This document shows positions 1 through 64,000 of a stretch of 64,000 nucleotides of DNA, piece after piece. The DNA comes from a phage. The position numbers were made by a program, and so were the translations under genes. The stretch lies in the sequence record PZ019085.1; one strand, given 5' to 3'. Below the pieces are notes generated by a model. The model had not been told where the DNA came from and searched no databases. It saw nothing but the letters and a program-made list of their open reading frames with translations. How positions within the stretch are numbered: position 1 is the first letter of the stretch; the number at the start of each line of letters is the position of its first letter.

Positions 1-1
1 G

Positions 2-205
2 GTGAGTTCTTTCGGTTTTGTTGATATTATTGCTATCTTATTAGCATCTAGTATCATAAGTGTTGTTGGTGGCATCATTGGTGGCGGTACTGCAGCCATC
101 ATTATTAATCTTGTTAAAAGTAGTTTACAGGAACGTAAAGACAAGATAAAGGCCAAGAATAATGAAGTTGAACGTTTTATTACCGAATGCAGGAATTTGA
201 GATGA
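2..205 (+). CDS. Hypothetical small membrane protein (5' partial at window edge)
   Basis: ORF track; hydrophobic N-terminal stretch (IIAILLASSIISVVGGIIGGG); start lies outside the window. Confidence 0.35.
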   Translation: MSSFGFVDIIAILLASSIISVVGGIIGGGTAAIIINLVKSSLQERKDKIKAKNNEVERFITECRNLR

Positions 206-438
206 GTATAGCAATTTACATTAAATCAGAATCATGTGATTCTTATCTGTATTCCTATGATACCGGAACGTCAGAAGAGAAAATCAAAGAAGATTTAGAA
301 AGCGACTTGGATATGTTCCGACCTATTTCTGATTATATGGTCCAAATATCTGATAGTGAAAGTCCGTCAACAGAAACATGTGTTGAACTTATTATACAAG
401 ATATCTTTAAACAATCATGGGACCGAGATGATGAGTAA
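202..438 (+). CDS. Hypothetical acidic protein
   Basis: ORF track frame; internal ATG at 202 preceded by agga; stop overlaps the nudE start. Confidence 0.45.
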   Translation: MSIAIYIKSESCDSYLYSYDTGTSEEKIKEDLESDLDMFRPISDYMVQISDSESPSTETCVELIIQDIFKQSWDRDDE

Positions 439-886
439 GAAAAATAAAGTGAAAGAACTATCAGCCGGTATTATTTTCCTTACCGAAGATAAAGAATTAT
501 TCATGGGGCGTGTAACTGGTTCTCGTCCTAAAGGTTCTTTAGCTCATCGGTGGGATATTCCTAAAGGTCGTGTCGAGCCCGGTGAATCTCCTATCGAAGC
601 CGCTATTCGTGAATGCGAAGAAGAAACTGGGTTTACACAATATGACCCTGCCTTCCTGAAAGACCTAGGTGAACATCATTACTCAGACAATAAGAATATT
701 CATCTGTTCCTATATACCATCCCTGTAGAGCACGAGCAATTCAGAAACAGTGTTTGTAATTCCTATCATACATTCCCAGACGGACGACAGATTCCTGAAT
801 TTGATGCATTCGCTTTAATTAAACCTTCTCAATGGGAGTATGTAATGGGCAAATCATTATATAAGGTGCTCACTACCCTCCTATAA
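428..886 (+). CDS. nudE: Nudix hydrolase (NudE-like)
   Basis: Nudix box GRVEPGESPIEAAIRECEEETG; sits directly upstream of lysozyme as in T4-like phages; start at 428 or 431. Confidence 0.85.
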   Translation: MMSKKNKVKELSAGIIFLTEDKELFMGRVTGSRPKGSLAHRWDIPKGRVEPGESPIEAAIRECEEETGFTQYDPAFLKDLGEHHYSDNKNIHLFLYTIPVEHEQFRNSVCNSYHTFPDGRQIPEFDAFALIKPSQWEYVMGKSLYKVLTTLL

Positions 887-890
887 GTAA

Positions 891-920
891 TAAATACCTC
901 CTATAAACGTGGGAGGTATT
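891..920 (+). promoter_or_regulatory. Hairpin (acctcc/ggaggt) sequestering the lysozyme SD, with late-promoter-like TATAAA motifs in and before the loop
   Basis: Inverted repeat 896-901 / 912-917; right arm is the ggagg SD; aataaata and tataaacg motifs; resembles the known T4 gene e arrangement. Confidence 0.5.
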
Positions 921-1409
921 ATGAATATATTTGAAATGCTTCGTAATGACGAAGGTCTTAGACTGTCTTTATACAAAGACACTGAAGGCTTTTGGACGAT
1001 TGGCATAGGCCATTTAGTAACAAAGAACCCGTCTTTAGCCGTAGCTAAAGCTGAACTTGACAGAATGATCGGACGTAAATGCAACGGTACAATTACCCTT
1101 GATGAGGCTGAAAAGCTATTTAATGAAGACGTTGATAAAGCCGTTCGCGGAATCTTGGGTAATGCTAAACTTAAACCGGTATATGATTCTTTAGATGCGG
1201 TTCGTCGATGTGCATTGGTCAATATGGTCTTCCAAATGGGTGTAGCAGGCGTCGCTGGTTTTACTAATTCTCTTCGTATGCTTCAGCAGAAACGTTGGGA
1301 TGAAGCGGCAGTAAATCTAGCCCAATCTAAATGGTATCGTCAGACACCTAATCGCGCGAAACGCGTAATCTCAACATTTAAAACAGGAACTTGGAAAGCG
1401 TATATATGA
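921..1409 (+). CDS. e: Lysozyme (endolysin, T4 gene e type)
   Basis: Translation [32 protein letters not shown]... matches T4 lysozyme along its whole length; ATG at 921 after ggagg. Confidence 0.95.
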
Positions 1410-1687
1410 AAACATATAGTGAATTTTTATCAGAATCTATTCTTAACGAAGCTACTGACACATTTGCAACTAAGCTAGGTGCAGCTTTGGTTGAAGCTGA
1501 AAGTCTATTAGCACGTATTTCTGAACTTGCTAGTAAGATAGATACTCGCAAATTTGAACGTACCAGCGATATCGTTAAGCTTGAAGCATTGTTGCGTATG
1601 TGCGATAAACCGGAAGAAATCGCTAAGAATGGCTCGCTAATGAAACAACGTCTTGAAAAATATATTTCAGGCGCTTCAGAAAAATAG
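1406..1687 (+). CDS. Internal-protein-like with capsid-targeting leader ([10 protein letters not shown])
   Basis: N-terminus resembles the T4 internal-protein capsid-targeting sequence MKTYQEFIAE; ATGA overlap with the lysozyme stop. Confidence 0.55.
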
Positions 1688-1688
1688 T

Positions 1689-1740
1689 GTTTACTTCCTC
1701 CAAGGACTTTGATACTATACATTCATCAACTACTTGGAGG
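1689..1740 (+). promoter_or_regulatory. Early sigma70-type promoter (GTTTAC -35, TAnnnT -10) with inverted repeat cctccaag/cttggagg spanning the -10 and the denV SD
   Basis: gtttac at 1689-1694, tactat at 1713-1718; 8-bp inverted repeat 1697-1704 / 1733-1740. Confidence 0.55.
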
Positions 1741-1745
1741 AAATT

Positions 1746-2159
1746 ATGACCCGTATCAATTTAACACTTGTTTCTGAACTGACCGACCAACATCTTATGG
1801 CAGAGTATCGTGAATTACCACGCGTATTTGGTGCAGTCCGTAAACATGTTCAAAACGGTAAACGTGTAAAGGATTTTAAAATCTCTCCAACATTTATCTT
1901 AGGCACAGGTCACGTAACATTCTTTTACGACAAACTCGAATTTTTACGTTTACGTCAAATCGAGCTAATCGCTGAATGCTTGAAACGTGGTTTCAAAATC
2001 AAGGACACGACTGTCCAGGATATTTCCGACATCCCTGCCGAATTTCGTAATAATTATGTCCCGTCCGAAGCGTCCATTGCGATAAGTCAAGCTCGCTTAG
2101 ATGAAAAAATTGCTCAACGTCCTACTTGGTACAAATACTATGGTAAATCAATTTACTAA
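1746..2159 (+). CDS. denV: Endonuclease V, pyrimidine-dimer DNA glycosylase
   Basis: [34 protein letters not shown]... closely matches T4 DenV. Confidence 0.95.
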
Positions 2160-2165
2160 GGAAAA

Positions 2166-2426
2166 ATGAAAATGTATCAAGAATTTATCGCTGAAGCAGA
2201 TGACAAAGGTCCTAAATTTAAAGTTAAAGCTTTCATTGGTGATGCGGAAGACTTTGGCTCATTAAAACGTAATGGGTATTTTTTCTTAGGTGGCGATGGT
2301 AAAGAAATCAACACCTATGCAAAACGTAGTGAAATTGCTTATGTTGTAGCAAGCCCTAAAGTAGATGTTGACGATATTGGATACGATTTTAACAACTTCG
2401 GAATTATTTCTGGCGGTAAAGCTTAA
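2166..2426 (+). CDS. Internal protein (capsid-targeting leader MKMYQEFIAE)
   Basis: Leader motif; located in the ip locus next to denV. Confidence 0.7.
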   Translation: MKMYQEFIAEADDKGPKFKVKAFIGDAEDFGSLKRNGYFFLGGDGKEINTYAKRSEIAYVVASPKVDVDDIGYDFNNFGIISGGKA

Positions 2427-2489
2427 ACGGTTTACGCTTAAGTATTAATATAGTATAATTACTCTATCAAAACAAACAAGGAAACAAAA

Positions 2490-2804
2490 ATGAAAACGTA
2501 TAAAGAATTTATTGCAGAATCCGCCAACCAACGCGTTGAAGGTGGTTATATTTGGATTGAACAAGTTGAGCCGCCGAGCCGCACTTCTACAGGTAAATGG
2601 AAAATTACTGTTGATGGTCCTGGCGGTAAACGTAGGACTCTTAAAGAAATTAACGGGTACTATGAAGAAGCTCTTTCGGATGCAGGAACTTACATGATGC
2701 AAATCATGATTAAAAACCCTGAAAACCGTTTTGCAGCTAAAGTCTTCCGCCGTATTGGTAATAAACTTTATGATGCATACTCTAAAAACTTCCCTAAAGA
2801 ATAA
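2490..2804 (+). CDS. Internal protein (capsid-targeting leader MKTYKEFIAE)
   Basis: Leader motif; own upstream promoter-like element. Confidence 0.7.
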   Translation: MKTYKEFIAESANQRVEGGYIWIEQVEPPSRTSTGKWKITVDGPGGKRRTLKEINGYYEEALSDAGTYMMQIMIKNPENRFAAKVFRRIGNKLYDAYSKNFPKE

Positions 2805-2829
2805 CATAAATTAAAACAATAGGAACAAA

Positions 2830-3159
2830 ATGAAAACATATCAAGAGTTTATCACTGAAGTTACATTATCTGCGGAACAGAAAGCTGCTATCGAAGAAGG
2901 TAAAAATCCCAAAGTAACATATAAAGTAAATAGTAAAGGCGTTTTTGATGACTTGGTTCAAGACCCTGAATTGAAAAAGGCTCTTTCTAAAACTAATGCG
3001 TACTTTGCTCCTAAATTTAACACAGCCGGTGTACTTATTGGATTGGATGTATTCAACTCTAAAGGTGTTCTATCTAATGCCTTTGGTTATGCCGCTAACA
3101 AAATTACCAAAGCCGCATGGGAATCCAATACTAAACAAGCTCAAAAGCCTAGAGTATAA
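2830..3159 (+). CDS. Internal protein (capsid-targeting leader MKTYQEFITE)
   Basis: Leader motif. Confidence 0.7.
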   Translation: MKTYQEFITEVTLSAEQKAAIEEGKNPKVTYKVNSKGVFDDLVQDPELKKALSKTNAYFAPKFNTAGVLIGLDVFNSKGVLSNAFGYAANKITKAAWESNTKQAQKPRV

Positions 3160-3331
3160 TTCTTGCCTAATAAAGGGAAACGCAACCTCTCCTTATGAAC
3201 GTCGAGTCCTCTGAGTGATGTACCTTTTCCAACCTGTAATAAGGTCGAGCGCAATGCGGTAATGGGTTTACATAGCGAGTCGAAGGACATAACATGTGCC
3301 ACGGAATGGCCCAAACCTTAAGAGAAATAAT

Positions 3332-3871
3332 ATGAGAACATTTTTAACTGGTCCTTATCTATCCCTGATGAATGCTTTTACACACCATTCTGATGCTAGA
3401 GTAGAAGAAATTTGTAAGAACGGTTATGCCCCACCATTTGAAGACGTACTCAAGCAGTACTGTACACTTCGTTTAGACGGCGGCAGACAATCAGGTAAAT
3501 CGACCGCAGTAACTAATTTTGCTGTTAATTGGCTGTATGACGGTGGAACAGTTATTGTTCTTTCTAATACTTCAGCTTATTCTAAAATTTCTGCTGGCAA
3601 TATTAAAAAAGAATTTTCTCGTTATTCTAGCGATGATATTCGATTCCGTTTATTTACTGATTCTGTCCGTAGTTTTATTGGCAATGAAGCTTCTAAATTC
3701 CGTGGATTAACGCTTTCTCGTATTCTGTATATAATTGACGAGCCTATTAAAGCTCCTGATATGGATAAGATTTACAACATACATATTAAAACAGTCCAAC
3801 ACTGTTGCAAAAGCAAATATTGCATCGGCGGTATTGCTCGTCCTCAATTTTTTGTGATTGGAATGCAATGA
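3332..3871 (+). CDS. Hypothetical P-loop NTPase
   Basis: Walker A GGRQSGKST and Walker B-like ILYIIDEP; the track start at 3296 is GTG, ATG at 3332 preferred. Confidence 0.5.
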   Translation: MRTFLTGPYLSLMNAFTHHSDARVEEICKNGYAPPFEDVLKQYCTLRLDGGRQSGKSTAVTNFAVNWLYDGGTVIVLSNTSAYSKISAGNIKKEFSRYSSDDIRFRLFTDSVRSFIGNEASKFRGLTLSRILYIIDEPIKAPDMDKIYNIHIKTVQHCCKSKYCIGGIARPQFFVIGMQ

Positions 3872-4176
3872 TGACCACTATTGAAGTTTTTGAATATTGT
3901 TATAATAGCCAAGTATGCAATAAAAGGGCCCTTGTAGAAAATTACGAGATTTACCATTTTAAACCTAAACGATATCGTTTGACTAAAGGTCCGTTCGCAG
4001 GGCAGCAGGTTCTTTGTACTGCTCCTAATGCACGGTTGATGACTAGTATTCCGCATTTCAAAATGGAATTTATTGATGGACCATTTAAGGGATTAATCAC
4101 TCAAAGTTTAATGGCGTTTAATTCCGACCCATTTTTGATTAAAGAAAAAACTTGGATAAATTTATTTTCTAATTGA
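3868..4176 (+). CDS. Hypothetical protein
   Basis: ORF track; ATG at 3868 overlaps the upstream stop. Confidence 0.45.
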   Translation: MMTTIEVFEYCYNSQVCNKRALVENYEIYHFKPKRYRLTKGPFAGQQVLCTAPNARLMTSIPHFKMEFIDGPFKGLITQSLMAFNSDPFLIKEKTWINLFSN

Positions 4177-4182
4177 GGTTAT

Positions 4183-4545
4183 ATGAAAGCATATCAAATT
4201 CTTGAAGGTGCACATAAAGGCACTATTTATTTTGAAGACGGTACTCAAGCTCGGATTATCGTCTCTAAGACTTTTAAAGAAGACGCTATTGTAGACCCGG
4301 AAATTTTCTACGGTTTGAATGCCCGTGAAATTGAAATTGAACATCAACCTAAAGTTAAAATTGAAGGTGGTCAACATCTGAACGTTAACGTTCTGCGTCG
4401 CGAAACTCTGGAAGATGCAGTTAAGCATCCTGAAAAATATCCGCAGCTGACCATCCGCGTATCCGGTTATGCAGTTCGCTTTAACTCTCTGACTCCGGAA
4501 CAGCAGCGCGACGTTATCGCTCGTACCTTTACTGAGAGTCTATAA
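4183..4545 (+). CDS. Autonomous glycyl-radical cofactor (GrcA/YfiD-like)
   Basis: C-terminal ~65 aa ([59 protein letters not shown]) matches E. coli GrcA with the RVSGY glycyl-radical motif; that half has GC-rich host-like codons. Confidence 0.85.
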
Positions 4546-4769
4546 TGGCTAAATTGATTATAGAAGGGTCTGATGATGTTTTAAAATGTTTTGCCGCCTG
4601 GTTTAGTTGCTCAGGCGAGCAATCATTCGTTGAAGCATTTAGAACGGGTGATATTACTGGAAAATATCCGTCAACCGATATCACTGTACGCGGATATGGT
4701 ATTAATGAGCCTATCCAATTGGTCGAATATGACCTTGCCACCGATGAGGAAATTCCTTATGTCGATTGA
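4545..4769 (+). CDS. Hypothetical protein
   Basis: ORF track. Confidence 0.45.
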   Translation: MAKLIIEGSDDVLKCFAAWFSCSGEQSFVEAFRTGDITGKYPSTDITVRGYGINEPIQLVEYDLATDEEIPYVD

Positions 4770-5025
4770 AGACATCAAAGGCTACAAGCCGCATACCGAT
4801 GATAAAATCAGTAAAGTGAACGCTATTAAAGATGCAGAAGTCCGTCTTGGATTGATGTTTGATGCTCTGATTGAAGAAGCATATATCTTGAAAGAAAACG
4901 AAACAGAGCAACAAACCAAAGAAGATATGGATGCAGTGCAGGCTCTTAAGTATGCTAAGCAACACCTAAAAGAAGCCAGCATGTGGGCATGTCGTGCAGT
5001 ATTTCGACCTGAGGAAAAATACTAA
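4759..5025 (+). CDS. Hypothetical protein
   Basis: Internal ATG of the 4591 ORF, preceded by gaggaaa; overlaps the upstream stop. Confidence 0.4.
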   Translation: MSIEDIKGYKPHTDDKISKVNAIKDAEVRLGLMFDALIEEAYILKENETEQQTKEDMDAVQALKYAKQHLKEASMWACRAVFRPEEKY

Positions 5026-5240
5026 TGGCCTCTACTATTACCGGGTTATTGGACTTTCAAGAAAAGGTCAACAAAATTTGTAGTGAATACTTAAAGTATC
5101 TTGAAGAAGACCTTGAAGATTGTAAGGAAGAAGGCGAAGAAGACTATGCTGACCAGCGTCGTCGCCAAATCGAAGAGATGAGGCATTTCGCCAATATGGT
5201 ATCTAAAGAATCTTGGGCTTTAACTCCATTTTATCAATAA
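5025..5240 (+). CDS. Hypothetical acidic protein
   Basis: ORF track. Confidence 0.45.
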   Translation: MASTITGLLDFQEKVNKICSEYLKYLEEDLEDCKEEGEEDYADQRRRQIEEMRHFANMVSKESWALTPFYQ

Positions 5241-5244
5241 AGTA

Positions 5245-5295
5245 GTTTACTTCTCCTCTAGATGTGTTACTATAGACCTGTCAACTAGAGGAGAA
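5245..5295 (+). promoter_or_regulatory. Early promoter with 11-bp inverted repeat ttctcctctag/ctagaggagaa bracketing the -10 and forming the SD
   Basis: gtttac at 5245-5250; perfect inverted repeat 5251-5261 / 5285-5295; ATG at 5302. Confidence 0.55.
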
Positions 5296-5301
5296 ATCAA
5301 A

Positions 5302-5760
5302 ATGACTATCAATTCAGACGTTTTTATCCGCCGTAATAAACTCCGTCGAATCTTTGAAACGGAGTTCCGCAAAATAAATGCCGGTATAAAAGATGCTGCA
5401 AAGTCTCTTGGACTACCAGGCTTTCATATCAAGTATTCTCAACATCTCTTAGATCGTGCCATCCAGAGAGAAATAGATGAGAACTACGTTTTTGAATTAT
5501 TTCGTAAAGTAAAAAATCATGTTAAAGAAGTTGCAGAATTTTTATCAATGCCGGCACGTCCAGATGTTGATGAAGATTTTGTCGAAGGCGTCGAATATCG
5601 CCCAGGCCGTTTAGAAATAACTGATGGAAATCTTTGGTTAGGACTTACAGTCTGTCGCGAAAATCCAGCATTCAAAATGAAGACTCTTCAATGCAGAATG
5701 GCTATTATTAACAGTAAACGACTACCAGGAAAAGCTTCTAAAGCAGTGATTAAAATCTAG
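5302..5760 (+). CDS. Hypothetical protein
   Basis: ORF track; strong SD. Confidence 0.55.
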   Translation: MTINSDVFIRRNKLRRIFETEFRKINAGIKDAAKSLGLPGFHIKYSQHLLDRAIQREIDENYVFELFRKVKNHVKEVAEFLSMPARPDVDEDFVEGVEYRPGRLEITDGNLWLGLTVCRENPAFKMKTLQCRMAIINSKRLPGKASKAVIKI

Positions 5761-5768
5761 AGGTAAAC

Positions 5769-6311
5769 ATGAGAAAAGCACTACTCGCTGGTCTATTTGC
5801 TCTTTCGTTATCAGCACATAGCTCCGAGCATACTTTTAGTAATGTCCAACTCGATAACTTGAATTATGCTTATCAGTTTGGGGAACAGTTTTCTAAGGAT
5901 GGAAAATTTAAAACGCATGAAAATATGCATAAGAAAGGACTTGGATACATAATGGCCGCAATACTATGGCAGGAATCATCTGCCGGTATTAATCTTAAAG
6001 ATAAGAAAGGTCACCATGCGTATGGAATGTTCCAAAATTATCTACCAACAATGAGGGCAAGAATTAACCAGCTTGGTTATAATATGACTGACGCCCAAAT
6101 TAAGAAAATGCTATCTAAGCGGTCTAATTCAGCCAGATGGGCTTATATCGAATTTTCTTATTGGTTAAATATACATAATGGGGATATAAGAAAAGCTATA
6201 TCCTCATATAACGCGGGATGGAAGACAAGTGCTGGAAGTAAATATGCTTCTGAAGTCCTAGAAAAGGCCAATTACCTTAAATCAAATAAACTACTGGAAA
6301 TAAAAGAATGA
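5769..6311 (+). CDS. Secreted protein, lytic-transglycosylase-like (SLT-like)
   Basis: Signal peptide MRKALLAGLFALSLSAHSS; SLT-like motifs QESSAG ... AYGMFQ. Confidence 0.5.
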   Translation: MRKALLAGLFALSLSAHSSEHTFSNVQLDNLNYAYQFGEQFSKDGKFKTHENMHKKGLGYIMAAILWQESSAGINLKDKKGHHAYGMFQNYLPTMRARINQLGYNMTDAQIKKMLSKRSNSARWAYIEFSYWLNIHNGDIRKAISSYNAGWKTSAGSKYASEVLEKANYLKSNKLLEIKE

Positions 6312-6655
6312 CCAAAATGTTGGCTTTAATAGTTGGCTTGGTTTCATTTAACGCTCTTGCTAATACTACATATACTGATATAACGGAGTATACAAACAGA
6401 ACGGCGTCTGATTATTGTGGTCAAAGTCAAGAGTGTAAAGTAGATTTTTCACAAAAATTGTTATATGCGTATAAAGACGGAGAAAAAGATGGGGCGTCTA
6501 GTAGGTTCAAGGCGTCTACCTTAATTAAAAGATACTATAAAAAATGGCAAATATTAGAATGCTCGGTGGCGGAACCTAAAGATAAGGCAGCATGCAATTC
6601 TATGGTAGACCGTCTAGTTGACTCTTATAATAGAGGACTTGCAGCAAGTGATTAA
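6308..6655 (+). CDS. Secreted Cys-containing hypothetical protein
   Basis: Signal peptide MTKMLALIVGLVSFNALA. Confidence 0.5.
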   Translation: MTKMLALIVGLVSFNALANTTYTDITEYTNRTASDYCGQSQECKVDFSQKLLYAYKDGEKDGASSRFKASTLIKRYYKKWQILECSVAEPKDKAACNSMVDRLVDSYNRGLAASD

Positions 6656-7115
6656 AAACTATATCAAGGGCGATATTGTCGCCCTGTTTTCTAAAGGTAA
6701 TAATATCGCTCATGGGTGTAATTGTTTTCATACAATGGGCGCCGGTGTGGCAGGACAATTAGCAAAGGCTTATCCAAAAATTCTGGAAGCTGATAAACTT
6801 CAAACCGAATTCGGAGACGAGTCTAAACTCGGGACTTATTCGGTTTATGAAAAATATTTTAAGACACATAAAGCTTATTGCTTTAATCTTTATACACAGT
6901 TTGAGCCGGGACCTAATTTTGAGTACTATGCTTTAATGAATTGTATAATAGAATTAAATGAATTCGGAAAAAATAAGATAACAAAGCCTGTAATTTATAT
7001 GCCAAGAATTGGTGCGGGTATTGGTGGCGGAAACTGGGATGTCATCGAAGAGATTTTAGATACGTATTCCACTAAACTAGAAATTGTGATTGTTGATTGG
7101 GAACCATTATTATGA
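6648..7115 (+). CDS. Macro-domain protein (putative ADP-ribose binding/hydrolase)
   Basis: Macro-like motifs GDIVALFSKGNNIAHGCNCFHTMGAGVAGQL and IYMPRIGAGIGGGNW; the track ORF starts at TTG 6618, GTG at 6648 after gagga preferred. Confidence 0.6.
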   Translation: MIKNYIKGDIVALFSKGNNIAHGCNCFHTMGAGVAGQLAKAYPKILEADKLQTEFGDESKLGTYSVYEKYFKTHKAYCFNLYTQFEPGPNFEYYALMNCIIELNEFGKNKITKPVIYMPRIGAGIGGGNWDVIEEILDTYSTKLEIVIVDWEPLL

Positions 7116-7324
7116 ATATACATTATCCACATCCATATGACCCAAAGAATAAGGCAGTAATTATTCGTCAATGGGAACGCATTTGTCGTACCAAATGTCC
7201 AATTAATAGTCCACATGATGTAGATAAAGACTACATCGGAACATTCGTTGAATATACCTTTATTGATAAGAAAGGCCATAAACAACATGTAGAAGAATAT
7301 TGCTTAAAGGTGACATGGCTATGA
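7112..7324 (+). CDS. Hypothetical protein
   Basis: ATG at 7112 overlapping the upstream stop. Confidence 0.45.
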   Translation: MNIHYPHPYDPKNKAVIIRQWERICRTKCPINSPHDVDKDYIGTFVEYTFIDKKGHKQHVEEYCLKVTWL

Positions 7325-7527
7325 GTCAAACAAAAATTCTTACAGGTGCTAAATGCGAAAAATGCGAATGGCCTGTAGTTTTTGCTTTATGCAATGACGA
7401 AATGGCTTGTGATTTTGATTATTGGTGTTACTGTTCGAACAAAGGTTGTAGCAATCATAAAGGTGAAGGGTTTTACTCAGGATTTTACCCTTACCCAGAT
7501 TTCGTTAAAGAAGGTGAACCTAAATGA
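7315..7527 (+). CDS. Cys-rich small protein (possible zinc binding)
   Basis: CEKCEW ... CNDEMAC ... CYCSNKGC cysteine pattern. Confidence 0.45.
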   Translation: MAMSQTKILTGAKCEKCEWPVVFALCNDEMACDFDYWCYCSNKGCSNHKGEGFYSGFYPYPDFVKEGEPK

Positions 7528-7706
7528 AATTAACTAAAGAAGAGAAAGCTAAACTGTTTGAACTTATTCATGACCTATTGGATGAGCAAGCAGCCACCAA
7601 TGCGTACGATGAATATGCTCCTTTAACAGATGAAGAATATCAAGCATTGATGGAATCATTTGACAGGAAAGAACAAGAACTCATTGACTACGTGAATTCA
7701 CTATAA
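7524..7706 (+). CDS. Hypothetical acidic protein
   Basis: ORF track. Confidence 0.45.
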   Translation: MKLTKEEKAKLFELIHDLLDEQAATNAYDEYAPLTDEEYQALMESFDRKEQELIDYVNSL

Positions 7707-7715
7707 GGGACTCTT

Positions 7716-8297
7716 ATGGCTAGTTTAATTTTTACATATGCCGCTATGAACGCTGGTAAGTCTGCTTCATTACTTACTGCCGCACATAACTATAAAGAAC
7801 GTGGCATGGGTGTATTAGTTCTTAAACCGGCTATTGATACTCGCGATTCAAAAGGTGAAATAGTCTCTCGTATTGGTATTCGTCAGGACGCCAATATAAT
7901 TACAAAAGACATGGATATCTTTGAATTCTATAAATGGGCTGCGGCACAAAAGGATATTCATTGTGTATTTGTTGACGAAGCTCAGTTCTTAACTACTGAA
8001 AAGGTGTATCAACTTAGTCGTATTGTTGACGTATACAATGTGCCAGTAATGGCATATGGACTACGAACAGATTTTAAAGGTAATCTATTTGAAGGTTCTC
8101 AAGCATTAATGGCTATTGCCGATAAGCTTGTTGAACTTAAAGGTGTCTGTCATTGTGGTAAAAAGGCCACAATGGTAGCTAGAGTCACGGAAGACGGACT
8201 TCCAATTACGGATGGCAGTCAAATTGAAATTGGTGATACCGATAGATATGTGTCATTATGCCGGAAGCATTGGAATGATTTGACAGGGTTGTTATAA
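7716..8297 (+). CDS. tk: Thymidine kinase
   Basis: P-loop NAGKSASLL, FVDEAQF, C-terminal CHCGKKA zinc ribbon; matches T4 Tk. Confidence 0.95.
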   Translation: MASLIFTYAAMNAGKSASLLTAAHNYKERGMGVLVLKPAIDTRDSKGEIVSRIGIRQDANIITKDMDIFEFYKWAAAQKDIHCVFVDEAQFLTTEKVYQLSRIVDVYNVPVMAYGLRTDFKGNLFEGSQALMAIADKLVELKGVCHCGKKATMVARVTEDGLPITDGSQIEIGDTDRYVSLCRKHWNDLTGLL

Positions 8298-8324
8298 ATA
8301 CTAATATCTAACCAAGAGGTATAT

Positions 8325-8537
8325 ATGCAGCAATTAAACGAAAGACAACTTCGTAATCTTACTGTAACCCAATTGGATGAAATCCGAAGAGAATTAGGAC
8401 ATTCTATTTCTCATTTAAACGAGGATATCCGTCAAACTGGTTCTAAAGCTGATTATACACGCAAGCGCAAGCTGGAAAAATACCTCACAGATGTTAAGGC
8501 CGTCCAAAGGCGAAAAATAAATACTGGCCAAAATTAA
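8325..8537 (+). CDS. Hypothetical protein
   Basis: ORF track. Confidence 0.45.
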
Positions 8538-8549
8538 CAGGAGGCCTAT

Positions 8550-8852
8550 ATGGCCTTAAGAGCGATAGCTGTCATGGCGATGCTGGGGTTTTTTGCAGCA
8601 ACAACTCCTAACGTTGGTACTGCGTACACCGACCCATATTTTGATAACTTTATGGAATCAGGGATTAAAAACGTATATACTTTGTTTGAAATTCAAAATG
8701 TCGAGAATTCTGAAAAATTCTATAAGTATATGGCAAAGCATTACAAAAATAGCCCCTGTGACGATGCATTTGAATGTCATGAACAAGGCATAAAAACTGC
8801 CAGACAATTTGCCGAGTTCATGAAAATAAAATTAGAGCCTACATCTATCTAA
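8550..8852 (+). CDS. Secreted or membrane hypothetical protein
   Basis: N-terminal hydrophobic signal (AIAVMAMLGFFAATTP). Confidence 0.5.
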   Translation: MALRAIAVMAMLGFFAATTPNVGTAYTDPYFDNFMESGIKNVYTLFEIQNVENSEKFYKYMAKHYKNSPCDDAFECHEQGIKTARQFAEFMKIKLEPTSI

Positions 8853-8858
8853 TTTACT

Positions 8859-8887
8859 AGCCCCTTCCTTACGGTTGGGGCTTTTTT
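8859..8887 (+). terminator. Rho-independent terminator
   Basis: Stem agcccc/ggggct with a following T-run. Confidence 0.6.
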
Positions 8888-8897
8888 GCATTTAGCA

Positions 8898-8950
8898 GTT
8901 TACTTCTCCTCAGGTTGTGTTATAGTAGACCTTACTTACTAGAGGAGAAC
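8898..8950 (+). promoter_or_regulatory. Early promoter with inverted repeat (ttctcctc / gaggagaa) overlapping the SD
   Basis: gtttac at 8898-8903; tatagt -10; right repeat arm forms the SD before ATG 8954. Confidence 0.5.
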
Positions 8951-8953
8951 GTT

Positions 8954-9133
8954 ATGACACGTAAAGAAAAGATTTCTAAGTTGATGTTTTTGATTGAAGA
9001 GTACGCTAATGCGGTATCTGATTGGGAAAATGCTCATGGTTGCGAAGATGGAGACATCGACATTAACAGAGCTATGAAAAAGATGGCCGATGCCCACACC
9101 GAATTGCAAATGTATGTTAACGAGATTATGTGA
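8954..9133 (+). CDS. Hypothetical protein
   Basis: ATG at 8954 after gaggag. Confidence 0.45.
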   Translation: MTRKEKISKLMFLIEEYANAVSDWENAHGCEDGDIDINRAMKKMADAHTELQMYVNEIM

Positions 9134-9140
9134 GGATATT

Positions 9141-9305
9141 ATGCTTTACGATTATACTGGAAAATCTGAAGACGGTGTACTTGAACTTTTACCTGAAAGC
9201 GCTGAAGATGATATGGTAGTGATGTTTTGTGTCGGTTGTCAATCAATGCGTGATGAAATTTTTAAACGTGAACCAAGAAACTGTTGGCACAGGAGCATGA
9301 GATGA
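9141..9305 (+). CDS. Hypothetical small protein (paralog of 9397..9612)
   Basis: MLYDYTGKSEDGVLELLPE resembles MLYDPSGNFENGVIVLEPE downstream. Confidence 0.4.
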   Translation: MLYDYTGKSEDGVLELLPESAEDDMVVMFCVGCQSMRDEIFKREPRNCWHRSMR

Positions 9306-9397
9306 TTTACTATCTTGAACCTTGGGCTTGGTTAACAATGGCTATAGGGCCTGTTTTAATTGGTTTATTCTTTTCATGGTTAGCGAGGAAACTGTAA
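9302..9397 (+). CDS. Possible 31-aa transmembrane peptide
   Basis: MIYYLEPWAWLTMAIGPVLIGLFFSWLARKL; below the ORF-track size cutoff; fills the gap between the two paralogs. Confidence 0.25.
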   Translation: MIYYLEPWAWLTMAIGPVLIGLFFSWLARKL

Positions 9398-9612
9398 TGT
9401 TGTATGACCCAAGTGGTAATTTTGAAAATGGTGTGATTGTTCTGGAACCTGAGCATCCAGTTGGTGACGTATACCGCCCAGTTGAAGTATGCGAATGTAA
9501 TTTTGTTGCAGGTAATACTGGTGGGATTTCCATTGAGCAAGATGATGATGTTATTTACCTGGATGCAAGCCAAGTAGAAGCGCTTTATAGTATTTTAAAA
9601 CACAATCGGTAG
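9397..9612 (+). CDS. Hypothetical small protein (paralog of 9141..9305)
   Basis: ATG at 9397 after gaggaa. Confidence 0.4.
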   Translation: MLYDPSGNFENGVIVLEPEHPVGDVYRPVEVCECNFVAGNTGGISIEQDDDVIYLDASQVEALYSILKHNR

Positions 9613-9776
9613 TTTACGTCTTGGTAGGACTATGATATAGTAATCCTACCAAAACAAATGGAGAACAAAATGAAACTTTTGCTTATCGCTTATGTTGTAG
9701 TACAATACAATTATCCGATGTTTACTTATAACATGGTAAACGGCATAGTGAATCTTATTGAAACGAGTATGGTAAA

Positions 9777-9956
9777 ATGACCCGTGAACAAGCTAATAAA
9801 TTGATGGACCTTATCCATGACTTACGTGAAGCCGATTCAGATTTGAATGATGTAGCTTATCATGCGGTAAATGATAACGTAGACTTTTATGAAAATCAGG
9901 TTGATGCTTGCCAGGATGCTTTGGTGAATTTTGTTGAAACTTTAATTGGTGAATAA
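9777..9956 (+). CDS. Possible 59-aa acidic protein
   Basis: MTREQANKLMDLIHDLREADSDLNDV...; below the track cutoff; ATGA overlap with an upstream 36-aa ORF (9670..9780). Confidence 0.3.
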   Translation: MTREQANKLMDLIHDLREADSDLNDVAYHAVNDNVDFYENQVDACQDALVNFVETLIGE

Positions 9957-9957
9957 T

Positions 9958-10488
9958 ATGAAAACTGTAATTGAAACAACCGAGTTGTTTGGTGATTTAT
10001 GTATCGAAAAACGTGGTCATGTGTATGTTCTGACACAAGAAGATGATGCGGTCACTATTCTTCCTATGGAACTGGACAAGATTTTGAAACTCAATCCACC
10101 AGGCCATGCATCTGTAATTAACATTGACGAAGACCTTCAAGTTCGTTTTTATCATGGACTTTATAGTGGGGTTAATATCGAAACTGAAGACGAATGTTTT
10201 TCTATTAATAATTGGAAAACATTCGTCACTAAGGTGAAAGAATTCATGGAATCTGAAACAGCCAAAAAGGCCAAACTTCAATGGGCTAAATGCCGTAATG
10301 CTTTTATTACAAATCAGGACCGCCCTGACTATACAACAGTCCTAGGCGTTAATCCTTCGTATGAAGATGGTGACGTCGTAGTTATTCGCCAAATTGACGA
10401 CCTTCGTCAACATATCATTACATTAGACAAAGATGAAGCAGTTGCTCTTAAAGCTTATCTTGATTCTATTATCCCGACTTTGAAATAA
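9958..10488 (+). CDS. Hypothetical protein
   Basis: ORF track; ATG at 9958. Confidence 0.5.
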   Translation: MKTVIETTELFGDLCIEKRGHVYVLTQEDDAVTILPMELDKILKLNPPGHASVINIDEDLQVRFYHGLYSGVNIETEDECFSINNWKTFVTKVKEFMESETAKKAKLQWAKCRNAFITNQDRPDYTTVLGVNPSYEDGDVVVIRQIDDLRQHIITLDKDEAVALKAYLDSIIPTLK

Positions 10489-10497
10489 GGAATTATT

Positions 10498-10971
10498 ATG
10501 ATTATCAATGAAAACTCTTGGCACTTTAAAATTTATGCCATGTTCAATAGTACATGGCATCGTCCGAAAACGTTGTGTGCTTATTTTTGGAAAACGTTAA
10601 TCCCAGTATTGGCTGTTTCAATTATTGGATTTGCTATTTTAGCAGCAGTCGTAATCATTGGCCAGGAATTTTTAACTAGATTCTTTGTTTTTAGCAGTCT
10701 ATGGACATTAGTTCCGGCCTCAATTGGCGTAGGCATTTTAATGGTAGCAGTCATGGCTTTTATTGCTACCGGGTTGGTAATTGGCCCGTCTTGGTTGTTA
10801 GACAAATATAACGACAGAAAATATTATAAAGAAATTGAGCTCATTGCACAAAACCAAGAACGAATTAAAAATGGACTTGAGCCTATTGAACGTAAGAAAT
10901 CATTAATAGGTGAATACCTTAAAGCTCGTAAAGAAAAAATCTGTCCTACTCTTGAATATAAGGCTAAATGA
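10498..10971 (+). CDS. Hypothetical membrane protein
   Basis: Several hydrophobic segments. Confidence 0.5.
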   Translation: MIINENSWHFKIYAMFNSTWHRPKTLCAYFWKTLIPVLAVSIIGFAILAAVVIIGQEFLTRFFVFSSLWTLVPASIGVGILMVAVMAFIATGLVIGPSWLLDKYNDRKYYKEIELIAQNQERIKNGLEPIERKKSLIGEYLKARKEKICPTLEYKAK

Positions 10972-11957
10972 TGAAAACAATTATGAAAGGCTACTTTGGT
11001 AGTCACCTTTATGGAATGTCTACTCCTGAATCCGACGTCGATTTTAAAGAAATTTATGTCCCTCATGCTCGTGATATTTTGACCGGTAACGTTAAAGAAC
11101 ATATGAGCAAGAACACGAATAACACATCTTCTAAGAACACAAAAGACGACGTGGACCACGAGTTGTATAGTCTCAAATATTTCTTTAAACTAGCTGCAGA
11201 TGGTGAAACCGTCGCATTAGATATGCTTCACACTCCACCAGGTTTAGTAGTTAAATCTGATTTGCCTGACGTGTGGAAGTATATTCAAGATAACAGGTCT
11301 CGTTTCTATACCACTAACATGAAATCTTATTTAGGGTATGTCCGTAAGCAAGCTTCTAAATATGGTGTCAAGGGTTCTCGACTGGCTGTTCTTCGTCAAG
11401 CCCTTAAACGTTCTAATGAATGGGGACAATACTTTGATAATGGTGCAGTAATTCGTTTATCACATATGAAGAATGTTCTGCCTGTAGGTGAATTTGCTTC
11501 ATGGGTTGAAACCGAAAACGAGAAAACAGGTAAGCAAACATTCTATAATCTGTTAGACCGTAAATTCCAAGACACATTAACCAATAAAGAGTTCAATGCC
11601 ATCCTTGTTAAACTAGAAGAGAACTATGGCGAACGTGCTCGTAAGGCAGAAGCTAACGAAGGTATTGACTGGAAAGCATTGAGTCATGCATGTCGTGGTG
11701 GACTTCAATTATTGGAAATTTACAAAACAGGCGACCTGGTTTACCCACTTCAGGATGCTCCGTTTATTCTCGATGTTAAGCTTGGTAAACATACGTTTAA
11801 AACTGTACAAGAATTCCTAGAAGATATCGTTGACCAAGTTGAACATGCGTCAGAACAAGCTGCCAAGAACGGTATGCAACAAAAAGTAGATATGAGTTTC
11901 TGGGATGACTTCCTTGAACAAGTCTATCTCGAAAATCATAATTCTTACTATAAATAA
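10968..11957 (+). CDS. Predicted nucleotidyltransferase (Pol-beta-like fold)
   Basis: N-terminal motif GYFGSHLYGMSTPESDVDF resembles the NTase GS...DxD signature. Confidence 0.45.
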   Translation: MMKTIMKGYFGSHLYGMSTPESDVDFKEIYVPHARDILTGNVKEHMSKNTNNTSSKNTKDDVDHELYSLKYFFKLAADGETVALDMLHTPPGLVVKSDLPDVWKYIQDNRSRFYTTNMKSYLGYVRKQASKYGVKGSRLAVLRQALKRSNEWGQYFDNGAVIRLSHMKNVLPVGEFASWVETENEKTGKQTFYNLLDRKFQDTLTNKEFNAILVKLEENYGERARKAEANEGIDWKALSHACRGGLQLLEIYKTGDLVYPLQDAPFILDVKLGKHTFKTVQEFLEDIVDQVEHASEQAAKNGMQQKVDMSFWDDFLEQVYLENHNSYYK

Positions 11958-11988
11958 GTAGATAAATAACCCTTAACTTGAGGTAAAT

Positions 11989-12255
11989 ATGAAAAAACTA
12001 GTAATTGGTTTATTCGCAGTAATGATGGCGTTCTCTGTTGGTGCTACCATGGGTGCAGGAGCTGGTGGTAACCAGTCTTCTGGGCCTTCTAATGGTTCTG
12101 TAAATGCATCACATTCTCAGGGTATTGAGAACATTAAATCAAGCTATATTAATAGCACGGCTGGACAAGCAACTGAAGCATGGTCAAAGGGCCGAGTAGT
12201 TACTCACTCCGTATTCTGTGATATGCCTAATTATGTTGCTAAGTGCGATAAGTAA
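11989..12255 (+). CDS. Secreted Gly/Ser-rich hypothetical protein
   Basis: Signal peptide MKKLVIGLFAVMMAFSVGA. Confidence 0.5.
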   Translation: MKKLVIGLFAVMMAFSVGATMGAGAGGNQSSGPSNGSVNASHSQGIENIKSSYINSTAGQATEAWSKGRVVTHSVFCDMPNYVAKCDK

Positions 12256-12374
12256 ATGTGGGGACCTTCGGGTCCCTTTAGGGGGTTAAAATATTTTTAA
12301 AAAAGTAGTGTACATGCTTTTAGGATATGTTATTATAGACCTATCGAAACGAAATGAGTAAATTGGAGAATAAA

Positions 12375-13355
12375 ATGTTCAACGTTCAAATCAAAAAAGG
12401 TATCTATCGTAATAACGAAATCTCTGGTTCTTATGTTGCCACAAAGACATGGTTCCCGGCAAAGCTTAATCCTGAATGTTCCCACTTAGGTGATGGTAAA
12501 ATTTTCGTTATGATTGATGGTTCTGAACGTGGAGTATGGGTCTTCAAATCAGACATCGTAATGGAAGGAGTTGAGACATCACCAGTTGCAGTTGTTGAAA
12601 GCACTGAAGATATGAAAACTCGTATCAACAAACGCTTTAAAGTAATGAACATGATGACGAATGGCATTATCGATGGCAAAATTCGTTCACTCATTATTTC
12701 AGGTGCAGCTGGTATTGGTAAGACGTATTCTCTGGATAAAGCACTTAATAATGCTAATGATAATGGTTTCATCAAATACAAAAGCATTAATGGTAAAATC
12801 TCCGGTATTGGCCTTTACGAACAGCTTTGGCTCAACCGTGATGCAGACAGCGTTCTCTTAATCGACGACGTTGACGTATTCTCGGATATGGACATCTTGA
12901 ACCTTCTTAAAGCAGCATTAGATACCGGAGATAAACGCAAAGTTTGTTGGAGCACTGCGTCATCTTATCTCGATGATAAGGGTATTGATAAAGAATTTGA
13001 GTTTGAAGGTACTATCGTTTTCATTACAAACGTTGATATCGATAAAGAGTTAGAACGCGGTTCGAAACTTGCTCCACACCTTCAAGCTTTAGTATCTCGT
13101 TCAGTGTATCTCGACCTTGGAGTACACTCTAATGAAGAGATTATGGTTCGAGTTGAAGATGTAATATTATCTACTGACATGATGCAGAAACGTGGCTTGA
13201 CTGATGCTGAAACGTACAAAGCATTGTCCTGGATGAAGGCTAATGTATCTCGTCTTCGCAATGTATCATTACGTACCGCTCTTTATGTAGCAGATTTTAT
13301 TTCAACTGATAAAGATGGTTGGGAGGAAATCTCTGAAGTTACTTTACTGAAATAA
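12375..13355 (+). CDS. AAA-type P-loop ATPase
   Basis: Walker A GAAGIGKT, Walker B LLIDDVD; ATG at 12375 after ggag. Confidence 0.6.
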   Translation: MFNVQIKKGIYRNNEISGSYVATKTWFPAKLNPECSHLGDGKIFVMIDGSERGVWVFKSDIVMEGVETSPVAVVESTEDMKTRINKRFKVMNMMTNGIIDGKIRSLIISGAAGIGKTYSLDKALNNANDNGFIKYKSINGKISGIGLYEQLWLNRDADSVLLIDDVDVFSDMDILNLLKAALDTGDKRKVCWSTASSYLDDKGIDKEFEFEGTIVFITNVDIDKELERGSKLAPHLQALVSRSVYLDLGVHSNEEIMVRVEDVILSTDMMQKRGLTDAETYKALSWMKANVSRLRNVSLRTALYVADFISTDKDGWEEISEVTLLK

Positions 13356-13493
13356 GCTTATAGGAAGTTCTGAGGTAACAAAAGCCATAAAGATGAATAA
13401 TCATATGGCTTACCTCAAAGAAGGACACCAGGAACCTACTGAGGGCATAGAAATATTTAAAAATAATGTTGTACAAATCAAAGAGGATATGAT

Positions 13494-13781
13494 ATGGATT
13501 TTATGCAAAAAATTAAAGCCGCAGTCGAACTGTATGCTCATCGTATGGTTAGTTCTACGATGCAATATAGCGAGGAGGTTCGCCAGGACTCTTCCTTGAA
13601 AGGAAAAACTAAAGCCTTAATTACCTTAGATCGTCTACAAAAGAATGCCCTAGAGTTGTTCCAGTACGACAAGGATGCATATAAGAAAGAACAGGAAGAG
13701 AAACTTAAATCCGAAAAATTACAGAAAATTCCGAAGTCGGTTTGGTTCAGTGGAAAAAATACCGAAAAAAGTTTCTTTTAG
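13494..13781 (+). CDS. Hypothetical protein
   Basis: ORF track; SD gagga. Confidence 0.45.
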   Translation: MDFMQKIKAAVELYAHRMVSSTMQYSEEVRQDSSLKGKTKALITLDRLQKNALELFQYDKDAYKKEQEEKLKSEKLQKIPKSVWFSGKNTEKSFF

Positions 13782-13839
13782 TTGTTTACAAGGTCTATGG
13801 TTATGTTATTATAGACCTATCAACTACTGGAGGTAAAAC

Positions 13840-14367
13840 ATGAACGCTAAAGATATTTTCAACCTGGTAAATTATAACGACGGTAAATTTAAATCTGAAG
13901 CACAAAGCAAGTTCTTTAATGACGTTGCTTATGGTAATCTCATTACCGTGGATGGAGGTCAGATTTTCAAATCTCGCTGGAATTGGATTGCTATCATCGA
14001 TTCAGTTGGAATTGTGGAAGTCTACAAAAACACTAACAAAAAACGTACATTATTCTGGTCTCGTGAAACTAACGAGCAGTACAAAAAGGATAAAGCATCT
14101 CGTTTATCCAAAGTAACCCAGGAAGATATCGAGTTTATCAAGAAAGATATCGAGATGTACGAAAATTTAATCGCTGAAGACCAGGCAGTACTCGATAAGT
14201 TTGATGAAATTAAAGCTTCTCGTGAAATCCCTGACTTCATGAAAGAATCAGTAAACGAACGATACGCTCTCACTTCAGAACGTATTGCAAACTATACAAA
14301 ACAGAAAGCAGAACGCATTAGTACTCTTCGGAAATTTGAAGAACGTTTAAAGACGGTTCACGCATAA
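13840..14367 (+). CDS. Hypothetical protein
   Basis: ORF track; early promoter upstream. Confidence 0.5.
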   Translation: MNAKDIFNLVNYNDGKFKSEAQSKFFNDVAYGNLITVDGGQIFKSRWNWIAIIDSVGIVEVYKNTNKKRTLFWSRETNEQYKKDKASRLSKVTQEDIEFIKKDIEMYENLIAEDQAVLDKFDEIKASREIPDFMKESVNERYALTSERIANYTKQKAERISTLRKFEERLKTVHA

Positions 14368-14429
14368 ACGCTTTACCCAAGGACGGGTTATAATGGTTTT
14401 GAGTTCCAATTCAATATGAGGAAATAGTT

Positions 14430-15425
14430 ATGAGCATTACATCTGATGCGGTAAAACATGAAATTAACGGTTTATGTGCTTCACAGATTAAAGTGTGGTT
14501 TAAAGACCATAATGATCGCAGAGCACTTAATTATGAGCAAATTGCTATCCAAGTTCATCAATTACTGACTAGTAAATTTGATTTTCATATGCCATCTGAA
14601 ATCTATACTAATCTGCCGCGAGCACTTATTAAAGCGTGTAAAGGTTATGGAAAATCAATGGCCGATGGAATCTTCAGCGCGCTGAATAAACTTAACGTTC
14701 TGTCGATGATTAACTCTAACAATATCCTGCGTAATCTAGGACGTACTGATTTGTTCGGTCGTGAACAGTGTAAAATGCCTTTGAAATGGATTGTTGCTCA
14801 TCTTAACGAGAACCAAACACGTTTTCTGGCCGTATCAGCACGCTTACAAATGGGCCTAGATCGTCAGATGAACTTTAAAACTCATCCACGTTATTCAGGT
14901 TCAACAGACTTTTATAAATGTGAGCTTCAAAAGGTTGCAGGTAAAACTGTCTTGGTAGTTCGTGTAACGTTTGAAGGACGACGTCAAGGATATTTTGACC
15001 TAATCGGCTCTGGTCTCAAACATTGTGGATTTATCGACGAAGTTGATATCAAGCGAGACGGCACTGGATACCGTATTGGATATGTTTGCACTCTTAAAGA
15101 AGAGATTTCGGGACCAGCACCAGGACTAAAAGATGTTAGATATAAAGACGAGCTCGTTGAAGAAATAAAAGAAGTTGAATATGATATCAACCAAGAAGAT
15201 GCTCTTAAAGACCTTATTGACGAACTAAACCAAGACGTTATTCCGGTTCAGAAATTTGAATCAAAACATGCTGAGCAAATCAAATACTTTGAAGCTTTGA
15301 TTAACGAACTTAATGTAACTATTCAACAGACTGATGATGAAATCTCACGATTAGCAGGCTTAAATGGTAAAAATAAAACGGAACGAGCTAATCTTATTCA
15401 AGTAGTAAAACTTCTTAAGGAATGA
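14430..15425 (+). CDS. Hypothetical protein with C-terminal coiled coil
   Basis: ORF track; heptad-like C-terminus. Confidence 0.55.
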   Translation: MSITSDAVKHEINGLCASQIKVWFKDHNDRRALNYEQIAIQVHQLLTSKFDFHMPSEIYTNLPRALIKACKGYGKSMADGIFSALNKLNVLSMINSNNILRNLGRTDLFGREQCKMPLKWIVAHLNENQTRFLAVSARLQMGLDRQMNFKTHPRYSGSTDFYKCELQKVAGKTVLVVRVTFEGRRQGYFDLIGSGLKHCGFIDEVDIKRDGTGYRIGYVCTLKEEISGPAPGLKDVRYKDELVEEIKEVEYDINQEDALKDLIDELNQDVIPVQKFESKHAEQIKYFEALINELNVTIQQTDDEISRLAGLNGKNKTERANLIQVVKLLKE

Positions 15426-15480
15426 TGTACAACCAGGGATGGTTGGAGTATAATAAATTTTTCAACATGAGGAATATAAA

Positions 15481-16455
15481 ATGGCTTTTATTACACGTAG
15501 AGAACTTATCAAAGAATTTACCTCGAACGCATATACCCCAGGACCTAATCCTATCCGTATGCCTGTAAAGACTCCTGAAGAGATTGAGGAAATCTGTTCA
15601 TATTATGGGATTAATTCTCGTATGTTTACTCAATTTGAATGCATTACTAACACACCCGTTAAAGAGTTCATTAAAAATGGTGAGTTCAGCCGTTTATTAG
15701 CCAAACAGAAACTTCGTAATTTTTGTATCGGCGGTGAAGGACAATATTTCGCTAAACAGTTCCGAAATAACCTTAACAATCTGATGGCCATTGCTTCTCG
15801 TATTCGTCCTCAAGCAATTAACATGAAACATTTGAAATATACTTACGATAAGTTAGAAATCATGGTTATCAGTGAGAACGAGTTCACTCTTACATATAAT
15901 CCTAAGAATGATAACGTTGCTCGTGTATTCCACCAAGCACTAGAAGTTTTAGGCGATAATATCCACCAGATTAAAGCGATTTATTCTCGTGAGCTTAATA
16001 TTATTGACCCTATCAAGAATAAGGGCAATATCGCTATCCAGGCTCGTGTATCTATTGGTAAAAAGGTTCCTGCGCCATGGTGGCACAAAGACTCTGAATA
16101 CTATCAAAATCTTAAAAAGGAAAATGCATTGTTTGAAGCATCGCTTACTGGGACCCCAATTGAACAGGCCGAAGTCCTAAGTGCTTATTCTACTTCGGGT
16201 AAATCAATGTTTAAAGGTTTGCCAAATGTGTGCAAACTGTCTGCAGTAAAACTAAATGTTTCTAATGACCTTCTTCCGGCCGAAGATTACCATTACAATC
16301 AAATCAAGGCCACTATGGACCAACTGTCTGTTGAACTTGACAAAGCACAAGCTAAGCTTCGTGATGCTCAAAGTGTTGTAACGAATCTCCAGTTGCAGTA
16401 TTCTAAACTTTTTAACGCAATGAATGCATTAAAATCATGGATGGTTGGAGTATAA
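15481..16455 (+). CDS. Hypothetical protein with C-terminal coiled coil
   Basis: ORF track. Confidence 0.55.
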   Translation: MAFITRRELIKEFTSNAYTPGPNPIRMPVKTPEEIEEICSYYGINSRMFTQFECITNTPVKEFIKNGEFSRLLAKQKLRNFCIGGEGQYFAKQFRNNLNNLMAIASRIRPQAINMKHLKYTYDKLEIMVISENEFTLTYNPKNDNVARVFHQALEVLGDNIHQIKAIYSRELNIIDPIKNKGNIAIQARVSIGKKVPAPWWHKDSEYYQNLKKENALFEASLTGTPIEQAEVLSAYSTSGKSMFKGLPNVCKLSAVKLNVSNDLLPAEDYHYNQIKATMDQLSVELDKAQAKLRDAQSVVTNLQLQYSKLFNAMNALKSWMVGV

Positions 16456-16484
16456 TGAATCTATCTTAACGAGAGGAAAATATT

Positions 16485-17435
16485 ATGACACGTTCACATT
16501 ACATTGAATACTTTGCCGGTCTTATCGCTAACGTTCATGCCCAACGTGCTTCTGGTTCATTAGGATTTGATGTTCCACATCGAGTTGTAGTAAGTGGTAT
16601 TCTTCGAGATTTTGGTACATACACAGGCCAAGAAAATCATATCTGTAAAGATACTCAAAATGCGTATTCTCATTCATTAGGGACACTGCTTCAATGGTTC
16701 AAACGTTCTCGTTTATTATCTTCTACTGTGGCTCGTGATAACATTAAAAACTTTATGAAGCCCAGCTTTATTAAATCTGTGACATCTAAAACCGATTTAG
16801 TTGAATTTACTATTATTAACGATGTTAAAAAGACTCATTTGGCCGATTGGTTATCTACCATTCCTGAAACTAAATTTGCTGATAAATTTGCTTGTGAATT
16901 CAATAACCAAGTGAATATGCTTTTTAAACATTCTCGTAAATTATTCACAGGCGGCGATGATCGTACAAATAAAGTTCATGTTAAAGATTGGGTTACTGCA
17001 GTATTCAAACCAACCGGTAATGGTAACGCATCATTGTCAATTGATATCCAGGTTCCTTATTACTACTCACGTAATCTCGGCACCATGAAAGCTGAAGAAA
17101 TTAAGAAGCACAATAAAACCATTCGTTCGCTGTCTTATAAACTTCGCATGATGTTACAGACTATGGATGTTGTTGAAATGTTCGACGAAACCGAAGATAA
17201 TGGTTCAATGTTATTCAGTTCTCGAATTAAAATTAAACTGAAGAACCCTAACGAGTATAAGCCTAAGCCTATTAAAGAGCCTAAAGCAGAAAAAGTTGAT
17301 AACTTAAGAGAAGAACGCGAATATCTCAAATCCCGTCTGAAAGAAGTCGAAGCCCAGATTGCAGAACAAACTAAATCGTTAAAAGCTCTGAATGCGAAAG
17401 CGGACGGTTTAAGAAATGCCATTGAGGTTTTATAA
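16485..17435 (+). CDS. Hypothetical protein with C-terminal coiled coil
   Basis: ORF track. Confidence 0.55.
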   Translation: MTRSHYIEYFAGLIANVHAQRASGSLGFDVPHRVVVSGILRDFGTYTGQENHICKDTQNAYSHSLGTLLQWFKRSRLLSSTVARDNIKNFMKPSFIKSVTSKTDLVEFTIINDVKKTHLADWLSTIPETKFADKFACEFNNQVNMLFKHSRKLFTGGDDRTNKVHVKDWVTAVFKPTGNGNASLSIDIQVPYYYSRNLGTMKAEEIKKHNKTIRSLSYKLRMMLQTMDVVEMFDETEDNGSMLFSSRIKIKLKNPNEYKPKPIKEPKAEKVDNLREEREYLKSRLKEVEAQIAEQTKSLKALNAKADGLRNAIEVL

Positions 17436-17740
17436 TGAAACTACGTCTTTTAGAGGATATTGATATGAGCACTAATCACAGCTTGGTTAAGTTTATTGAC
17501 GATAGTTCAAAGATTGAATTTGTTCAGCGAGATAAAATCCACAGTGAAGAAGAGTTCGTTCCTCCGGCATGGAACGAAATAATGAAAATGGTTGAACGAC
17601 GTGAAAATGCTGCCAAATCGGCAGCAAAACATCCATGCCCGGAATGTGGAACTATCCAAGTCCAACTGGTTAACTGGACCACTGATAACTTGAAATTGAA
17701 ATGCCGTAAATGCTTCCACAAATTTGAGAGAACATTATAA
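17435..17740 (+). CDS. Zinc-ribbon hypothetical protein
   Basis: CPECG ... CRKC. Confidence 0.5.
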   Translation: MKLRLLEDIDMSTNHSLVKFIDDSSKIEFVQRDKIHSEEEFVPPAWNEIMKMVERRENAAKSAAKHPCPECGTIQVQLVNWTTDNLKLKCRKCFHKFERTL

Positions 17741-18153
17741 TGAGATATAGCCTTCGTTGTTTTATTGCAGCTTTAGTTTTTGCCATCATTCCATTCATTT
17801 GGAACAGCCAGAATACTTACATGGAAACTAAAGTAATTCCTGTGGAGGTAGTGGAATTAATCTCAGGCCAATCTACAGGAAAATATTCTAAATTAGAATT
17901 TATTGCCGTCTATAAAGATGAGCAAGGACGAGTTTTTGACAGGCATGTATCACCGTCGTTTTATACGCTTCTGAATAAAGGTGATACGATAGCTATAGAA
18001 ATTCGTGAGATGGATATCAAACAAACTACTAAAGATAACTTGATTTGGTTCTTTGGTACAGTGTTGTTGGTTTCTATCTGTATCACAGGTTTTATTACAT
18101 GTATTGTATTTGGCATTGCATATTTAATTGATGAAAGGAAAAATAATGTTTAA
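17740..18153 (+). CDS. Membrane protein (N- and C-terminal TM segments)
   Basis: Hydrophobic termini. Confidence 0.5.
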   Translation: MRYSLRCFIAALVFAIIPFIWNSQNTYMETKVIPVEVVELISGQSTGKYSKLEFIAVYKDEQGRVFDRHVSPSFYTLLNKGDTIAIEIREMDIKQTTKDNLIWFFGTVLLVSICITGFITCIVFGIAYLIDERKNNV

Positions 18154-18409
18154 AGTGTACGGGTATGACTCTACTATTCATAAATGCATTTATTGTGATA
18201 ATGCGAAACGATTGCTGACTGTTAAGAAACAGCCATTCGAATTCATTAATGTTATGCCAGAAAAAGGTGTGTTCGATGATGAGAAAATTGCTGAGCTTCT
18301 GGTTAAGCTTGGACGTGAATCACAAGTCGGATTGACTATGCCTCAAGTGTTTGCTCCTGATGGAAGTCACATTGGTGGATTTGACCAACTACGAGAATAT
18401 TTTAAATGA
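18149..18409 (+). CDS. nrdC: Glutaredoxin/thioredoxin NrdC
   Basis: MFKVYGYDSTIHKCIYCDNAKRLL... matches T4 NrdC; CIYC active site. Confidence 0.9.
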   Translation, partial: FKVYGYDSTIHKCIYCDNAKRLLTVKKQPFEFINVMPEKGVFDDEKIAELLVKLGRESQVGLTMPQVFAPDGSHIGGFDQLREYFK

Positions 18410-18762
18410 CATATTCATTAAATCTTAAAGATTTCCAAGATGTATACGAAGTTTGTGCCAATGAACTTGGTCCTGATGCTCCAACTATTATTGAAGTTTT
18501 AAATGTGCTCCCTTCATCATTAGCTTACGAAGCCAAATCATGGGGTTGGAACGACACTGTCGTTCGTGATGACCTTTACGTCCTGATGAACGATATGATG
18601 GTTAAAAAGTCAGAACCGGTTGCACCAATGGTTACCATTACCGTTGAAGAATATAATCGCCTGCAAGCCATTGAAGAGCTTCTGTGGAACATTGAATGTG
18701 ACCTGCCGTCAGGGCTAGAATCCTGGATTGATTATGAAGAGCTCAATAAACTCCGGGGTTAA
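18406..18762 (+). CDS. Hypothetical acidic protein
   Basis: ORF track. Confidence 0.5.
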   Translation: MTYSLNLKDFQDVYEVCANELGPDAPTIIEVLNVLPSSLAYEAKSWGWNDTVVRDDLYVLMNDMMVKKSEPVAPMVTITVEEYNRLQAIEELLWNIECDLPSGLESWIDYEELNKLRG

Positions 18763-18901
18763 ACCGTGGTATTCTGCTCGATGGGAGACTGTCGAGCCAG
18801 ACGTCGAAACAGTTTACAACGACGAAGAAACGTGTTATGATGAACCTACAGTAAACGATATGATTGATTTAGAAATGGGAAGAGATTATTATGCAAGTTA
18901 A
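18734..18901 (+). CDS. Possible 55-aa acidic protein
   Basis: MKSSINSGVKPWYSARWETVEPDVETVYNDEETCYDEP...; below the track cutoff. Confidence 0.3.
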   Translation: MKSSINSGVKPWYSARWETVEPDVETVYNDEETCYDEPTVNDMIDLEMGRDYYAS

Positions 18902-19058
18902 ATTGTTATACCGTTTATTAAAAAGTGGCGAACATGATTGGTATGTGTTGATTAAAACTGAACCAAATTTTTTCTCCGGACAACCATTTACGGTTCGTCC
19001 TACTAAACGTCAGCTTCGCAAAGCTAAACGTTCTCATCGTAACTTTTATAGAGAATAA
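18891..19058 (+). CDS. Possible 55-aa basic protein
   Basis: MQVKLLYRLLKSGEHDWYVLIKTEPNFFSGQPFTVRPTKRQLRKAKR...; below the track cutoff. Confidence 0.3.
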   Translation: MQVKLLYRLLKSGEHDWYVLIKTEPNFFSGQPFTVRPTKRQLRKAKRSHRNFYRE

Positions 19059-19063
19059 TTGAT

Positions 19064-19489
19064 ATGAATATTTCTGAAACTCGCGGTAAATGGTTCAAGA
19101 TTGTTAAAGAAGATGAAGAACTACAAGACAAGTTTCCTGAATTAAAGAAAGATACGATCATCAAGGTAATTGGTACTACTACCGAAGATGGTTATGGCGA
19201 CCATGGCATTATCGAAGTGATGTTGAACACAGGTGAGAAACTTTGCATCTATGACCGTGATACTTCTCTTTGGTGCTTCTGGGAATCCCATTCAATAGAT
19301 GAACTCGAAGAAATTGATTCGGCTGATATTGCAGATGTGCTAGGTAGTAAACTTGGTGAATTCGAAGGTGAACGAATTTCTTATGCATTAGCTAAATTAG
19401 CCGGACAAGAAAATAACGACGGCTATGAAGGTAACCTGATGCAAGCAGCCGCAGAATACATTGAATATTTAGAAAGACGTTTAAGTTAA
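19064..19489 (+). CDS. Hypothetical acidic protein
   Basis: ORF track. Confidence 0.5.
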   Translation: MNISETRGKWFKIVKEDEELQDKFPELKKDTIIKVIGTTTEDGYGDHGIIEVMLNTGEKLCIYDRDTSLWCFWESHSIDELEEIDSADIADVLGSKLGEFEGERISYALAKLAGQENNDGYEGNLMQAAAEYIEYLERRLS

Positions 19490-19524
19490 TAAATACCCTT
19501 ATCTATTTAAGGTAAGGGTTTATC

Positions 19525-19998
19525 ATGTTATTATCAGGCGCAAAATATAAAGAAGAAAAACAAAAATTTTATGACGCACAGAACGGTAAGTGTCCTATTT
19601 GCCACCGCGAATTAGACCCTGATGTTCAAGGTAACCATCTTGACCACGACCATGAATTAAACGGGCCAAAAGCCGGTAGAGTTCGTGGATTACTCTGTAA
19701 TCTGTGCAACGCAGCAGAAGGTCAAATGAAGCATAAGTTCAACCGTTCTGGTCTTAAAGGCCGTGATGTCAACTACCTAGAATGGCTTGAATCTCTTCTT
19801 GATTATTTGAAACAAGATTATTCTGATAATAATATCCATCCTAATTTTGTTCCAGACAAAACTAAAGAGTTCTCAAGACTAGGTAAAGATGAAATGATGG
19901 CTGAGATGCTTCAAAGAGGATTTGAATATAATGAATCTGACACTAAAACACAGTTAATAGCTTCATTCAAAAAGCAGCTTAGAAAGAGTTTAAAATGA
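19525..19998 (+). CDS. 49: Endonuclease VII (Holliday-junction resolvase)
   Basis: MLLSGAKYKEEKQKFYDAQNGKCPICHRELDPDVQGNHLDHDHELNGPKAG... matches T4 gp49. Confidence 0.95.
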   Translation: MLLSGAKYKEEKQKFYDAQNGKCPICHRELDPDVQGNHLDHDHELNGPKAGRVRGLLCNLCNAAEGQMKHKFNRSGLKGRDVNYLEWLESLLDYLKQDYSDNNIHPNFVPDKTKEFSRLGKDEMMAEMLQRGFEYNESDTKTQLIASFKKQLRKSLK

Positions 19999-21812
19999 AA
20001 ATTGAAAAAGAAATTGAAGGATTAATTCATAAAACTAATAAAGATCTTTTGAACGAGAATGCTAATAAAGATTCTCGTGTTTTTCCAACTCAACGGGACC
20101 TTATGGCTGGTATTGTGTCTAAACACATTGCCAAAAATATGGTCCCGTCTTTTATTATGAAAGCGCATGAAAGCGGAATTATCCATTTCCACGATATTGA
20201 TTATTCCCCTGCTCTTCCATTTACTAATTGCTGTTTAGTAGATTTAAAAGGGATGCTTGAGAATGGATTTAAGCTTGGTAATGCGCAGATTGAAACTCCT
20301 AAATCAATCGGTGTTGCTACTGCAATTATGGCACAAATTACTGCACAGGTTGCTTCTCATCAATATGGTGGAACGACTTTTGCGAATGTAGATAAAGTAC
20401 TTTCTCCTTATGTTAAACGCACCTATGCAAAACATATCGAGGATGCAGAAAAATGGCAAATCGCCGATGCACCGAATTATGCTCAATCTAAAACAGAAAA
20501 AGACGTATACGATGCATTCCAAGCTTATGAATATGAAGTAAATACTCTCTTTAGTTCAAACGGGCAAACGCCTTTTGTAACAATTACATTTGGCACGGGA
20601 ACTGACTGGACTGAACGAATGATTCAGAAAGCAATTCTGAAAAATCGTATTAAAGGTCTTGGTCGTGATGGAATAACTCCTATTTTCCCTAAGCTTGTTA
20701 TGTTCGTCGAAGAAGGTGTTAATCTTTACAAAGACGATCCGAACTATGATATTAAGCAGCTTGCTCTAGAGTGCGCAAGCAAAAGGATGTATCCTGACAT
20801 TATTTCGGTTAAGAATAATAAAGCTATTACTGGTTCTTCAATTCCAGTTTCTCCAATGGGTTGCCGTAGTTTCTTGGGCGTATGGAAAGATTCGACTGGT
20901 AATGAAATTCTTGATGGACGTAATAATCTTGGTGTTGTAACGCTGAATCTTCCTCGAATTGCGTTAGATTCTTATATTGGAACACAATTTAACGAACAGA
21001 AATTTATTGAATTATTCAATGAACGTATGGATTTGTGTTTTGAAGCTTTGATGTGTAGAATTAGTTCTTTAAAAGGAGTTAAAGCAACTGTTGCTCCTAT
21101 TCTTTACCAAGAAGGTGCATTCGGGGTTCGTCTTAAACCGGATGATGATATAATTGAGTTATTTAAAAACGGTAGAAGTTCAGTGTCTTTGGGATACATT
21201 GGTATTCACGAATTGAATATTCTTGTCGGTCGTGATATTGGACAAGAAATTTTAACTAAAATGAATGCTCGTCTTAAGCAGTGGACCGAAAGAACCGGTT
21301 TTGCTTTTAGCTTGTATTCTACTCCTGCTGAAAACCTTTGCTATCGCTTCTGTAAACTTGATACTGAAAAATATGGAAGTGTAAAAGATGTTACTGATAA
21401 AGGATGGTACACTAATAGTTTCCATGTTTCAGTAGAAGAAAATATTACTCCGTTTGAAAAGATTTCTCGCGAAGCGCCATATCATTTCATTGCGACAGGC
21501 GGTCACATTTCTTATGTTGAACTTCCTGATATGAAAAATAACCTAAAAGGTCTTGAGGCTGTCTGGGATTATGCTGCACAACATTTAGATTATTTTGGTG
21601 TTAATATGCCAGTAGATAAATGTTTTACGTGTGGAAGTACCCATGAAATGACTCCGACTGAAAACGGATTTGTTTGTTCAGTTTGTGGAGAAACTGATCC
21701 TAAAAAGATGAACACAATAAGAAGAACATGCGGCTATTTGGGAAATCCGAACGAACGCGGATTTAATCTCGGTAAAAATAAAGAAATAATGCATAGGGTT
21801 AAACACCAATGA
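19995..21812 (+). CDS. nrdD: Anaerobic ribonucleoside-triphosphate reductase
   Basis: 605 aa; C-terminal glycyl-radical motif RRTCGYLG and Cys-rich zinc site; no intron interruption. Confidence 0.95.
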   Translation: MKIEKEIEGLIHKTNKDLLNENANKDSRVFPTQRDLMAGIVSKHIAKNMVPSFIMKAHESGIIHFHDIDYSPALPFTNCCLVDLKGMLENGFKLGNAQIETPKSIGVATAIMAQITAQVASHQYGGTTFANVDKVLSPYVKRTYAKHIEDAEKWQIADAPNYAQSKTEKDVYDAFQAYEYEVNTLFSSNGQTPFVTITFGTGTDWTERMIQKAILKNRIKGLGRDGITPIFPKLVMFVEEGVNLYKDDPNYDIKQLALECASKRMYPDIISVKNNKAITGSSIPVSPMGCRSFLGVWKDSTGNEILDGRNNLGVVTLNLPRIALDSYIGTQFNEQKFIELFNERMDLCFEALMCRISSLKGVKATVAPILYQEGAFGVRLKPDDDIIELFKNGRSSVSLGYIGIHELNILVGRDIGQEILTKMNARLKQWTERTGFAFSLYSTPAENLCYRFCKLDTEKYGSVKDVTDKGWYTNSFHVSVEENITPFEKISREAPYHFIATGGHISYVELPDMKNNLKGLEAVWDYAAQHLDYFGVNMPVDKCFTCGSTHEMTPTENGFVCSVCGETDPKKMNTIRRTCGYLGNPNERGFNLGKNKEIMHRVKHQ

Positions 21813-22279
21813 ATTATGATAGATTTTATCCTTGCGATTTTGTGAATGGCCCTGGTTGCAGGGTCGTTCTTTTCGTTACAGGTTGTTTGCATAAATGCGA
21901 AGGGTGTTATAATAAATCAACATGGAATGCTAGAAATGGTATTCCATTCACTAGTGAAACACTAGAACAATTAATTGAATGTTTGAATAATGATTATATA
22001 GAAGGATTAACTATAACTGGAGGAGACCCTCTTTATCCTGATAACAGAGACGTTATTCACTCTGTGATTCAAACTATTAAAAATCTTTATCCCAATAAAA
22101 GCATTTGGTTGTGGACAGGATATAAGTTTGAAGATATTAAACAACTAGAAATGCTTAAATATGTTGATGTTATTATTGATGGTAAGTATGAGAAAAATCT
22201 TCCGACCAAAAAGTTGTGGCGAGGATCAGATAATCAGCGACTTTGGTCAAATACCGATGGGGTGTGGAAACATGATTAA
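21809..22279 (+). CDS. nrdG: Anaerobic RNR activating enzyme (radical SAM)
   Basis: CLHKCEGC radical-SAM cysteine motif; directly follows nrdD. Confidence 0.9.
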   Translation: MNYDRFYPCDFVNGPGCRVVLFVTGCLHKCEGCYNKSTWNARNGIPFTSETLEQLIECLNNDYIEGLTITGGDPLYPDNRDVIHSVIQTIKNLYPNKSIWLWTGYKFEDIKQLEMLKYVDVIIDGKYEKNLPTKKLWRGSDNQRLWSNTDGVWKHD

Positions 22280-22393
22280 ATTGAATTATATTATGGATAC
22301 TATAAATGATATGATTTTTCATTTTGGTCCAGAATTTTATTCACAGTGTAGTTTAGTGCTTATCAATGCTTGGTTAACCAATTAAGGGTAAAT

Positions 22394-22609
22394 ATGTATA
22401 AATTTCGTAAAGGTTTAGCTGATTTTCTTACAACTGTAACGTTCTTTTTGTTTATGGCAGTTGGAGCTATTTTTCTTATTCCTTTTACTGTTGTATTTTT
22501 CGTGATTAGTTTAATTTCTCCAGAAAAAGGACTATCTTCTAGCGAGTTTAATGAACGCCTGGATAAAATTACTAATAAGTTGAATGATGTTCTTGATAAA
22601 AAGGCTTAA
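22394..22609 (+). CDS. Small membrane protein
   Basis: TM segment FFLFMAVGAIFLIPFTVVFFVISLI. Confidence 0.4.
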   Translation: MYKFRKGLADFLTTVTFFLFMAVGAIFLIPFTVVFFVISLISPEKGLSSSEFNERLDKITNKLNDVLDKKA

Positions 22610-22611
22610 TT

Positions 22612-22923
22612 ATGATTAGTTTTGAGCGGTATGTGGTAGAGAGTTGGAAGGGGTTTGATATGTTCGGTAATGACTATTATTTTTACGAATGTAGTCTAAA
22701 TCCTAGTTTTTGGGCTGGACGTGAACGAGATCTCGAAGAAATTAATGCTCGTGCCGAATTGTTAGGTGAACTGCCTACGGTTTATTTTACCTTTGACGCG
22801 TCTGGATTTGTTATCCAGGTTTATTTTCCTGAAGAAAACTCTGGTGAGGATTCTGTTAATCCTCCTTATTGGGCTTATCAAGGAATTATTTCTCGTGGAA
22901 CAAAACTCGAACTTAAAGAATAA
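22612..22923 (+). CDS. Hypothetical protein
   Basis: ORF track. Confidence 0.45.
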   Translation: MISFERYVVESWKGFDMFGNDYYFYECSLNPSFWAGRERDLEEINARAELLGELPTVYFTFDASGFVIQVYFPEENSGEDSVNPPYWAYQGIISRGTKLELKE

Positions 22924-23218
22924 GATTGAAATTTATGGCATCCCTGAAGAAGTAGGACGTTGTCCAGGATGTTATACTGTTACAAAACTTTTAAAGGAAC
23001 TCAATGCTCCTTATACATTTTATAAAGTCCTCACTAATAATGGTAAGATTGAATATGACCGTCCTTTAATCGTATCTCTTGCTAAACGTGCAGGATTCAC
23101 TTCACTTAATATTCGTTATCCTGTCATATTTTTAAATGGTAAGAAACAAAAGAATATTGCAGAGTTTAAAAAGTCCTTGATTTCATTAGGATACGACTCT
23201 GATATCATAGAAGATTGA
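22895..23218 (+). CDS. Glutaredoxin-like protein (NrdH-like)
   Basis: KIEIYGIPEEVGRCPGCY CxxC motif early in the protein; start uncertain (GTG 22895 or ATT 22925). Confidence 0.45.
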   Translation: MEQNSNLKNKIEIYGIPEEVGRCPGCYTVTKLLKELNAPYTFYKVLTNNGKIEYDRPLIVSLAKRAGFTSLNIRYPVIFLNGKKQKNIAEFKKSLISLGYDSDIIED

Positions 23219-23245
23219 CCAGGTGCCGCCTGGTCTTCTTTATCT
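23217..23245 (+). terminator. Rho-independent terminator
   Basis: Stem gaccagg/cctggtc followed by a T-rich tract. Confidence 0.55.
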
Positions 23246-23383
23246 CATTTCTAATATAATCCATTGGAATCTTCACTTCACTATCTCCTTGTGCCCCTCT
23301 CAAATCAAAAATATTTTCATAAAACAGTTTACATCCTCAATAGATGTGTTAAGATTAAACCATCTACTATAGAGGAAAATAAA

Positions 23384-23566
23384 ATGACAATTGAAGATAA
23401 AGAAATTAAGGTCGACCAGTACTATTCTGTCAACGGTAATGCAGTACAGATAACCAGAGTTTCAAGCCTGGATGTTTGGTACCGTTCAATCAAATATCCA
23501 GAAATTGGTGAAATGCTTTGTGACCGTGGTATCTTCTGTTCAATTGCGAAGGAAATTAAGTCATGA
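23384..23566 (+). CDS. Hypothetical small protein
   Basis: ATG 23384 after agagg. Confidence 0.4.
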   Translation: MTIEDKEIKVDQYYSVNGNAVQITRVSSLDVWYRSIKYPEIGEMLCDRGIFCSIAKEIKS

Positions 23567-23811
23567 TTAGTTTAGATTCAAAGAAAGTTGTTCTAACCCT
23601 TAAAGTTAATGACGAGCGACTGGTATTCATTACCATTTCCGATTTACATGTTGAAATTGCTAATGGCGTCCGTACTTATCAAACGACTAAAACACAATGG
23701 GATTATATCCCGATGTTGACGTTCACTCAGCGTTTAGAATCAATCGGTCTCAAAGACCTTTCAGTAAGTGAAGTGAATTTTATCAAACGTGTCGTATCAA
23801 TCAACCTCTGA
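23563..23811 (+). CDS. Hypothetical protein
   Basis: ORF track. Confidence 0.45.
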   Translation: MISLDSKKVVLTLKVNDERLVFITISDLHVEIANGVRTYQTTKTQWDYIPMLTFTQRLESIGLKDLSVSEVNFIKRVVSINL

Positions 23812-23818
23812 GGTACTT

Positions 23819-24112
23819 ATGGGTAAAACATATCGTCGTAAAGATTTGAAAGTTCGCGATTACGACTATTTTGGTAAGCGTAAAGCTCCTGACGGTGTTA
23901 GCCACAAAGATATGGTTGAAAACATTTTCCGCTCAGATAAATGGAAACGTATGAAAGGCGTTGATTCTGAAGTCAAGAATGAAATGAATCGACAACTCCG
24001 CAAAGAAGTTCGTAAGTTGAAAAAAGATGTTTACAGTAAAGAAGATTATGATTATAATACTTCTCATATTGAAGCCAAACGTAAAGCTAACGAATGTTAT
24101 CGTTACAGTTGA
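23819..24112 (+). CDS. Hypothetical basic protein
   Basis: Lys/Arg-rich; ATG 23819 after gaggt. Confidence 0.45.
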   Translation: MGKTYRRKDLKVRDYDYFGKRKAPDGVSHKDMVENIFRSDKWKRMKGVDSEVKNEMNRQLRKEVRKLKKDVYSKEDYDYNTSHIEAKRKANECYRYS

Positions 24113-24250
24113 GGAAATTATGAATATCAAACGAATGCTTTTTAAGCAGGGATTATATACTTTAAATGTTAATCCAAAGGGTGATACAACTAAATGGTCT
24201 GTAAATGACTGGATTAAGTTCATCGATGAAAATGGGACGTGGAACACAAA

Positions 24251-24451
24251 ATGAATCCTGAAAATATTGTGTCATGGCAACTTCGTGAAGAACGTGCCGA
24301 ATTCTTTGCCAATATGAAACTCAACGGTGTTGAGGATGAAGACTTTTTACGCTGGTTCTGGATTTACAAATACAAAGAATGCCAACATGCTGTGCTATTG
24401 ACTTGCGCAATTATGTACGAAGGCTGGAAAGGCGCTAAAAAGTTCGGTTAA
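24251..24451 (+). CDS. Hypothetical protein
   Basis: ORF track. Confidence 0.4.
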   Translation: MNPENIVSWQLREERAEFFANMKLNGVEDEDFLRWFWIYKYKECQHAVLLTCAIMYEGWKGAKKFG

Positions 24452-24506
24452 TAGTTTATGATGGTAGGAAGATAACACTTCTTCCTACCAATTTGAGGAG
24501 AATACC

Positions 24507-24746
24507 ATGGAACAAGAATTAGACATTATTACATCGAAAAAACGTCTTGAAGTCGTAGTGAATGGCTCAACTATTAAGTTTGTATATGACACTTTAACTG
24601 ATGCTATTACTGTTAGTTGCGGTGGAAAGGCTTTTAGTCTAGATTCTACTGAAAACAAATACCCGTTCTATAAAGGTATCTTTGATATGGGTGTTGATAT
24701 CAGTGTTCGCCAAGCAAACTATTTACATTATCTTATCACGAAATAA
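24507..24746 (+). CDS. Hypothetical protein
   Basis: ORF track; SD gaggag. Confidence 0.45.
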   Translation: MEQELDIITSKKRLEVVVNGSTIKFVYDTLTDAITVSCGGKAFSLDSTENKYPFYKGIFDMGVDISVRQANYLHYLITK

Positions 24747-24812
24747 CGCACAAACTCTTGAGAGCAGAGTATAATGCTCTCATTGGATAATAAAATAACC
24801 GAGGAAAATAAT

Positions 24813-25145
24813 ATGTCTACTAAAATAAAAAACGTAGTTAATTCTTTCGCTTTCGATAAAGTTGTTGCTCTTCTAGAAAAAGGCGGTATTGTTACTCCTC
24901 AAGTTCTTGACGCATGGGAATTCCGTCTTTATGAAATCATGCAAAAACACGACCAGAAAATTGGACGTAATTCTATTCGTGAAATTCTAGTACAATATAT
25001 TCTTTCCGAATTTGACGTTGCTGCATTTGGTGTTGAATCTAAAGCTTATCAGAAACATGAAATCTCTGAAAAAACTATCCGTCGTATGAAAAATCAACGT
25101 AAGAAAAAATTCGTTGACCTAAAAATTGTTAAGGCGGTAAAATGA
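24813..25145 (+). CDS. Hypothetical protein
   Basis: ATG 24813 after gaggaaa. Confidence 0.45.
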   Translation: MSTKIKNVVNSFAFDKVVALLEKGGIVTPQVLDAWEFRLYEIMQKHDQKIGRNSIREILVQYILSEFDVAAFGVESKAYQKHEISEKTIRRMKNQRKKKFVDLKIVKAVK

Positions 25146-25369
25146 GCGTATTAACAGAAACTTTGATTAATGATCTGCGTCTAGCTGGTTACGAAGTTGG
25201 TACAAATAGTCTAGGTCTTCCTCAGATTGAAGGTCCTGGATTTATTCTAGAATATGAATTTAAACAATGGTGGCTATATGCTACGGTTGACGATGCGTTG
25301 AATATTGATTTCGTTGACCAATTTGATTCGCTGGATGCTGCTCTTGAAGCAGCAAAGGAACTAGAATGA
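25142..25369 (+). CDS. Hypothetical acidic protein
   Basis: ORF track. Confidence 0.45.
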   Translation: MSVLTETLINDLRLAGYEVGTNSLGLPQIEGPGFILEYEFKQWWLYATVDDALNIDFVDQFDSLDAALEAAKELE

Positions 25370-25635
25370 AACTATCTCGAATCGCTATAACTGAAGAAAA
25401 GCTGGGCGAATTTTACGTCGACAACTTTATGAAAGTCACGTATTTTCCATTCGTTAAAGGTGTTGGTTTTTGGGAAACTCATGTATCTCAATTAAACGAA
25501 GGCGACTATAACGAAACACATGAGAACTTTTTAGATTTTCTTTATAATGCCGGTCTTACTGAGCTTTATATCGATATCCATGAGTTCAAACGTTTAATGG
25601 AAAAAGTGTTTCAGGCTTATTGTTTGCTCCGATAG
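25366..25635 (+). CDS. Hypothetical protein
   Basis: ORF track. Confidence 0.45.
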   Translation: MKLSRIAITEEKLGEFYVDNFMKVTYFPFVKGVGFWETHVSQLNEGDYNETHENFLDFLYNAGLTELYIDIHEFKRLMEKVFQAYCLLR

Positions 25636-25707
25636 TATCTCGTGCTTTAAGATAGGTCTCTAAATATTATGATATAATAGACCTATGAATTGAGCCAAGA
25701 GGTACTT

Positions 25708-26265
25708 ATGACTGAACAAAAACCTAAAAATAACTATGTGAATAATAAAGAGCTTCTCGCCGCTATAATCGAGTGGAAAAAGGAGCTCTTAAATAATAAA
25801 GACCCAAACAAAATTATTCGTCAGAATGATACCATCGGTTTAGCAATTATGCTTATTGCCGAAGGCCTGTCTAAACGTTTCAACTTTTCAGGATATACCC
25901 AGTCTTGGAAGCAGGAGATGATTGCAGATGGGATTGAAGCCTCTATTAAGGGACTTCATAATTTCGACGAAACTAAGTACAATAACCCACATGCATACAT
26001 AACTCGAGCTTGTTTTAATGCTTTTGTCCAACGTATCAAAAAAGAACGTAAGGAAGTTGCAAAGAAATATAGTTACTTCGTTCATAATGTCTACGACAGT
26101 CATGACGATGATATGGTAGCGTTAGTAGATGAAACGTTTATTCAAGACATCTACGATAAAATGACGCATTATGAAGAATCCGCTTATAAAGCTCCTGGGG
26201 CTGAAAAGAAGGAAGTTGTTAGCGATTCGCCTAGTTTGGATTTTTTATATGAGGATGACAATTGA
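25708..26265 (+). CDS. 55: Late-transcription sigma factor gp55
   Basis: [35 protein letters not shown]... matches T4 gp55. Confidence 0.95.
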
Positions 26266-26465
26266 CATCTCTAACTACTTAGAAGAACCTTTTGACGAAG
26301 CAATCCCTTATTTGGTAAAACTGTTGGGTCGTGAATTTAAAATTAATTTTGACATCGACCCTTTGAACCCACATGACGTGTCATTTTCAATAAATGGGAC
26401 TCCAGTTGAGTACGAGTTCTGTATTGAAGAGGATGGACGTTTTTATTTTAATTTAATGAGATAAT

Positions 26466-26789
26466 ATGACTACCGAGATTATTGAAAATAAAGAAGCAGA
26501 AGATGCAGTAGCTAAAATGCTACAAGAAATCCAAAAGAAAAATGAAGCTGAAGCACGTAAAAAATCCGAAAAGATTCTTAAAAAGAATCGTTTTGAACTA
26601 AACCGTCTTTATGCCCACGCTCAAGAAGCAGCAATTCAAAACAACTTCGAAGCTTACGAATATGCTATTAAGAAATCTCGGGATATTCTACGACAACCAT
26701 ATAATGACAAGTTAATTAAAATCCAGTGGGTTACTACTCGTCAGGCTATTGAGGACATTATTAATGGCACTAGTTCAAACAAAGTTTAA
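26466..26789 (+). CDS. Hypothetical protein
   Basis: ORF track. Confidence 0.45.
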   Translation: MTTEIIENKEAEDAVAKMLQEIQKKNEAEARKKSEKILKKNRFELNRLYAHAQEAAIQNNFEAYEYAIKKSRDILRQPYNDKLIKIQWVTTRQAIEDIINGTSSNKV

Positions 26790-27009
26790 ACGTCTGAAGC
26801 TGAACGCGGGGTTCACCATTAAATTGGGAGGTCCTCTTTGTGTTAAAATTTCTGAAAAGGAATATCACGACGGTTCTATTACAGAAATTTGTCCGCCTAT
26901 TGTAAAGGCAGACCCAAAACAACTCGTGTGGGTCGATTCATTTCAAGTTAAGAAATGGTGGAAACGATGAGAGAAATTGATTTAGGCATTTTCTGAGAGG
27001 TGCTTATGC

Positions 27010-27183
27010 ATGACGAACATCCCGATTTCTGAAAATTTCGATAAAATCCGTAAAGGCAAAGCAGAAAGAATGAGACGTTTTAAAGAGTCTTATGATAAAG
27101 CTAAAGCCGAAGGAACTATTACATACAAGCCCATTCGATTTAAAAGTTCAAATGAGCCTCTGTACGGTGTACTATGTGGATAG
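27010..27183 (+). CDS. Possible 57-aa basic protein
   Basis: MTNIPISENFDKIRKGKAERMRRFKESYDKAKAEG...; below the track cutoff; followed by a terminator. Confidence 0.3.
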   Translation: MTNIPISENFDKIRKGKAERMRRFKESYDKAKAEGTITYKPIRFKSSNEPLYGVLCG

Positions 27184-27207
27184 GAACTCTTCGGAGTTCC
27201 TTTTTTT
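27183..27207 (+). terminator. Rho-independent terminator
   Basis: ggaactc-ttcg-gagttcc stem-loop followed by seven T. Confidence 0.7.
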
Positions 27208-27230
27208 GCTTTATAAACGGATGATAGAAT
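27207..27230 (+). promoter_or_regulatory. MotA-dependent middle promoter (MotA box TGCTTTA, -10 tagaat)
   Basis: TGCTTTA at 27207-27213, 11-nt spacer, tagaat at 27225-27230; upstream of gene 47. Confidence 0.55.
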
Positions 27231-27253
27231 GAATTAACTAATGAGGAAATAAT

Positions 27254-28273
27254 ATGAAAATTTTAAATTTAGGTGATTGGCATTTAGGTGTTAAAGCCGA
27301 TGATGAGTGGGTTCAATCCATTCAGTTGGATGGAATTAAGCAGGCGATAGAATATTCTAAGAAAAATGGAATTACTACATGGATTCAATACGGCGATATT
27401 TTTGATGTGCGAAAAGCAATCACGCATAAAACTATGGAGTTCGCACGTGAAATAGTTCAAATGCTTGATGATGCTGGTATTACCCTACATACTGTTGTAG
27501 GAAACCATGATATGCACTTTAAAAATACTTTAACTCCAAACGCTTCTACTGAGCTTTTAGCTAAATATCCTAATGTTAAAGTATATGATAAGCCTACTAC
27601 AGTAGATTTTGACGGATGTTTGATTGATTTAATTCCTTGGATGTGCGAAGAAAATACTGGTGAAATCTTAGAGCACATCAAGACTTCTTCTGCTGCGTAT
27701 TGTGTTGGGCACTGGGAACTGAATGGCTTTTATTTCTATAAAGGAATGAAGTCTCATGGGCTTGAACCTGATTTCTTAAAGACCTATAAACAAGTCTGGT
27801 CTGGCCACTTCCACACAATCTCTGAAGCTGCTAACGTCAAATATATTGGGACACCATGGACCCTTACTGCAGGCGATGAGAACGACCCACGCGGATTCTG
27901 GGTATTTGACACTGATGTTGAACGTATGGAATTTATTCCTAATGAAACAACATGGCATCGACGAATCACTTATCCGTTTAAAGGCAAAATCAATTATTCT
28001 GATTATACTAATCTAGCCGTACGTGTTATAGTATCAGAAATTGATTCAGAGTTGACTAAGTTTGAATCTGAACTTGAAAAAGTAGTTCACTCTCTTCGTA
28101 TGGTTTCTAAAGTTGATAACAGTGTTGAATCTGATGACGACCAGGAAATCGAGATTAAATCACTTCAAGATATCATTAAAGAATATATTGACGCGATTCC
28201 AGATATCTCAGACGAAGACAGAGAAGCGCTGGTCAAATATTCCAACGAACTTTATATTGAGGCAACACAATGA
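27254..28273 (+). CDS. 47: Recombination nuclease subunit gp47 (Mre11/SbcD-like)
   Basis: Phosphoesterase motifs GDWHLG, GDIFD, GNHD. Confidence 0.9.
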   Translation: MKILNLGDWHLGVKADDEWVQSIQLDGIKQAIEYSKKNGITTWIQYGDIFDVRKAITHKTMEFAREIVQMLDDAGITLHTVVGNHDMHFKNTLTPNASTELLAKYPNVKVYDKPTTVDFDGCLIDLIPWMCEENTGEILEHIKTSSAAYCVGHWELNGFYFYKGMKSHGLEPDFLKTYKQVWSGHFHTISEAANVKYIGTPWTLTAGDENDPRGFWVFDTDVERMEFIPNETTWHRRITYPFKGKINYSDYTNLAVRVIVSEIDSELTKFESELEKVVHSLRMVSKVDNSVESDDDQEIEIKSLQDIIKEYIDAIPDISDEDREALVKYSNELYIEATQ

Positions 28274-28527
28274 CTTTAGATGAATTTAACAATGCTGGAC
28301 TCAGGCTTGAAGTTGAAATGGACGTTAAAGATGATGATGGATTCGAGAACACTATCAAGTATTGGATTGAGCCATTACGCGTTGAAGGCAATGAAGTTAA
28401 AGCAGTTCATGTCTGCACCGACTGGGCCATTGAATTTAGCTTTAATATAATGGACAACGATACTCCTGGCTCTATTCTTAAAATGGCCGAAGCGTGTATT
28501 GAGGATGCGTATAATGACGAAGACTGA
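28270..28527 (+). CDS. Hypothetical acidic protein
   Basis: ORF track. Confidence 0.45.
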   Translation: MTLDEFNNAGLRLEVEMDVKDDDGFENTIKYWIEPLRVEGNEVKAVHVCTDWAIEFSFNIMDNDTPGSILKMAEACIEDAYNDED

Positions 28528-28753
28528 CTATGAAATCCATCGTCATGAATTTAGTATTGGTGACGGTTATATTGGTATCGTTGAATGGACCGAGAATTAC
28601 GAGGAATCAACTCCTCGTTTCTTTGGAACAATGTATGTTACCTGTGAGTACGCACCAGGTGTTGTTATGTATGCAGAACTAGATGAATATTTTGCTGATA
28701 GAGATGACATGTTAAAATATGTAGAGGACTTCATTCGAAGAGAATACATATGA
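28499..28753 (+). CDS. Hypothetical protein
   Basis: ORF track. Confidence 0.45.
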   Translation: MRMRIMTKTDYEIHRHEFSIGDGYIGIVEWTENYEESTPRFFGTMYVTCEYAPGVVMYAELDEYFADRDDMLKYVEDFIRREYI

Positions 28754-30438
28754 AATCATTTAAATTAAATCGTGTTCGTTATCAAAATATCATGTCGGTA
28801 GGCGGGAATCCTATTGATATCCAATTAGATAAAGTCCAAAAGACATTAATCACTGGTAAAAATGGTGGTGGTAAATCTACGATGTTAGAAGCCATTACTT
28901 TCGGACTTTTCGGTAAACCATTTCGTGATGTTAAGAAAGGGCAAATCATTAATAGCACGAACAAGAAAGAGCTCTTAGTTGAGCTTTGGATGGAATTCGA
29001 TGGTAAAAAATACTTCATTAAACGCGGCCAAAAACCCAATATTTTCGAAATCTCCGTTGACGGTGTTCGTCTTGATGAATCTGCCAGCAGTCGTGACTTC
29101 CAAGAAGAATTTGAACGTAGCATCGGAATGTCATACGCGTCTTTTAAACAAATCGTTGTGCTTGGGACGGCAGGGTATACCCCTTTCATGGCTCTTAGCA
29201 CCCCTGCTCGTAGAAAACTTGTCGAAGACCTTTTAGAAGTCGGCACACTCGCTGAAATGGATAAAATCAATAAGTCTCAAGTTCGAGAACTTAATTCCCA
29301 GGGACAAGTTCTCGATGCCAAGAAAGACGGTGTTATCCAACAAATTAAGATTTATAACGAGAATATCGAACGTCAAAAGAAATTATCAGGTGATAATGTA
29401 GCGCGTCTACAGAATATGTATGACGACCTAGCCAAAGAAGCTCGTTCATTAAAAGCAGAAATTGAAGAAGCTAACGAGCGACTACTTAATATAGTTCTTG
29501 ACGAAGACCCTACTGAGGCGTTCAACAAGATCGGACAAGAAGCATTCTTGATTAAATCTAAAATCGACTCATATAACAAAGTTATTAAGATGTATCATGA
29601 TGGTGGTACATGTCCTACTTGTGCATCACAGTTGCACCAGGGTGATCCTATTGTCTCTAAGATTACCGATAAGCTTCATGAATGTAATCACTCATTCGAG
29701 CAACTTACATGTCACAGAGATAATCTGAGTGTCCTAGTGGACGAATATAGAGCTAATGTTAAGACTAAACAGGACCTTGCATCTGATATTCGTACCAAGA
29801 AACAAGCATTGATTGCCACTATTGATAAAGCTAAGAAAGTTAAAGCTGCAATAGAACAAGCCTCGGCGGAATTTATCGACCATGCCGATGAGATAGCTTT
29901 GCTTCAAAAAGAACTTGATAAAATCATTAAAACAAAATCGGATATCGTTCTTGAAAAATACCATCGTGGTATTATCACAGATATGCTAAAAGATTCTGGT
30001 ATTAAAGGTGCTATCATTAAAAAATATGTGCCTCTGTTCAACAAGCAGATTAACCATTATCTTAAAATCATGGAAGCTGATTACGTGTTTTCTATTGATG
30101 AAGAATTCAATGAATCTATAAAATCACGTGGTCGTGAAGATTTTAGTTATGCTTCATTTAGTCAAGGTGAAAAGGCACGTATCGATATCGCATTGTTGTT
30201 TACATGGCGAGATATTGCAGAAAAGGTCTCTGGTGTTAAAATCAATACATTAATTATGGACGAAGTCATGGATTCCGCGACTGATTCTGAAGGTATTAAA
30301 GCTATTTCAACAATTCTTAACTCTCTAACCGATGCAAACGTGTTTATAATTAGTCACAGAGACCATGACCCACAAGCTTATGGACAACATCTTCAAATGA
30401 GCAAAGTTGGACGATTTACGGTAATGACTGTTTCATAA
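28750..30438 (+). CDS. 46: Recombination ATPase gp46 (Rad50/SbcC-like)
   Basis: Walker A GKNGGGKST, coiled-coil middle, C-terminal ABC signature region. Confidence 0.9.
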   Translation: MKSFKLNRVRYQNIMSVGGNPIDIQLDKVQKTLITGKNGGGKSTMLEAITFGLFGKPFRDVKKGQIINSTNKKELLVELWMEFDGKKYFIKRGQKPNIFEISVDGVRLDESASSRDFQEEFERSIGMSYASFKQIVVLGTAGYTPFMALSTPARRKLVEDLLEVGTLAEMDKINKSQVRELNSQGQVLDAKKDGVIQQIKIYNENIERQKKLSGDNVARLQNMYDDLAKEARSLKAEIEEANERLLNIVLDEDPTEAFNKIGQEAFLIKSKIDSYNKVIKMYHDGGTCPTCASQLHQGDPIVSKITDKLHECNHSFEQLTCHRDNLSVLVDEYRANVKTKQDLASDIRTKKQALIATIDKAKKVKAAIEQASAEFIDHADEIALLQKELDKIIKTKSDIVLEKYHRGIITDMLKDSGIKGAIIKKYVPLFNKQINHYLKIMEADYVFSIDEEFNESIKSRGREDFSYASFSQGEKARIDIALLFTWRDIAEKVSGVKINTLIMDEVMDSATDSEGIKAISTILNSLTDANVFIISHRDHDPQAYGQHLQMSKVGRFTVMTVS

Positions 30439-30492
30439 ACGCTTTAACACGATGTGGTTATAATGACCACATCAAATTAAATGGAGAACAAC

Positions 30493-30681
30493 ATGGAGTA
30501 TTCAACTGGTCAACATCTTCTCGTTGTCCCTGAAATTAAAAAATATGTTTTGACCAATACGTTTTCAGGTGAAGAACATATTGTTACTGAACAAATGCTC
30601 AAATCTGCTTTTAAAGATGAGTATAATAAAATAATGTCTAATCGCAATTCCGCATGGACAGTTACCGACTTCTACGAATAA
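30493..30681 (+). CDS. Hypothetical small protein
   Basis: ATG 30493 after ggaga. Confidence 0.4.
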   Translation: MEYSTGQHLLVVPEIKKYVLTNTFSGEEHIVTEQMLKSAFKDEYNKIMSNRNSAWTVTDFYE

Positions 30682-30693
30682 GAGAGAAATAAT

Positions 30694-31110
30694 ATGTTTA
30701 CTACTGCTAAAGGTTTCACTGCTGCTGATCTGAAAGTTACTTCTATCCGTACTGACGCTAACCCACATAACCATAATCGTGTTCGTAAAGCATGGGTCCT
30801 GCATTGTGATGACGCAAGTGCTAAAAAACTCCAATCTTTGCCACAAGAAACTCGTTTTATGATTTATGGTTTTATTGATAATGATGTATCTGATATGTGG
30901 ATTCATCTGATGCGTAAGCACTATAAAGATTCTATTGAAGCCGGCGGAAAAATCGTTCTTGATAAAGATGGTTCTGAGCGTCTGGAAGATCTCTACTGTG
31001 TCGATGCCGACGAACAACTAATTGCAGCTGGCGAAATTGTTGCTTCTAAAATTCCAGAATATATTGAATCACTGCCTGAAGCTATTAAAAAGCAGATGGT
31101 TGCTGCATAA
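30694..31110 (+). CDS. Hypothetical protein (position of T4 rpbA, RNA-polymerase-binding protein)
   Basis: Position just upstream of gene 45; codon usage typical of a well-expressed gene; identity not verified. Confidence 0.4.
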   Translation: MFTTAKGFTAADLKVTSIRTDANPHNHNRVRKAWVLHCDDASAKKLQSLPQETRFMIYGFIDNDVSDMWIHLMRKHYKDSIEAGGKIVLDKDGSERLEDLYCVDADEQLIAAGEIVASKIPEYIESLPEAIKKQMVAA

Positions 31111-31152
31111 TAAATTTGTTATAAACTTTGAATTGTCTTGAAAGGAAATAAA

Positions 31153-31839
31153 ATGAAACTGTCTAAAGATACTATCGCTATTCTGAAAAACTTTGCCTCT
31201 ATTAACTCCGGCATTCTGCTGAGTCAAGGTAAATTTATTATGACTCGTGCTGTTAATGGCACCACTTATGCGGAAGCAAATATCTCTGATGAAATTGATT
31301 TTGACGTAGCACTTTATGATTTGAATAGCTTCTTAAGCATTTTGAGTCTAGTGTCTGATGATGCTGAAATTTCAATGCACACTGATGGCAATATTAAAAT
31401 TGCAGATACACGTTCCACAGTTTATTGGCCTGCCGCTGACAAGAGCACCATTGTTTTTCCTAATAAACCAATTCAATTCCCAGTGGCTTCTGTGATTACT
31501 GAAATTAAAGCTGAAGACCTTCAACAATTGCTTCGAGTTTCACGTGGTCTTCAGATTGATACAATTGCTATTACAAATAAAGATGGTAAAATTGTTATCA
31601 ATGGCTATAATAAAGTTGAAGATTCTGGACTAACTCGTCCTAAGTATTCTTTGACTCTTACCGATTATGATGGTTCTAACAACTTTAACTTCGTAATCAA
31701 TATGGCTAATATGAAAATCCAGCCAGGTAACTATAAAGTAATGTTGTGGGGAGCTGGTGATAAAGTTGCAGCCAAGTTTGAAAGCTCTCAAGTAAGTTAT
31801 GTTATTGCGATGGAAGCCGATTCTACTCACGACTTCTAA
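31153..31839 (+). CDS. 45: Sliding clamp gp45
   Basis: MKLSKDTIAILKNFASINSGILL... matches T4 gp45. Confidence 0.9.
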   Translation: MKLSKDTIAILKNFASINSGILLSQGKFIMTRAVNGTTYAEANISDEIDFDVALYDLNSFLSILSLVSDDAEISMHTDGNIKIADTRSTVYWPAADKSTIVFPNKPIQFPVASVITEIKAEDLQQLLRVSRGLQIDTIAITNKDGKIVINGYNKVEDSGLTRPKYSLTLTDYDGSNNFNFVINMANMKIQPGNYKVMLWGAGDKVAAKFESSQVSYVIAMEADSTHDF

Positions 31840-31914
31840 GTCAAAGCTTTACGTTTATTGTGATACGATTATGGAGGAGAAATCCTCCAGTTTAATGATA
31901 ATGAGGAAAATTAC

Positions 31915-32877
31915 ATGATTACTATCAATTCCAAAGAACACATTCTAGAACAGAAATATCGTCCTTCTTCCATTGACGAATGTATTCTGCCTGCGTATGA
32001 CCATGAAACATTCAAGTCTTTAGTATCTAAAGGAAAACTTCCTCATATTATTTTGCACTCTCCTTCTCCTGGTACAGGTAAAACAACCGTAGCAAAAGCA
32101 TTATGTAATGATATCAATGCCGAAATGATGTTCGTCAACGGTTCTGATTGTAAGATTGATTTTGTGCGTGGTCCGTTAACTGCATTCGCTCGTTCGGTCT
32201 CAATGGAAGGCAAGCCTAAAGTTATTGTTATTGATGAATTCGACCGTAGTGGCCTCGCCGAATCACAACGCCATCTTCGTACGTTTATGGAAGAATTCTC
32301 TAGTAACTGCTCTATTGTTATTACTGCTAACAACATCGATGGAATTATTGAACCATTACGTAGTCGTTGTCGAGTTATCGAATTCGGACGTCCAACCGAA
32401 GAAGATAAAATCTCGATGATGAAGAAAATGATTCATCGTATGGTTGAAATCTGTAAGAACGAAAATATCGAAATCGCTGATATGAAAGTTGTTGCAGCTC
32501 TGGTTAAAAAGAACTTCCCGGACTTTCGTCGTACAATTGGCCAATTAGATCAGTACTCGTCTAAAGGTGTTCTTGATGCGGGTATTTTGTCTATCGTAAC
32601 TAATGACCGTGGCACAGTCTCTGATGTTATCGAAGCAATGAAGAACAAAGATATTAAACAGCTTCGTGCATTAGCTCCAAAATATGCCGCAGATTATTCA
32701 TGGTTCATCGATAAATTAGTTTCAGAATGTTATGACCAAGTTGCACCTGGTAAAAGTATTATTTCGCTTTATGAAATTGCAGGCGAAAATAATAAGTTTC
32801 ATGGATTAGCAAGTAATATTGAATTACATGTTATGTATATGCTTCTTCAACTGACCTGCGAACTGACTTGGAAATAA
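31915..32877 (+). CDS. 44: Clamp loader large subunit gp44
   Basis: AAA+ Walker [10 protein letters not shown], Walker B VIVIDEFD. Confidence 0.9.
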
Positions 32878-32878
32878 T

Positions 32879-33442
32879 ATGAACTTATTTGATGATGACG
32901 TCCAGCTTAACGAGCACCAAATTGCATGGAAGTCTAATGACGCTGATGCGATTCAAAAATGTGCTGATATGTTTAAAGAAAAACCTGAGAATGAATTCTT
33001 TAAAATCATTAATGCTATTAATGAAAAGAAATCTATGTCAATTGCTCAGGTCGACTACTCAAAATTTATGGTTGAGAACTCATTATCCCAGTTCCCAGAA
33101 TGTATGCCAGCTGTTTACATGATGAACTTAGTCGGTTCTGAATTAAGCGATGAAGCGCACTTCAACTATATGATGGCGGCAATTCCGCGTGGTCGTCGAT
33201 TCTCTAAATGGGCTAAACTAGTCGAAGACACTTCAGAGTTACTAGTTATCAAACTGTTGATGAAACGTTACACAATCAACATGAATGATGCTACTGAGTA
33301 TAAGCGGCTCCTTGAAAAAAATAACAAGTTGCCAATAGTCCTTAAAGAACTGAAGGCCATGGTCACTGATGAATTTCTCAAAGAAGTTACCAAAAACGTG
33401 AAAGAACAAAAACAATTTAAAAAATTAGCATTGGAATGGTAA
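32879..33442 (+). CDS. 62: Clamp loader small subunit gp62
   Basis: Position between 44 and regA; size. Confidence 0.8.
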
Positions 33443-33444
33443 AA

Positions 33445-33813
33445 ATGATTGAAATTAAATTGAAGAACCCTGAAGATTTTCTGAAAGTCAAAGAGACTTT
33501 GACCCGTATGGGCATCGCTAACAACAAGGATAAAGTCCTTTACCAGTCTTGTCATATCCTCCAAAAGCAAGGTAAGTACTATATCGTCCACTTTAAAGAA
33601 ATGCTGCGTATGGACGGACGTCAGGTTGATATTGATGGTGAAGACTATCAGCGACGTGATTCGATTGCTCAGTTGCTTGAAGACTGGGGCTTGATTGTTA
33701 TTGAAGACTCTGCTCGTGAAGATCTATTTAGCCTGACTAATAACTTCCGAGTTATCTCTTTTAAACAGAAAGATGACTGGACTTTGAAAGCAAAATATAC
33801 AATTGGTAATTAA
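33445..33813 (+). CDS. regA: Translational repressor RegA
   Basis: MIEIKLKNPEDFLKVKETLTRMGIANNKDKVLYQSCHILQKQG... matches T4 RegA. Confidence 0.9.
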   Translation: MIEIKLKNPEDFLKVKETLTRMGIANNKDKVLYQSCHILQKQGKYYIVHFKEMLRMDGRQVDIDGEDYQRRDSIAQLLEDWGLIVIEDSAREDLFSLTNNFRVISFKQKDDWTLKAKYTIGN

Positions 33814-33816
33814 AGC

Positions 33817-33836
33817 AATGGGACTTCGGTCCCATT
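33817..33836 (+). promoter_or_regulatory. Stable UUCG-loop hairpin between regA and gene 43
   Basis: aatgggac-ttcg-gtcccatt; no strong U-tract; could be an attenuator, processing site or part of the gp43 operator. Confidence 0.35.
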
Positions 33837-33894
33837 TGGAGTATAATAAGTTCATCAACAAACAAAAGACAATAACTCGTCTAAAGGAAATTAA

Positions 33895-36606
33895 ATGAAA
33901 GAATTTTACTTAACGGTTGAACAGATTGGTGATTCAATTTTTGAACGTTACATCGATTCTAACGGCCGTGAACGTACTCGTGAAGTAGAATATAAACCAT
34001 CACTGTTTGCTCATTGTCCAGAAAGTCAGGCTACGAAATATTTCGATATCTACGGTAAGCCGTGTACTCGTAAGTTGTTCGCTAATATGCGTGATGCCTC
34101 CCAATGGATTAAACGCATGGAAGATATCGGACTTGAAGCACTTGGCATGGACGATTTCAAATTGGCGTATTTGTCTGACACTTATAACTATGAAATCAAA
34201 TACGACCATACAAAAATTCGTGTGGCCAACTTCGACATCGAAGTAACATCTCCTGACGGGTTCCCTGAGCCGTCACAAGCAAAACATCCGATTGATGCTA
34301 TCACCCATTATGACTCAATTGACGACAGGTTCTACGTATTTGATCTATTGAATTCTCCATATGGTAATGTGGAAGAATGGTCTATTGAAATCGCTGCTAA
34401 GCTTCAAGAACAAGGTGGTGATGAAGTTCCATCTGAAATTATCGATAAAATCATTTATATGCCATTCGATAATGAAAAAGAATTGTTGATGGAATATCTC
34501 AACTTCTGGCAACAGAAAACTCCTGTCATTTTGACTGGATGGAACGTTGAGTCATTTGATATTCCATATGTGTATAACCGAATCAAGAATATTTTTGGCG
34601 AATCTACTGCGAAACGTTTATCACCACATCGTAAAACTCGTGTTAAAGTTATCGAAAACATGTATGGTTCTCGTGAAATCATCACATTGTTTGGTATCTC
34701 TGTTCTTGATTATATTGACCTTTACAAAAAATTCTCTTTCACGAACCAACCGTCATATTCTCTGGATTACATTTCAGAATTTGAATTGAACGTTGGTAAA
34801 CTGAAATATGACGGCCCTATTTCTAAGCTTCGTGAAAGCAATCACCAACGATATATTTCTTATAACATCATCGACGTATATCGTGTATTGCAAATTGACG
34901 CTAAACGCCAGTTCATTAACTTGAGTTTGGACATGGGTTATTATGCTAAAATTCAGATTCAATCTGTGTTCAGTCCAATTAAAACTTGGGATGCTATTAT
35001 TTTTAATAGCCTTAAAGAACAAAACAAGGTGATTCCACAAGGTCGTTCTCACCCGGTTCAACCTTATCCTGGCGCTTTTGTTAAGGAACCTATTCCAAAT
35101 CGATACAAATATGTGATGAGCTTCGACCTCACATCTCTGTATCCAAGTATTATTCGCCAAGTGAATATTAGCCCAGAAACAATAGCAGGAACGTTTAAAG
35201 TAGCTCCATTGCATGATTATATTAACGCTGTTGCTGAACGTCCTTCTGATGTGTACAGTTGCTCTCCTAACGGCATGATGTATTATAAAGACCGTGATGG
35301 TGTAGTTCCAACTGAAATCACTAAAGTCTTTAATCAACGTAAAGAACATAAAGGTTATATGCTTGCAGCTCAACGTAATGGTGAAATAATTAAAGAGGCG
35401 TTGCATAATCCTAATCTTTCTGTTGATGAACCATTAGACGTTGATTATCGTTTTGACTTCACTGACGAGATTAAAGAAAAGATTAAAAAGTTGTCTGCTA
35501 AATCTCTTAATGAAATGTTGTTTAGAGCTCAACGTACTGAAGTTGCAGGTATGACTGCACAAATTAACCGTAAATTGCTTATCAACTCACTTTATGGTGC
35601 ACTTGGCAACGTTTGGTTCCGTTATTATGATTTACGTAATGCTACTGCAATCACAACATTCGGGCAAATGGCTTTACAGTGGATTGAACGTAAAGTTAAT
35701 GAATATCTGAATGAAGTTTGTGGTACAGAAGGCGAAGCTTTCGTTCTATATGGTGATACAGACTCCATTTACGTATCTGCTGATAAAATTATTGATAAGG
35801 TTGGTGAATCTAAATTCCGTGATACCAACCATTGGGTAGACTTCTTAGATAAGTTTGCACGTGAACGTATGGAACCAGCTATTGATAGAGGTTTCCGTGA
35901 AATGTGTGAATACATGAACAATAAACAACACTTAATGTTCATGGACCGAGAAGCTATCGCTGGACCTCCGCTTGGTTCTAAAGGTATTGGCGGATTTTGG
36001 ACAGGTAAGAAACGTTATGCATTAAACGTGTGGGATATGGAAGGAACCAGATACGCTGAACCTAAGCTTAAAATCATGGGTCTCGAAACACAGAAATCTT
36101 CGACCCCTAAAGCAGTACAGAAAGCTCTTAAAGAATGTATTCGTCGTATGCTTCAAGAAGGTGAAGAATCGTTACAAGAATATTTTAAAGAGTTTGAAAA
36201 AGAATTCCGTCAATTGAATTATATTAGCATCGCGTCGGTATCTTCTGCTAATAACATCGCTAAATATGATGTTGGTGGATTCCCTGGTCCTAAATGCCCG
36301 TTCCATATTCGTGGAATTCTAACGTATAACCGGGCTATCAAAGGTAATATCGATGCACCACAAGTTGTAGAAGGTGAAAAAGTATATGTTCTGCCTTTAC
36401 GTGAAGGAAACCCATTCGGTGATAAATGTATCGCATGGCCTTCTGGCACTGAAATCACAGATTTAATTAAAGACGACGTACTTCATTGGATGGACTACAC
36501 TGTTCTCCTTGAGAAGACATTTATTAAACCACTTGAAGGATTCACATCAGCAGCGAAACTCGATTACGAGAAGAAAGCATCTCTGTTCGATATGTTCGAT
36601 TTTTGA
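33895..36606 (+). CDS. 43: DNA polymerase gp43 (family B)
   Basis: 903 aa; exonuclease motifs FDIE and YNIIDV, polymerase motifs DLTSLYPSI and YGDTDS; N-terminus MKEFYLTVEQIGDSIFERYIDSNGRERTREV recalled as RB69-type gp43. Confidence 0.97.
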   Translation: MKEFYLTVEQIGDSIFERYIDSNGRERTREVEYKPSLFAHCPESQATKYFDIYGKPCTRKLFANMRDASQWIKRMEDIGLEALGMDDFKLAYLSDTYNYEIKYDHTKIRVANFDIEVTSPDGFPEPSQAKHPIDAITHYDSIDDRFYVFDLLNSPYGNVEEWSIEIAAKLQEQGGDEVPSEIIDKIIYMPFDNEKELLMEYLNFWQQKTPVILTGWNVESFDIPYVYNRIKNIFGESTAKRLSPHRKTRVKVIENMYGSREIITLFGISVLDYIDLYKKFSFTNQPSYSLDYISEFELNVGKLKYDGPISKLRESNHQRYISYNIIDVYRVLQIDAKRQFINLSLDMGYYAKIQIQSVFSPIKTWDAIIFNSLKEQNKVIPQGRSHPVQPYPGAFVKEPIPNRYKYVMSFDLTSLYPSIIRQVNISPETIAGTFKVAPLHDYINAVAERPSDVYSCSPNGMMYYKDRDGVVPTEITKVFNQRKEHKGYMLAAQRNGEIIKEALHNPNLSVDEPLDVDYRFDFTDEIKEKIKKLSAKSLNEMLFRAQRTEVAGMTAQINRKLLINSLYGALGNVWFRYYDLRNATAITTFGQMALQWIERKVNEYLNEVCGTEGEAFVLYGDTDSIYVSADKIIDKVGESKFRDTNHWVDFLDKFARERMEPAIDRGFREMCEYMNNKQHLMFMDREAIAGPPLGSKGIGGFWTGKKRYALNVWDMEGTRYAEPKLKIMGLETQKSSTPKAVQKALKECIRRMLQEGEESLQEYFKEFEKEFRQLNYISIASVSSANNIAKYDVGGFPGPKCPFHIRGILTYNRAIKGNIDAPQVVEGEKVYVLPLREGNPFGDKCIAWPSGTEITDLIKDDVLHWMDYTVLLEKTFIKPLEGFTSAAKLDYEKKASLFDMFDF

Positions 36607-36646
36607 TATAATGCCAAGGACGGCCAACTAATTAAATGAGAGAAAT

Positions 36647-37282
36647 ATGAAAACTACACCAATCACTATCGCTATTGACGCAATCGTAAAACAAGCTTCA
36701 TCTCTTGCCACTATGGCTAAAGTAATTAGTCAAAACCCTGCCCGATATAATGCTATTCTTGAAACTCTTCGTCGCCCTGGACTGAGTAATTATGAAAGCC
36801 GAGTAATTATTACAGGTGTTGGTAAGAATGCTAATATTGCAACTAAAGCTTCTGAGACATTTGCTTCATTAGGTATTCCTAGCATGTATTTGAACACTGG
36901 GCATTATTCTCATGGTGACGCAGGATTTATTGCACCTAATGATGTATTAGTTCACATCAGTCGTTCTGGTAAGACTGAAGAAATGATAGGTGTTGCTAAA
37001 CATCTTCGTATGATTCGTCCTCAGGTTAAACAGATTCTGTTACATTGTAACCCTGACATTCCACAAGAATACGAAGCTCTTTTTGATTATACGTTCTGTA
37101 CCGGTATCGCGGTAGAAGTTGACGAGAACTCTTTAGCTCCGACGATGTCTACTACATTGTTGTTAGCGCTTATCGATACGTTCGCTATCAACCTTTCATC
37201 TGAACGTGGATTTACCTCTAATGATTTCCTTAAGTTCCATCCAGGCGGTGCACTAGGTGCCATGTTACGAGGCGAGCAATGA
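36647..37282 (+). CDS. SIS-domain sugar-phosphate isomerase (KdsD/GutQ/GmhA-like)
   Basis: ITGVGKNANIATKASETFASLGIPSMYLNTG...HGD...VLVHISRSGKTEEM matches the SIS-domain pattern of arabinose-5-phosphate or phosphoheptose isomerases; no CBS domain. Confidence 0.8.
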   Translation: MKTTPITIAIDAIVKQASSLATMAKVISQNPARYNAILETLRRPGLSNYESRVIITGVGKNANIATKASETFASLGIPSMYLNTGHYSHGDAGFIAPNDVLVHISRSGKTEEMIGVAKHLRMIRPQVKQILLHCNPDIPQEYEALFDYTFCTGIAVEVDENSLAPTMSTTLLLALIDTFAINLSSERGFTSNDFLKFHPGGALGAMLRGEQ

Positions 37283-37422
37283 AAGCAATAACAATAGGAC
37301 TTTTACTATTGATGCTTGTCATGACTATCTATTGGAGCTTAACGGCTCCAGTAATGATTCCAACACTTGTAATTGGATGGATTATGATTGGACTACAAGC
37401 AAAGTATGAATGCTTTAACTAG
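37279..37422 (+). CDS. Possible 47-aa two-TM membrane peptide
   Basis: MKAITIGLLLLMLVMTIYWSLTAPVMIPTLVIGWIMIGLQAKYECFN; ATGA-type overlap with the SIS gene stop. Confidence 0.3.
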   Translation: MKAITIGLLLLMLVMTIYWSLTAPVMIPTLVIGWIMIGLQAKYECFN

Positions 37423-37463
37423 AATAGTGTACAATACTCCTACTTACCAATGAGGACCACAAC

Positions 37464-39149
37464 ATGAAAAAAGCTGTTATTCTTGGTGCTGGACTGGCAA
37501 CTCGTTTGTATCCAATAACGCATCATATTCCTAAGGTGCTTGTTAACTATAAACAAGACACTATTCTGAGCAATTTGTATACAATTTATTCTGACCTTGG
37601 CGCAGATGAAATTATTGTAGTAGTTCATTCAAAATTTGCTGAAACTGTTCGAGCTTATTGTGAGCAAGAAGGGTTCAATGTGACTATTCGTACAGTTGAT
37701 GAAGCATACGGATCTGCTTATGCTCTTGCTAAATTACACAAAGATTTAGACGGCCATAATGTAATTGTTAACTGGTGCGATATTATTCCTGATTTTGGTT
37801 CATGGTCTTGGAATGTTAACGCAATCTATGTTAAGGGTGACGAATGTCGGTATAATTTCGACGGTGAAAATATCACTAACGTAGGTTCAACAGGTGGTAA
37901 TGTTGTAGGAATTTATCAGTTCAAAGACTGGGAATTCTATATGGGTTCTACCGATGAGGAAATTCATGAATACTGCAAAGGACGTGATTTCGTAGAATTC
38001 CTTTACAGCGGCGCATTCAATAAATCAGAGCTTATGAATATAATTGATTTAGGTGATATGCCTAAACTTGAAAAAGCTCATGAAGTTCGTGAACTTAATC
38101 GTAGTTTTAATGCAGTTGAAATTGGTGAAGAAACTGTAACTAAATTCGCATTAACCGAACAGGGCCGAGCTCTTCAGAAAGATGAGATTTCATGGTATCT
38201 TAAAGTGAAATCAGATTCAGTTCCTCAGTTAGTTTCTGTTAATGAAAATAACTTTGAAATGGAACGCATTAAAGGTAAGCCGGCATTTGAATATATTAAA
38301 TCCAAATCAAGTCTTGCTCGTCCACAAATTGTTGATGCAATTTTAGATGCACTGAAATTCAGCACAGACACTTATTTTGTAAGTCCTGAAACTGTTCGTC
38401 GTGATTTCACTAAAGAATTCTATACGAAAGTTATTGATCGTTGTGAAAGTATTCAACCATTGATTGATTCATTTGGTAAAATCACACATGTGAACTACAC
38501 TAAGATTGGACGTCTGAAGCCAATGCTGAAACAAGCTTTAGAACACCTTATTCGTTATCATAACCGTTCTCAGGGACAGTACTCTGTTATTCATGGTGAC
38601 CCTAACTTCAGTAATACTATGATTACTGATAACGGCGAAGTCAAGTTTATCGACCCTCGTGGATATTTTGGTGAAACCAAGATTTACGGGCCAAAATTGT
38701 ATGACGAAGCTAAAGTGCTTTATGCTGTTTCAGGTTATGATGAATTCAATGCTAATCCGACCTGGGGACAGTTTACTATTGATGAAACAACTTGTAATGT
38801 GACTATTAACATCAATCCATTAATTTACAAATATGGAAAGATGAGTTCGTTTAACGAGTATCATCATTTGGCGGTGGCAATTATCTGGATTGCATTGGGT
38901 GGTTATTTCAAGAATAATCCACTTAAAGCGGTAGCCGCATATTATAAAGGTATGGAACTTCTGACTAAGCAATTACGTAACATGGGCCGTGTACTTCAGG
39001 ACGGCTCTATTAGTTATGACGTAGCAGAACCTGTAACGGCTACTCTGATTACAAAAAATCCTGGTAAATGGGTACTAACTGATAAAGAAACTGGTGTTTC
39101 TTATCGTCCAATCGGTGGCGATATCACTCATCAATGGGAACGAATCTAA
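37464..39149 (+). CDS. Bifunctional sugar-1-phosphate nucleotidylyltransferase / APH-like sugar kinase
   Basis: N-terminal ILGAGLATRL (RmlA/GlmU-type NTP-transferase G-x-G-T-R motif); C-terminal HGDPNFSNTMI ... FIDPRG (phosphotransferase/choline-kinase-like catalytic loop). Confidence 0.75.
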   Translation: MKKAVILGAGLATRLYPITHHIPKVLVNYKQDTILSNLYTIYSDLGADEIIVVVHSKFAETVRAYCEQEGFNVTIRTVDEAYGSAYALAKLHKDLDGHNVIVNWCDIIPDFGSWSWNVNAIYVKGDECRYNFDGENITNVGSTGGNVVGIYQFKDWEFYMGSTDEEIHEYCKGRDFVEFLYSGAFNKSELMNIIDLGDMPKLEKAHEVRELNRSFNAVEIGEETVTKFALTEQGRALQKDEISWYLKVKSDSVPQLVSVNENNFEMERIKGKPAFEYIKSKSSLARPQIVDAILDALKFSTDTYFVSPETVRRDFTKEFYTKVIDRCESIQPLIDSFGKITHVNYTKIGRLKPMLKQALEHLIRYHNRSQGQYSVIHGDPNFSNTMITDNGEVKFIDPRGYFGETKIYGPKLYDEAKVLYAVSGYDEFNANPTWGQFTIDETTCNVTININPLIYKYGKMSSFNEYHHLAVAIIWIALGGYFKNNPLKAVAAYYKGMELLTKQLRNMGRVLQDGSISYDVAEPVTATLITKNPGKWVLTDKETGVSYRPIGGDITHQWERI

Positions 39150-39535
39150 TGCATCGTGTAGAAAACATGCTTAATCTTTGTTTTGATGTCGACGATTGTA
39201 TAACAGAGTGGAATAACAATCGTGATTACGTGAACTTCAAGCCAGACGTCGAAATGGTGTCTGCCATTAATGCCCTGTATGATGCAGGGCATACCATAAC
39301 GCTTTACACTGCTCGTGGTATGAAGTCAGTAGGTCCTGGTCGTATAGCAATTGACATTCTCCCAAGTCTGATTCAGAACTTGGCAAACATTGGCTTGAAG
39401 TACCATAATTTGCTAACACATAAACCAGTATATGATTGGATTATCGACGACAAAGCTATGCGTCCCGACGAATTCAAAGCTCTTATGAATAAAGGCGAAT
39501 TCGAAACATTTAAATCATATAAACCGAATCTATAA
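39149..39535 (+). CDS. HAD-superfamily phosphatase-like protein
   Basis: FDVDDCIT near the N-terminus, TARG, WIIDDKA; size typical of KdsC/GmhB-type small HAD phosphatases. Confidence 0.55.
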   Translation: MHRVENMLNLCFDVDDCITEWNNNRDYVNFKPDVEMVSAINALYDAGHTITLYTARGMKSVGPGRIAIDILPSLIQNLANIGLKYHNLLTHKPVYDWIIDDKAMRPDEFKALMNKGEFETFKSYKPNL

Positions 39536-39589
39536 TAATTTAAGTAAGACCTGCAAAAACCATCGCATAAATTAACGCGAGATGCAAAA

Positions 39590-40750
39590 ATGAATACTTT
39601 TAAAATCGGAACGAATTTTGATTTAGCTCTTCTTGATAAAATCGTAGAGCTCAATAAAACTTATCCTAATAGCTTGATAAACGAAGTATACGGCTCTACA
39701 AGAGAAATGGCTTTTGTAGCAGCCAGACCTGATTTTAGGCTTCCTGACGTTGACAAAAAGATGTTAGAAGATTACGTTAAACGTTGTAATGAATTAGGTA
39801 TTTGCTTTAACTATACACTCAACACGATAAATCCCGGTTCAAAAAGAGAACTAGTTGAGTGGAAGAAGAAAGCTATTCAGGATTATGTTCAGTATCTTTG
39901 GTCAATAGGCGTATGGCGTATTACTATCGCTAACCCTGTTGTTATGGAAATTGTTCGTGAAGTCAATAAAGACATTGAGATTGAAGTTTCAACAATTCTA
40001 CATGTCGATGCTGTAACTCAAATCAAATACTTACATGACCAATACAATATCAAAAAGGTCTGCTGTGGAATTCATAAGAACCGTTCAGTTTCTTTCCTGA
40101 AGCGTGCAGCAGAGTTTTGCAATAAGAACAATATAATATTTGAAGTTCTTGTAAATGAGTTCTGTTCTAATGCTGGTAAAGGGTATACAACACATTGTAG
40201 CTATCGTGACTCTTGCTATATTTTCCATAGTACTGATGTTACAGCTGATGATGCTAAATCCTTAAACGGGTATCCAATGCAACACTGCATTAAAGCTCGT
40301 GATACAGACCCATTTAACTGGTTGAGAACTCGTTTTGTTCGTCCTCAAGATTTGAAACTTTATAATGATATTGGTATCACTCAATTCAAAGTTTCAGGAC
40401 GTACAGGTAGCACAGACTACATTTTGAAAGTTCTTGAAGCATACGCTTCTGAAAAGTTTGAAGGTAATTTGTTAGAACTGTGGAAGCCTTTAGAGACTAT
40501 TTTCACTCTTGAAAACGAAACTGAGTTTTCACATACAGTAAATATTGAAACCTCTTTGTTAGATGGCTTTTTAGAAAAAAGGTGGTTCAGGCATCCAGAT
40601 TTCGATTGTGCTAATGAAATCTGTGGGACGACGTGTACATATTGTGAAAGATATTATAAACGTCAGTTATCTAAAAACGGGTTAGCAGAAAACTCTATAT
40701 CTATTATTGATATAACTAACTCTGATGACGCTTTGAGGTACCCAGAATGA
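39590..40750 (+). CDS. Cys-rich hypothetical enzyme in the sugar island
   Basis: 386 aa with multiple conserved-looking Cys clusters (CANEICGTTCTYC, EFCSNAGKGYTTHCSY); fold not assignable by eye. Confidence 0.55.
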   Translation: MNTFKIGTNFDLALLDKIVELNKTYPNSLINEVYGSTREMAFVAARPDFRLPDVDKKMLEDYVKRCNELGICFNYTLNTINPGSKRELVEWKKKAIQDYVQYLWSIGVWRITIANPVVMEIVREVNKDIEIEVSTILHVDAVTQIKYLHDQYNIKKVCCGIHKNRSVSFLKRAAEFCNKNNIIFEVLVNEFCSNAGKGYTTHCSYRDSCYIFHSTDVTADDAKSLNGYPMQHCIKARDTDPFNWLRTRFVRPQDLKLYNDIGITQFKVSGRTGSTDYILKVLEAYASEKFEGNLLELWKPLETIFTLENETEFSHTVNIETSLLDGFLEKRWFRHPDFDCANEICGTTCTYCERYYKRQLSKNGLAENSISIIDITNSDDALRYPE

Positions 40751-41030
40751 TTTCTAGAAAAACTTTTAACCACCAACTTAATGAAGAGATTTTGACTATG
40801 AAACTGAACACTAACGAACAAATTCTTAAAAAGGCCCTTATGGGGGCCTGTTTGAAACCAAAGCGGCTAAAGTGATTAAAGAACCTGTTCAATTGGAATA
40901 CTACGCTGATGCATTTCTTCATAGTGTTCTTGGAAGTATCGATGCTGAAGCTTTACGGTATATCAACACTGCCAAGAAATTCAAATAAGCTTTACGAATC
41001 GAGTATATAATAAATTGTATTGAGGTAAAC

Positions 41031-41747
41031 ATGGGAAAACATAACACAATGAAATATATCAAAGCCGCAGATTTTCAAACCGCATTTAAAGCAGTCAATC
41101 GTGAAATTTTAGAAAACCCGGAATTCGTAACTGATTCTCGTATTGGACGTTGTAATGAAATTGGGTCTATGACAGTAGTTGTTGACACTCCATCGTCATT
41201 CAAAATGACCGACCCACGTATTAACCGCATCTCTTATGAATATGCCGAAGACTTCTGGAAGTTTATGATTTCTGGTGGTACTGATGCAGAAGAAGCGTTT
41301 AAGGCATATCCTAATGTCGCTAAATTTATTTCTAAACCAAAATCGGATGCTTTGCCTGCAAACTTCAACACTTTCTATGGTCCTCGCATTGCGGCCCAAT
41401 TACCAACTCTTCTAAAAGAACTTAAAGAGAAACCTAACTCTCGAAGAGTTGTGTTCCAAATTCTAGAAAGTTCAGATCAGGCTTTGCTTGATTCGGACGA
41501 AACACTTGAATATCCATGTACTGACTCAGTGACTTATTATATTCGTGATGGTAAGCTTTATACCCACTGTCATATGCGTTCTCAGAACTGTGCTGTTGTT
41601 ATGCAGTTGGATTTTTATCTCCAAGGAAAATTACTTCATTATATCGCTAACGAATGCGGTGTAGAAGTAGGTGATTATACTCATACCATGGTAAGTGCCC
41701 ATGTGTTTGAACGTGATTTTGATTATGTTAAAGGATTCCTTGACTAA
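41031..41747 (+). CDS. 42: dCMP hydroxymethylase (thymidylate-synthase superfamily)
   Basis: PCTDSVTYYIRDGK ... MRSQNCAV resembles the catalytic Cys region of T4 gp42; syntenic position. Confidence 0.75.
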   Translation: MGKHNTMKYIKAADFQTAFKAVNREILENPEFVTDSRIGRCNEIGSMTVVVDTPSSFKMTDPRINRISYEYAEDFWKFMISGGTDAEEAFKAYPNVAKFISKPKSDALPANFNTFYGPRIAAQLPTLLKELKEKPNSRRVVFQILESSDQALLDSDETLEYPCTDSVTYYIRDGKLYTHCHMRSQNCAVVMQLDFYLQGKLLHYIANECGVEVGDYTHTMVSAHVFERDFDYVKGFLD

Positions 41748-42646
41748 TGGCTATTTTCCGCGTACCTATCTTGAGTATGCGGTCTTATGAAACTGGTCAG
41801 TATGCTATCCTTAAGGATGGCAACTTCCAACTTCATTTGCACCGTGCTAATCCAGGCGATGTGATTACATATCCACGTAATGCATCTGATATTAAAGAAT
41901 GTGAACGTCTTTTCCCGGAATTTAAGTTTGTTCCATTATGGTATAAAGATAACGCGTATAACACTCGTAAATATTTCTGGTCTGAAAATGAATTTGTGGT
42001 TGATTCATTAATTGCTTATTATGATTGTGATTTTCTAATCACAGATATCACTGGATATGATGGCGCTTTTGACGTAGAATTCAATTTCAATATCACTGCA
42101 GACCCTAATAAACCACGTTTTTATATTGATGAATTCTTAAAAACCGACATGTTGTCTGTTAATCGTTCACTTCAAACTACTGTGTTGAATGAACGTCAAA
42201 AAGAAGTGCTGGTTAACGCAGGTGCAGATGGTAATAAGATTATCGTAACGCAGAAAGTTATACGTCCTTCCGTCATGCAGCGTCTTGTAGGTGATTTGGC
42301 TCCTATTCATCTAGATGGTATTTTTCATCCATTTCGAATTAGTGACCCATGCTATCGTTTTGAACAAGTTGTTGAATGCGCAATTCAATTAGGTCAACCG
42401 CTTTATATAACTGATCCAAATAATAGTTTCGACAGAAATAAGTATCCTGAAGAAGCGCTGATTCGAATTTTTAATCCAACTAAAACTGAGTACTATCAAA
42501 TTCTTAAAGGACGTCCGAAGATTCAATATTTCGAAAATCCTGAAGAAGTATTCCATCCAGGTCTTGGTGAGTTCATCTACTTTAATGCTTTAATTTCTTC
42601 ACCGTATAATATACCTAAATACGAAGATGTCGTAATCGAGGAATAA
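41747..42646 (+). CDS. Hypothetical protein at the position of T4 beta-glucosyltransferase
   Basis: 299 aa; no match to T4 beta-gt noticed. Confidence 0.55.
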   Translation: MAIFRVPILSMRSYETGQYAILKDGNFQLHLHRANPGDVITYPRNASDIKECERLFPEFKFVPLWYKDNAYNTRKYFWSENEFVVDSLIAYYDCDFLITDITGYDGAFDVEFNFNITADPNKPRFYIDEFLKTDMLSVNRSLQTTVLNERQKEVLVNAGADGNKIIVTQKVIRPSVMQRLVGDLAPIHLDGIFHPFRISDPCYRFEQVVECAIQLGQPLYITDPNNSFDRNKYPEEALIRIFNPTKTEYYQILKGRPKIQYFENPEEVFHPGLGEFIYFNALISSPYNIPKYEDVVIEE

Positions 42647-42647
42647 A

Positions 42648-43196
42648 ATGGCTAAAATTATTTTAGTAGACGGCCCGGATAATGCTGGTAAAACAACTTT
42701 CATTAATGACATAATGGAAATTAGTGAAAGATATGTAAAGATTGATTTCCCTAAACGAACAGTTGATGGACGTTTCGATGTTAAGTCTCGAAATGAAGTT
42801 GGCTGTTTCGAAACGATGTTGAATTATTTAGACCCTACTAAGATTTATCTGTTAGACCGTGGATATATTAGTAACTGGGTTTATGGACGTATTCGACAAG
42901 ATGTGGACTCGGTTCTTGACGTTTATGAACAGGATTATGTTCGTCTTTGCCAAAACCATGATGTGTTCACAATTATTTTAACACGTAACGAAATGACTGA
43001 AAGTTTTGAAGACGACCTTATTACTTTGTCTTCATTCGGTTTTAATACAGTCATTTCATATTTTGAAGAGTTTGCAATTCATAACAAAATCCAAACGTAT
43101 CAATTACTTAATCATGATGGTGCTAACAAAGTTATAGGATTTAATGCAAGCGAACGTAATTATTTGATTACAGAAATCATTAAATGGGCTCGTTAA
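42648..43196 (+). CDS. P-loop nucleotide kinase (thymidylate/dNMP kinase-like)
   Basis: Walker A DGPDNAGKTT and LLDRGYIS (DRY-like motif of the TMPK fold). Confidence 0.55.
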   Translation: MAKIILVDGPDNAGKTTFINDIMEISERYVKIDFPKRTVDGRFDVKSRNEVGCFETMLNYLDPTKIYLLDRGYISNWVYGRIRQDVDSVLDVYEQDYVRLCQNHDVFTIILTRNEMTESFEDDLITLSSFGFNTVISYFEEFAIHNKIQTYQLLNHDGANKVIGFNASERNYLITEIIKWAR

Positions 43197-43294
43197 GAGC
43201 CATTTAAAGTTTTAAATGCTGTATAACCCTTAGTATATAATCATCTTATCCTTTAAACATGAGTAAAATATAATGATGCCTATGGAAAAATACA

Positions 43295-44467
43295 ATGTCT
43301 GATTTAAAATCTCGTCTGATTAAAGCTTCTACTTCTAAAATGACTGCAGACTTGACTAAGTCTAAGCTGTTTAATAATCGTGATGAAGTCCCTACTCGTA
43401 TTCCGATGTTGAATATTGCATTAGGTGGTGCACTGAATGCAGGGTTGCAATCAGGCTTAACTATTTTTGCTGCTCCTTCTAAACACTTTAAAACGTTGTT
43501 TGGACTAACTATGGTTGCAGCATATATGAAGAAATATAAAGATGCAATTTGTTTGTTCTATGATTCAGAATTTGGTGCTTCAGAATCTTATTTTCGTTCA
43601 ATGGGTGTTGATTTAGACCGTGTAGTTCATACTCCGATTCAATCTGTCGAACAACTTAAAGTTGATATGACTAATCAGCTTGACGCGATTGAACGCGGTG
43701 ATAAAGTTATTATCTTTATCGATTCAATCGGTAATACTGCATCTAAGAAAGAAACCGAAGATGCGTTGAACGAGAAAGTTGTAGGTGATATGTCTCGTGC
43801 TAAGGCACTTAAATCTCTTTTCCGTATTGTGACCCCGTATCTGACTATTAAAGATATCCCGTGTGTTGCAATCAACCATACAGCAATGGAAATCGGCGGA
43901 CTATATCCTAAAGAGATTATGGGTGGTGGTACAGGTATTCTTTACTCTGCTAACACCGTATTCTTTATCTCTAAACGTCAGGTTAAAGAAGGTACAGAAT
44001 TAACCGGTTATGACTTCACGTTGAAAGCAGAAAAATCTCGTACAGTTAAAGAGAAATCTACTTTCCCGATCACGGTTAATTTTGATGGCGGTATTGACCC
44101 ATTCAGTGGCTTGTTAGAAATGGCAACTGAAATCGGTTTTGTGGTTAAGCCTAAAGCTGGTTGGTATGCTCGTGAATTCCTTGACGAAGAAACAGGTGAA
44201 ATGATTCGTGAAGAAAAATCATGGCGTGCTAAAGCTACTGATTGTGTAGAATTCTGGGGACCATTGTTTAAACACAAACCTTTCCGAGATGCAATTGAAA
44301 CTAAATATAAACTAGGTGCTATCTCTTCTATTAAAGAAGTTGATGACGCTGTTAATGACCTTATTAATTGCAAAGCAACAACTAAAGTTCCGGTTAAAAC
44401 TTCTGATGCTCCATCCGCAGCAGATATAGAAAACGACCTTGACGAAATGGAAGATTTCGATGAATAA
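43295..44467 (+). CDS. uvsX: RecA-like recombinase UvsX
   Basis: Matches T4 UvsX; Walker A-like APSKHFKT; acidic C-terminal tail. Confidence 0.95.
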   Translation: MSDLKSRLIKASTSKMTADLTKSKLFNNRDEVPTRIPMLNIALGGALNAGLQSGLTIFAAPSKHFKTLFGLTMVAAYMKKYKDAICLFYDSEFGASESYFRSMGVDLDRVVHTPIQSVEQLKVDMTNQLDAIERGDKVIIFIDSIGNTASKKETEDALNEKVVGDMSRAKALKSLFRIVTPYLTIKDIPCVAINHTAMEIGGLYPKEIMGGGTGILYSANTVFFISKRQVKEGTELTGYDFTLKAEKSRTVKEKSTFPITVNFDGGIDPFSGLLEMATEIGFVVKPKAGWYAREFLDEETGEMIREEKSWRAKATDCVEFWGPLFKHKPFRDAIETKYKLGAISSIKEVDDAVNDLINCKATTKVPVKTSDAPSAADIENDLDEMEDFDE

Positions 44468-44801
44468 TCTCGATGATTTAAATCTAGAAATCGTTGATGA
44501 ATCCCCTTCTTCGGAAGGGGAAGACATTCGCAAAGAACGAGTGTTTAATGAATCTCTTAAAATTATCCGTTCAGCAATGGAAAATGTCATTCAAGAGATT
44601 CTGATTACGCTTGAAGATGGTTCTCATCATATAGTCTATATTACAAAACTAGACTGGGTTGATGGTAAAATCGTAATGGACTTTGCAGTTCTTGACCAGG
44701 ACAGAAAAGCAGAACTTGCACCACATGTTGAAAAATGTGTTACAATGCAAGTACAACAAGCTTTTAATGAACGGACCAAGAAAAAATTTAAATTCTTTTA
44801 A
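44460..44801 (+). CDS. Hypothetical protein at the position of T4 gp40
   Basis: Position between uvsX and 41; ATGA-type overlap with the uvsX stop. Confidence 0.4.
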   Translation: MNNLDDLNLEIVDESPSSEGEDIRKERVFNESLKIIRSAMENVIQEILITLEDGSHHIVYITKLDWVDGKIVMDFAVLDQDRKAELAPHVEKCVTMQVQQAFNERTKKKFKFF

Positions 44802-44810
44802 GGAGTTATC

Positions 44811-46253
44811 GTGGTAGAAATTATTTTGTCTCATCTCGTATATGACCAGGCTTATTTTTCTAAGGTCTGGCCTTATATGGATTCTGAGTATTTTGAGCGT
44901 GGACCGGCAAAAAATGTCTTTAAAATTATAAAGAGCCACGTTAACGAATATAATGCAATGCCATCTATCAATGCGTTAAAGGTGGCTTTAGATAACAGTT
45001 CTTTAACTGAAGCCGAATATAAAGGAACTTCAGACCTAATTGAAAAATTGGCTGATACTCCTGAAGACCACGAATGGTTGGTTAAAGAAACTGAGAAATA
45101 TGTCCAGCAAAAAGCGATGTATAATGCTACATCCAAAATCATTGAGATTCAGTCTAATGCTGAACTACCTCCAGAACAACGTAACAAGAAAATGCCTGAC
45201 GTAGGAGCTATTCCTGATATTATGCGTCAAGCACTTTCAATTTCGTTTGATAGTTATGTCGGACATGACTGGATGGAAGACTACGAAGCACGCTGGCTTT
45301 CTTATCTGAACAAAGCACGTAAGGTCCCGTTCAAATTAAACATTCTGAATAAAATCACTAAAGGTGGCGCTGAAACCGGTACACTGAATGTTTTAATGGC
45401 CGGTGTTAACGTTGGTAAATCTTTAGGCCTTTGTTCACTTGCTGCAGATTATCTTCAAACAGGTCATAATGTTCTTTATATTTCCATGGAAATGGCTGAA
45501 GAAGTTTGTGCTAAGCGTATAGATGCAAACATGCTCGACGTATCACTCGATGATATCGATGATGGTAACGTATCTTATGCTGAATATAAAGCCAAGATGG
45601 AAAAATGGCGTTCAAAAACAACATTAGGACGTTTAGTAGTTAAACAGTATCCTACTGGTGGAGCTAATGCTAATACATTCCGTGCATTGCTTAATGAATT
45701 GAAACTCAAGAAGAACTTTGTGCCATCTGTAATCATGGTTGATTACTTAGGTATTTGTGGGTCTTGTCGTATCAGAGTTTACACTGAAAATAGTTACACA
45801 TTAGTTAAAGCTATCGCAGAAGAACTTCGTGCATTAGCAGTAGAATCTGAAACAGTTCTATGGACTGCAGCTCAAGTAGGACGTGCAGCATGGGATGCTT
45901 CGGATATGAACATGAGCGATATTGCAGAATCAGCAGGTTTACCAGCAACGGCAGATTTCATGTTGGCCGTAATTGAAACCGAAGAACTTGCACAAGCTGA
46001 ACAACAACTTATCAAACAAATAAAATCACGATACGGTGATAAGAATAAGTGGAATAAATTCCTGATGGGTGTACGCAAAGGCAACCAGAAATGGATTGAG
46101 ATTGAGCAAGAAGGCATGAACACATCTAACACAGTAAATGAAAATGCAGGTGCTCAGATGCGTCAGGCAGAGGTGAATCGTACGGAACGCGTAGGTAAAG
46201 CCAAAACAACACGTGCTGACCTAGATAGCTTAGCCAATGAGTTAAAATTTTAA
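44811..46253 (+). CDS. 41: Replicative helicase gp41 (DnaB-like)
   Basis: MVEIILSHLVYDQAYFSKVWPYMDSEYFE... matches T4 gp41; Walker A GVNVGKSLG; GTG start. Confidence 0.95.
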   Translation: MVEIILSHLVYDQAYFSKVWPYMDSEYFERGPAKNVFKIIKSHVNEYNAMPSINALKVALDNSSLTEAEYKGTSDLIEKLADTPEDHEWLVKETEKYVQQKAMYNATSKIIEIQSNAELPPEQRNKKMPDVGAIPDIMRQALSISFDSYVGHDWMEDYEARWLSYLNKARKVPFKLNILNKITKGGAETGTLNVLMAGVNVGKSLGLCSLAADYLQTGHNVLYISMEMAEEVCAKRIDANMLDVSLDDIDDGNVSYAEYKAKMEKWRSKTTLGRLVVKQYPTGGANANTFRALLNELKLKKNFVPSVIMVDYLGICGSCRIRVYTENSYTLVKAIAEELRALAVESETVLWTAAQVGRAAWDASDMNMSDIAESAGLPATADFMLAVIETEELAQAEQQLIKQIKSRYGDKNKWNKFLMGVRKGNQKWIEIEQEGMNTSNTVNENAGAQMRQAEVNRTERVGKAKTTRADLDSLANELKF

Positions 46254-46254
46254 T

Positions 46255-46280
46255 AAAAAAGGAGCCTTCGGGCTCCTTTC
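46255..46280 (+). terminator. Terminator-like UUCG hairpin
   Basis: aaaggagcc-ttcg-ggctccttt. Confidence 0.5.
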
Positions 46281-46342
46281 GGGGTTTACATCTTCCTCTA
46301 GGCATGATATGATGTACTTACACCAACCAAGAGGAAAACACT

Positions 46343-46717
46343 ATGAATATGTCTCAAGCAATTTTTACTGCAATCACCGAAAACACAACTGTTGAAGTAG
46401 TTTCTCCGCTGGCAACCTACGTTATTCTTGCTCCTAAAACTATTGTATCTCGTATGGAAAACACGGGCAAACGTATTGTACAAATTGTTGGAGCTGGAAA
46501 TCAAAAACTTGATTATCTGCGAACTATCAAAGCTTACGAACATTTCCAAATCGAAAAAGGTTCTCCTATCCAGGTAGAACTCGTAAATGGTGATATCGTT
46601 CGAGCAATGTTCCATCATTTCTATGCATTGAATGACCAATCTAAAGCGGTTCGTTTAATTGCATACGACGCAAACCAAAACGAAATCAACGCAGACGTAT
46701 CTAAATTACGTTTTTAA
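46343..46717 (+). CDS. Hypothetical protein
   Basis: ORF track; early promoter upstream. Confidence 0.5.
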   Translation: MNMSQAIFTAITENTTVEVVSPLATYVILAPKTIVSRMENTGKRIVQIVGAGNQKLDYLRTIKAYEHFQIEKGSPIQVELVNGDIVRAMFHHFYALNDQSKAVRLIAYDANQNEINADVSKLRF

Positions 46718-46768
46718 GTTTACTTCTCCAGTAGTTGTGTTATTATAGACCTATCAACTACTGGAGAA
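46718..46768 (+). promoter_or_regulatory. Early promoter with 14-bp inverted repeat ttctccagtagttg/caactactggagaa bracketing the -10 and forming the SD
   Basis: gtttac at 46718-46723, tattat at 46741-46746; repeat arms 46724-46737 and 46755-46768. Confidence 0.55.
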
Positions 46769-46772
46769 CAAA

Positions 46773-47090
46773 ATGAAAACCATCGATTGTAAAGCAGAAT
46801 TTAAGATTTTTTATCACGGTTCAAGTAGTTCAGCTAACATCGAAAACATGCTTTGTCCTCCTGAAGAAACAGGAGTTCTGTCTGAAACAGGACGTAAGAA
46901 AAACTTGGATCGTGTATTCTTTACTGAAGATATCGGTTTAGCAAAGATTTATGCAGGACGAGCAGCACGCTCTTATGGAGGTGAACCACGTCTCTATCGA
47001 GTAATTTCTCCGGTAGATGTAGTTCAAATGAATGATACTAAAGGCGCTACAGTTTATCACGCTGAATGGGCATTTTGCGAGGAAATATGA
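46773..47090 (+). CDS. Hypothetical protein
   Basis: ORF track. Confidence 0.45.
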   Translation: MKTIDCKAEFKIFYHGSSSSANIENMLCPPEETGVLSETGRKKNLDRVFFTEDIGLAKIYAGRAARSYGGEPRLYRVISPVDVVQMNDTKGATVYHAEWAFCEEI

Positions 47091-47275
47091 GCAAATTAAC
47101 TAAAGTTACTTTTATCGGTTGGTTTAAAAGTGGTGAGATGTTCACTAAAGATATCATGTTATCAGGTGATCGCGAAGAAATCGAGTGGGTTGCGGTACAA
47201 CTTGCTGAAGTGAACAACGCATTAGTTAAAGCATTTGTTAATGACGAGAAAGTTTTCGAAGCAGATTTTCGATAA
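47087..47275 (+). CDS. Small protein, possibly Dmd-like antitoxin
   Basis: 62 aa; position near gene 41 where T4 dmd lies; similarity to Dmd is from uncertain recall. Confidence 0.3.
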   Translation: MSKLTKVTFIGWFKSGEMFTKDIMLSGDREEIEWVAVQLAEVNNALVKAFVNDEKVFEADFR

Positions 47276-47344
47276 TTTTAAAAACTGTTTACAAGCACTA
47301 CATACTGTGTTACTATCTTTCTATCAACTATAGAGGAAATTGAA

Positions 47345-47713
47345 ATGAAAAAATTAATCGCTTTAGCAATGGTATTTGGATTAACCGGATGTGGTGCCCA
47401 TGGCTTTATTCCTAATAATGTTGGCCAACTGATTTACAATCCGAATGTTAAACAATATGAACAACCTAAAGTTGAAGTGGAAGACCCGGTTACTGTAGGT
47501 AATCGAATGATTCAAGCTGATGCTCATGCTCAACGTTATCGTGATTCCGATACTGTAGCTATGTCAAAAGAACAGCGCGTTAAAGAACATTGCTTACAGG
47601 CTACTGAAATCGCATTCATTCGCTATGTTGAAACAACTGGTAAAGAGCCTACCCAGAAACAAATCGCGAATAACTACGTCCAGTGTATTGAACGTTTAAA
47701 CAAATTTAATTAA
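47345..47713 (+). CDS. Lipoprotein
   Basis: Signal peptide with lipobox LTGC. Confidence 0.55.
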   Translation: MKKLIALAMVFGLTGCGAHGFIPNNVGQLIYNPNVKQYEQPKVEVEDPVTVGNRMIQADAHAQRYRDSDTVAMSKEQRVKEHCLQATEIAFIRYVETTGKEPTQKQIANNYVQCIERLNKFN

Positions 47714-47774
47714 TTGGTTTACACTAAAGTTAAAATAAGATACTATAAGCATAACAAATCAAGAGGAAATTAAC

Positions 47775-48023
47775 ATGGAATTATTCGTAGCTAGTTCAGT
47801 AGCAGTTTTAATCGCAGGTATTGGTTCAATCATCATTTACATGTTGCCTTGGGTAATCGCACTTATTCGTGGCACAAAAAGCACAACAGCAATCTTCTTT
47901 GTATCTTTACTCTTTAACTGGACGATGGTTGGTTGGATTGGAACTTTAATTTGGTCCATCGTTGCCGAAAAGAAATCGGCTCAGCAGCCTCAACAAGTAA
48001 TTATTATTCGCGAAAAAGAATAA
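47775..48023 (+). CDS. Small two-TM membrane protein
   Basis: Hydrophobic segments VAVLIAGIGSIIIY and IFFVSLLFNWTMVGWIGTLIWSIV. Confidence 0.5.
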   Translation: MELFVASSVAVLIAGIGSIIIYMLPWVIALIRGTKSTTAIFFVSLLFNWTMVGWIGTLIWSIVAEKKSAQQPQQVIIIREKE

Positions 48024-48086
48024 ACTTGTTTACATTATAGATGGACTATAGTATAGTAGTCCTATCAAATCAACTAAGGAGTTAAA

Positions 48087-48380
48087 ATGAAAAAGTTATC
48101 ATTGGCAGCAATCTTACTTGCAGTATCATGTGCACCGGCTCCAGTTACAGCAGGTTATGATAAAGACCTCTGTGAGTGGTCAATGACTGCAAATCAAGAA
48201 GATGTTGAACAACAAATCTTCTCTGATATCATGAACATCACTAAACGAGACCGTCCTAATATGGTTAATAAAGTTGTTGAACAACTTAAGTCTGGCGGTA
48301 TCATGCAGTACAACTATGTTTTGTATTGTGACCCTAATTTCGATAACAAAGATATCGTAACCGAAATCACAGGTGAATAA
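48087..48380 (+). CDS. sp: Spackle-like periplasmic protein
   Basis: 97 aa with signal peptide; GYDKDLCEWSM ... YVLYCD resembles T4 Sp as recalled; position in the 41-61 interval. Confidence 0.65.
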   Translation: MKKLSLAAILLAVSCAPAPVTAGYDKDLCEWSMTANQEDVEQQIFSDIMNITKRDRPNMVNKVVEQLKSGGIMQYNYVLYCDPNFDNKDIVTEITGE

Positions 48381-48381
48381 T

Positions 48382-49032
48382 ATGATTTATTATATGCACA
48401 AAAATGCGCCGTTTAAATATGGTAAATTTCCTAATGCACAATGTTATAATATAACGCCGAATGAAAATAATAATGGATACCATATTGGTGTAATTTTTGT
48501 AATTGTTAAAGATAATGAAATCGTTGCCTGGGCAGATTTTAAAGGTACAACGTATGATGTTAATCCTGTGCCTTTCACGTATTACAATATAATGGATTTG
48601 GCATATGATTATAATTGGTTTACTCATGACACGTTGGCTCATATTGAAGGTGTAGGATTTGACATCTCTTATTCTAGTTATTCACTATGTCCTATGAGCC
48701 GAGCTCACGGTAAAGATGTATCATATCTTTCAATTCGGAAACGTGTAAACTTCAAACGTAGCACAGAGTATGTTGGTGGACTCTTTGTTAAAGATAATAA
48801 AATAACCCGTATTAGTTATCCTTTAAGTGTAGGTCAAAAAGATGTTGATGTTGATTTAGACTTAACTGAAAGTAACATTAATCGTATTGCTTCTGTATAT
48901 TTTGATATCGATGAAAAAATTGTAGTGTGTGGATACGAATTACCACCTGAAGAAAAGGCTGAAGCAATTGAAGTCGAATTAGAAATTTCTGTCGATGACC
49001 AAATATTTAATGCATTTATGAATCGAGGTTAA
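48382..49032 (+). CDS. Hypothetical protein
   Basis: ORF track; very AT-rich codons. Confidence 0.5.
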   Translation: MIYYMHKNAPFKYGKFPNAQCYNITPNENNNGYHIGVIFVIVKDNEIVAWADFKGTTYDVNPVPFTYYNIMDLAYDYNWFTHDTLAHIEGVGFDISYSSYSLCPMSRAHGKDVSYLSIRKRVNFKRSTEYVGGLFVKDNKITRISYPLSVGQKDVDVDLDLTESNINRIASVYFDIDEKIVVCGYELPPEEKAEAIEVELEISVDDQIFNAFMNRG

Positions 49033-49033
49033 A

Positions 49034-49231
49034 ATGACTACTGCAATTTGCACTGGTTCTAAAATTAGTGTTTTTACAAGTTTTGAAGATTACGAAGTTG
49101 TTTCAAAACACCAATGCCATATTAGCGTAAAAGCTAATGATGGTGTAATTTGGAATATTCCACAGTATGAAGGCACTACATATGAAGTCACGGATATAAA
49201 TGGTGACAAAGCAATCTTTGTAATTGATTAA
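49034..49231 (+). CDS. Hypothetical small protein
   Basis: ORF track. Confidence 0.4.
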   Translation: MTTAICTGSKISVFTSFEDYEVVSKHQCHISVKANDGVIWNIPQYEGTTYEVTDINGDKAIFVID

Positions 49232-49250
49232 ATATACTCAGGAGGTACCT

Positions 49251-49718
49251 ATGGGTATTATTAACACTGCAATAGATTCTGTTTATGCATATAAGTTTAT
49301 TCGACTAATGCAAAAACCTTTTACCGAATGGAAAGCGTATGAAGCCAAAATCATCGATGAACGTGGAAGTGTTCTTAAACGTCCTTCTACTCCTGAAGAG
49401 AAAGCGGCTTATACACCTTTTCATGCTTCAGTTCGTTCAATGAAGCGAATGATGAGCACTGTTCCAGGTCTTAATGGAATGGCCTCAATGATGTCTGCCT
49501 GGAGTGCTGTAGCTTCACGCTATAACATTACGGAAGAACAACAGAAAGAAATATTTAAAGAACTCCCTTTATTTGAGGATATGGTTGCCGGCGATTCAGG
49601 CGGTAGTCCTCAAGCTATTGCATCAGGAACAACTACAGGTGCAGTAGTAAATAAAGGTCCAGAACAAATTCCTTCCAAGAAAAGAAAGCGAATTAAAGTA
49701 AATATTAATAAGTTGTGA
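49251..49718 (+). CDS. Hypothetical protein
   Basis: ATG 49251 after aggagg. Confidence 0.45.
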   Translation: MGIINTAIDSVYAYKFIRLMQKPFTEWKAYEAKIIDERGSVLKRPSTPEEKAAYTPFHASVRSMKRMMSTVPGLNGMASMMSAWSAVASRYNITEEQQKEIFKELPLFEDMVAGDSGGSPQAIASGTTTGAVVNKGPEQIPSKKRKRIKVNINKL

Positions 49719-49757
49719 TATGATGGCCTTATTAATTTAAGGCCTCTGGAGAATACT

Positions 49758-50780
49758 ATGGCTGAATGGATAGATAATGAATTTGCTTATCGTGCGTTTT
49801 CTCACCTACCTCGTTTTAGACAAATCAATAATTCAAGCACATTTAAATTAACATTTCGATGTCCAGTTTGTGGCGACTCCCAGACAGATGCAATGAAAGC
49901 TCGCGGATGGTATTATGGCGGTACTCCAGGTAATGTGCATTGCTATAACTGTCAATATCATAATACAATTTCCGGATACTTAAAAGAGTATGATGAAGAG
50001 CTTTATCGCGAATATCTAATGGAAGTTCGTAAAGAAAAAGCTAGAATGGAACCAAAGATTGAAAAGGTTCCTGAAGCTAAGCCGGAGCCAGAGAAAAAGA
50101 CTATAAATTCTTTGCCGTCTTGTTCTCGTCTGGACAAGCTGCCTGAAGAGCATCCTATTGTGAAATATGTTAAGTCTCGGTGTATTCCTAAAGAATCATG
50201 GAACAGATTATGGTTCACATTAGAATGGCCCAAATTGGTCAACAAGATTCAACCTGGTACGTATAAGAAAGAGATTCCCGAACCACGTTTAGTGATTCCT
50301 ATTTTTAATAAAGATGGTAAGGCCGAGTCATTCCAAGGACGTGCACTTCGTAAAGATGCTCCTCAGAAATATATCACTATTAAAGCGTTTGAGTCTGCAA
50401 CAAAAATTTATGGTGTTGAACGTGTTAAGGAAGGGGACGTCTGGGTAATGGAAGGTCCTATTGATAGTTTATTCATACCAAATGCAATCGCTATTACAGG
50501 CGGCTCAATAGATTTAGATGTGGTACCATTTAAAGAACGTCGGGTATGGGTAATGGATAATGAACCTAGGCATCCGGATACTATAGCTCGCATGAAGCGA
50601 TTAGTTGATGCAGGCGAACGTGTCATGTTCTGGGACCGAGCTCCATGGAGATCAAAGGATGTGAATGATATGGTAATGAAAGAAAATGCAACACCACAAG
50701 AAATTTTAGAATACATGAAACAGAATATTTCAAGTGGGTTGCATGCTAAAATGAGATTATCTCGTTATTCGAAGATTTAA
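49758..50780 (+). CDS. 61: DNA primase gp61
   Basis: N-terminal zinc ribbon CPVCGDS ... CYNC; TOPRIM-like region. Confidence 0.9.
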   Translation: MAEWIDNEFAYRAFSHLPRFRQINNSSTFKLTFRCPVCGDSQTDAMKARGWYYGGTPGNVHCYNCQYHNTISGYLKEYDEELYREYLMEVRKEKARMEPKIEKVPEAKPEPEKKTINSLPSCSRLDKLPEEHPIVKYVKSRCIPKESWNRLWFTLEWPKLVNKIQPGTYKKEIPEPRLVIPIFNKDGKAESFQGRALRKDAPQKYITIKAFESATKIYGVERVKEGDVWVMEGPIDSLFIPNAIAITGGSIDLDVVPFKERRVWVMDNEPRHPDTIARMKRLVDAGERVMFWDRAPWRSKDVNDMVMKENATPQEILEYMKQNISSGLHAKMRLSRYSKI

Positions 50781-50974
50781 ACAAGCCCTATAATAGCAAA
50801 AGCTAGGTCAACTACAGTATCCAATGGAACAGAAGGAACCATAACACCATGGGCAACTAACAATGGTGCAATCCCGAAGTTCCATGAAATAATGCCACCT
50901 ACAACTATTGCGGCGATAGCAGTTTTCTTTTTATTGCCTTTAATAGCGTTTATTAACGATGGAAGTTTAAACAT
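50777..50974 (-). CDS. Small membrane protein on the opposite strand
   Basis: Only convincing minus-strand ORF in the window; strong SD (aggag) before its ATG; hydrophobic (AIAAIVVGGIISWNFGIAPLLVAHGV). Confidence 0.45.
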   Translation of the reverse strand: MFKLPSLINAIKGNKKKTAIAAIVVGGIISWNFGIAPLLVAHGVMVPSVPLDTVVDLAFAIIGLV

Positions 50975-51005
50975 AATATCTCCTTAGTTACCTTATTATT
51001 TATTA

Positions 51006-51030
51006 CGCTTTATAAAATTAATGTTAGAAT
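51006..51030 (+). promoter_or_regulatory. Middle-promoter-like element (cGCTTTA box, -10 tagaat) upstream of gene 56
   Basis: MotA-box variant with 12-nt spacing to tagaat. Confidence 0.4.
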
Positions 51031-51064
51031 TATCTCTCTTACTACTGAATTGAAAGGAAAAATT

Positions 51065-51586
51065 ATGGCGCACTTTAACGAATGTTCACAACTTATTTCT
51101 GGTGTTGATAAAGCAGAAGAAGCTTATTTTAATGCTCTGATTCATGAAGATAAAGACCCACTGCAGGTAATGCTTGATATGCAGAAATCTTTACAGGTTC
51201 GTCTGGCAAATGACAAGCCTGAATATAACAAACATCCTGATGAATTGGCTACCGCCGGTGATGTTGTTGATTGGCTGCGTAATCAGAAAGATTATATTGA
51301 TGATGAATTCCGTGAACTGCTGACTTCACTTGGCGGTATGAGCAATGGTGAAAAAGCCGCTAGCTCTGTATGGAAGCCGTGGAAAGCACAACATGCTGAA
51401 TATCGTAATCGTCGTATCGATGAACTGTCTCCTGAAGACCAGCTTGAAATTAAATTCGAGATGATTGATATCCTCCACTTTGTTCTGAATATGTTCCAAG
51501 GCCTTGGACTTACTGCTGAAGAAATCTTTAAACTGTATTACCTGAAAAATGCTGAAAACTTCGCACGTCAAGACCGAGGTTACTAA
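51065..51586 (+). CDS. 56: dCTPase/dUTPase gp56 (MazG-like)
   Basis: MAHFNECSQLISGVDKAEEAYF... matches T4 gp56. Confidence 0.85.
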   Translation: MAHFNECSQLISGVDKAEEAYFNALIHEDKDPLQVMLDMQKSLQVRLANDKPEYNKHPDELATAGDVVDWLRNQKDYIDDEFRELLTSLGGMSNGEKAASSVWKPWKAQHAEYRNRRIDELSPEDQLEIKFEMIDILHFVLNMFQGLGLTAEEIFKLYYLKNAENFARQDRGY

Positions 51587-51748
51587 TGGCTCGTTTAAAT
51601 AAACGACAGCTTAAGAAAGCCCACAAGAAACGTATTGACCGGCTATTTAAAAATTATGACAAGAAGCTCGTATGTGAGCTCTTATCTAATCAGCTTCAGC
51701 ATGTTAGTCAATTATCAGACCATCTACATATGGTTGATTGGGTTGCAA

Positions 51749-51973
51749 ATGAAACTTGATTTTTATGCATGGCAAAAAGCCGGGAGACCGGCTAATAAAG
51801 CATTCGGCTCTGATGGATATAATACTAGACTCCACTGGAAATTTAATACTCAAGATGATTATTCTCCGGTAATCATTAATGGTGATGTTGTTATATTAGC
51901 TAAATTCGGATATTTTATTGTCCCGAAGAAATTCATTATAAATACACCTGTAATTAAACAACAAAGGAGTTAA
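51749..51973 (+). CDS. Hypothetical small protein
   Basis: Internal ATG of the 51635 ORF; contains the soc late promoter near its 3' end. Confidence 0.35.
   Translation: MKLDFYAWQKAGRPANKAFGSDGYNTRLHWKFNTQDDYSPVIINGDVVILAKFGYFIVPKKFIINTPVIKQQRS
51937..51944 (+). promoter_or_regulatory. Late promoter TATAAATA upstream of soc
   Basis: Exact TATAAATA about 30 nt upstream of the soc ATG. Confidence 0.55.
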
Positions 51974-51975
51974 TT

Positions 51976-52212
51976 ATGGGTGGTTATGTAAACATCAAAA
52001 CCTTTACGCATCCTGCTGGTGAAGGTAAAGAAGTTAAAGGTATGGAAGTTTCTGTACCGTTTGAGATTTATTCAAACGAACATCGGATTGCAGATTCTCA
52101 TTACCAAATCTTTCCATCAGAAAAGGCAGCTTATTCTGATGTCGTTTCTGATGCAGCAACTTGGAAAACTAAGAACGCAGCAATGTTTACCCCTACACCA
52201 GTAAGTGGTTAA
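51976..52212 (+). CDS. soc: Small outer capsid protein Soc
   Basis: MGGYVNIKTF ... HYQIFPSEKAAYS matches T4 Soc. Confidence 0.85.
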   Translation: MGGYVNIKTFTHPAGEGKEVKGMEVSVPFEIYSNEHRIADSHYQIFPSEKAAYSDVVSDAATWKTKNAAMFTPTPVSG

Positions 52213-52220
52213 ATAATTTA

Positions 52221-52246
52221 AGGAATCCTTCGGGATTCCTTTTTTT
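52221..52246 (+). terminator. Rho-independent terminator
   Basis: aggaatcc-ttcg-ggattcct followed by six T. Confidence 0.75.
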
Positions 52247-52313
52247 GTTTCTACAGTTTACAACCACTAAAAACTGTGTTAAGATATTCTTACTTACTCA
52301 AGAGGAGAACAAT

Positions 52314-52541
52314 ATGTTAAATCGTTGGATTAAACCTAATAACACATTAGGTGCTTTGATTGCTCAAGAAGTTTCATTAAAGTACGGTCTTGGATATTAC
52401 GATGATGTAGTCGTACACTCATTCATGATGGATGGTGAAGACGTCAAATTTAATGCTGAAATCCGTTGGGATGATGGTGGTGTTCGTTTTGTTCGAGGAA
52501 CAATTAATGCTTACGATACTGAAGAAGTTGTTTTCTGTTAA
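52314..52541 (+). CDS. Hypothetical protein
   Basis: ATG 52314 after agaggag. Confidence 0.45.
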   Translation: MLNRWIKPNNTLGALIAQEVSLKYGLGYYDDVVVHSFMMDGEDVKFNAEIRWDDGGVRFVRGTINAYDTEEVVFC

Positions 52542-52930
52542 ACCAGGCGAAGGTATGATGCCTATTCCTGATACACATGAAAAAGGTTGGGAATATATCG
52601 GTGACGGCATGATGGAAGAAGTTGTTCGTCCAAAAACAAAACATGTTAATGCTTCAAGCTCTTCAAGTTATAATCATTCATACGTATCGTCTTGGTCTGG
52701 TGATTCCGGGTCAAGTTATTCTGATTGTGGTTCAAGCTCAGGGAGCTGCGAATGAACAAGATAGTTAAATGGTTTAAAAGCTGGGACGATGGTGTCGGTC
52801 CAGAAGATTGGCTGGATGTTCTTGAAGAGAATATGGCTAAAGAATTCCAGAAACATGAAGAAAAGCTCGTCGAAGATGAAGGCGAACGTATTGTAAAACT
52901 TTATATGGGTGAACCATCGAGGAAATTATA

Positions 52931-53395
52931 ATGGATGCTATGCTATTTAAAATGTATTTGCTTGAAGCCAAGTCATTTAAACATATACCAGTGGAAGATA
53001 AGACTCCACTAGAAATAGCTATTCTCATTAATAAAAGTCTAAATAATCCGCAATATATTGTAGAAGAATTCTGTAAATTGCAGATTCCTAAAGGTTACAA
53101 AATTCGTGTAGAGCGAGTTGGAGCTATTACTCGTTCTAAAAATTCTCCGTTTAGTCTTGAAGAAGGCATAAAGGACTTAGGTTATGAATCTACGGAAAAT
53201 GCAGTTTATGTGAATCCTGAAAAGCGTTTAGACTTGTTTGAAAAGCGAGACCATAAGTATTTTGCCAAAAAATACTTTATTACATCATTAGCAGATTTAG
53301 TCCATTTGCAACGTGCTATTTGGAAATTTTTTAAGACAAAAGGTGTAGCACTAGAAACATTCTCTGAACCAGCTAGTTTTTATCTAGGTGAATAA
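52931..53395 (+). CDS. Hypothetical protein
   Basis: ORF track. Confidence 0.45.
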   Translation: MDAMLFKMYLLEAKSFKHIPVEDKTPLEIAILINKSLNNPQYIVEEFCKLQIPKGYKIRVERVGAITRSKNSPFSLEEGIKDLGYESTENAVYVNPEKRLDLFEKRDHKYFAKKYFITSLADLVHLQRAIWKFFKTKGVALETFSEPASFYLGE

Positions 53396-53792
53396 TATGG
53401 ACCTTATGAGTATGTTTGACGAGCCTGAAGTTGAGGCTCCTAAAGTGCATCGTAGTGAACTTATTGATGAACTAGATAGTATTATACAACGACACGGCTT
53501 TAGTTTACCTGTTGAAGCCCTGAAAGACCTTGCCTCTTATTATGACGACCCGCCACCATGGAGTCCTTGGAAATGAAAGAAAAATTTAAAGAGAAATTCT
53601 TACTAGAAATCAAGGAAAAAGACTTTGAGACATGGTACCGAATGGTGAAAGGGTTGACATTGCTTTTTAAAGCGTCCTTATTCATGTTAGAACAACCTGG
53701 TCCTGATGGACCTTTAGTAGGAAAGCTTAAAAAGTAGTTTACATTCCCTCCTCTCGTGTTATGATAGACTTATCTTTAAATGGAGGTCTATC

Positions 53793-54374
53793 ATGACATG
53801 TCAATCTGAACTTCAAGAACGCGAATACCTAACAAATCTGATTGATAGCAAATTCACCCGCCAAGAACAAAACATTCTCTGGGCTTGCACTGATTCTAAG
53901 GAAGACCCGGATTTCCACTATGAATTAGACCATCTTGTTCGTAAGCATATGACTTCTACAGTACCAGTAGAACTCTACCGTGGTGTAACTCCAGAAGAAA
54001 TAGAACGTCTTTCACTTCTTTCTGTTGGATGCCATTGGTCTCCTGGACGAGTAACATCGTTCACAACTGATTTCAACACAGCTCGTCAATTCTCTGGGAG
54101 TTGGGAATATCAGACGTACACTATTCTTAGTCTCAGGAATGCTCCATTCATTTTTGATTACTACCAAAACATGGTTAACATTGTACTCGCCGGAAAGAAC
54201 CCTAAGCATGTTATGGAAGAAACGCGTGTTGACGTCCTAGATATGATTGAATCTGAACAAGAGTACATGGTCTCAGGTATCTCTAGATTTGAGATTGTGG
54301 AAATTGAAGAGTTAGAGTATGACCCTTTGTCTCGAGTATACAAAATCATTCACTTAAAGATGTTGAATTTTTAG
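53793..54374 (+). CDS. ADP-ribosyltransferase-like protein (ModB-like)
   Basis: R-S-E triad candidates (LYRG, SFTTD, EQEYMVS); position between soc and dda as for T4 modA/modB. Confidence 0.55.
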   Translation: MTCQSELQEREYLTNLIDSKFTRQEQNILWACTDSKEDPDFHYELDHLVRKHMTSTVPVELYRGVTPEEIERLSLLSVGCHWSPGRVTSFTTDFNTARQFSGSWEYQTYTILSLRNAPFIFDYYQNMVNIVLAGKNPKHVMEETRVDVLDMIESEQEYMVSGISRFEIVEIEELEYDPLSRVYKIIHLKMLNF

Positions 54375-54431
54375 TGTACAAACTCTACCTACGATGATAC
54401 TATACTTTTATCAACCACAGGAGAAACCTAA

Positions 54432-55040
54432 ATGTTTATGCCGTATAACGAGTGTGAAATTGAAGAAATGGTTCGTCGTGCTCAAAACCCCGAATATCAA
54501 GATGTATTGCAGTACGAAATTGATAGTCAATTCAGCGACATTGAACAAAGTGTACTATGGCAGTGTATGGAAAACAAGCCAGACTGTATTCAACAGGAGT
54601 TAAGTTCAATCGTTCGTAGAAATTGGACGTCTTCTGTTCCTGAGACAATGTATCGCGGAATCTCTAAGAAAACTATGGCCACACTCGATGATAAAGGCGT
54701 TGGTAGTATTATTAAATTTGACAGAGTAATGAGCTTTAGTCCGGTGTTTGGTGTAGCACGTAACTTCGCTTCATATAATTTTTATGGAACATTTAATATG
54801 TTCTGCATCAAAGATGCACCATTTGCTTTCAACTTCCGTGAACATATGCTTAATATGATTCTGGCTGCACCATCTTGTGAGTTCAATGGAGCTTTCCCTG
54901 AAGCGACAAGACGGTCTAATGCTAGACTTATATCTGACGAATGTGAATTTATGCTCCCTATAGGGACTACACTGCGTGTAGATTCTATTATTCAAGATGG
55001 ACGTTATACAATCTGGAATCTGTCTATTGTCAGTTACTGA
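54432..55040 (+). CDS. ADP-ribosyltransferase-like protein (ModA-like)
   Basis: MYRG, SFSPVF, ECEFML motif arrangement; paralogous to the preceding gene. Confidence 0.55.
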   Translation: MFMPYNECEIEEMVRRAQNPEYQDVLQYEIDSQFSDIEQSVLWQCMENKPDCIQQELSSIVRRNWTSSVPETMYRGISKKTMATLDDKGVGSIIKFDRVMSFSPVFGVARNFASYNFYGTFNMFCIKDAPFAFNFREHMLNMILAAPSCEFNGAFPEATRRSNARLISDECEFMLPIGTTLRVDSIIQDGRYTIWNLSIVSY

Positions 55041-55193
55041 CTGGATTGGAATAACCGGATGGAACTCAGAACCATTATAACACATAAAAAATTAAAGCAT
55101 TTTACGAAAAAAGAGTGTACACTACCTGAGGGCATGATATTATAAGACCTATCAGCTAAATGATCTAACGTCCGTAAGACAGAGGAAAATATT

Positions 55194-55940
55194 ATGTTAT
55201 CAAATAATAAAATTAACAAAATCAATCGTCGTCTTGACCATACCAGAGCTTCTGCGAAGAGACGCTCTAAGGATTTTAACTTAGATTTTAATTACCTTAA
55301 AAACATTCTTGATCAAAAGGTCTGCGCTTACTCAGGTGAATCTTTCAATAACTCTGTTGAAGGTGAGAAATTATCCTTAGAACGTTTTAATAATGATATC
55401 GGCTACATTAAAGGTAATGTTATCCCAGTTAAGAAAAAATATAACACGGCTCGTTCTGATTTAACATTAGAAGAACTTATTGAGAAACGTGATGCCATTG
55501 CAAGACGTATCGCTAATCCTTCTGCCCGTAAAGTAGAGAAACTTAATCTCGACGAGAAGAAATGGACCCAAATTAAAAAGGTTTATGGTACTATTTTAAA
55601 AATACGAGCAAAACGTGAAAATCGTGTTAAGCATATGGCGAACATGATGAAAAATCAACCTTTATCTAACGAATCTAAACTTAGAATTGTTGCTTTGAAA
55701 GCACGCATTAATGGCTCACATCAGGCAGAAGGCCATGAACTTACTAAACTCAACGTTCTTCTTAAAGGCTCTGACTGGAAAACTAAAACTAAATTAACTG
55801 ACGCTGAATCGCTTTTCGATACATATGATAAAGTTATCCAAGGTCTGCAACGTTTTGAAAAGATTGGTTTCATTGGTAAATTAAAATTGAAACGTGGCTT
55901 ACCACTTAGCGCATCATTATTCCAACTGATTAAAGGTTAA
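55194..55940 (+). CDS. Hypothetical basic protein at the position of T4 srd
   Basis: Position and size only. Confidence 0.4.
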   Translation: MLSNNKINKINRRLDHTRASAKRRSKDFNLDFNYLKNILDQKVCAYSGESFNNSVEGEKLSLERFNNDIGYIKGNVIPVKKKYNTARSDLTLEELIEKRDAIARRIANPSARKVEKLNLDEKKWTQIKKVYGTILKIRAKRENRVKHMANMMKNQPLSNESKLRIVALKARINGSHQAEGHELTKLNVLLKGSDWKTKTKLTDAESLFDTYDKVIQGLQRFEKIGFIGKLKLKRGLPLSASLFQLIKG

Positions 55941-55942
55941 TT

Positions 55943-56254
55943 ATGGTTTATGTATATGCAATAGTTTATCGAGATATGGAAGGATTTACTATCCCGGTTC
56001 CACTTGATGAGCATCGTCCTGCAGTATTTTTTAGAAAGGATATTGCAGATAAAGTTTTCGATACTTTGAAAACACAGTATAAAACAGATTTAAAATTGGG
56101 AGCTCTAAGAATGGTCGAAACTCCGCGTAAGTTCTGGTTTAATAAGCTTGAAATGAAACACGTTAAACTAGATGCGGAGACGCAAAGATTGTATCAACGA
56201 ATCCTGGACACAGGCCGTATTGTTAGTATTCCAATTGCAGGGACTTTACGATGA
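55943..56254 (+). CDS. Hypothetical protein
   Basis: ORF track. Confidence 0.45.
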   Translation: MVYVYAIVYRDMEGFTIPVPLDEHRPAVFFRKDIADKVFDTLKTQYKTDLKLGALRMVETPRKFWFNKLEMKHVKLDAETQRLYQRILDTGRIVSIPIAGTLR

Positions 56255-57564
56255 CATTTGATGATTTGACTGAAGGCCAGAAAAATGCCTTCAACGTTGT
56301 TATGGAAGCTATTAAAGAAAAGAAACATCATGTAACTATTAATGGACCTGCTGGTACAGGTAAAACAACCCTTACTAGATTCATCGTTGAAGCCCTTATT
56401 TCTTCTGGAGAATCAGGTATTATTTTAGCAGCCCCTACACATGCTGCTAAAAAGGTTCTAAGCAAACTTGCAGGTCAAGAAGCATCGACTATTCATAGCA
56501 TTCTTAAAATCAACCCAACCACATACGAAGAAAACGTATTATTTGAACAGAAAAAGGTTCCCGACTTAGCCTTGTGTCGTGTACTGTTATTTGATGAAGC
56601 GTCAATGTGCGACCGTTCTCTGTTTAAAATAATGTTAGCTAGTATCCCTAAATGGTGTACAGTAATTGGAATCGGCGACCGATGCCAGATTCGTCCGGTA
56701 GACCCAGGCGAATCAACTGCGTATCTAAGTCCTTTCTTCACTCACAAAGACTTCGTGCAATGCAACCTTACAGAAGTTAAACGTAGCAATGCACCAATTA
56801 TTGATGTTGCGACTGATATTCGTAACGGCAAATGGATTTACGATAAAGTAGTTGATGGGCACGGTGTTCATGGATATACAGACCTTAAATCGTATATGAT
56901 GAACTATTTTAACGTCGTTAAAACTCCTGAAGACCTTTTCGAAAATCGAATGATGGCATTCACAAATAAGTCGGTGGACAAGTTAAATTCAATTATTCGC
57001 CGAAAACTTCTTGAAACAGAAAAACCATTTATTAAAGACGAAGTCATTGTTCTACAAGAGCCATTTACTAAGACATATAAGCTAGACGGTAAAAATATGA
57101 CCGAAATGCTTTTCAATAATGGGCAATTCGTTCGTATTCGAGACGCCGTAGAAACGTCTACATTCGTTAAAGCACGTGGTGTTTCAGGCGAATATATGAT
57201 ACGATACTGGAATCTTACAGTAGAAACATATGGTGATGATGAAGAATATATCCGCGAAGATATAAAGGTTATTTCTTCTGAAGAAGAGCTTTATAAATTC
57301 AATTTGTTTTTGGCTAAGACCGCAGAAACATACAAATTCTGGAATAAAGGTGGTAAAGCTCCATGGAGCGAATTCTGGGATGCTAAACGTATGTTCACTA
57401 AGGTGAAGGCACTACCGGTATCAACCTTCCATAAGGCCCAGGGTATGTCTGTTGACACGGCCTTTGTTTATACACCGTGTATCCATTATGCCGATTCAGA
57501 ATTAGCTAAACAGTTATTGTATGTCGGCACAACTCGTGGTCGGTTTGACGTCCATTTTATTTGA
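56251..57564 (+). CDS. dda: SF1B DNA helicase Dda
   Basis: MTFDDLTEGQKNAFNVVMEAIKEKKHHVTINGPAGTGKTT... matches T4 Dda. Confidence 0.95.
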   Translation: MTFDDLTEGQKNAFNVVMEAIKEKKHHVTINGPAGTGKTTLTRFIVEALISSGESGIILAAPTHAAKKVLSKLAGQEASTIHSILKINPTTYEENVLFEQKKVPDLALCRVLLFDEASMCDRSLFKIMLASIPKWCTVIGIGDRCQIRPVDPGESTAYLSPFFTHKDFVQCNLTEVKRSNAPIIDVATDIRNGKWIYDKVVDGHGVHGYTDLKSYMMNYFNVVKTPEDLFENRMMAFTNKSVDKLNSIIRRKLLETEKPFIKDEVIVLQEPFTKTYKLDGKNMTEMLFNNGQFVRIRDAVETSTFVKARGVSGEYMIRYWNLTVETYGDDEEYIREDIKVISSEEELYKFNLFLAKTAETYKFWNKGGKAPWSEFWDAKRMFTKVKALPVSTFHKAQGMSVDTAFVYTPCIHYADSELAKQLLYVGTTRGRFDVHFI

Positions 57565-57573
57565 GAGAAAATT

Positions 57574-58251
57574 ATGAGCACTGATGTTATTATAGATTTT
57601 GAAACATTCGGCAATACATCAAAAGCGGCTGTTATTGACCTTGCGGTTATTGCATATAATTCCGACCCTGAAGTTGTTGAATCATTTGAAGAACTTGTTC
57701 AACGTGGTAAGCGAATTAAATTTAATTTAGCTTCTCAAAAAGGGAAGCGAGTTTTCGCTAAATCCACTATGAAATGGTGGAAAGAACAATCAGCAGAAGC
57801 ACGTAAAAACTTGGCTCCGTCTGAAGACGATGTCACTACGCTTGAAGGCATAAAAATCTTTTTAGATTATTGCCGAGCTAATAAAGTTGACCAATGGAAA
57901 TCACAGATGTGGTGCCGTGGTATGAGCTTTGACTTCCCGATCTTGGTCGATTTGATTCGTGACCTCTATCGTGATGAAGGTGTTCTTGAACCAGATATTG
58001 ATACTGATAAATTAGAACCGGTTAAATTCTGGGCTCAACGCGATATTCGTACGGCAATCGAAGCTTACTCGTTGACACGAGGATTAAGTATGTGTCCATT
58101 ACCAATGGGTACACTAAAAGGATTCGTTGCCCATGATAGTATTCATGATTGTGCTAAAGATATTTTGATGTTAAAATATGCTCAGCGTTATGCGCTTGGT
58201 CTTGAAGATGTCCCTGAGAATCCTGACCCGTTAAGTGTAAAACAGCGATAA
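57574..58251 (+). CDS. dexA: Exonuclease A (DnaQ-like 3'-5' exonuclease)
   Basis: IIDFETFG Exo I motif; position next to dda. Confidence 0.85.
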   Translation: MSTDVIIDFETFGNTSKAAVIDLAVIAYNSDPEVVESFEELVQRGKRIKFNLASQKGKRVFAKSTMKWWKEQSAEARKNLAPSEDDVTTLEGIKIFLDYCRANKVDQWKSQMWCRGMSFDFPILVDLIRDLYRDEGVLEPDIDTDKLEPVKFWAQRDIRTAIEAYSLTRGLSMCPLPMGTLKGFVAHDSIHDCAKDILMLKYAQRYALGLEDVPENPDPLSVKQR

Positions 58252-58317
58252 AATCAGTTTACAACCAAGGATGGTTGTGGTATAATCTTTCTATCTTAAC
58301 TAAACAGGAAAAACATT

Positions 58318-58812
58318 ATGAATATCAATACTACGGCTACTTACATCCTGAAAGACGAAAAACAAATCAACTGGTACGGTGCTTCAGTGCGAGCTTATGA
58401 AAAGTTTTGTGAAATTTTAGGTGCCACTCAAGGTAATAGTTTCACTATTGTTAACTTCATCAAACAAGCTGAAGGTCCTTGGTTATTCTTAGAAATTAAA
58501 AATTCATACGGTACAATTTCTACTACCGCCCTTCCAAGCACCGACTTTGAACTGTTGATTGAAGAAGCACCTGTTAAAGATGGTCTCCACTTTGATATGG
58601 ACATCGCTTGTATGTACGGTACTCTGATTAAGCCTATTGAGCCTACTGATTTGTTGTGTAAAGCCGTTTCAATTCGACGTCCGTTCGCAGGTCCAGTGAG
58701 TGGATGGGTAACTGACCAGTGGATTGAAGATGGTGTTGAACTTCTGAACGTAGTTCATGCAGGTGATTTTAGTGTAGTTCCTCGTAGTGCTGTGGTTAAT
58801 ATTCTTAATTAA
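58318..58812 (+). CDS. Hypothetical protein, member of a tandem paralog triplet
   Basis: C-terminal motif GWVTDQWIEDGVELLNVVHAGDFSVV shared with the next two genes. Confidence 0.55.
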   Translation: MNINTTATYILKDEKQINWYGASVRAYEKFCEILGATQGNSFTIVNFIKQAEGPWLFLEIKNSYGTISTTALPSTDFELLIEEAPVKDGLHFDMDIACMYGTLIKPIEPTDLLCKAVSIRRPFAGPVSGWVTDQWIEDGVELLNVVHAGDFSVVPRSAVVNILN

Positions 58813-58874
58813 TGTTTTACATCCAAGGATGGATGGAGTATAATGAATTCAACTTAAACAAAGAGAGAAAAAAT

Positions 58875-59330
58875 ATGATTAATATTGGTGAAATTAAACG
58901 TGTATCAACAGTGTCTCGTTCTAAAGCTGCAGGAAAGCTGGTTGAAGTAGTAGGACTTCGTACTAATGGCATGGGTCGTATTAAAGAAGTTAAAGTTCGA
59001 ATCATCCCCAGTTTTGGCGGACAAGATGCCCAGTATGCTTACGTAAGTCCTAAATTCCTGGAAACTCATGTGAGTGCTCATTTTGCTTCTACTGAACCTA
59101 ATGTACAGTTCAAATGGACCTTGTGTAAAGGTGTTGAATTCCAGACTGATAAAGAATTTGACTTCATCGATGAATACGGTTATCCAAGCAAAACTGATAT
59201 TATGTGTGGCTTCATTAGTGACCAATGGGTTGAAGATGGTGAAAAGTTATACAATATCGTATTCTTAGGTGACTTCCGAGTTGTTAAAGAATCTGAAATC
59301 ACTCGCTATGTGTCTCCTCGTAAAGCTTAA
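58875..59330 (+). CDS. Hypothetical protein, member of a tandem paralog triplet
   Basis: SRSKAAGKLVEV ... GFISDQWVEDGEKLYNIVFLGDFRVV. Confidence 0.55.
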   Translation: MINIGEIKRVSTVSRSKAAGKLVEVVGLRTNGMGRIKEVKVRIIPSFGGQDAQYAYVSPKFLETHVSAHFASTEPNVQFKWTLCKGVEFQTDKEFDFIDEYGYPSKTDIMCGFISDQWVEDGEKLYNIVFLGDFRVVKESEITRYVSPRKA

Positions 59331-59339
59331 GGAATTATT

Positions 59340-59759
59340 ATGAATATTGCAAATCTCTCTATTGGTGATTATGTACACGTATCAGATGCTTCTCGCTCTA
59401 AAGTTGCTGGTAAGTTGGTCGAAGTTCTTTCTGTGAGTGATCCGGTTTTTGGACGTAACGAAGTTAAAGTTCGTGACGCTGATGGTAACATTGGTTACGT
59501 TAAAAGCCAATTCATCGAGCCAGAAGAACGCGCGTTCAAATGGAAACTGTGCAGATCGGTTTTAGTTGTAAAAGACCACGAGTTCACCATTGCTGCGGCA
59601 ACAGATGGAACACCGTGGACAACGAATCAAGTTGCTGGTTTTATTTCGGACCAATGGGTAGAAGATGGTGTTAAGCTTTATAACATCGTTTTCGCTGGAC
59701 AGTTCATAGTAGTTCCTGAGTTCCAAATCAAAAAATATTGTCCAGCATCTTTTGCATAA
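59340..59759 (+). CDS. Hypothetical protein, member of a tandem paralog triplet
   Basis: SRSKVAGKLVEV ... GFISDQWVEDGVKLYNIVFAGQFIVV. Confidence 0.55.
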   Translation: MNIANLSIGDYVHVSDASRSKVAGKLVEVLSVSDPVFGRNEVKVRDADGNIGYVKSQFIEPEERAFKWKLCRSVLVVKDHEFTIAAATDGTPWTTNQVAGFISDQWVEDGVKLYNIVFAGQFIVVPEFQIKKYCPASFA

Positions 59760-59763
59760 AGTT

Positions 59764-59814
59764 GTTTACTTCTCCTCTGGTTTTGATATTATACCCATAT
59801 CAACCAGAGGAGAA
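59764..59814 (+). promoter_or_regulatory. Early promoter with 13-bp inverted repeat ttctcctctggtt/aaccagaggagaa bracketing the -10 and forming the SD
   Basis: gtttac at 59764-59769, tattat at 59787-59792; repeat arms 59770-59782 and 59802-59814. Confidence 0.55.
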
Positions 59815-59818
59815 TAAT

Positions 59819-60343
59819 ATGTTAGTTTACCGCGTAGAACGTAGTTTTTGTACTCAACGTGAATCATTACCAGGAATTGCTATTGAAGACGGTAAAGCCG
59901 TCAGAATTTGGGAAACCTCTTGGAATAAAGAACCTCGCTCGCCGTACGGTTGGTCGGGCACCGACAACTCTGAAGAAACATGGGAGTTCCTTGATAAGCA
60001 TGGAATACTCTCAGGTAACTTCTACCATCATGGCGACAACTATAATGTCCCTAATCGTCCTACAGTAAATGAAGACAAACTCCTTGAACAAAATATCTTA
60101 AGATACTATAGAATTGAGCACACATTTGAATTGAGTGAAGATTGGGCTCAATGGTTCTATTTTGGATTTGAAAGTGTTGACGCGGTTTATGCATGGTTTG
60201 ATGACCAGGTGGATGTTGAACTCTTGAAAGCTAAAGGATACTACATCGCTGTCTATGAAGCACCTGATTTCATCCTCGGAAGTTGTCAATTAATGTTTAG
60301 ACGTTCATTGGCAGAACAAGTTGATTTTATTTTGCTAAAATGA
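59819..60343 (+). CDS. Hypothetical protein
   Basis: ATG 59819 after agaggag. Confidence 0.5.
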   Translation: MLVYRVERSFCTQRESLPGIAIEDGKAVRIWETSWNKEPRSPYGWSGTDNSEETWEFLDKHGILSGNFYHHGDNYNVPNRPTVNEDKLLEQNILRYYRIEHTFELSEDWAQWFYFGFESVDAVYAWFDDQVDVELLKAKGYYIAVYEAPDFILGSCQLMFRRSLAEQVDFILLK

Positions 60344-60400
60344 TGTACAACAACTATGGTCTATGATACTATAGACCTATCAAAACAAGAGGAGAATATT

Positions 60401-60628
60401 ATGAAACGTCAAATCATTAAAAACGTAACTACTGATTCAAACATCGATGAGTTTGAAGATGTTCTGTTTAATCCTGATTTAGTTGTTGTACAGAAAAACT
60501 GGACTGAATTTTTATGCTACACTGAAGTGGTTTACGTTTACGAAAAACTCGGCGATGAAATGCCTATCTATGGTATCTTCCGTGAAATCACTGAAAACGG
60601 TACAACTTATTGGAAGGAAACTTACTAA
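60401..60628 (+). CDS. Hypothetical small protein
   Basis: ATG 60401 after gaggag. Confidence 0.4.
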
Positions 60629-61041
60629 TGGCTAATAAATTTGAAGTTAATAAATGGTATCAGTTCATAGATAAACGTGCCCAAGAAGAGTTTATTAAAG
60701 ACCACACTGATAATGGGATTTATGCACGCCGTCTTGGCATGGAGCCATTTAAAATATTAGATGTTGACCATCTTGGACGTCCTACTAAACTTGTGACATC
60801 TACTGGCACGGTTGGGTACGCAACAGGCGGTGATATTCTTGATGAAAACTTTATCTGGCTCTCCACGAATGAAGCAGAGTTCTTTGACGAAGTTGGAAAT
60901 CCATATCAAGATTCTGAAGAGCAAGATTCTGATGAACTTGGCGAATTGTCTGAATTTCCTGCGATGACGATTACTATCGAAAATAACGACCAGGCATGGT
61001 CTTTGTATCAAATGTTGAAAGCACATTTTAAGGAACAATAA
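60628..61041 (+). CDS. Hypothetical acidic protein
   Basis: ORF track. Confidence 0.45.
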
Positions 61042-61220
61042 TGCCTTTATACGACTATAAATGTCAATCTGAAGATTGTGGTCATGAATATGAAAAAATT
61101 AAAAGGATTTCTGAACGAGAAAACGATGTTTGCCCTGAATGTCATCGTCTGTCTACTCGTCGGGTTTCTGCTCCTAAACATGTGAACGGTGGTTTTTACG
61201 ACTTACTTAAGAAGGGTTAA
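61041..61220 (+). CDS. FmdB-type zinc-ribbon small protein
   Basis: [18 protein letters not shown] ... CPEC, classic FmdB zinc-ribbon pattern; 59 aa, below the track cutoff. Confidence 0.45.
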   Translation: MPLYDYKCQSEDCGHEYEKIKRISERENDVCPECHRLSTRRVSAPKHVNGGFYDLLKKG

Positions 61221-61222
61221 TT

Positions 61223-61669
61223 ATGGCTTTTAATACGTCTTTTAAAGGTTTTAAAGGTTTTGAAGTTGGTAAGAAATATCGTATTATCAAAGGACAGGAA
61301 GATAATTTCTTGAGAATTCTTAATACGACCGGTAAACGTCTTAATACTAATCTGCATACTACTTTATTGTCTAAAGATTTTATTGTGGAAGAGATGATTG
61401 GTTATGGTGTTTCAGTGATTGCCGTAGAAGCCGTAGGTGATTATGGCCGAACTATTCATAGTATGCAAGGTGATATTCTGATTTATGGTGCAGAATTTAA
61501 ATTCTTTGAAGAAGTTCCGGAACCAGATACAGCTGTCGATTTCAAAAAAGGCTCTATAGAATTTGTTGATGGTTCGGTGATCGTATCAGGCGATGTGGTC
61601 ATTACAGTTAAAAGTGAACAAGGGCGTTTAGCTGCAATTGATACACTTCAGAAAATTAAATTTAAATAA
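61223..61669 (+). CDS. Hypothetical protein
   Basis: ORF track. Confidence 0.45.
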   Translation: MAFNTSFKGFKGFEVGKKYRIIKGQEDNFLRILNTTGKRLNTNLHTTLLSKDFIVEEMIGYGVSVIAVEAVGDYGRTIHSMQGDILIYGAEFKFFEEVPEPDTAVDFKKGSIEFVDGSVIVSGDVVITVKSEQGRLAAIDTLQKIKFK

Positions 61670-61710
61670 GGGCTTAGGCCCTTTTTGCTTTAGATTTCGG
61701 ATGATAGAAT
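61668..61710 (+). promoter_or_regulatory. Terminator hairpin followed by a MotA-type middle promoter (TGCTTTA, -10 tagaat) for gene 39
   Basis: aagggc-ttag-gccctt plus T-run; TGCTTTA at 61686-61692, tagaat at 61705-61710; shares a cggatgatagaat core with the gene 47 promoter. Confidence 0.5.
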
Positions 61711-61732
61711 ACCTTCATAACGAGGAGACAAC

Positions 61733-63550
61733 ATGATTAAAAATGAAATTAAGGTATTGTCAGATGTAGAACATATTAAGAAACGTAGTGGTATGTATAT
61801 TGGTTCTTCGGCCAAAGAAGCACATGAGCGTTTTTTGTTCGGTAAATATCAACAAGTTGAATATGTTCCTGGTCTGGTTAAATTAATCGATGAGATTATT
61901 GACAACTCGGTTGATGAAGCTATTCGTACATCATTTAAGTTTGCAAATAAAATTGATGTGCAAATTAAAAATAATCAAGTTTCGGTGGAAGATAACGGAC
62001 GTGGTATTCCTCAAGGTTTAGTTACCGACCAAACAGGTGAACAAATTCCTGGGCCTGTAGCAGCCTGGACTATTCCAAAGGCCGGTGGTAACTTTGGTGA
62101 TGACTCTGAACGCAAGACCGGTGGTATGAACGGCGTCGGGAGTAGTTTAACCAATATCTTCTCTACGTTGTTTACAGGCATTACGTCAGATGGCGAAAAT
62201 GAAATCACTGTTAACTGTTCAAATGGAATGGAAAACAAATCATGGTCTTCTAAGAAATCTAAAGGTAAAGGCACTAAAGTAATCTTCACTCCTGATTTCA
62301 CTTCATTTGAAGAGCATAATTTATCTCAAATTTATTTAGATATTACTTTAGACCGACTTCAAACATTGGCAGTCGTTTATCCTGATATCAAGTTCACATT
62401 TAATGGTAAAAAGGTTGATGGTAATTTTAAACGATTTGCTAAACAATTTGGTGAAGATAACATCATTCAAGAAAATGATAAAGTCTCTATAGCATTCACA
62501 ACATCACCAGATGGCTTCCGTCATTTAACTTATGTGAATAACATCCATACTAAAAACGGCGGTCATCATGTTGAATGTGTAATGGATGATATCTGCGAAC
62601 ATCTTTTGCCTGGTATCAAAAAGAAATATAAGGGTATTGAAGTCACTAAAGCTCGTGTTAAAGAATGCCTCACAATGTTGATGTTTATTAGAGACATGAG
62701 CAACATGCGTTTTGATTCTCAGACTAAAGAACGTTTAACGTCAACGTACGGTGATATTCGTAATCATATCCAATTAGATGCTAAGAAAATTGCTCAGGCA
62801 CTTCTTAAAAACGAAGCCTTGATTATGCCTATTGTTGAAGCAGCATTAGCTCGTAAATTGGCGGCAGAAAAGGCTGCAGAAACTAAAGCGGCTAAAAAGG
62901 CAACTAAAGCTAAGGTTCATAAGCATATTAAAGCTAACCAATGTGGTAAAGATGCAGATACGACATTGTTCTTAACAGAAGGTGATTCGGCAATTGGTTA
63001 TCTCATTGATGTTCGTGACCGTGAACTACATGGTGGATTCCCATTACGTGGTAAGGTGATGAATAGCTGGGGTATGTCATATGCTGATATGATGAAGAAC
63101 AAAGAGCTCTTTGATATCTGTGCTATCACAGGTCTTATTCTTGGTGAAAAGGCAGAGAATACGAACTATCGTAATATTGCAATTATGACCGATGCCGATC
63201 ATGACGGTCTTGGAAGTATCTATCCGGCTTTGCTTGCTTTCTTTAGTAATTGGCCTGAATTGTTTGAACAAGGACGTATTCGCTTTGTTAAAACGCCTGT
63301 AATTATTGCACAAATTGGCAAAACTCAAAAATGGTTTTATACTGTAGCTGAGTATGAAGAAGTTAAAGATACACTGCCTAAGCATAGTATTCGATACATC
63401 AAGGGATTAGGCTCCCTTGAAAAGTCAGAATATCGTGAAATGATTCAGAACCCTGTGTACGACGTAGTTAAACTTCCTGAAAATTGGAAAGAACTCTTTG
63501 AAATGTTGATGGGTGACGATTCAGAACTTCGTAAAGAATGGATGTCCTAA
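61733..63550 (+). CDS. 39: Type II DNA topoisomerase ATPase/Toprim subunit (gp39, uninterrupted)
   Basis: GHKL ATPase motifs (IDNSVDEA, GRGIP, GGMNGVG) and Toprim (LTEGDSA); single 605-aa ORF. Confidence 0.9.
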   Translation: MIKNEIKVLSDVEHIKKRSGMYIGSSAKEAHERFLFGKYQQVEYVPGLVKLIDEIIDNSVDEAIRTSFKFANKIDVQIKNNQVSVEDNGRGIPQGLVTDQTGEQIPGPVAAWTIPKAGGNFGDDSERKTGGMNGVGSSLTNIFSTLFTGITSDGENEITVNCSNGMENKSWSSKKSKGKGTKVIFTPDFTSFEEHNLSQIYLDITLDRLQTLAVVYPDIKFTFNGKKVDGNFKRFAKQFGEDNIIQENDKVSIAFTTSPDGFRHLTYVNNIHTKNGGHHVECVMDDICEHLLPGIKKKYKGIEVTKARVKECLTMLMFIRDMSNMRFDSQTKERLTSTYGDIRNHIQLDAKKIAQALLKNEALIMPIVEAALARKLAAEKAAETKAAKKATKAKVHKHIKANQCGKDADTTLFLTEGDSAIGYLIDVRDRELHGGFPLRGKVMNSWGMSYADMMKNKELFDICAITGLILGEKAENTNYRNIAIMTDADHDGLGSIYPALLAFFSNWPELFEQGRIRFVKTPVIIAQIGKTQKWFYTVAEYEEVKDTLPKHSIRYIKGLGSLEKSEYREMIQNPVYDVVKLPENWKELFEMLMGDDSELRKEWMS

Positions 63551-63575
63551 GCTCCTTCGGGAGCTTCATTTTAAT
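63550..63575 (+). terminator. Terminator-like UUCG hairpin after gene 39
   Basis: agctcc-ttcg-ggagct followed by a U-rich tract. Confidence 0.5.
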
Positions 63576-63592
63576 TTTAATAAGGCTTAATT

Positions 63593-64000
63593 ATGAAAGT
63601 TATGTTTATCCCATCTCGTGCAGTCCCATTTAATCCTGACCGTGTACAAGGTGGTCTTGAGGCAGTACATTTAAATGTGTTGAAATATCTTGTGTCCATC
63701 GGTGCTGATATTGATTATATCGGCTTTGATAATGACACGTTTGGTGACTGGAAAGTTACACACCATCCTGTTGGTCATCTGACTAAATTCAGTCTAGGTA
63801 TGAGTTATACTATGGCCCGTAAGATTGTTGAACTAGCCGGCATCCATGAATACGATTTTGTTGTTACTATGGAACCGACTAAACTAACCGTTCAGGCAAT
63901 TAAAGACGCAGGTCTCTCTAAAGTTCATAAGAATTTTATGGCTACGCCGTTTGAACCGGTGTCTCGTGGTATTGTTCAAATTTGGGATCAGACTATCCAG
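63593..64000 (+). CDS. Glycosyltransferase, GT-B/GT4-like (3' partial, runs off the window)
   Basis: MKVMFIPSRAVPFNPDRVQGGLEAVHLNVLKYLVSIGADIDYIGF resembles the GT4 N-terminal domain; ATG 63593 after aagg; no stop within the window. Confidence 0.55.
   Translation, partial: MKVMFIPSRAVPFNPDRVQGGLEAVHLNVLKYLVSIGADIDYIGFDNDTFGDWKVTHHPVGHLTKFSLGMSYTMARKIVELAGIHEYDFVVTMEPTKLTVQAIKDAGLSKVHKNFMATPFEPVSRGIVQIWDQTIQ

What the first reader, a model, noticed from the sequence alone, without database searches (positions are those of the whole stretch)
58318..59759. Tandem triplet of paralogous genes with a conserved C-terminal DQW(I/V)EDG motif
Three consecutive genes of about 140-165 aa share a C-terminal block (G-F/W-x-S/T-D-Q-W-I/V-E-D-G...L-x-N-I/V-V-x-x-G-x-F-x-V-V). 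Two also share an N-terminal SRSK-x-AGKLVEV block. Each has its own early promoter. Local duplication and divergence in an early region is typical of host-interaction or anti-defence gene families.
Basis: seen in the sequence. Interest (0 to 1): 0.55.

Follow-up and report, generated by a model that had tools for sequence, protein, structure and literature searches.

The report
Known motB.1–motB–motB gene cluster
The three neighbouring genes are real relatives of one another, but they are the already described motB.1 / motB / second-motB early genes of an RB69-like T4-type phage, whose best-studied member (T4 MotB) coats and compacts DNA and loosens the host's H-NS gene silencing.

Summary
Genes A (58318-58812, 164 aa), B (58875-59330, 151 aa) and C (59340-59759, 139 aa) share a significant C-terminal block: BLASTP E = 3e-10 (A-B), 2e-11 (A-C), 3e-32 (B-C). 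All three pass the Pfam cut-off for PF17613 (MotB).

The window is a Mosigvirus, the RB69/JS09 group of T4-type phages.
- A is the MotB.1 orthologue.
- B is the MotB orthologue (49% identical to T4 MotB).
- C is the second, more divergent motB copy that RB69's GenBank record already annotates.

Patterson-West et al. 2021 (PMC7827196) already reported the shared C-terminal domain, the differing N-terminal domains, and the "2 motB + 1 motB.1" content of RB69. The finding is therefore already known.

This is an early host-takeover family, but only A and B have an early promoter; C lies 9 nt behind B. No anti-defence role has been shown.

Small additions from this work:
- The shared domain models as an acidic SH3/Tudor-like barrel, not clearly the published OB fold.
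- The family is narrow: 36 hits, about two dozen credible, among 1.84 billion cluster representatives.
- The 119-aa MotB.1 of the T4 reference record comes from a single extra G that 11 other T4 records and RB55/RB59 lack.

The parts
58258..58286 (+). Early-type sigma-70 promoter of gene A (TTTACA-17-TATAAT with TG). The spacer contains a 7-bp hairpin, ACAACCA/TGGTTGT.
58318..58812 (+). Gene A, 164 aa: MotB.1 orthologue. It has an N-terminal alpha/beta domain (aa 1-85), a linker holding the motif FDMDIACMYGTLIKP (aa 86-107), and the shared C-terminal module (aa 108-164).
   Evidence: phrog_2333 E=1.5e-81 and PF17613 on aa 88-159; 47% identical over the full length to the 143-aa T4 MotB.1, E=3e-47; AF2 model pLDDT 81.6
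58639..58809 (+). Shared C-terminal module of A (EPTDLLCKAV...GWVTDQWIEDGVELLNVVHAGDFSVVPRSAVVNILN): five predicted strands, net charge -3.
58816..58844 (+). Early-type promoter of the B-C pair (TTTACA-17-TATAAT). Its spacer hairpin CATCCA/TGGATG is homologous to that of the A promoter. It lies inside the extended 172-aa ORF, which argues for ATG 58875 as the start of B.
58875..59330 (+). Gene B, 151 aa: MotB orthologue. It has a basic KOW/SH3-like N-terminal domain (aa 1-60, net +7, SRSKAAGKLVEV), a disordered linker, and an acidic C-terminal module (aa 78-151).
   Evidence: PF17613 E=1.2e-37 over the full length; 49% identical to T4 MotB, E=2e-43; 89% identical to RB69 MotB P0137; AF2 pLDDT 84.6; charges
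59340..59759 (+). Gene C, 139 aa: second, more divergent motB copy, equivalent to RB69ORF010c 'similar to motB'. It starts 9 nt after B's stop codon and has no early promoter of its own.
   Evidence: PF17613 E=4.2e-24; 45% identical to B; 40% identical to T4 MotB, E=1e-29; RB69 annotation; dN/dS 0.13-0.17
59765..59814 (+). Context, not a family member: a weaker promoter (59765-59792) embedded in a strong hairpin (59770-59814) whose 3' arm covers the Shine-Dalgarno sequence of the next gene.
   Evidence: -23.9 kcal/mol, z=-5.65
59819..60343 (+). Context: gene D, 174 aa, MotB.2 homologue (phrog_1106). It shows no detectable relation to the MotB module.
   Evidence: hhalign probability <1%

Best explanation
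This is the motB.1 - motB - motB' early gene cluster of a Mosigvirus (RB69/JS09-like T4-type phage), sitting between dexA and motB.2/cef. B is the orthologue of T4 MotB, an abundant early protein that binds DNA tightly without sequence specificity, co-purifies with H-NS/StpA on DNA, changes the H-NS footprint, derepresses part of the H-NS regulon and raises burst size about two-fold. All of that is shown for T4 MotB and inferred here from orthology. C is a lineage-specific, faster-diverging duplicate, very probably co-transcribed with B. A is MotB.1: the same C-terminal module fused to an unrelated N-terminal domain, with unknown function. My committed mechanistic reading has two parts. First, the variable N-terminal domains bind nucleic acid: the basic KOW-like domain of B binds DNA, and the reported LSm-like domain of A may bind RNA. 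Second, the shared, highly conserved, acidic SH3/Tudor-like C-terminal barrel is a common assembly or partner-binding module, either self-association that drives DNA compaction or contact with one shared target. Sub-confidences: identity of the genes 0.97; B acts as a MotB-type nucleoid protein 0.75; the C-terminal module is an assembly/partner module rather than the DNA binder 0.35.
Confidence: 0.8

Rival explanations
1. All three proteins are non-specific DNA-binding nucleoid proteins. The shared C-terminal domain is the DNA-binding element (the published OB-fold reading), and the N-terminal domains only modulate it.
Confidence: 0.3
2. This is an anti-defence gene family. The duplicated and domain-shuffled copies are decoys or inhibitors of host immune proteins, and copy number tracks host defence repertoires.
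For: Early expression, a non-essential region, variable copy number (1-3) and swapped N-terminal domains. B and C evolve faster than flanking genes, dN/dS 0.13-0.23 against 0.02-0.10. MotB counteracts H-NS silencing, which restrains foreign DNA.
Against: No published anti-defence phenotype exists; only two papers in the library mention motB.1, and neither reports one. The known activity is general DNA binding. dN/dS is well below 1.
Confidence: 0.1
3. C, and possibly A, are redundant duplicates on the way to loss, with no function of their own.
For: T4 delta-motB.1 has no phenotype. The T2 row shows a single, MotB-type place, so it appears to lack a MotB.1-type copy. The motB.1 reading frame is broken in the T4 and RB69 reference records.
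Against: A, B and C are intact here and in close relatives, with dN/dS 0.03-0.23. The three-copy state is seen in every Mosigvirus row sampled. The broken frames are absent from 11 other T4 records and from RB55/RB59, so they look like record- or stock-specific changes.
Confidence: 0.1

Closest known systems
T4 MotB (gene motB, Pfam PF17613; Patterson-West 2018 and 2021; Son et al. 2021 NAR, cited from the reference list seen and otherwise from my own knowledge)
   Same: B and C have the same two-domain layout, the SRSK-AGKLVEV N-terminal block and the DQWVEDG...LYN-VF C-terminal block. They occupy the same early region between dexA and cef, and B is preceded by an early promoter directly after the motB.1 stop codon, as in T4.
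   Different: Identity to T4 MotB is 49% for B and 40% for C. The linker is shorter. There are two copies instead of one. C's N-terminal domain has lost the net positive charge (0 against +7 in B). No biochemistry exists for these copies.
T4 MotB.1 (143-aa form found in most T4 records; 119 aa in NC_000866)
   Same: A aligns over its full length (47% identity, E=3e-47) and lies directly upstream of motB.
   Different: A carries a 20-aa insertion in the linker that contains the motif FDMDIACMYGTLIKP. In T4, motB.2 lies upstream of motB.1; here it lies downstream of the second motB copy.
RB69 motB.1 / RB69ORF012c / motB / RB69ORF010c / motB.2 (GenBank AY303349)
   Same: Same genes in the same order. 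This is the same locus in a sister phage.
   Different: In the RB69 record motB.1 is split into 132 aa + 29 aa by two single-T insertions. In the window the gene is intact.
SH3-like 'Royal family' and KOW barrels (53BP1 tandem Tudor, PHF19 Tudor, MRG15 chromo, PWWP, BAH, NusG/Spt5 KOW)
   Different: Sequence identity is only 7-20%, with no shared aromatic-cage motif that I could verify. This is a resemblance of fold only, not membership.
Other phage antagonists of H-NS (T7 gp5.5, T4 Arn), as discussed in PMC7827196
   Same: Same proposed outcome: relief of H-NS silencing early in infection.
   Different: Those proteins bind H-NS directly. MotB associates with H-NS only in the presence of DNA. 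There is no sequence relation.

Membership tests
Pfam PF17613 (MotB, 'modifier of transcription') | Whole-protein score above the curated cut-off of 25 bits | tested here: met
   A 36.8 bits (aa 88-159 only), B 129.8 bits (aa 1-146), C 85.7 bits. The isolated C-terminal modules also pass.
MotB proper (Category 1 of Patterson-West 2021) | Similarity to T4 MotB in both the N-terminal (KOW-like) and C-terminal domains | tested here: met
   B: 49% identity, E=2e-43, full length. C: 40% identity, E=1e-29, full length. A does not meet this, because its N-terminal domain is unrelated.
MotB.1 (Category 2 of Patterson-West 2021) | MotB.1-type N-terminal domain plus MotB.1-type C-terminal module, located next to motB | tested here: met
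   A against the 143-aa T4 MotB.1 (P0011): 47% identity over 162 columns, E=3e-47. phrog_2333 E=1.5e-81. A lies directly upstream of B.
MotB / MotB.1 locus | Position in the early, non-essential dda-dexA...cef-goF-39 region, transcribed in the same direction | tested here: met
   Window order is dda, dexA, A, B, C, D (motB.2), cef, goF-like, 39.2-like, gene 39. T4 and RB69 are compared.
MotB as a phage nucleoid-associated protein | Non-specific DNA binding, nucleoid compaction, altered H-NS footprint, toxicity on expression | not testable with these tools
   Known only for T4 MotB; inferred here for B from orthology.
KOW motif (Pfam PF00467) for the N-terminal domain of B and C | Sequence match to the KOW profile, or a KOW-type SH3 fold | tested here: inconclusive
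OB fold (cold-shock type), published prediction for the shared C-terminal domain | OB topology of the C-terminal barrel | tested here: inconclusive
MotB module in gene D (MotB.2) | Detectable homology of D to the MotB/MotB.1 profile | tested here: not met
   hhalign probability 0.2% and 0.1%. D's only family match is phrog_1106, not a MotB family.
Anti-defence proteins | Demonstrated inhibition of a defined host defence system | not tested
   No suitable library or experiment was available. The literature search found no such report.

The most novel reading that the evidence does not exclude
The shared acidic SH3/Tudor-like C-terminal barrel is a protein-protein assembly module. Through it MotB.1, MotB and the second MotB copy co-assemble into one phage 'chromatin' complex. 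The interchangeable N-terminal domains (basic KOW-like for DNA, LSm-like for RNA, and others) would then bring different nucleic acids or partners to the compacted nucleoid. Under this reading a Mosigvirus deploys a three-component system rather than three redundant copies.
Probability: 0.15. Interest if true: 0.5.

Novelty: already known. Interest (0 to 1): 0.15.

Why it matters
It matters little as a discovery. The family, its shared C-terminal domain and the extra copy in RB69-type phages are all published and annotated.

Three points are useful to people working on T4 early genes:
- The shared domain looks SH3/Tudor-like and acidic. That bears on which half of MotB binds DNA.
- The domain is a mobile module joined to at least four N-terminal architectures within a very narrow family.
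- The 119-aa "MotB.1" of the T4 reference record, whose calculated size (13.8 kDa) is the one quoted in the 2025 study, lacks the last 28 residues of that module because of one extra G. Eleven other T4 records, plus RB55 and RB59, do not have this G.

Tried and rejected
- **Fourth member of the array.** I asked whether the next gene, D (MotB.2 homologue), also carries the module, because MAFFT lined up WFDDQ...YYIAVYE with the motif. hhalign gives a probability below 1%. Rejected.
- **Further copies in the window.** A six-frame motif scan of the 64-kb window found none.
- **Own promoter for C.** There is no sigma-70-type site in the 9-nt gap. The only MotA-box-like match is a loose one inside B. 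Not convincing.
- **Reach beyond T4-type phages.** A 60-position profile searched against 1.84 billion cluster representatives gave only 36 hits. The long multi-stretch hits (P0259, P0260, P0262 and similar) are Ig-domain or tail proteins and are spurious.
- **Fold searches.** The afdb50 library was unavailable. The viral library returned only family members as significant hits.
- **Literature.** The NAR 2021 MotB paper (PMC8450097) is not held. What I say about nucleoid compaction rests on its title as listed and on my own knowledge.
- **Domain-level Pfam scan.** Scans of the isolated domains at E up to 10 returned PF17613 plus one noise-level match (PF20141, E=0.16), and nothing at all for A's N-terminal domain.

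Full report
**1. What is in the sequence**

Three + strand ORFs fill the stated interval:
- A: 58318-58812, 164 aa.
- B: ORF from 58812 (172 aa). ATG 58875 gives 151 aa, the length of RB69 MotB (P0137).
- C: 59340-59759, 139 aa.

An early-type promoter lies at 58816-58844, inside the longer ORF of B. That argues for the 151-aa form.

The similarity is well above chance.
- BLASTP gives E=3e-10 for A-B and E=2e-11 for A-C. Both matches are limited to the C-terminus; A-C has 18 of 29 residues identical.
- B-C gives E=3e-32 with 45% identity over the whole length, including the SRSK-x-AGKLVEV block.
- A six-frame scan finds the DQW[IV]EDG motif in these three ORFs only.

**2. What the genes are**

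Pfam places all three in PF17613 (MotB): A 36.8 bits through its C-terminus only, B 129.8 bits, C 85.7 bits, against a cut-off of 25. PHROGs files B and C under "MotB-like transcriptional regulator" (phrog_1671) and A under phrog_2333, with a secondary hit of its last 38 residues to phrog_1671.

The surrounding genes are dda, dexA, then A, B, C, then a MotB.2 homologue (D), cef, a goF-like gene, a zinc-ribbon gene and topoisomerase gene 39.

Megablast shows that the 4.1-kb block is 94-96% identical to many Mosigvirus genomes, including JS09, HX01, ST0, APCEc01, PhAPEC2 and ZQ3. In 147 records a single match covers at least 80% of it.

The RB69 GenBank record annotates the same order: motB.1, RB69ORF012c, motB, RB69ORF010c "similar to motB", motB.2, cef.

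Orthology:
- B is 49% identical to T4 MotB (E=2e-43).
- C is 40% identical to T4 MotB (E=1e-29).
- A is 47% identical over its full length to the 143-aa MotB.1 of T4-type phages (E=3e-47).

T4 itself has the order dexA, motB.2, motB.1, motB, cef. The position of motB.2 therefore differs between the two genera.

**3. This is published**

Patterson-West et al. 2021 (PMC7827196) state the following:
- MotB and MotB.1 share a conserved C-terminal domain but have different N-terminal domains.
- One gene probably arose from duplication of the other.
- The homologues fall into four categories.
- RB69 has two motB copies, one motB.1 and a 29-aa peptide.

Kim et al. 2025 (PMC12152347) describe the MotB.1 N-terminal domain as an LSm-like fold shared with GoF and Frd.2. 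They report that T4 delta-motB.1 has normal burst size and latent period. Only these two papers in the library mention motB.1. The finding is therefore already known.

**4. Expression signals**

Strong early-type promoters precede A (58258-58286) and B (58816-58844). A weaker one precedes D (59765-59792).

B and C are separated by 9 nt with no promoter. One loose MotA-box-like match lies inside B (59084-59109), and I give it little weight.

**5. Anatomy and distribution of the shared module**

Alignment of homologues shows a module of about 57 aa (DPTDLLCKAV-IRRPF...GWVTDQWIEDGVELLNVVHAGDFSVVPRSAV). It is 76-88% identical across proteins whose N-terminal parts differ:
- the MotB.1-type domain (A, 143-169 aa forms);
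- a second type (about 180 aa, e.g. P0035, P0042);
- a two-domain form (about 250 aa, P0030, P0048, P0241);
- a KOW-like domain as in MotB (P0061, P0062, P0243, P0247, P0254, P0255).

MotB proper (B, C, T4 MotB) carries a more divergent version of the module with a 15-20-aa insertion.

tblastn with A's module finds 781 phage records and 1685 places. In a 60-row sample there are three places in the Mosigvirus rows, two in most Tequatrovirus rows, and one in the Klebsiella and Edwardsiella phage rows and in T2.

A profile of the module searched against 1.84 billion cluster representatives returns only 36 hits. About two dozen are credible, and all of those are proteins of 100-250 aa. The long hits are unrelated Ig or tail proteins. 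The family is narrow and, as far as these searches show, confined to T4-type phages.

**6. Selection**

Compared with ZQ3 and RB69, all three genes are under purifying selection:

| Gene | dN/dS |
|---|---|
| A | 0.03 |
| B | 0.13-0.23 |
| C | 0.13-0.17 |
| dexA (flanking) | 0.02-0.05 |
| D (flanking) | 0.03-0.10 |

They are maintained genes, with B and C evolving somewhat faster than their neighbours.

**7. Structure**

AF2 with family alignments gives mean pLDDT 81.6 for A and 84.6 for B.

- In both models the C-terminal module is a five-strand unit with a short helix before the last strand, at pLDDT about 90.
- B's N-terminal 57 residues form a four-strand unit, followed by a disordered linker.

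- The hits common to both models are 53BP1 tandem Tudor, PHF19 Tudor, MRG15 chromo, PWWP and BAH domains.
- B also matches NusG/Spt5 KOW domains.
- No cold-shock OB protein stands out among the top 60 of either list; the only OB-containing entries are full-length EF-P/EfpL chains.

The viral structure library returns only family members.

**8. How it most likely works**

Shown for T4 MotB:
- tight, non-specific binding to host and modified phage DNA;
- co-purification with H-NS/StpA only in the presence of DNA;
- an altered H-NS footprint;
- up-regulation of 75 host genes, about a third of them in the H-NS regulon;
- toxicity on expression, and a two-fold burst-size benefit.

A later paper reports nucleoid compaction. 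I know this only from its title as listed and from my own knowledge, because the paper is not held. By orthology I assign this role to B (confidence about 0.75).

The division of labour between domains is my own inference from charge:

| Region | Net charge | pI |
|---|---|---|
| B, N-terminal domain | +7 | 10.4 |
| B, shared module | -4 | 4.7 |
| A, shared module | -3 | 4.65 |
| A, whole protein | -8 | 4.65 |
| C, N-terminal domain | 0 | 6.5 |

The module's invariant residues are D, Q, W, E, N and hydrophobics.

I therefore favour a model in which the N-terminal domains bind nucleic acid and the conserved module mediates self- or partner-association (confidence about 0.35). The rival is that the module is itself the DNA binder (about 0.3).

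An anti-defence role and simple redundancy remain possible but have no direct support.

**9. Things noticed on the way**

- **T4 reference frameshift.** The T4 reference record (NC_000866.4 / AF158101.6) has one extra G, ATTGGAAG instead of ATTGAAG, inside the DQWIEDG codons of motB.1. The extra base truncates the protein to 119 aa, and the missing 28 residues are readable in the next frame. Eleven other T4 records (among them T4T HM137666, KJ477684-6 and MT984581), plus RB55 and RB59, encode an intact 143-aa protein in a single tblastn piece. The T4T annotation gives 143 aa.
- **RB69 split.** RB69's 29-aa ORF012c, the "Category 3 peptide" of the 2021 paper, is the tail of motB.1. It is cut off by two single-T insertions.
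- **Hairpin before D.** A strong hairpin (59770-59814, -23.9 kcal/mol, z=-5.65) upstream of D holds D's Shine-Dalgarno sequence in its 3' arm and the -10 element of D's own promoter in its interior. Read-through transcripts from the motB promoters would mask the ribosome-binding site, while transcripts from D's own promoter would not. To my knowledge this arrangement is known for other T4 genes such as e and soc.

**10. Verdict**

The feature is real, correctly located and statistically solid, but it is an ordinary, named and published gene family. Novelty: already known. Interest: 0.15.

Noticed in passing
L002 (T4 NC_000866) 2640-2860 minus strand; L004 (T4T HM137666) 980-1215: The T4 reference record has one extra G (ATTGGAAG against ATTGAAG) inside the DQWIEDG codons of motB.1. 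This truncates the protein to 119 aa. Eleven other T4 records, plus RB55 and RB59, encode an intact 143-aa MotB.1. The 13.8-kDa size quoted for MotB.1 in the 2025 study corresponds to the truncated form.
   Followed up: yes
L003 (RB69 AY303349) 1800-1980: RB69 motB.1 is split into 132 aa plus the 29-aa RB69ORF012c by two single-T insertions in T runs. This explains the orphan '29-aa Category 3 peptide' of Patterson-West 2021. The window's gene A is intact.
   Followed up: yes
window 59765-59821: A strong hairpin (arms 59770-59782 / 59802-59814 plus an inner 59783-59789 / 59797-59803 stem; -23.9 kcal/mol, z=-5.65) lies upstream of the motB.2-like gene D. Its 3' arm covers the Shine-Dalgarno GAGGAG, and the -10 TATTAT of D's own promoter lies inside it. 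Read-through transcripts would mask the ribosome-binding site, while transcripts from D's own promoter would not.
   Followed up: partly
window 58261-58278 and 58820-58835: The spacers of the two early promoters are homologous (CCAAGGATGG is identical). Each holds a short hairpin (ACAACCA/TGGTTGT against CATCCA/TGGATG) that is kept by a change on both arms. It could be a weak terminator or 3'-end hairpin for the upstream gene, or simply a duplicated promoter.
   Followed up: partly
window 58573-58638 (A aa 86-107); P0035, P0030, P0243, P0247, P0254, P0255: A short motif (h-D-x-D-h-x-S/C-M-Y-x-x-P/L-h-K-P, here FDMDIACMYGTLIKP) recurs in family linkers. It sits between the first domain and the module in some members and at the extreme N-terminus of the 180-aa forms. 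In the AF2 model of A it is a low-confidence hairpin (pLDDT 49-64). Its function is unknown.
   Followed up: partly
window 59819-60343 compared with L002 3162-3662: The motB.2 homologue lies downstream of the motB genes in this phage and in RB69, but upstream of motB.1 in T4. This is a local rearrangement between genera. A 43-aa database protein (P0261) is a deletion chimera: about 16 residues of the MotB.2 N-terminus joined to the last ~28 residues of MotB.1.
   Followed up: partly
window 58812-58874: Many database entries for the MotB orthologue start at upstream ATGs (165-, 172- or 175-aa forms). Here the extension overlaps the early promoter at 58816-58844, so the 151-aa start at 58875 is more plausible.
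   Followed up: partly
window 58318-59759 compared with 57574-58248 and 59819-60340: Synonymous divergence from ZQ3 and RB69 is two to four times higher in A, B and C (dS 0.19-0.32) than in flanking dexA (0.07-0.09). This suggests that the motB segment is a mosaic or recombination patch. RB51, a T4-type phage, carries a module 96.5% identical to the window's.
   Followed up: no
window 61686-61710: A good MotA-box-type middle-promoter match (TGCTTTAGATTTCGGATGATAGAAT) lies just upstream of topoisomerase gene 39, next to a bidirectional terminator-like hairpin at 61668-61683.
   Followed up: no

Follow-up and report, generated by a model that had tools for sequence, protein, structure and literature searches.

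Several phages carry arabinosylated cytosine in their DNA. In RB69, the cytosine is replaced by mono- and di-arabinosylated 5-hydroxycytosine (5hoC), in which the sugar is linked through an ether bond at C5, as determined by NMR and MS (Lee et al. 2026, PMC13326640). The same arabinosylated base was found independently in the Mosigvirus NP, and the older assignment as 5-hydroxymethylcytosine (hmC) was termed erroneous (PMC13390438). The ratio of mono- to di-arabinosylated base in phage NP is approximately 1:4, and the di form dominates Mosigvirus DNA. The number of arabinoses per base varies between phages, with one in Thanatos, one and two in RB69 and NP, and three in DLP3 (PMC13326640, PMC13390438). 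RB69 gp48 was shown to convert dCMP to 5-hydroxy-dCMP (Lee et al. 2026, PMC13326640). For the subsequent glycosylation, the two 2026 papers put forward successive steps, the first by the glycosyltransferase (GT) of the sugar island and the second by the product of the gene located between rIIA and the topoisomerase (PMC13326640, PMC13390438). In Lee et al. 2026, the initial step is given to RB69 gp46:47 and the formation of the di-arabinosyl product to gp3, both explicitly as hypotheses (PMC13326640). Biochemical work within the family of the second enzyme is limited to DLP3 gp76 and gp77, which jointly add the third arabinose to arabinosylated RB69 DNA from UDP-arabinofuranose (UDP-Araf). Product was formed only with both proteins, and no single GT was active on DNA containing 5hoC only (PMC13326640).

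The DNA described here is a stretch of 64,000 nucleotides (PZ019085.1), referred to below as the window. By megablast its genus match is Mosigvirus, the RB69-like T-even phages. The final 1.2 kb of the window match Escherichia phage AlbertHofmann (Bas47), PTK, and KMB38 at 98.6% identity (megablast), and the final 24 kb are 97.1% identical to Bas47. The features relevant to cytosine arabinosylation are the following:

36647-37282, + strand: arabinose-5-phosphate isomerase (SIS domain), first step towards UDP-arabinose; 96.7% identical to RB69 gp55 (PMC13326640)
37464-39149, + strand: bifunctional sugar kinase/nucleotidyltransferase (RB69 gp52:53, HY126 AfhE-like), makes UDP-arabinofuranose; Pfam NTP_transferase and weak kinase matches, 98-99% identical to RB69 gp53/gp52 (PMC13326640)
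39134-39535, + strand: small HAD-like phosphatase (RB69 gp51, AfhF-like); 99.2% identical to RB69 gp51, function from PMC13326640
39590-40750, + strand: Peptidase_U32-like protein (RB69 gp50), by Pfam and comparison with RB69
41031-41747, + strand: thymidylate-synthase homolog, 5-hydroxy-dCMP synthase; Pfam Thymidylat_synt, 237 of 238 residues identical to RB69 gp48
41747-42646, + strand: island GT-B glycosyltransferase of 299 aa (RB69 gp46:47), between the gene-42 homolog and uvsX
42648-43196, + strand: nucleotide (thymidylate-like) kinase (RB69 gp45), last island gene before uvsX; 97.8% identical to RB69 gp45, which is annotated as thymidylate kinase
61733-63550, + strand: gene 39, type II topoisomerase large subunit, a single ORF of 605 aa, so annotated in Bas47
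63549-63566, + strand: GC hairpin and T-run resembling a terminator, between the gene-39 stop and the GT start
63593-64000, + strand: 5' part of the distal GT-B/GT4-like gene for a probable DNA arabinosyltransferase, codons 1-136 of 366

The sugar island spans positions 36647-43196, and its ORFs are 96.7-99.6% identical to RB69 gp55 through gp45. The phosphatase ORF at 39134-39535 had no match in Pfam. The Peptidase_U32-like gene is kept in the islands of Mosigvirus and Serratia phage 92A1, and is absent from the island of Acinetobacter phage DLP1.

The acceptor base follows from the thymidylate-synthase homolog. As this protein differs from RB69 gp48 at one residue only, its product is assigned as 5-hydroxy-dCMP and not hydroxymethyl-dCMP. 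It is also near-identical to the PDB entries 9iqc, 9ir2, and 9iqu. Judged from its sequence, labelling 41031-41747 as 'dCMP hydroxymethylase' or as gene 42 would be wrong. The base assignment rests on the identity to gp48 and not on an alignment with ThyA. A pairwise MAFFT alignment with E. coli ThyA puts A at D169. If the conserved R-S pair is taken as the anchor, D169 corresponds to N and N177 to D (motif RSQN...D), and this would fit the published signature of 5-hydroxy-dCMP synthases.

These results bear on the first-pass annotation, in which the distal gene was named as the best candidate for moving the island's NDP-sugar onto hmC. Its enzyme class and pathway were retained; the base has to be changed to 5hoC on account of the gp48 identity, and the island's own GT had been overlooked. 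A transfer of the island sugar to 5-hydroxymethylcytosine, comparable to glucose transfer by the α- and β-glucosyltransferases of T4, was the original view of RB69 DNA in 2018 (ara-hmC) and persists in the annotation of Bas47. It can barely be credited here, given an almost unchanged 5-hydroxy-dCMP-forming enzyme, the direct C5 ether link seen by NMR and MS in RB69 and NP (PMC13326640, PMC13390438), and a Pfam search that returned no T4 glucosyltransferase family. The T4 enzymes are likewise phage GT-B proteins that transfer a UDP-sugar onto a modified cytosine after replication, and HHpred similarity to 1XV5 was reported by Thomas 2018. However, they differ from the distal GT in sugar (glucose versus arabinofuranose), in acceptor (hmC versus 5hoC or arabinosyl-5hoC), and in genome position, and the relation is at the level of the fold only.

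The distal gene is located approximately 20 kb from the sugar island, at the very end of the window. An ATG at 63593 opens 136 stop-free codons that reach the last base, as found by an ORF scan, which agrees with the window-truncated ORF at 63593-64000 reported in the first pass. The remaining 230 residues lie beyond the window. On the opposite strand, the sole ORF is one of 40 codons at 63577-63699. In the 5' to 3' direction, the hairpin with its T-run is followed by an AAGG motif and the start codon of the GT, and the records of phages PhAPEC2 and G2469 have a 'terminator' feature annotated at the same spot. A scan for sigma-70-type promoters immediately upstream of the GT gave no convincing match. 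Gene 39 is one ORF of 605 aa, and thus the large topoisomerase subunit is unsplit, unlike in T4, where it is divided between genes 39 and 60. The distal GT fills the interval between gene 39 and rIIA, which in T4 is the place of gene 60 and its neighbours. Elsewhere on the + strand, three tandem paralogous ORFs are present at 58318-58812, 58812-59330, and 59340-59759, encoding proteins of 164, 172, and 139 aa with 29-32% identity. They share the C-terminal motif G(F/W)(I/V)(S/T)DQW(V/I)EDG..L.N(I/V)V..G.F.VV and correspond to hypothetical proteins of Bas47 between dexA and the cef/goF-like genes.

The complete distal protein can be read from relatives. The fragment is identical to the N-terminus of Bas47 QXV75110.1 (bas47_0105), an ortholog of 366 aa. 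Downstream of it in Bas47 lie an ORF of 66 aa, rIIA, and rIIB. Together with gene 39 upstream in the window, this gives the position typical of the family in Mosigvirus, and the same location between gene 39 and rIIA is stated in PMC13390438. The Bas47 protein shares 97.8% identity with RB69 ORF003c (gp3, NP_861693.1; tblastn), the closely related P0002 matches the HY126 chain at 98% identity, and the 136 residues of the fragment are all identical to residues 4-139 of PDB chain 9iqz. By homology, the protein belongs to the family comprising RB69 ORF003c, the HY126 GT, and phrog_8302 (fragment against phrog_8302, E = 6e-75). With the Bas47 protein as the tblastn query, approximately 156 phage records contain a homolog at 95% identity or above. 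In the word-indexed protein search, the fragment as query gave only a piece of 79 aa, and the search was rerun with the full-length Bas47 sequence. RB69 ORF003c/gp3, the HY126 GT (9iqz, 9ir0), and Bas47 QXV75110.1 are the same protein of 366 aa at the same position, and no difference from this set is detectable across the 136 visible residues of the distal GT. Furthermore, the gene co-occurs in the window with the 5-hydroxy-dCMP synthase and the UDP-arabinose island.

In Bas47, bas47_0105 is annotated as 'putative hmC-arabinosyltransferase'. The distal enzyme is probably the 'Aat' of Bas46 and Bas47, as suggested by this annotation and by the abstract of Mahler et al. 2025, which reportedly defines Aat as an 'arabinose-5ara-hC transferase' that adds further arabinoses. 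In another study, which cites Mahler et al. 2025, Bas46 lacking the arabinosyltransferase Aat is reported to be viable and to become susceptible to a plasmid-borne defence (PMC13216743).

Family models do not recognise the distal protein as a glycosyltransferase. Pfam, including the Glycos_transf_1 and Glyco_trans_4 models, returned no families for the fragment (E <= 10) or the full-length protein (E <= 0.01), NCBIfam returned none for the full-length protein, and PHROGs returned only phrog_8302 and other families of 'unknown function'. A family profile searched against the PDB matched chain 9iqz_H (also entry 9ir0) with E = 4e-188. The molecule in 9iqz is named 'Glycosyltransferase subfamily 4-like N-terminal domain-containing protein', and the two entries, released on 2025-07-16, are entitled 'phage HY126 glycosyltransferase' (9iqz, the apo form) and 'phage HY126 glycosyltransferase with UDP' (9ir0). 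UDP binding by the distal enzyme follows from the latter title. An AlphaFold (AF2) model of the full-length protein, built from an alignment of five sequences, was poor (pLDDT 58), and the assignment of the GT-B fold therefore rests on the deposited structure and the literature. A Foldseek search with this model gave 9ir0_A and 9iqz_A as top matches, both at 98% identity, followed by the GT-B/GT4 enzymes PimA, tll1591, BshA, WaaG, PglA, and B. anthracis BA1558 with E values from 1e-8 to 1e-5. Two Rossmann-like domains with a nucleotide-sugar site in the cleft between them, the hallmark of GT-B, are present in 9iqz/9ir0. The distal protein is a soluble GT-B, GT4-like enzyme binding a UDP-sugar. 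The GT-B/GT4-like N-terminus that had been recognised by eye was correctly read, as borne out by the complete identity to 9iqz and the GT4 matches, and a full-length protein devoid of a GT fold, which would have spoken against it, is not what the solved structure shows.

G20-G21 is invariant across the distal family, as are E276, E281, and a '..EAIS.G.P' stretch. Counting back eight residues from E281 leads to G273, and by eye the canonical first Glu of the E-x7-E motif seems to be missing. The bacterial GT4 enzymes PimA, BshA, WaaG, PglA, and tll1591 share the overall GT-B architecture with the distal GT, and apparently also the N-terminal Gly-rich loop (G20-G21) and the C-terminal '..EA..xGxPV' nucleotide-sugar motif. 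They are its best non-phage Foldseek matches, yet share only 10-15% identity with it, and the distal acceptor would be DNA. Since these nearest non-phage relatives include GTs acting on lipids and LPS, such as PimA and WaaG, and the distal gene sits apart from the island, an acceptor other than DNA could be considered, namely a component of the host envelope or a phage protein, with no connection to DNA modification. Such a role is very improbable: the Acinetobacter homologs lie within an arabinosylation island and act on DNA in vitro, and the family is seen only in phages bearing the island.

The window encodes two GT-B enzymes, as the island has its own GT in addition to the distal one. The island ORF of 299 aa had no match in Pfam, NCBIfam, or PDB sequence searches. 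Its AlphaFold model, built from an alignment of 48 sequences, is confident (pLDDT 94.8, pTM 0.89) and has a GT-B fold. No sequence similarity was found between the island and the distal GT. T4 keeps its β-gt in the same interval as the island GT, between gene 42 and uvsX (PMC6024577). Compared with the distal GT, the island GT (RB69 gp46:47, DLP3 gp79, Thanatos ara-GT) is shorter, far more widespread, adjacent to the 5-hydroxy-dCMP synthase, and the proposed maker of the bond between base and sugar. It is the probable base-proximal, first arabinosyltransferase.

The distribution of the two enzymes differs markedly. The island GT was found in 349 phage records. These span many genera, with hosts such as Escherichia, Acinetobacter, Klebsiella, Serratia, Enterobacter, Proteus, Yersinia, Edwardsiella, Pectobacterium, Shewanella, and others, and they include Shewanella phage Thanatos-1, which is mono-arabinosylated. 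For the distal family the number is only 212 phage records (tblastn), comprising Mosigvirus with one copy, Acinetobacter phages with two adjacent copies, and one Tegunavirus. Among 5.8 billion proteins, the distal family forms 5 clusters versus at least 138 for the island GT, and the distal family has 16 matches among 1.8 billion representatives. The island GT is present in every examined phage with a 5-hydroxy-dCMP synthase and the island. The distal family is confined to phages with the island, and tblastn (E <= 1e-3) found it absent from most of those carrying the synthase and the island, including Thanatos-1, which carries the island-type GT only. Serratia phage 92A1 has the island and no distal-family gene within the 21-kb locus, and was left out of the comparison of copy number with sugar number.

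In Acinetobacter phage DLP1 (L002, 9001-11296), the two adjacent paralogs ADLP1_075 and ADLP1_074 are 43% and 40% identical to the distal GT over the full length. The pair sits inside the island, directly past the kinase. One of the two paralogs is annotated as 'putative DNA alpha-glucosyltransferase', which is a probable misnomer because of the arabinosylation chemistry. By gene order, DLP3 gp76 and gp77 are presumed to be the counterparts of this pair. Read from ADLP1_075 and ADLP1_074, DLP3 gp77 and gp76 belong to the same family as the distal GT and likewise operate in an arabinosylation system for 5-hydroxycytosine. The arrangement differs: the Acinetobacter phages have two tandem copies within the island, which in DLP3 make a third arabinose, whereas Mosigvirus has one copy approximately 20 kb from the island and stops at two. 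Accordingly, the number of arabinoses is one in Thanatos with no copy of the distal family, two in RB69 or NP with one copy, and three in DLP3 with two copies, a correlation drawn from three lineages.

The tracking of copy number with sugar number, together with the 5hoC base and the presence of an island GT, makes a second arabinosyltransferase the most likely role of the distal enzyme. We consider it moderately likely that it extends the chain on DNA, using UDP-Araf as the donor.

The main alternative is the reverse order of action, in which the distal enzyme is the primary base-arabinosyltransferase and the island GT acts second or serves another purpose. The distal enzyme would then use UDP-Araf to place arabinofuranose on the 5-hydroxyl of 5-hydroxycytosine itself, which amounts to the first-pass proposal with the base changed. 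In Bas47, the distal gene is the only one annotated as an arabinosyltransferase. Furthermore, the HY126 ortholog of the distal GT, and not the island GT, is the protein that He et al. 2026 reportedly crystallised, and it was deposited simply as 'phage HY126 glycosyltransferase', with no number. The unnumbered name may mean that action on 5hoC DNA was shown. ORF003c was also singled out as the arabinosyltransferase by Thomas et al. 2018, but that proposal predates the recognition of gp46:47 as a GT: the RB69 record has gp46:47 broken by a frameshift, and the authors were unaware of it because a sequencing error had split the gene. A primary role is unlikely in view of the phages with an island and no distal-family gene, among them the mono-arabinosylated Thanatos-1, in which the island GT is always retained. 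In addition, the DLP3 homologs extend an existing arabinose and are inactive on 5hoC DNA, and the two 2026 papers place the distal enzyme second.

The DLP3 result allows a further reading, as its paralogs were productive only together and no single GT was active. By analogy, the distal GT might be inactive alone and work only in a complex with the unrelated island GT, so that the roles of the two could not be separated. The many chains of 9iqz, of which chain H is one, are compatible with oligomers. However, the one family copy of Mosigvirus lies 20 kb away from the island GT, downstream of a terminator-like hairpin, and the two GTs lack sequence similarity to each other, which makes an obligate pair quite improbable. 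If true, base-proximal and distal arabinosylation would be coupled by a heteromeric GT machine encoded 20 kb apart, although this would still be a detail of an already described pathway.

For the chain-extending role, the following sequence of steps can be proposed. The thymidylate-synthase homolog of the island would hydroxylate dCMP to 5-hydroxy-dCMP, the nucleotide used in place of dC in the DNA, as shown elsewhere. The island enzymes would produce UDP-arabinofuranose from ribulose-5-phosphate, as shown for the HY126 homologs. The island GT-B at 41747-42646 may then attach the first arabinose to the 5-hydroxyl, and the distal enzyme may add a second arabinofuranose from UDP-Araf to the first, yielding di-arabinosylated cytosine. 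The longer glycan would alter the range of host defences able to attack the DNA.

The distal gene has been described before. Its RB69 version was put forward as the arabinosyltransferase in 2018, and the gene has since been annotated in the BASEL phages, its product crystallised, and the gene reportedly deleted in Bas46. At least three papers of 2025-2026 deal with it. The outcome for the present sequence is a corrected annotation, with 5-hydroxycytosine instead of hmC, two GTs instead of one, and a distal GT that is probably chain-extending. Arabinosylated cytosine protects these phage genomes from DNA-targeting CRISPR systems, from the Brig1 glycosylase, and from restriction enzymes. The number of arabinoses affects which of the defences still work, and is thus relevant to phage therapy and phage engineering.
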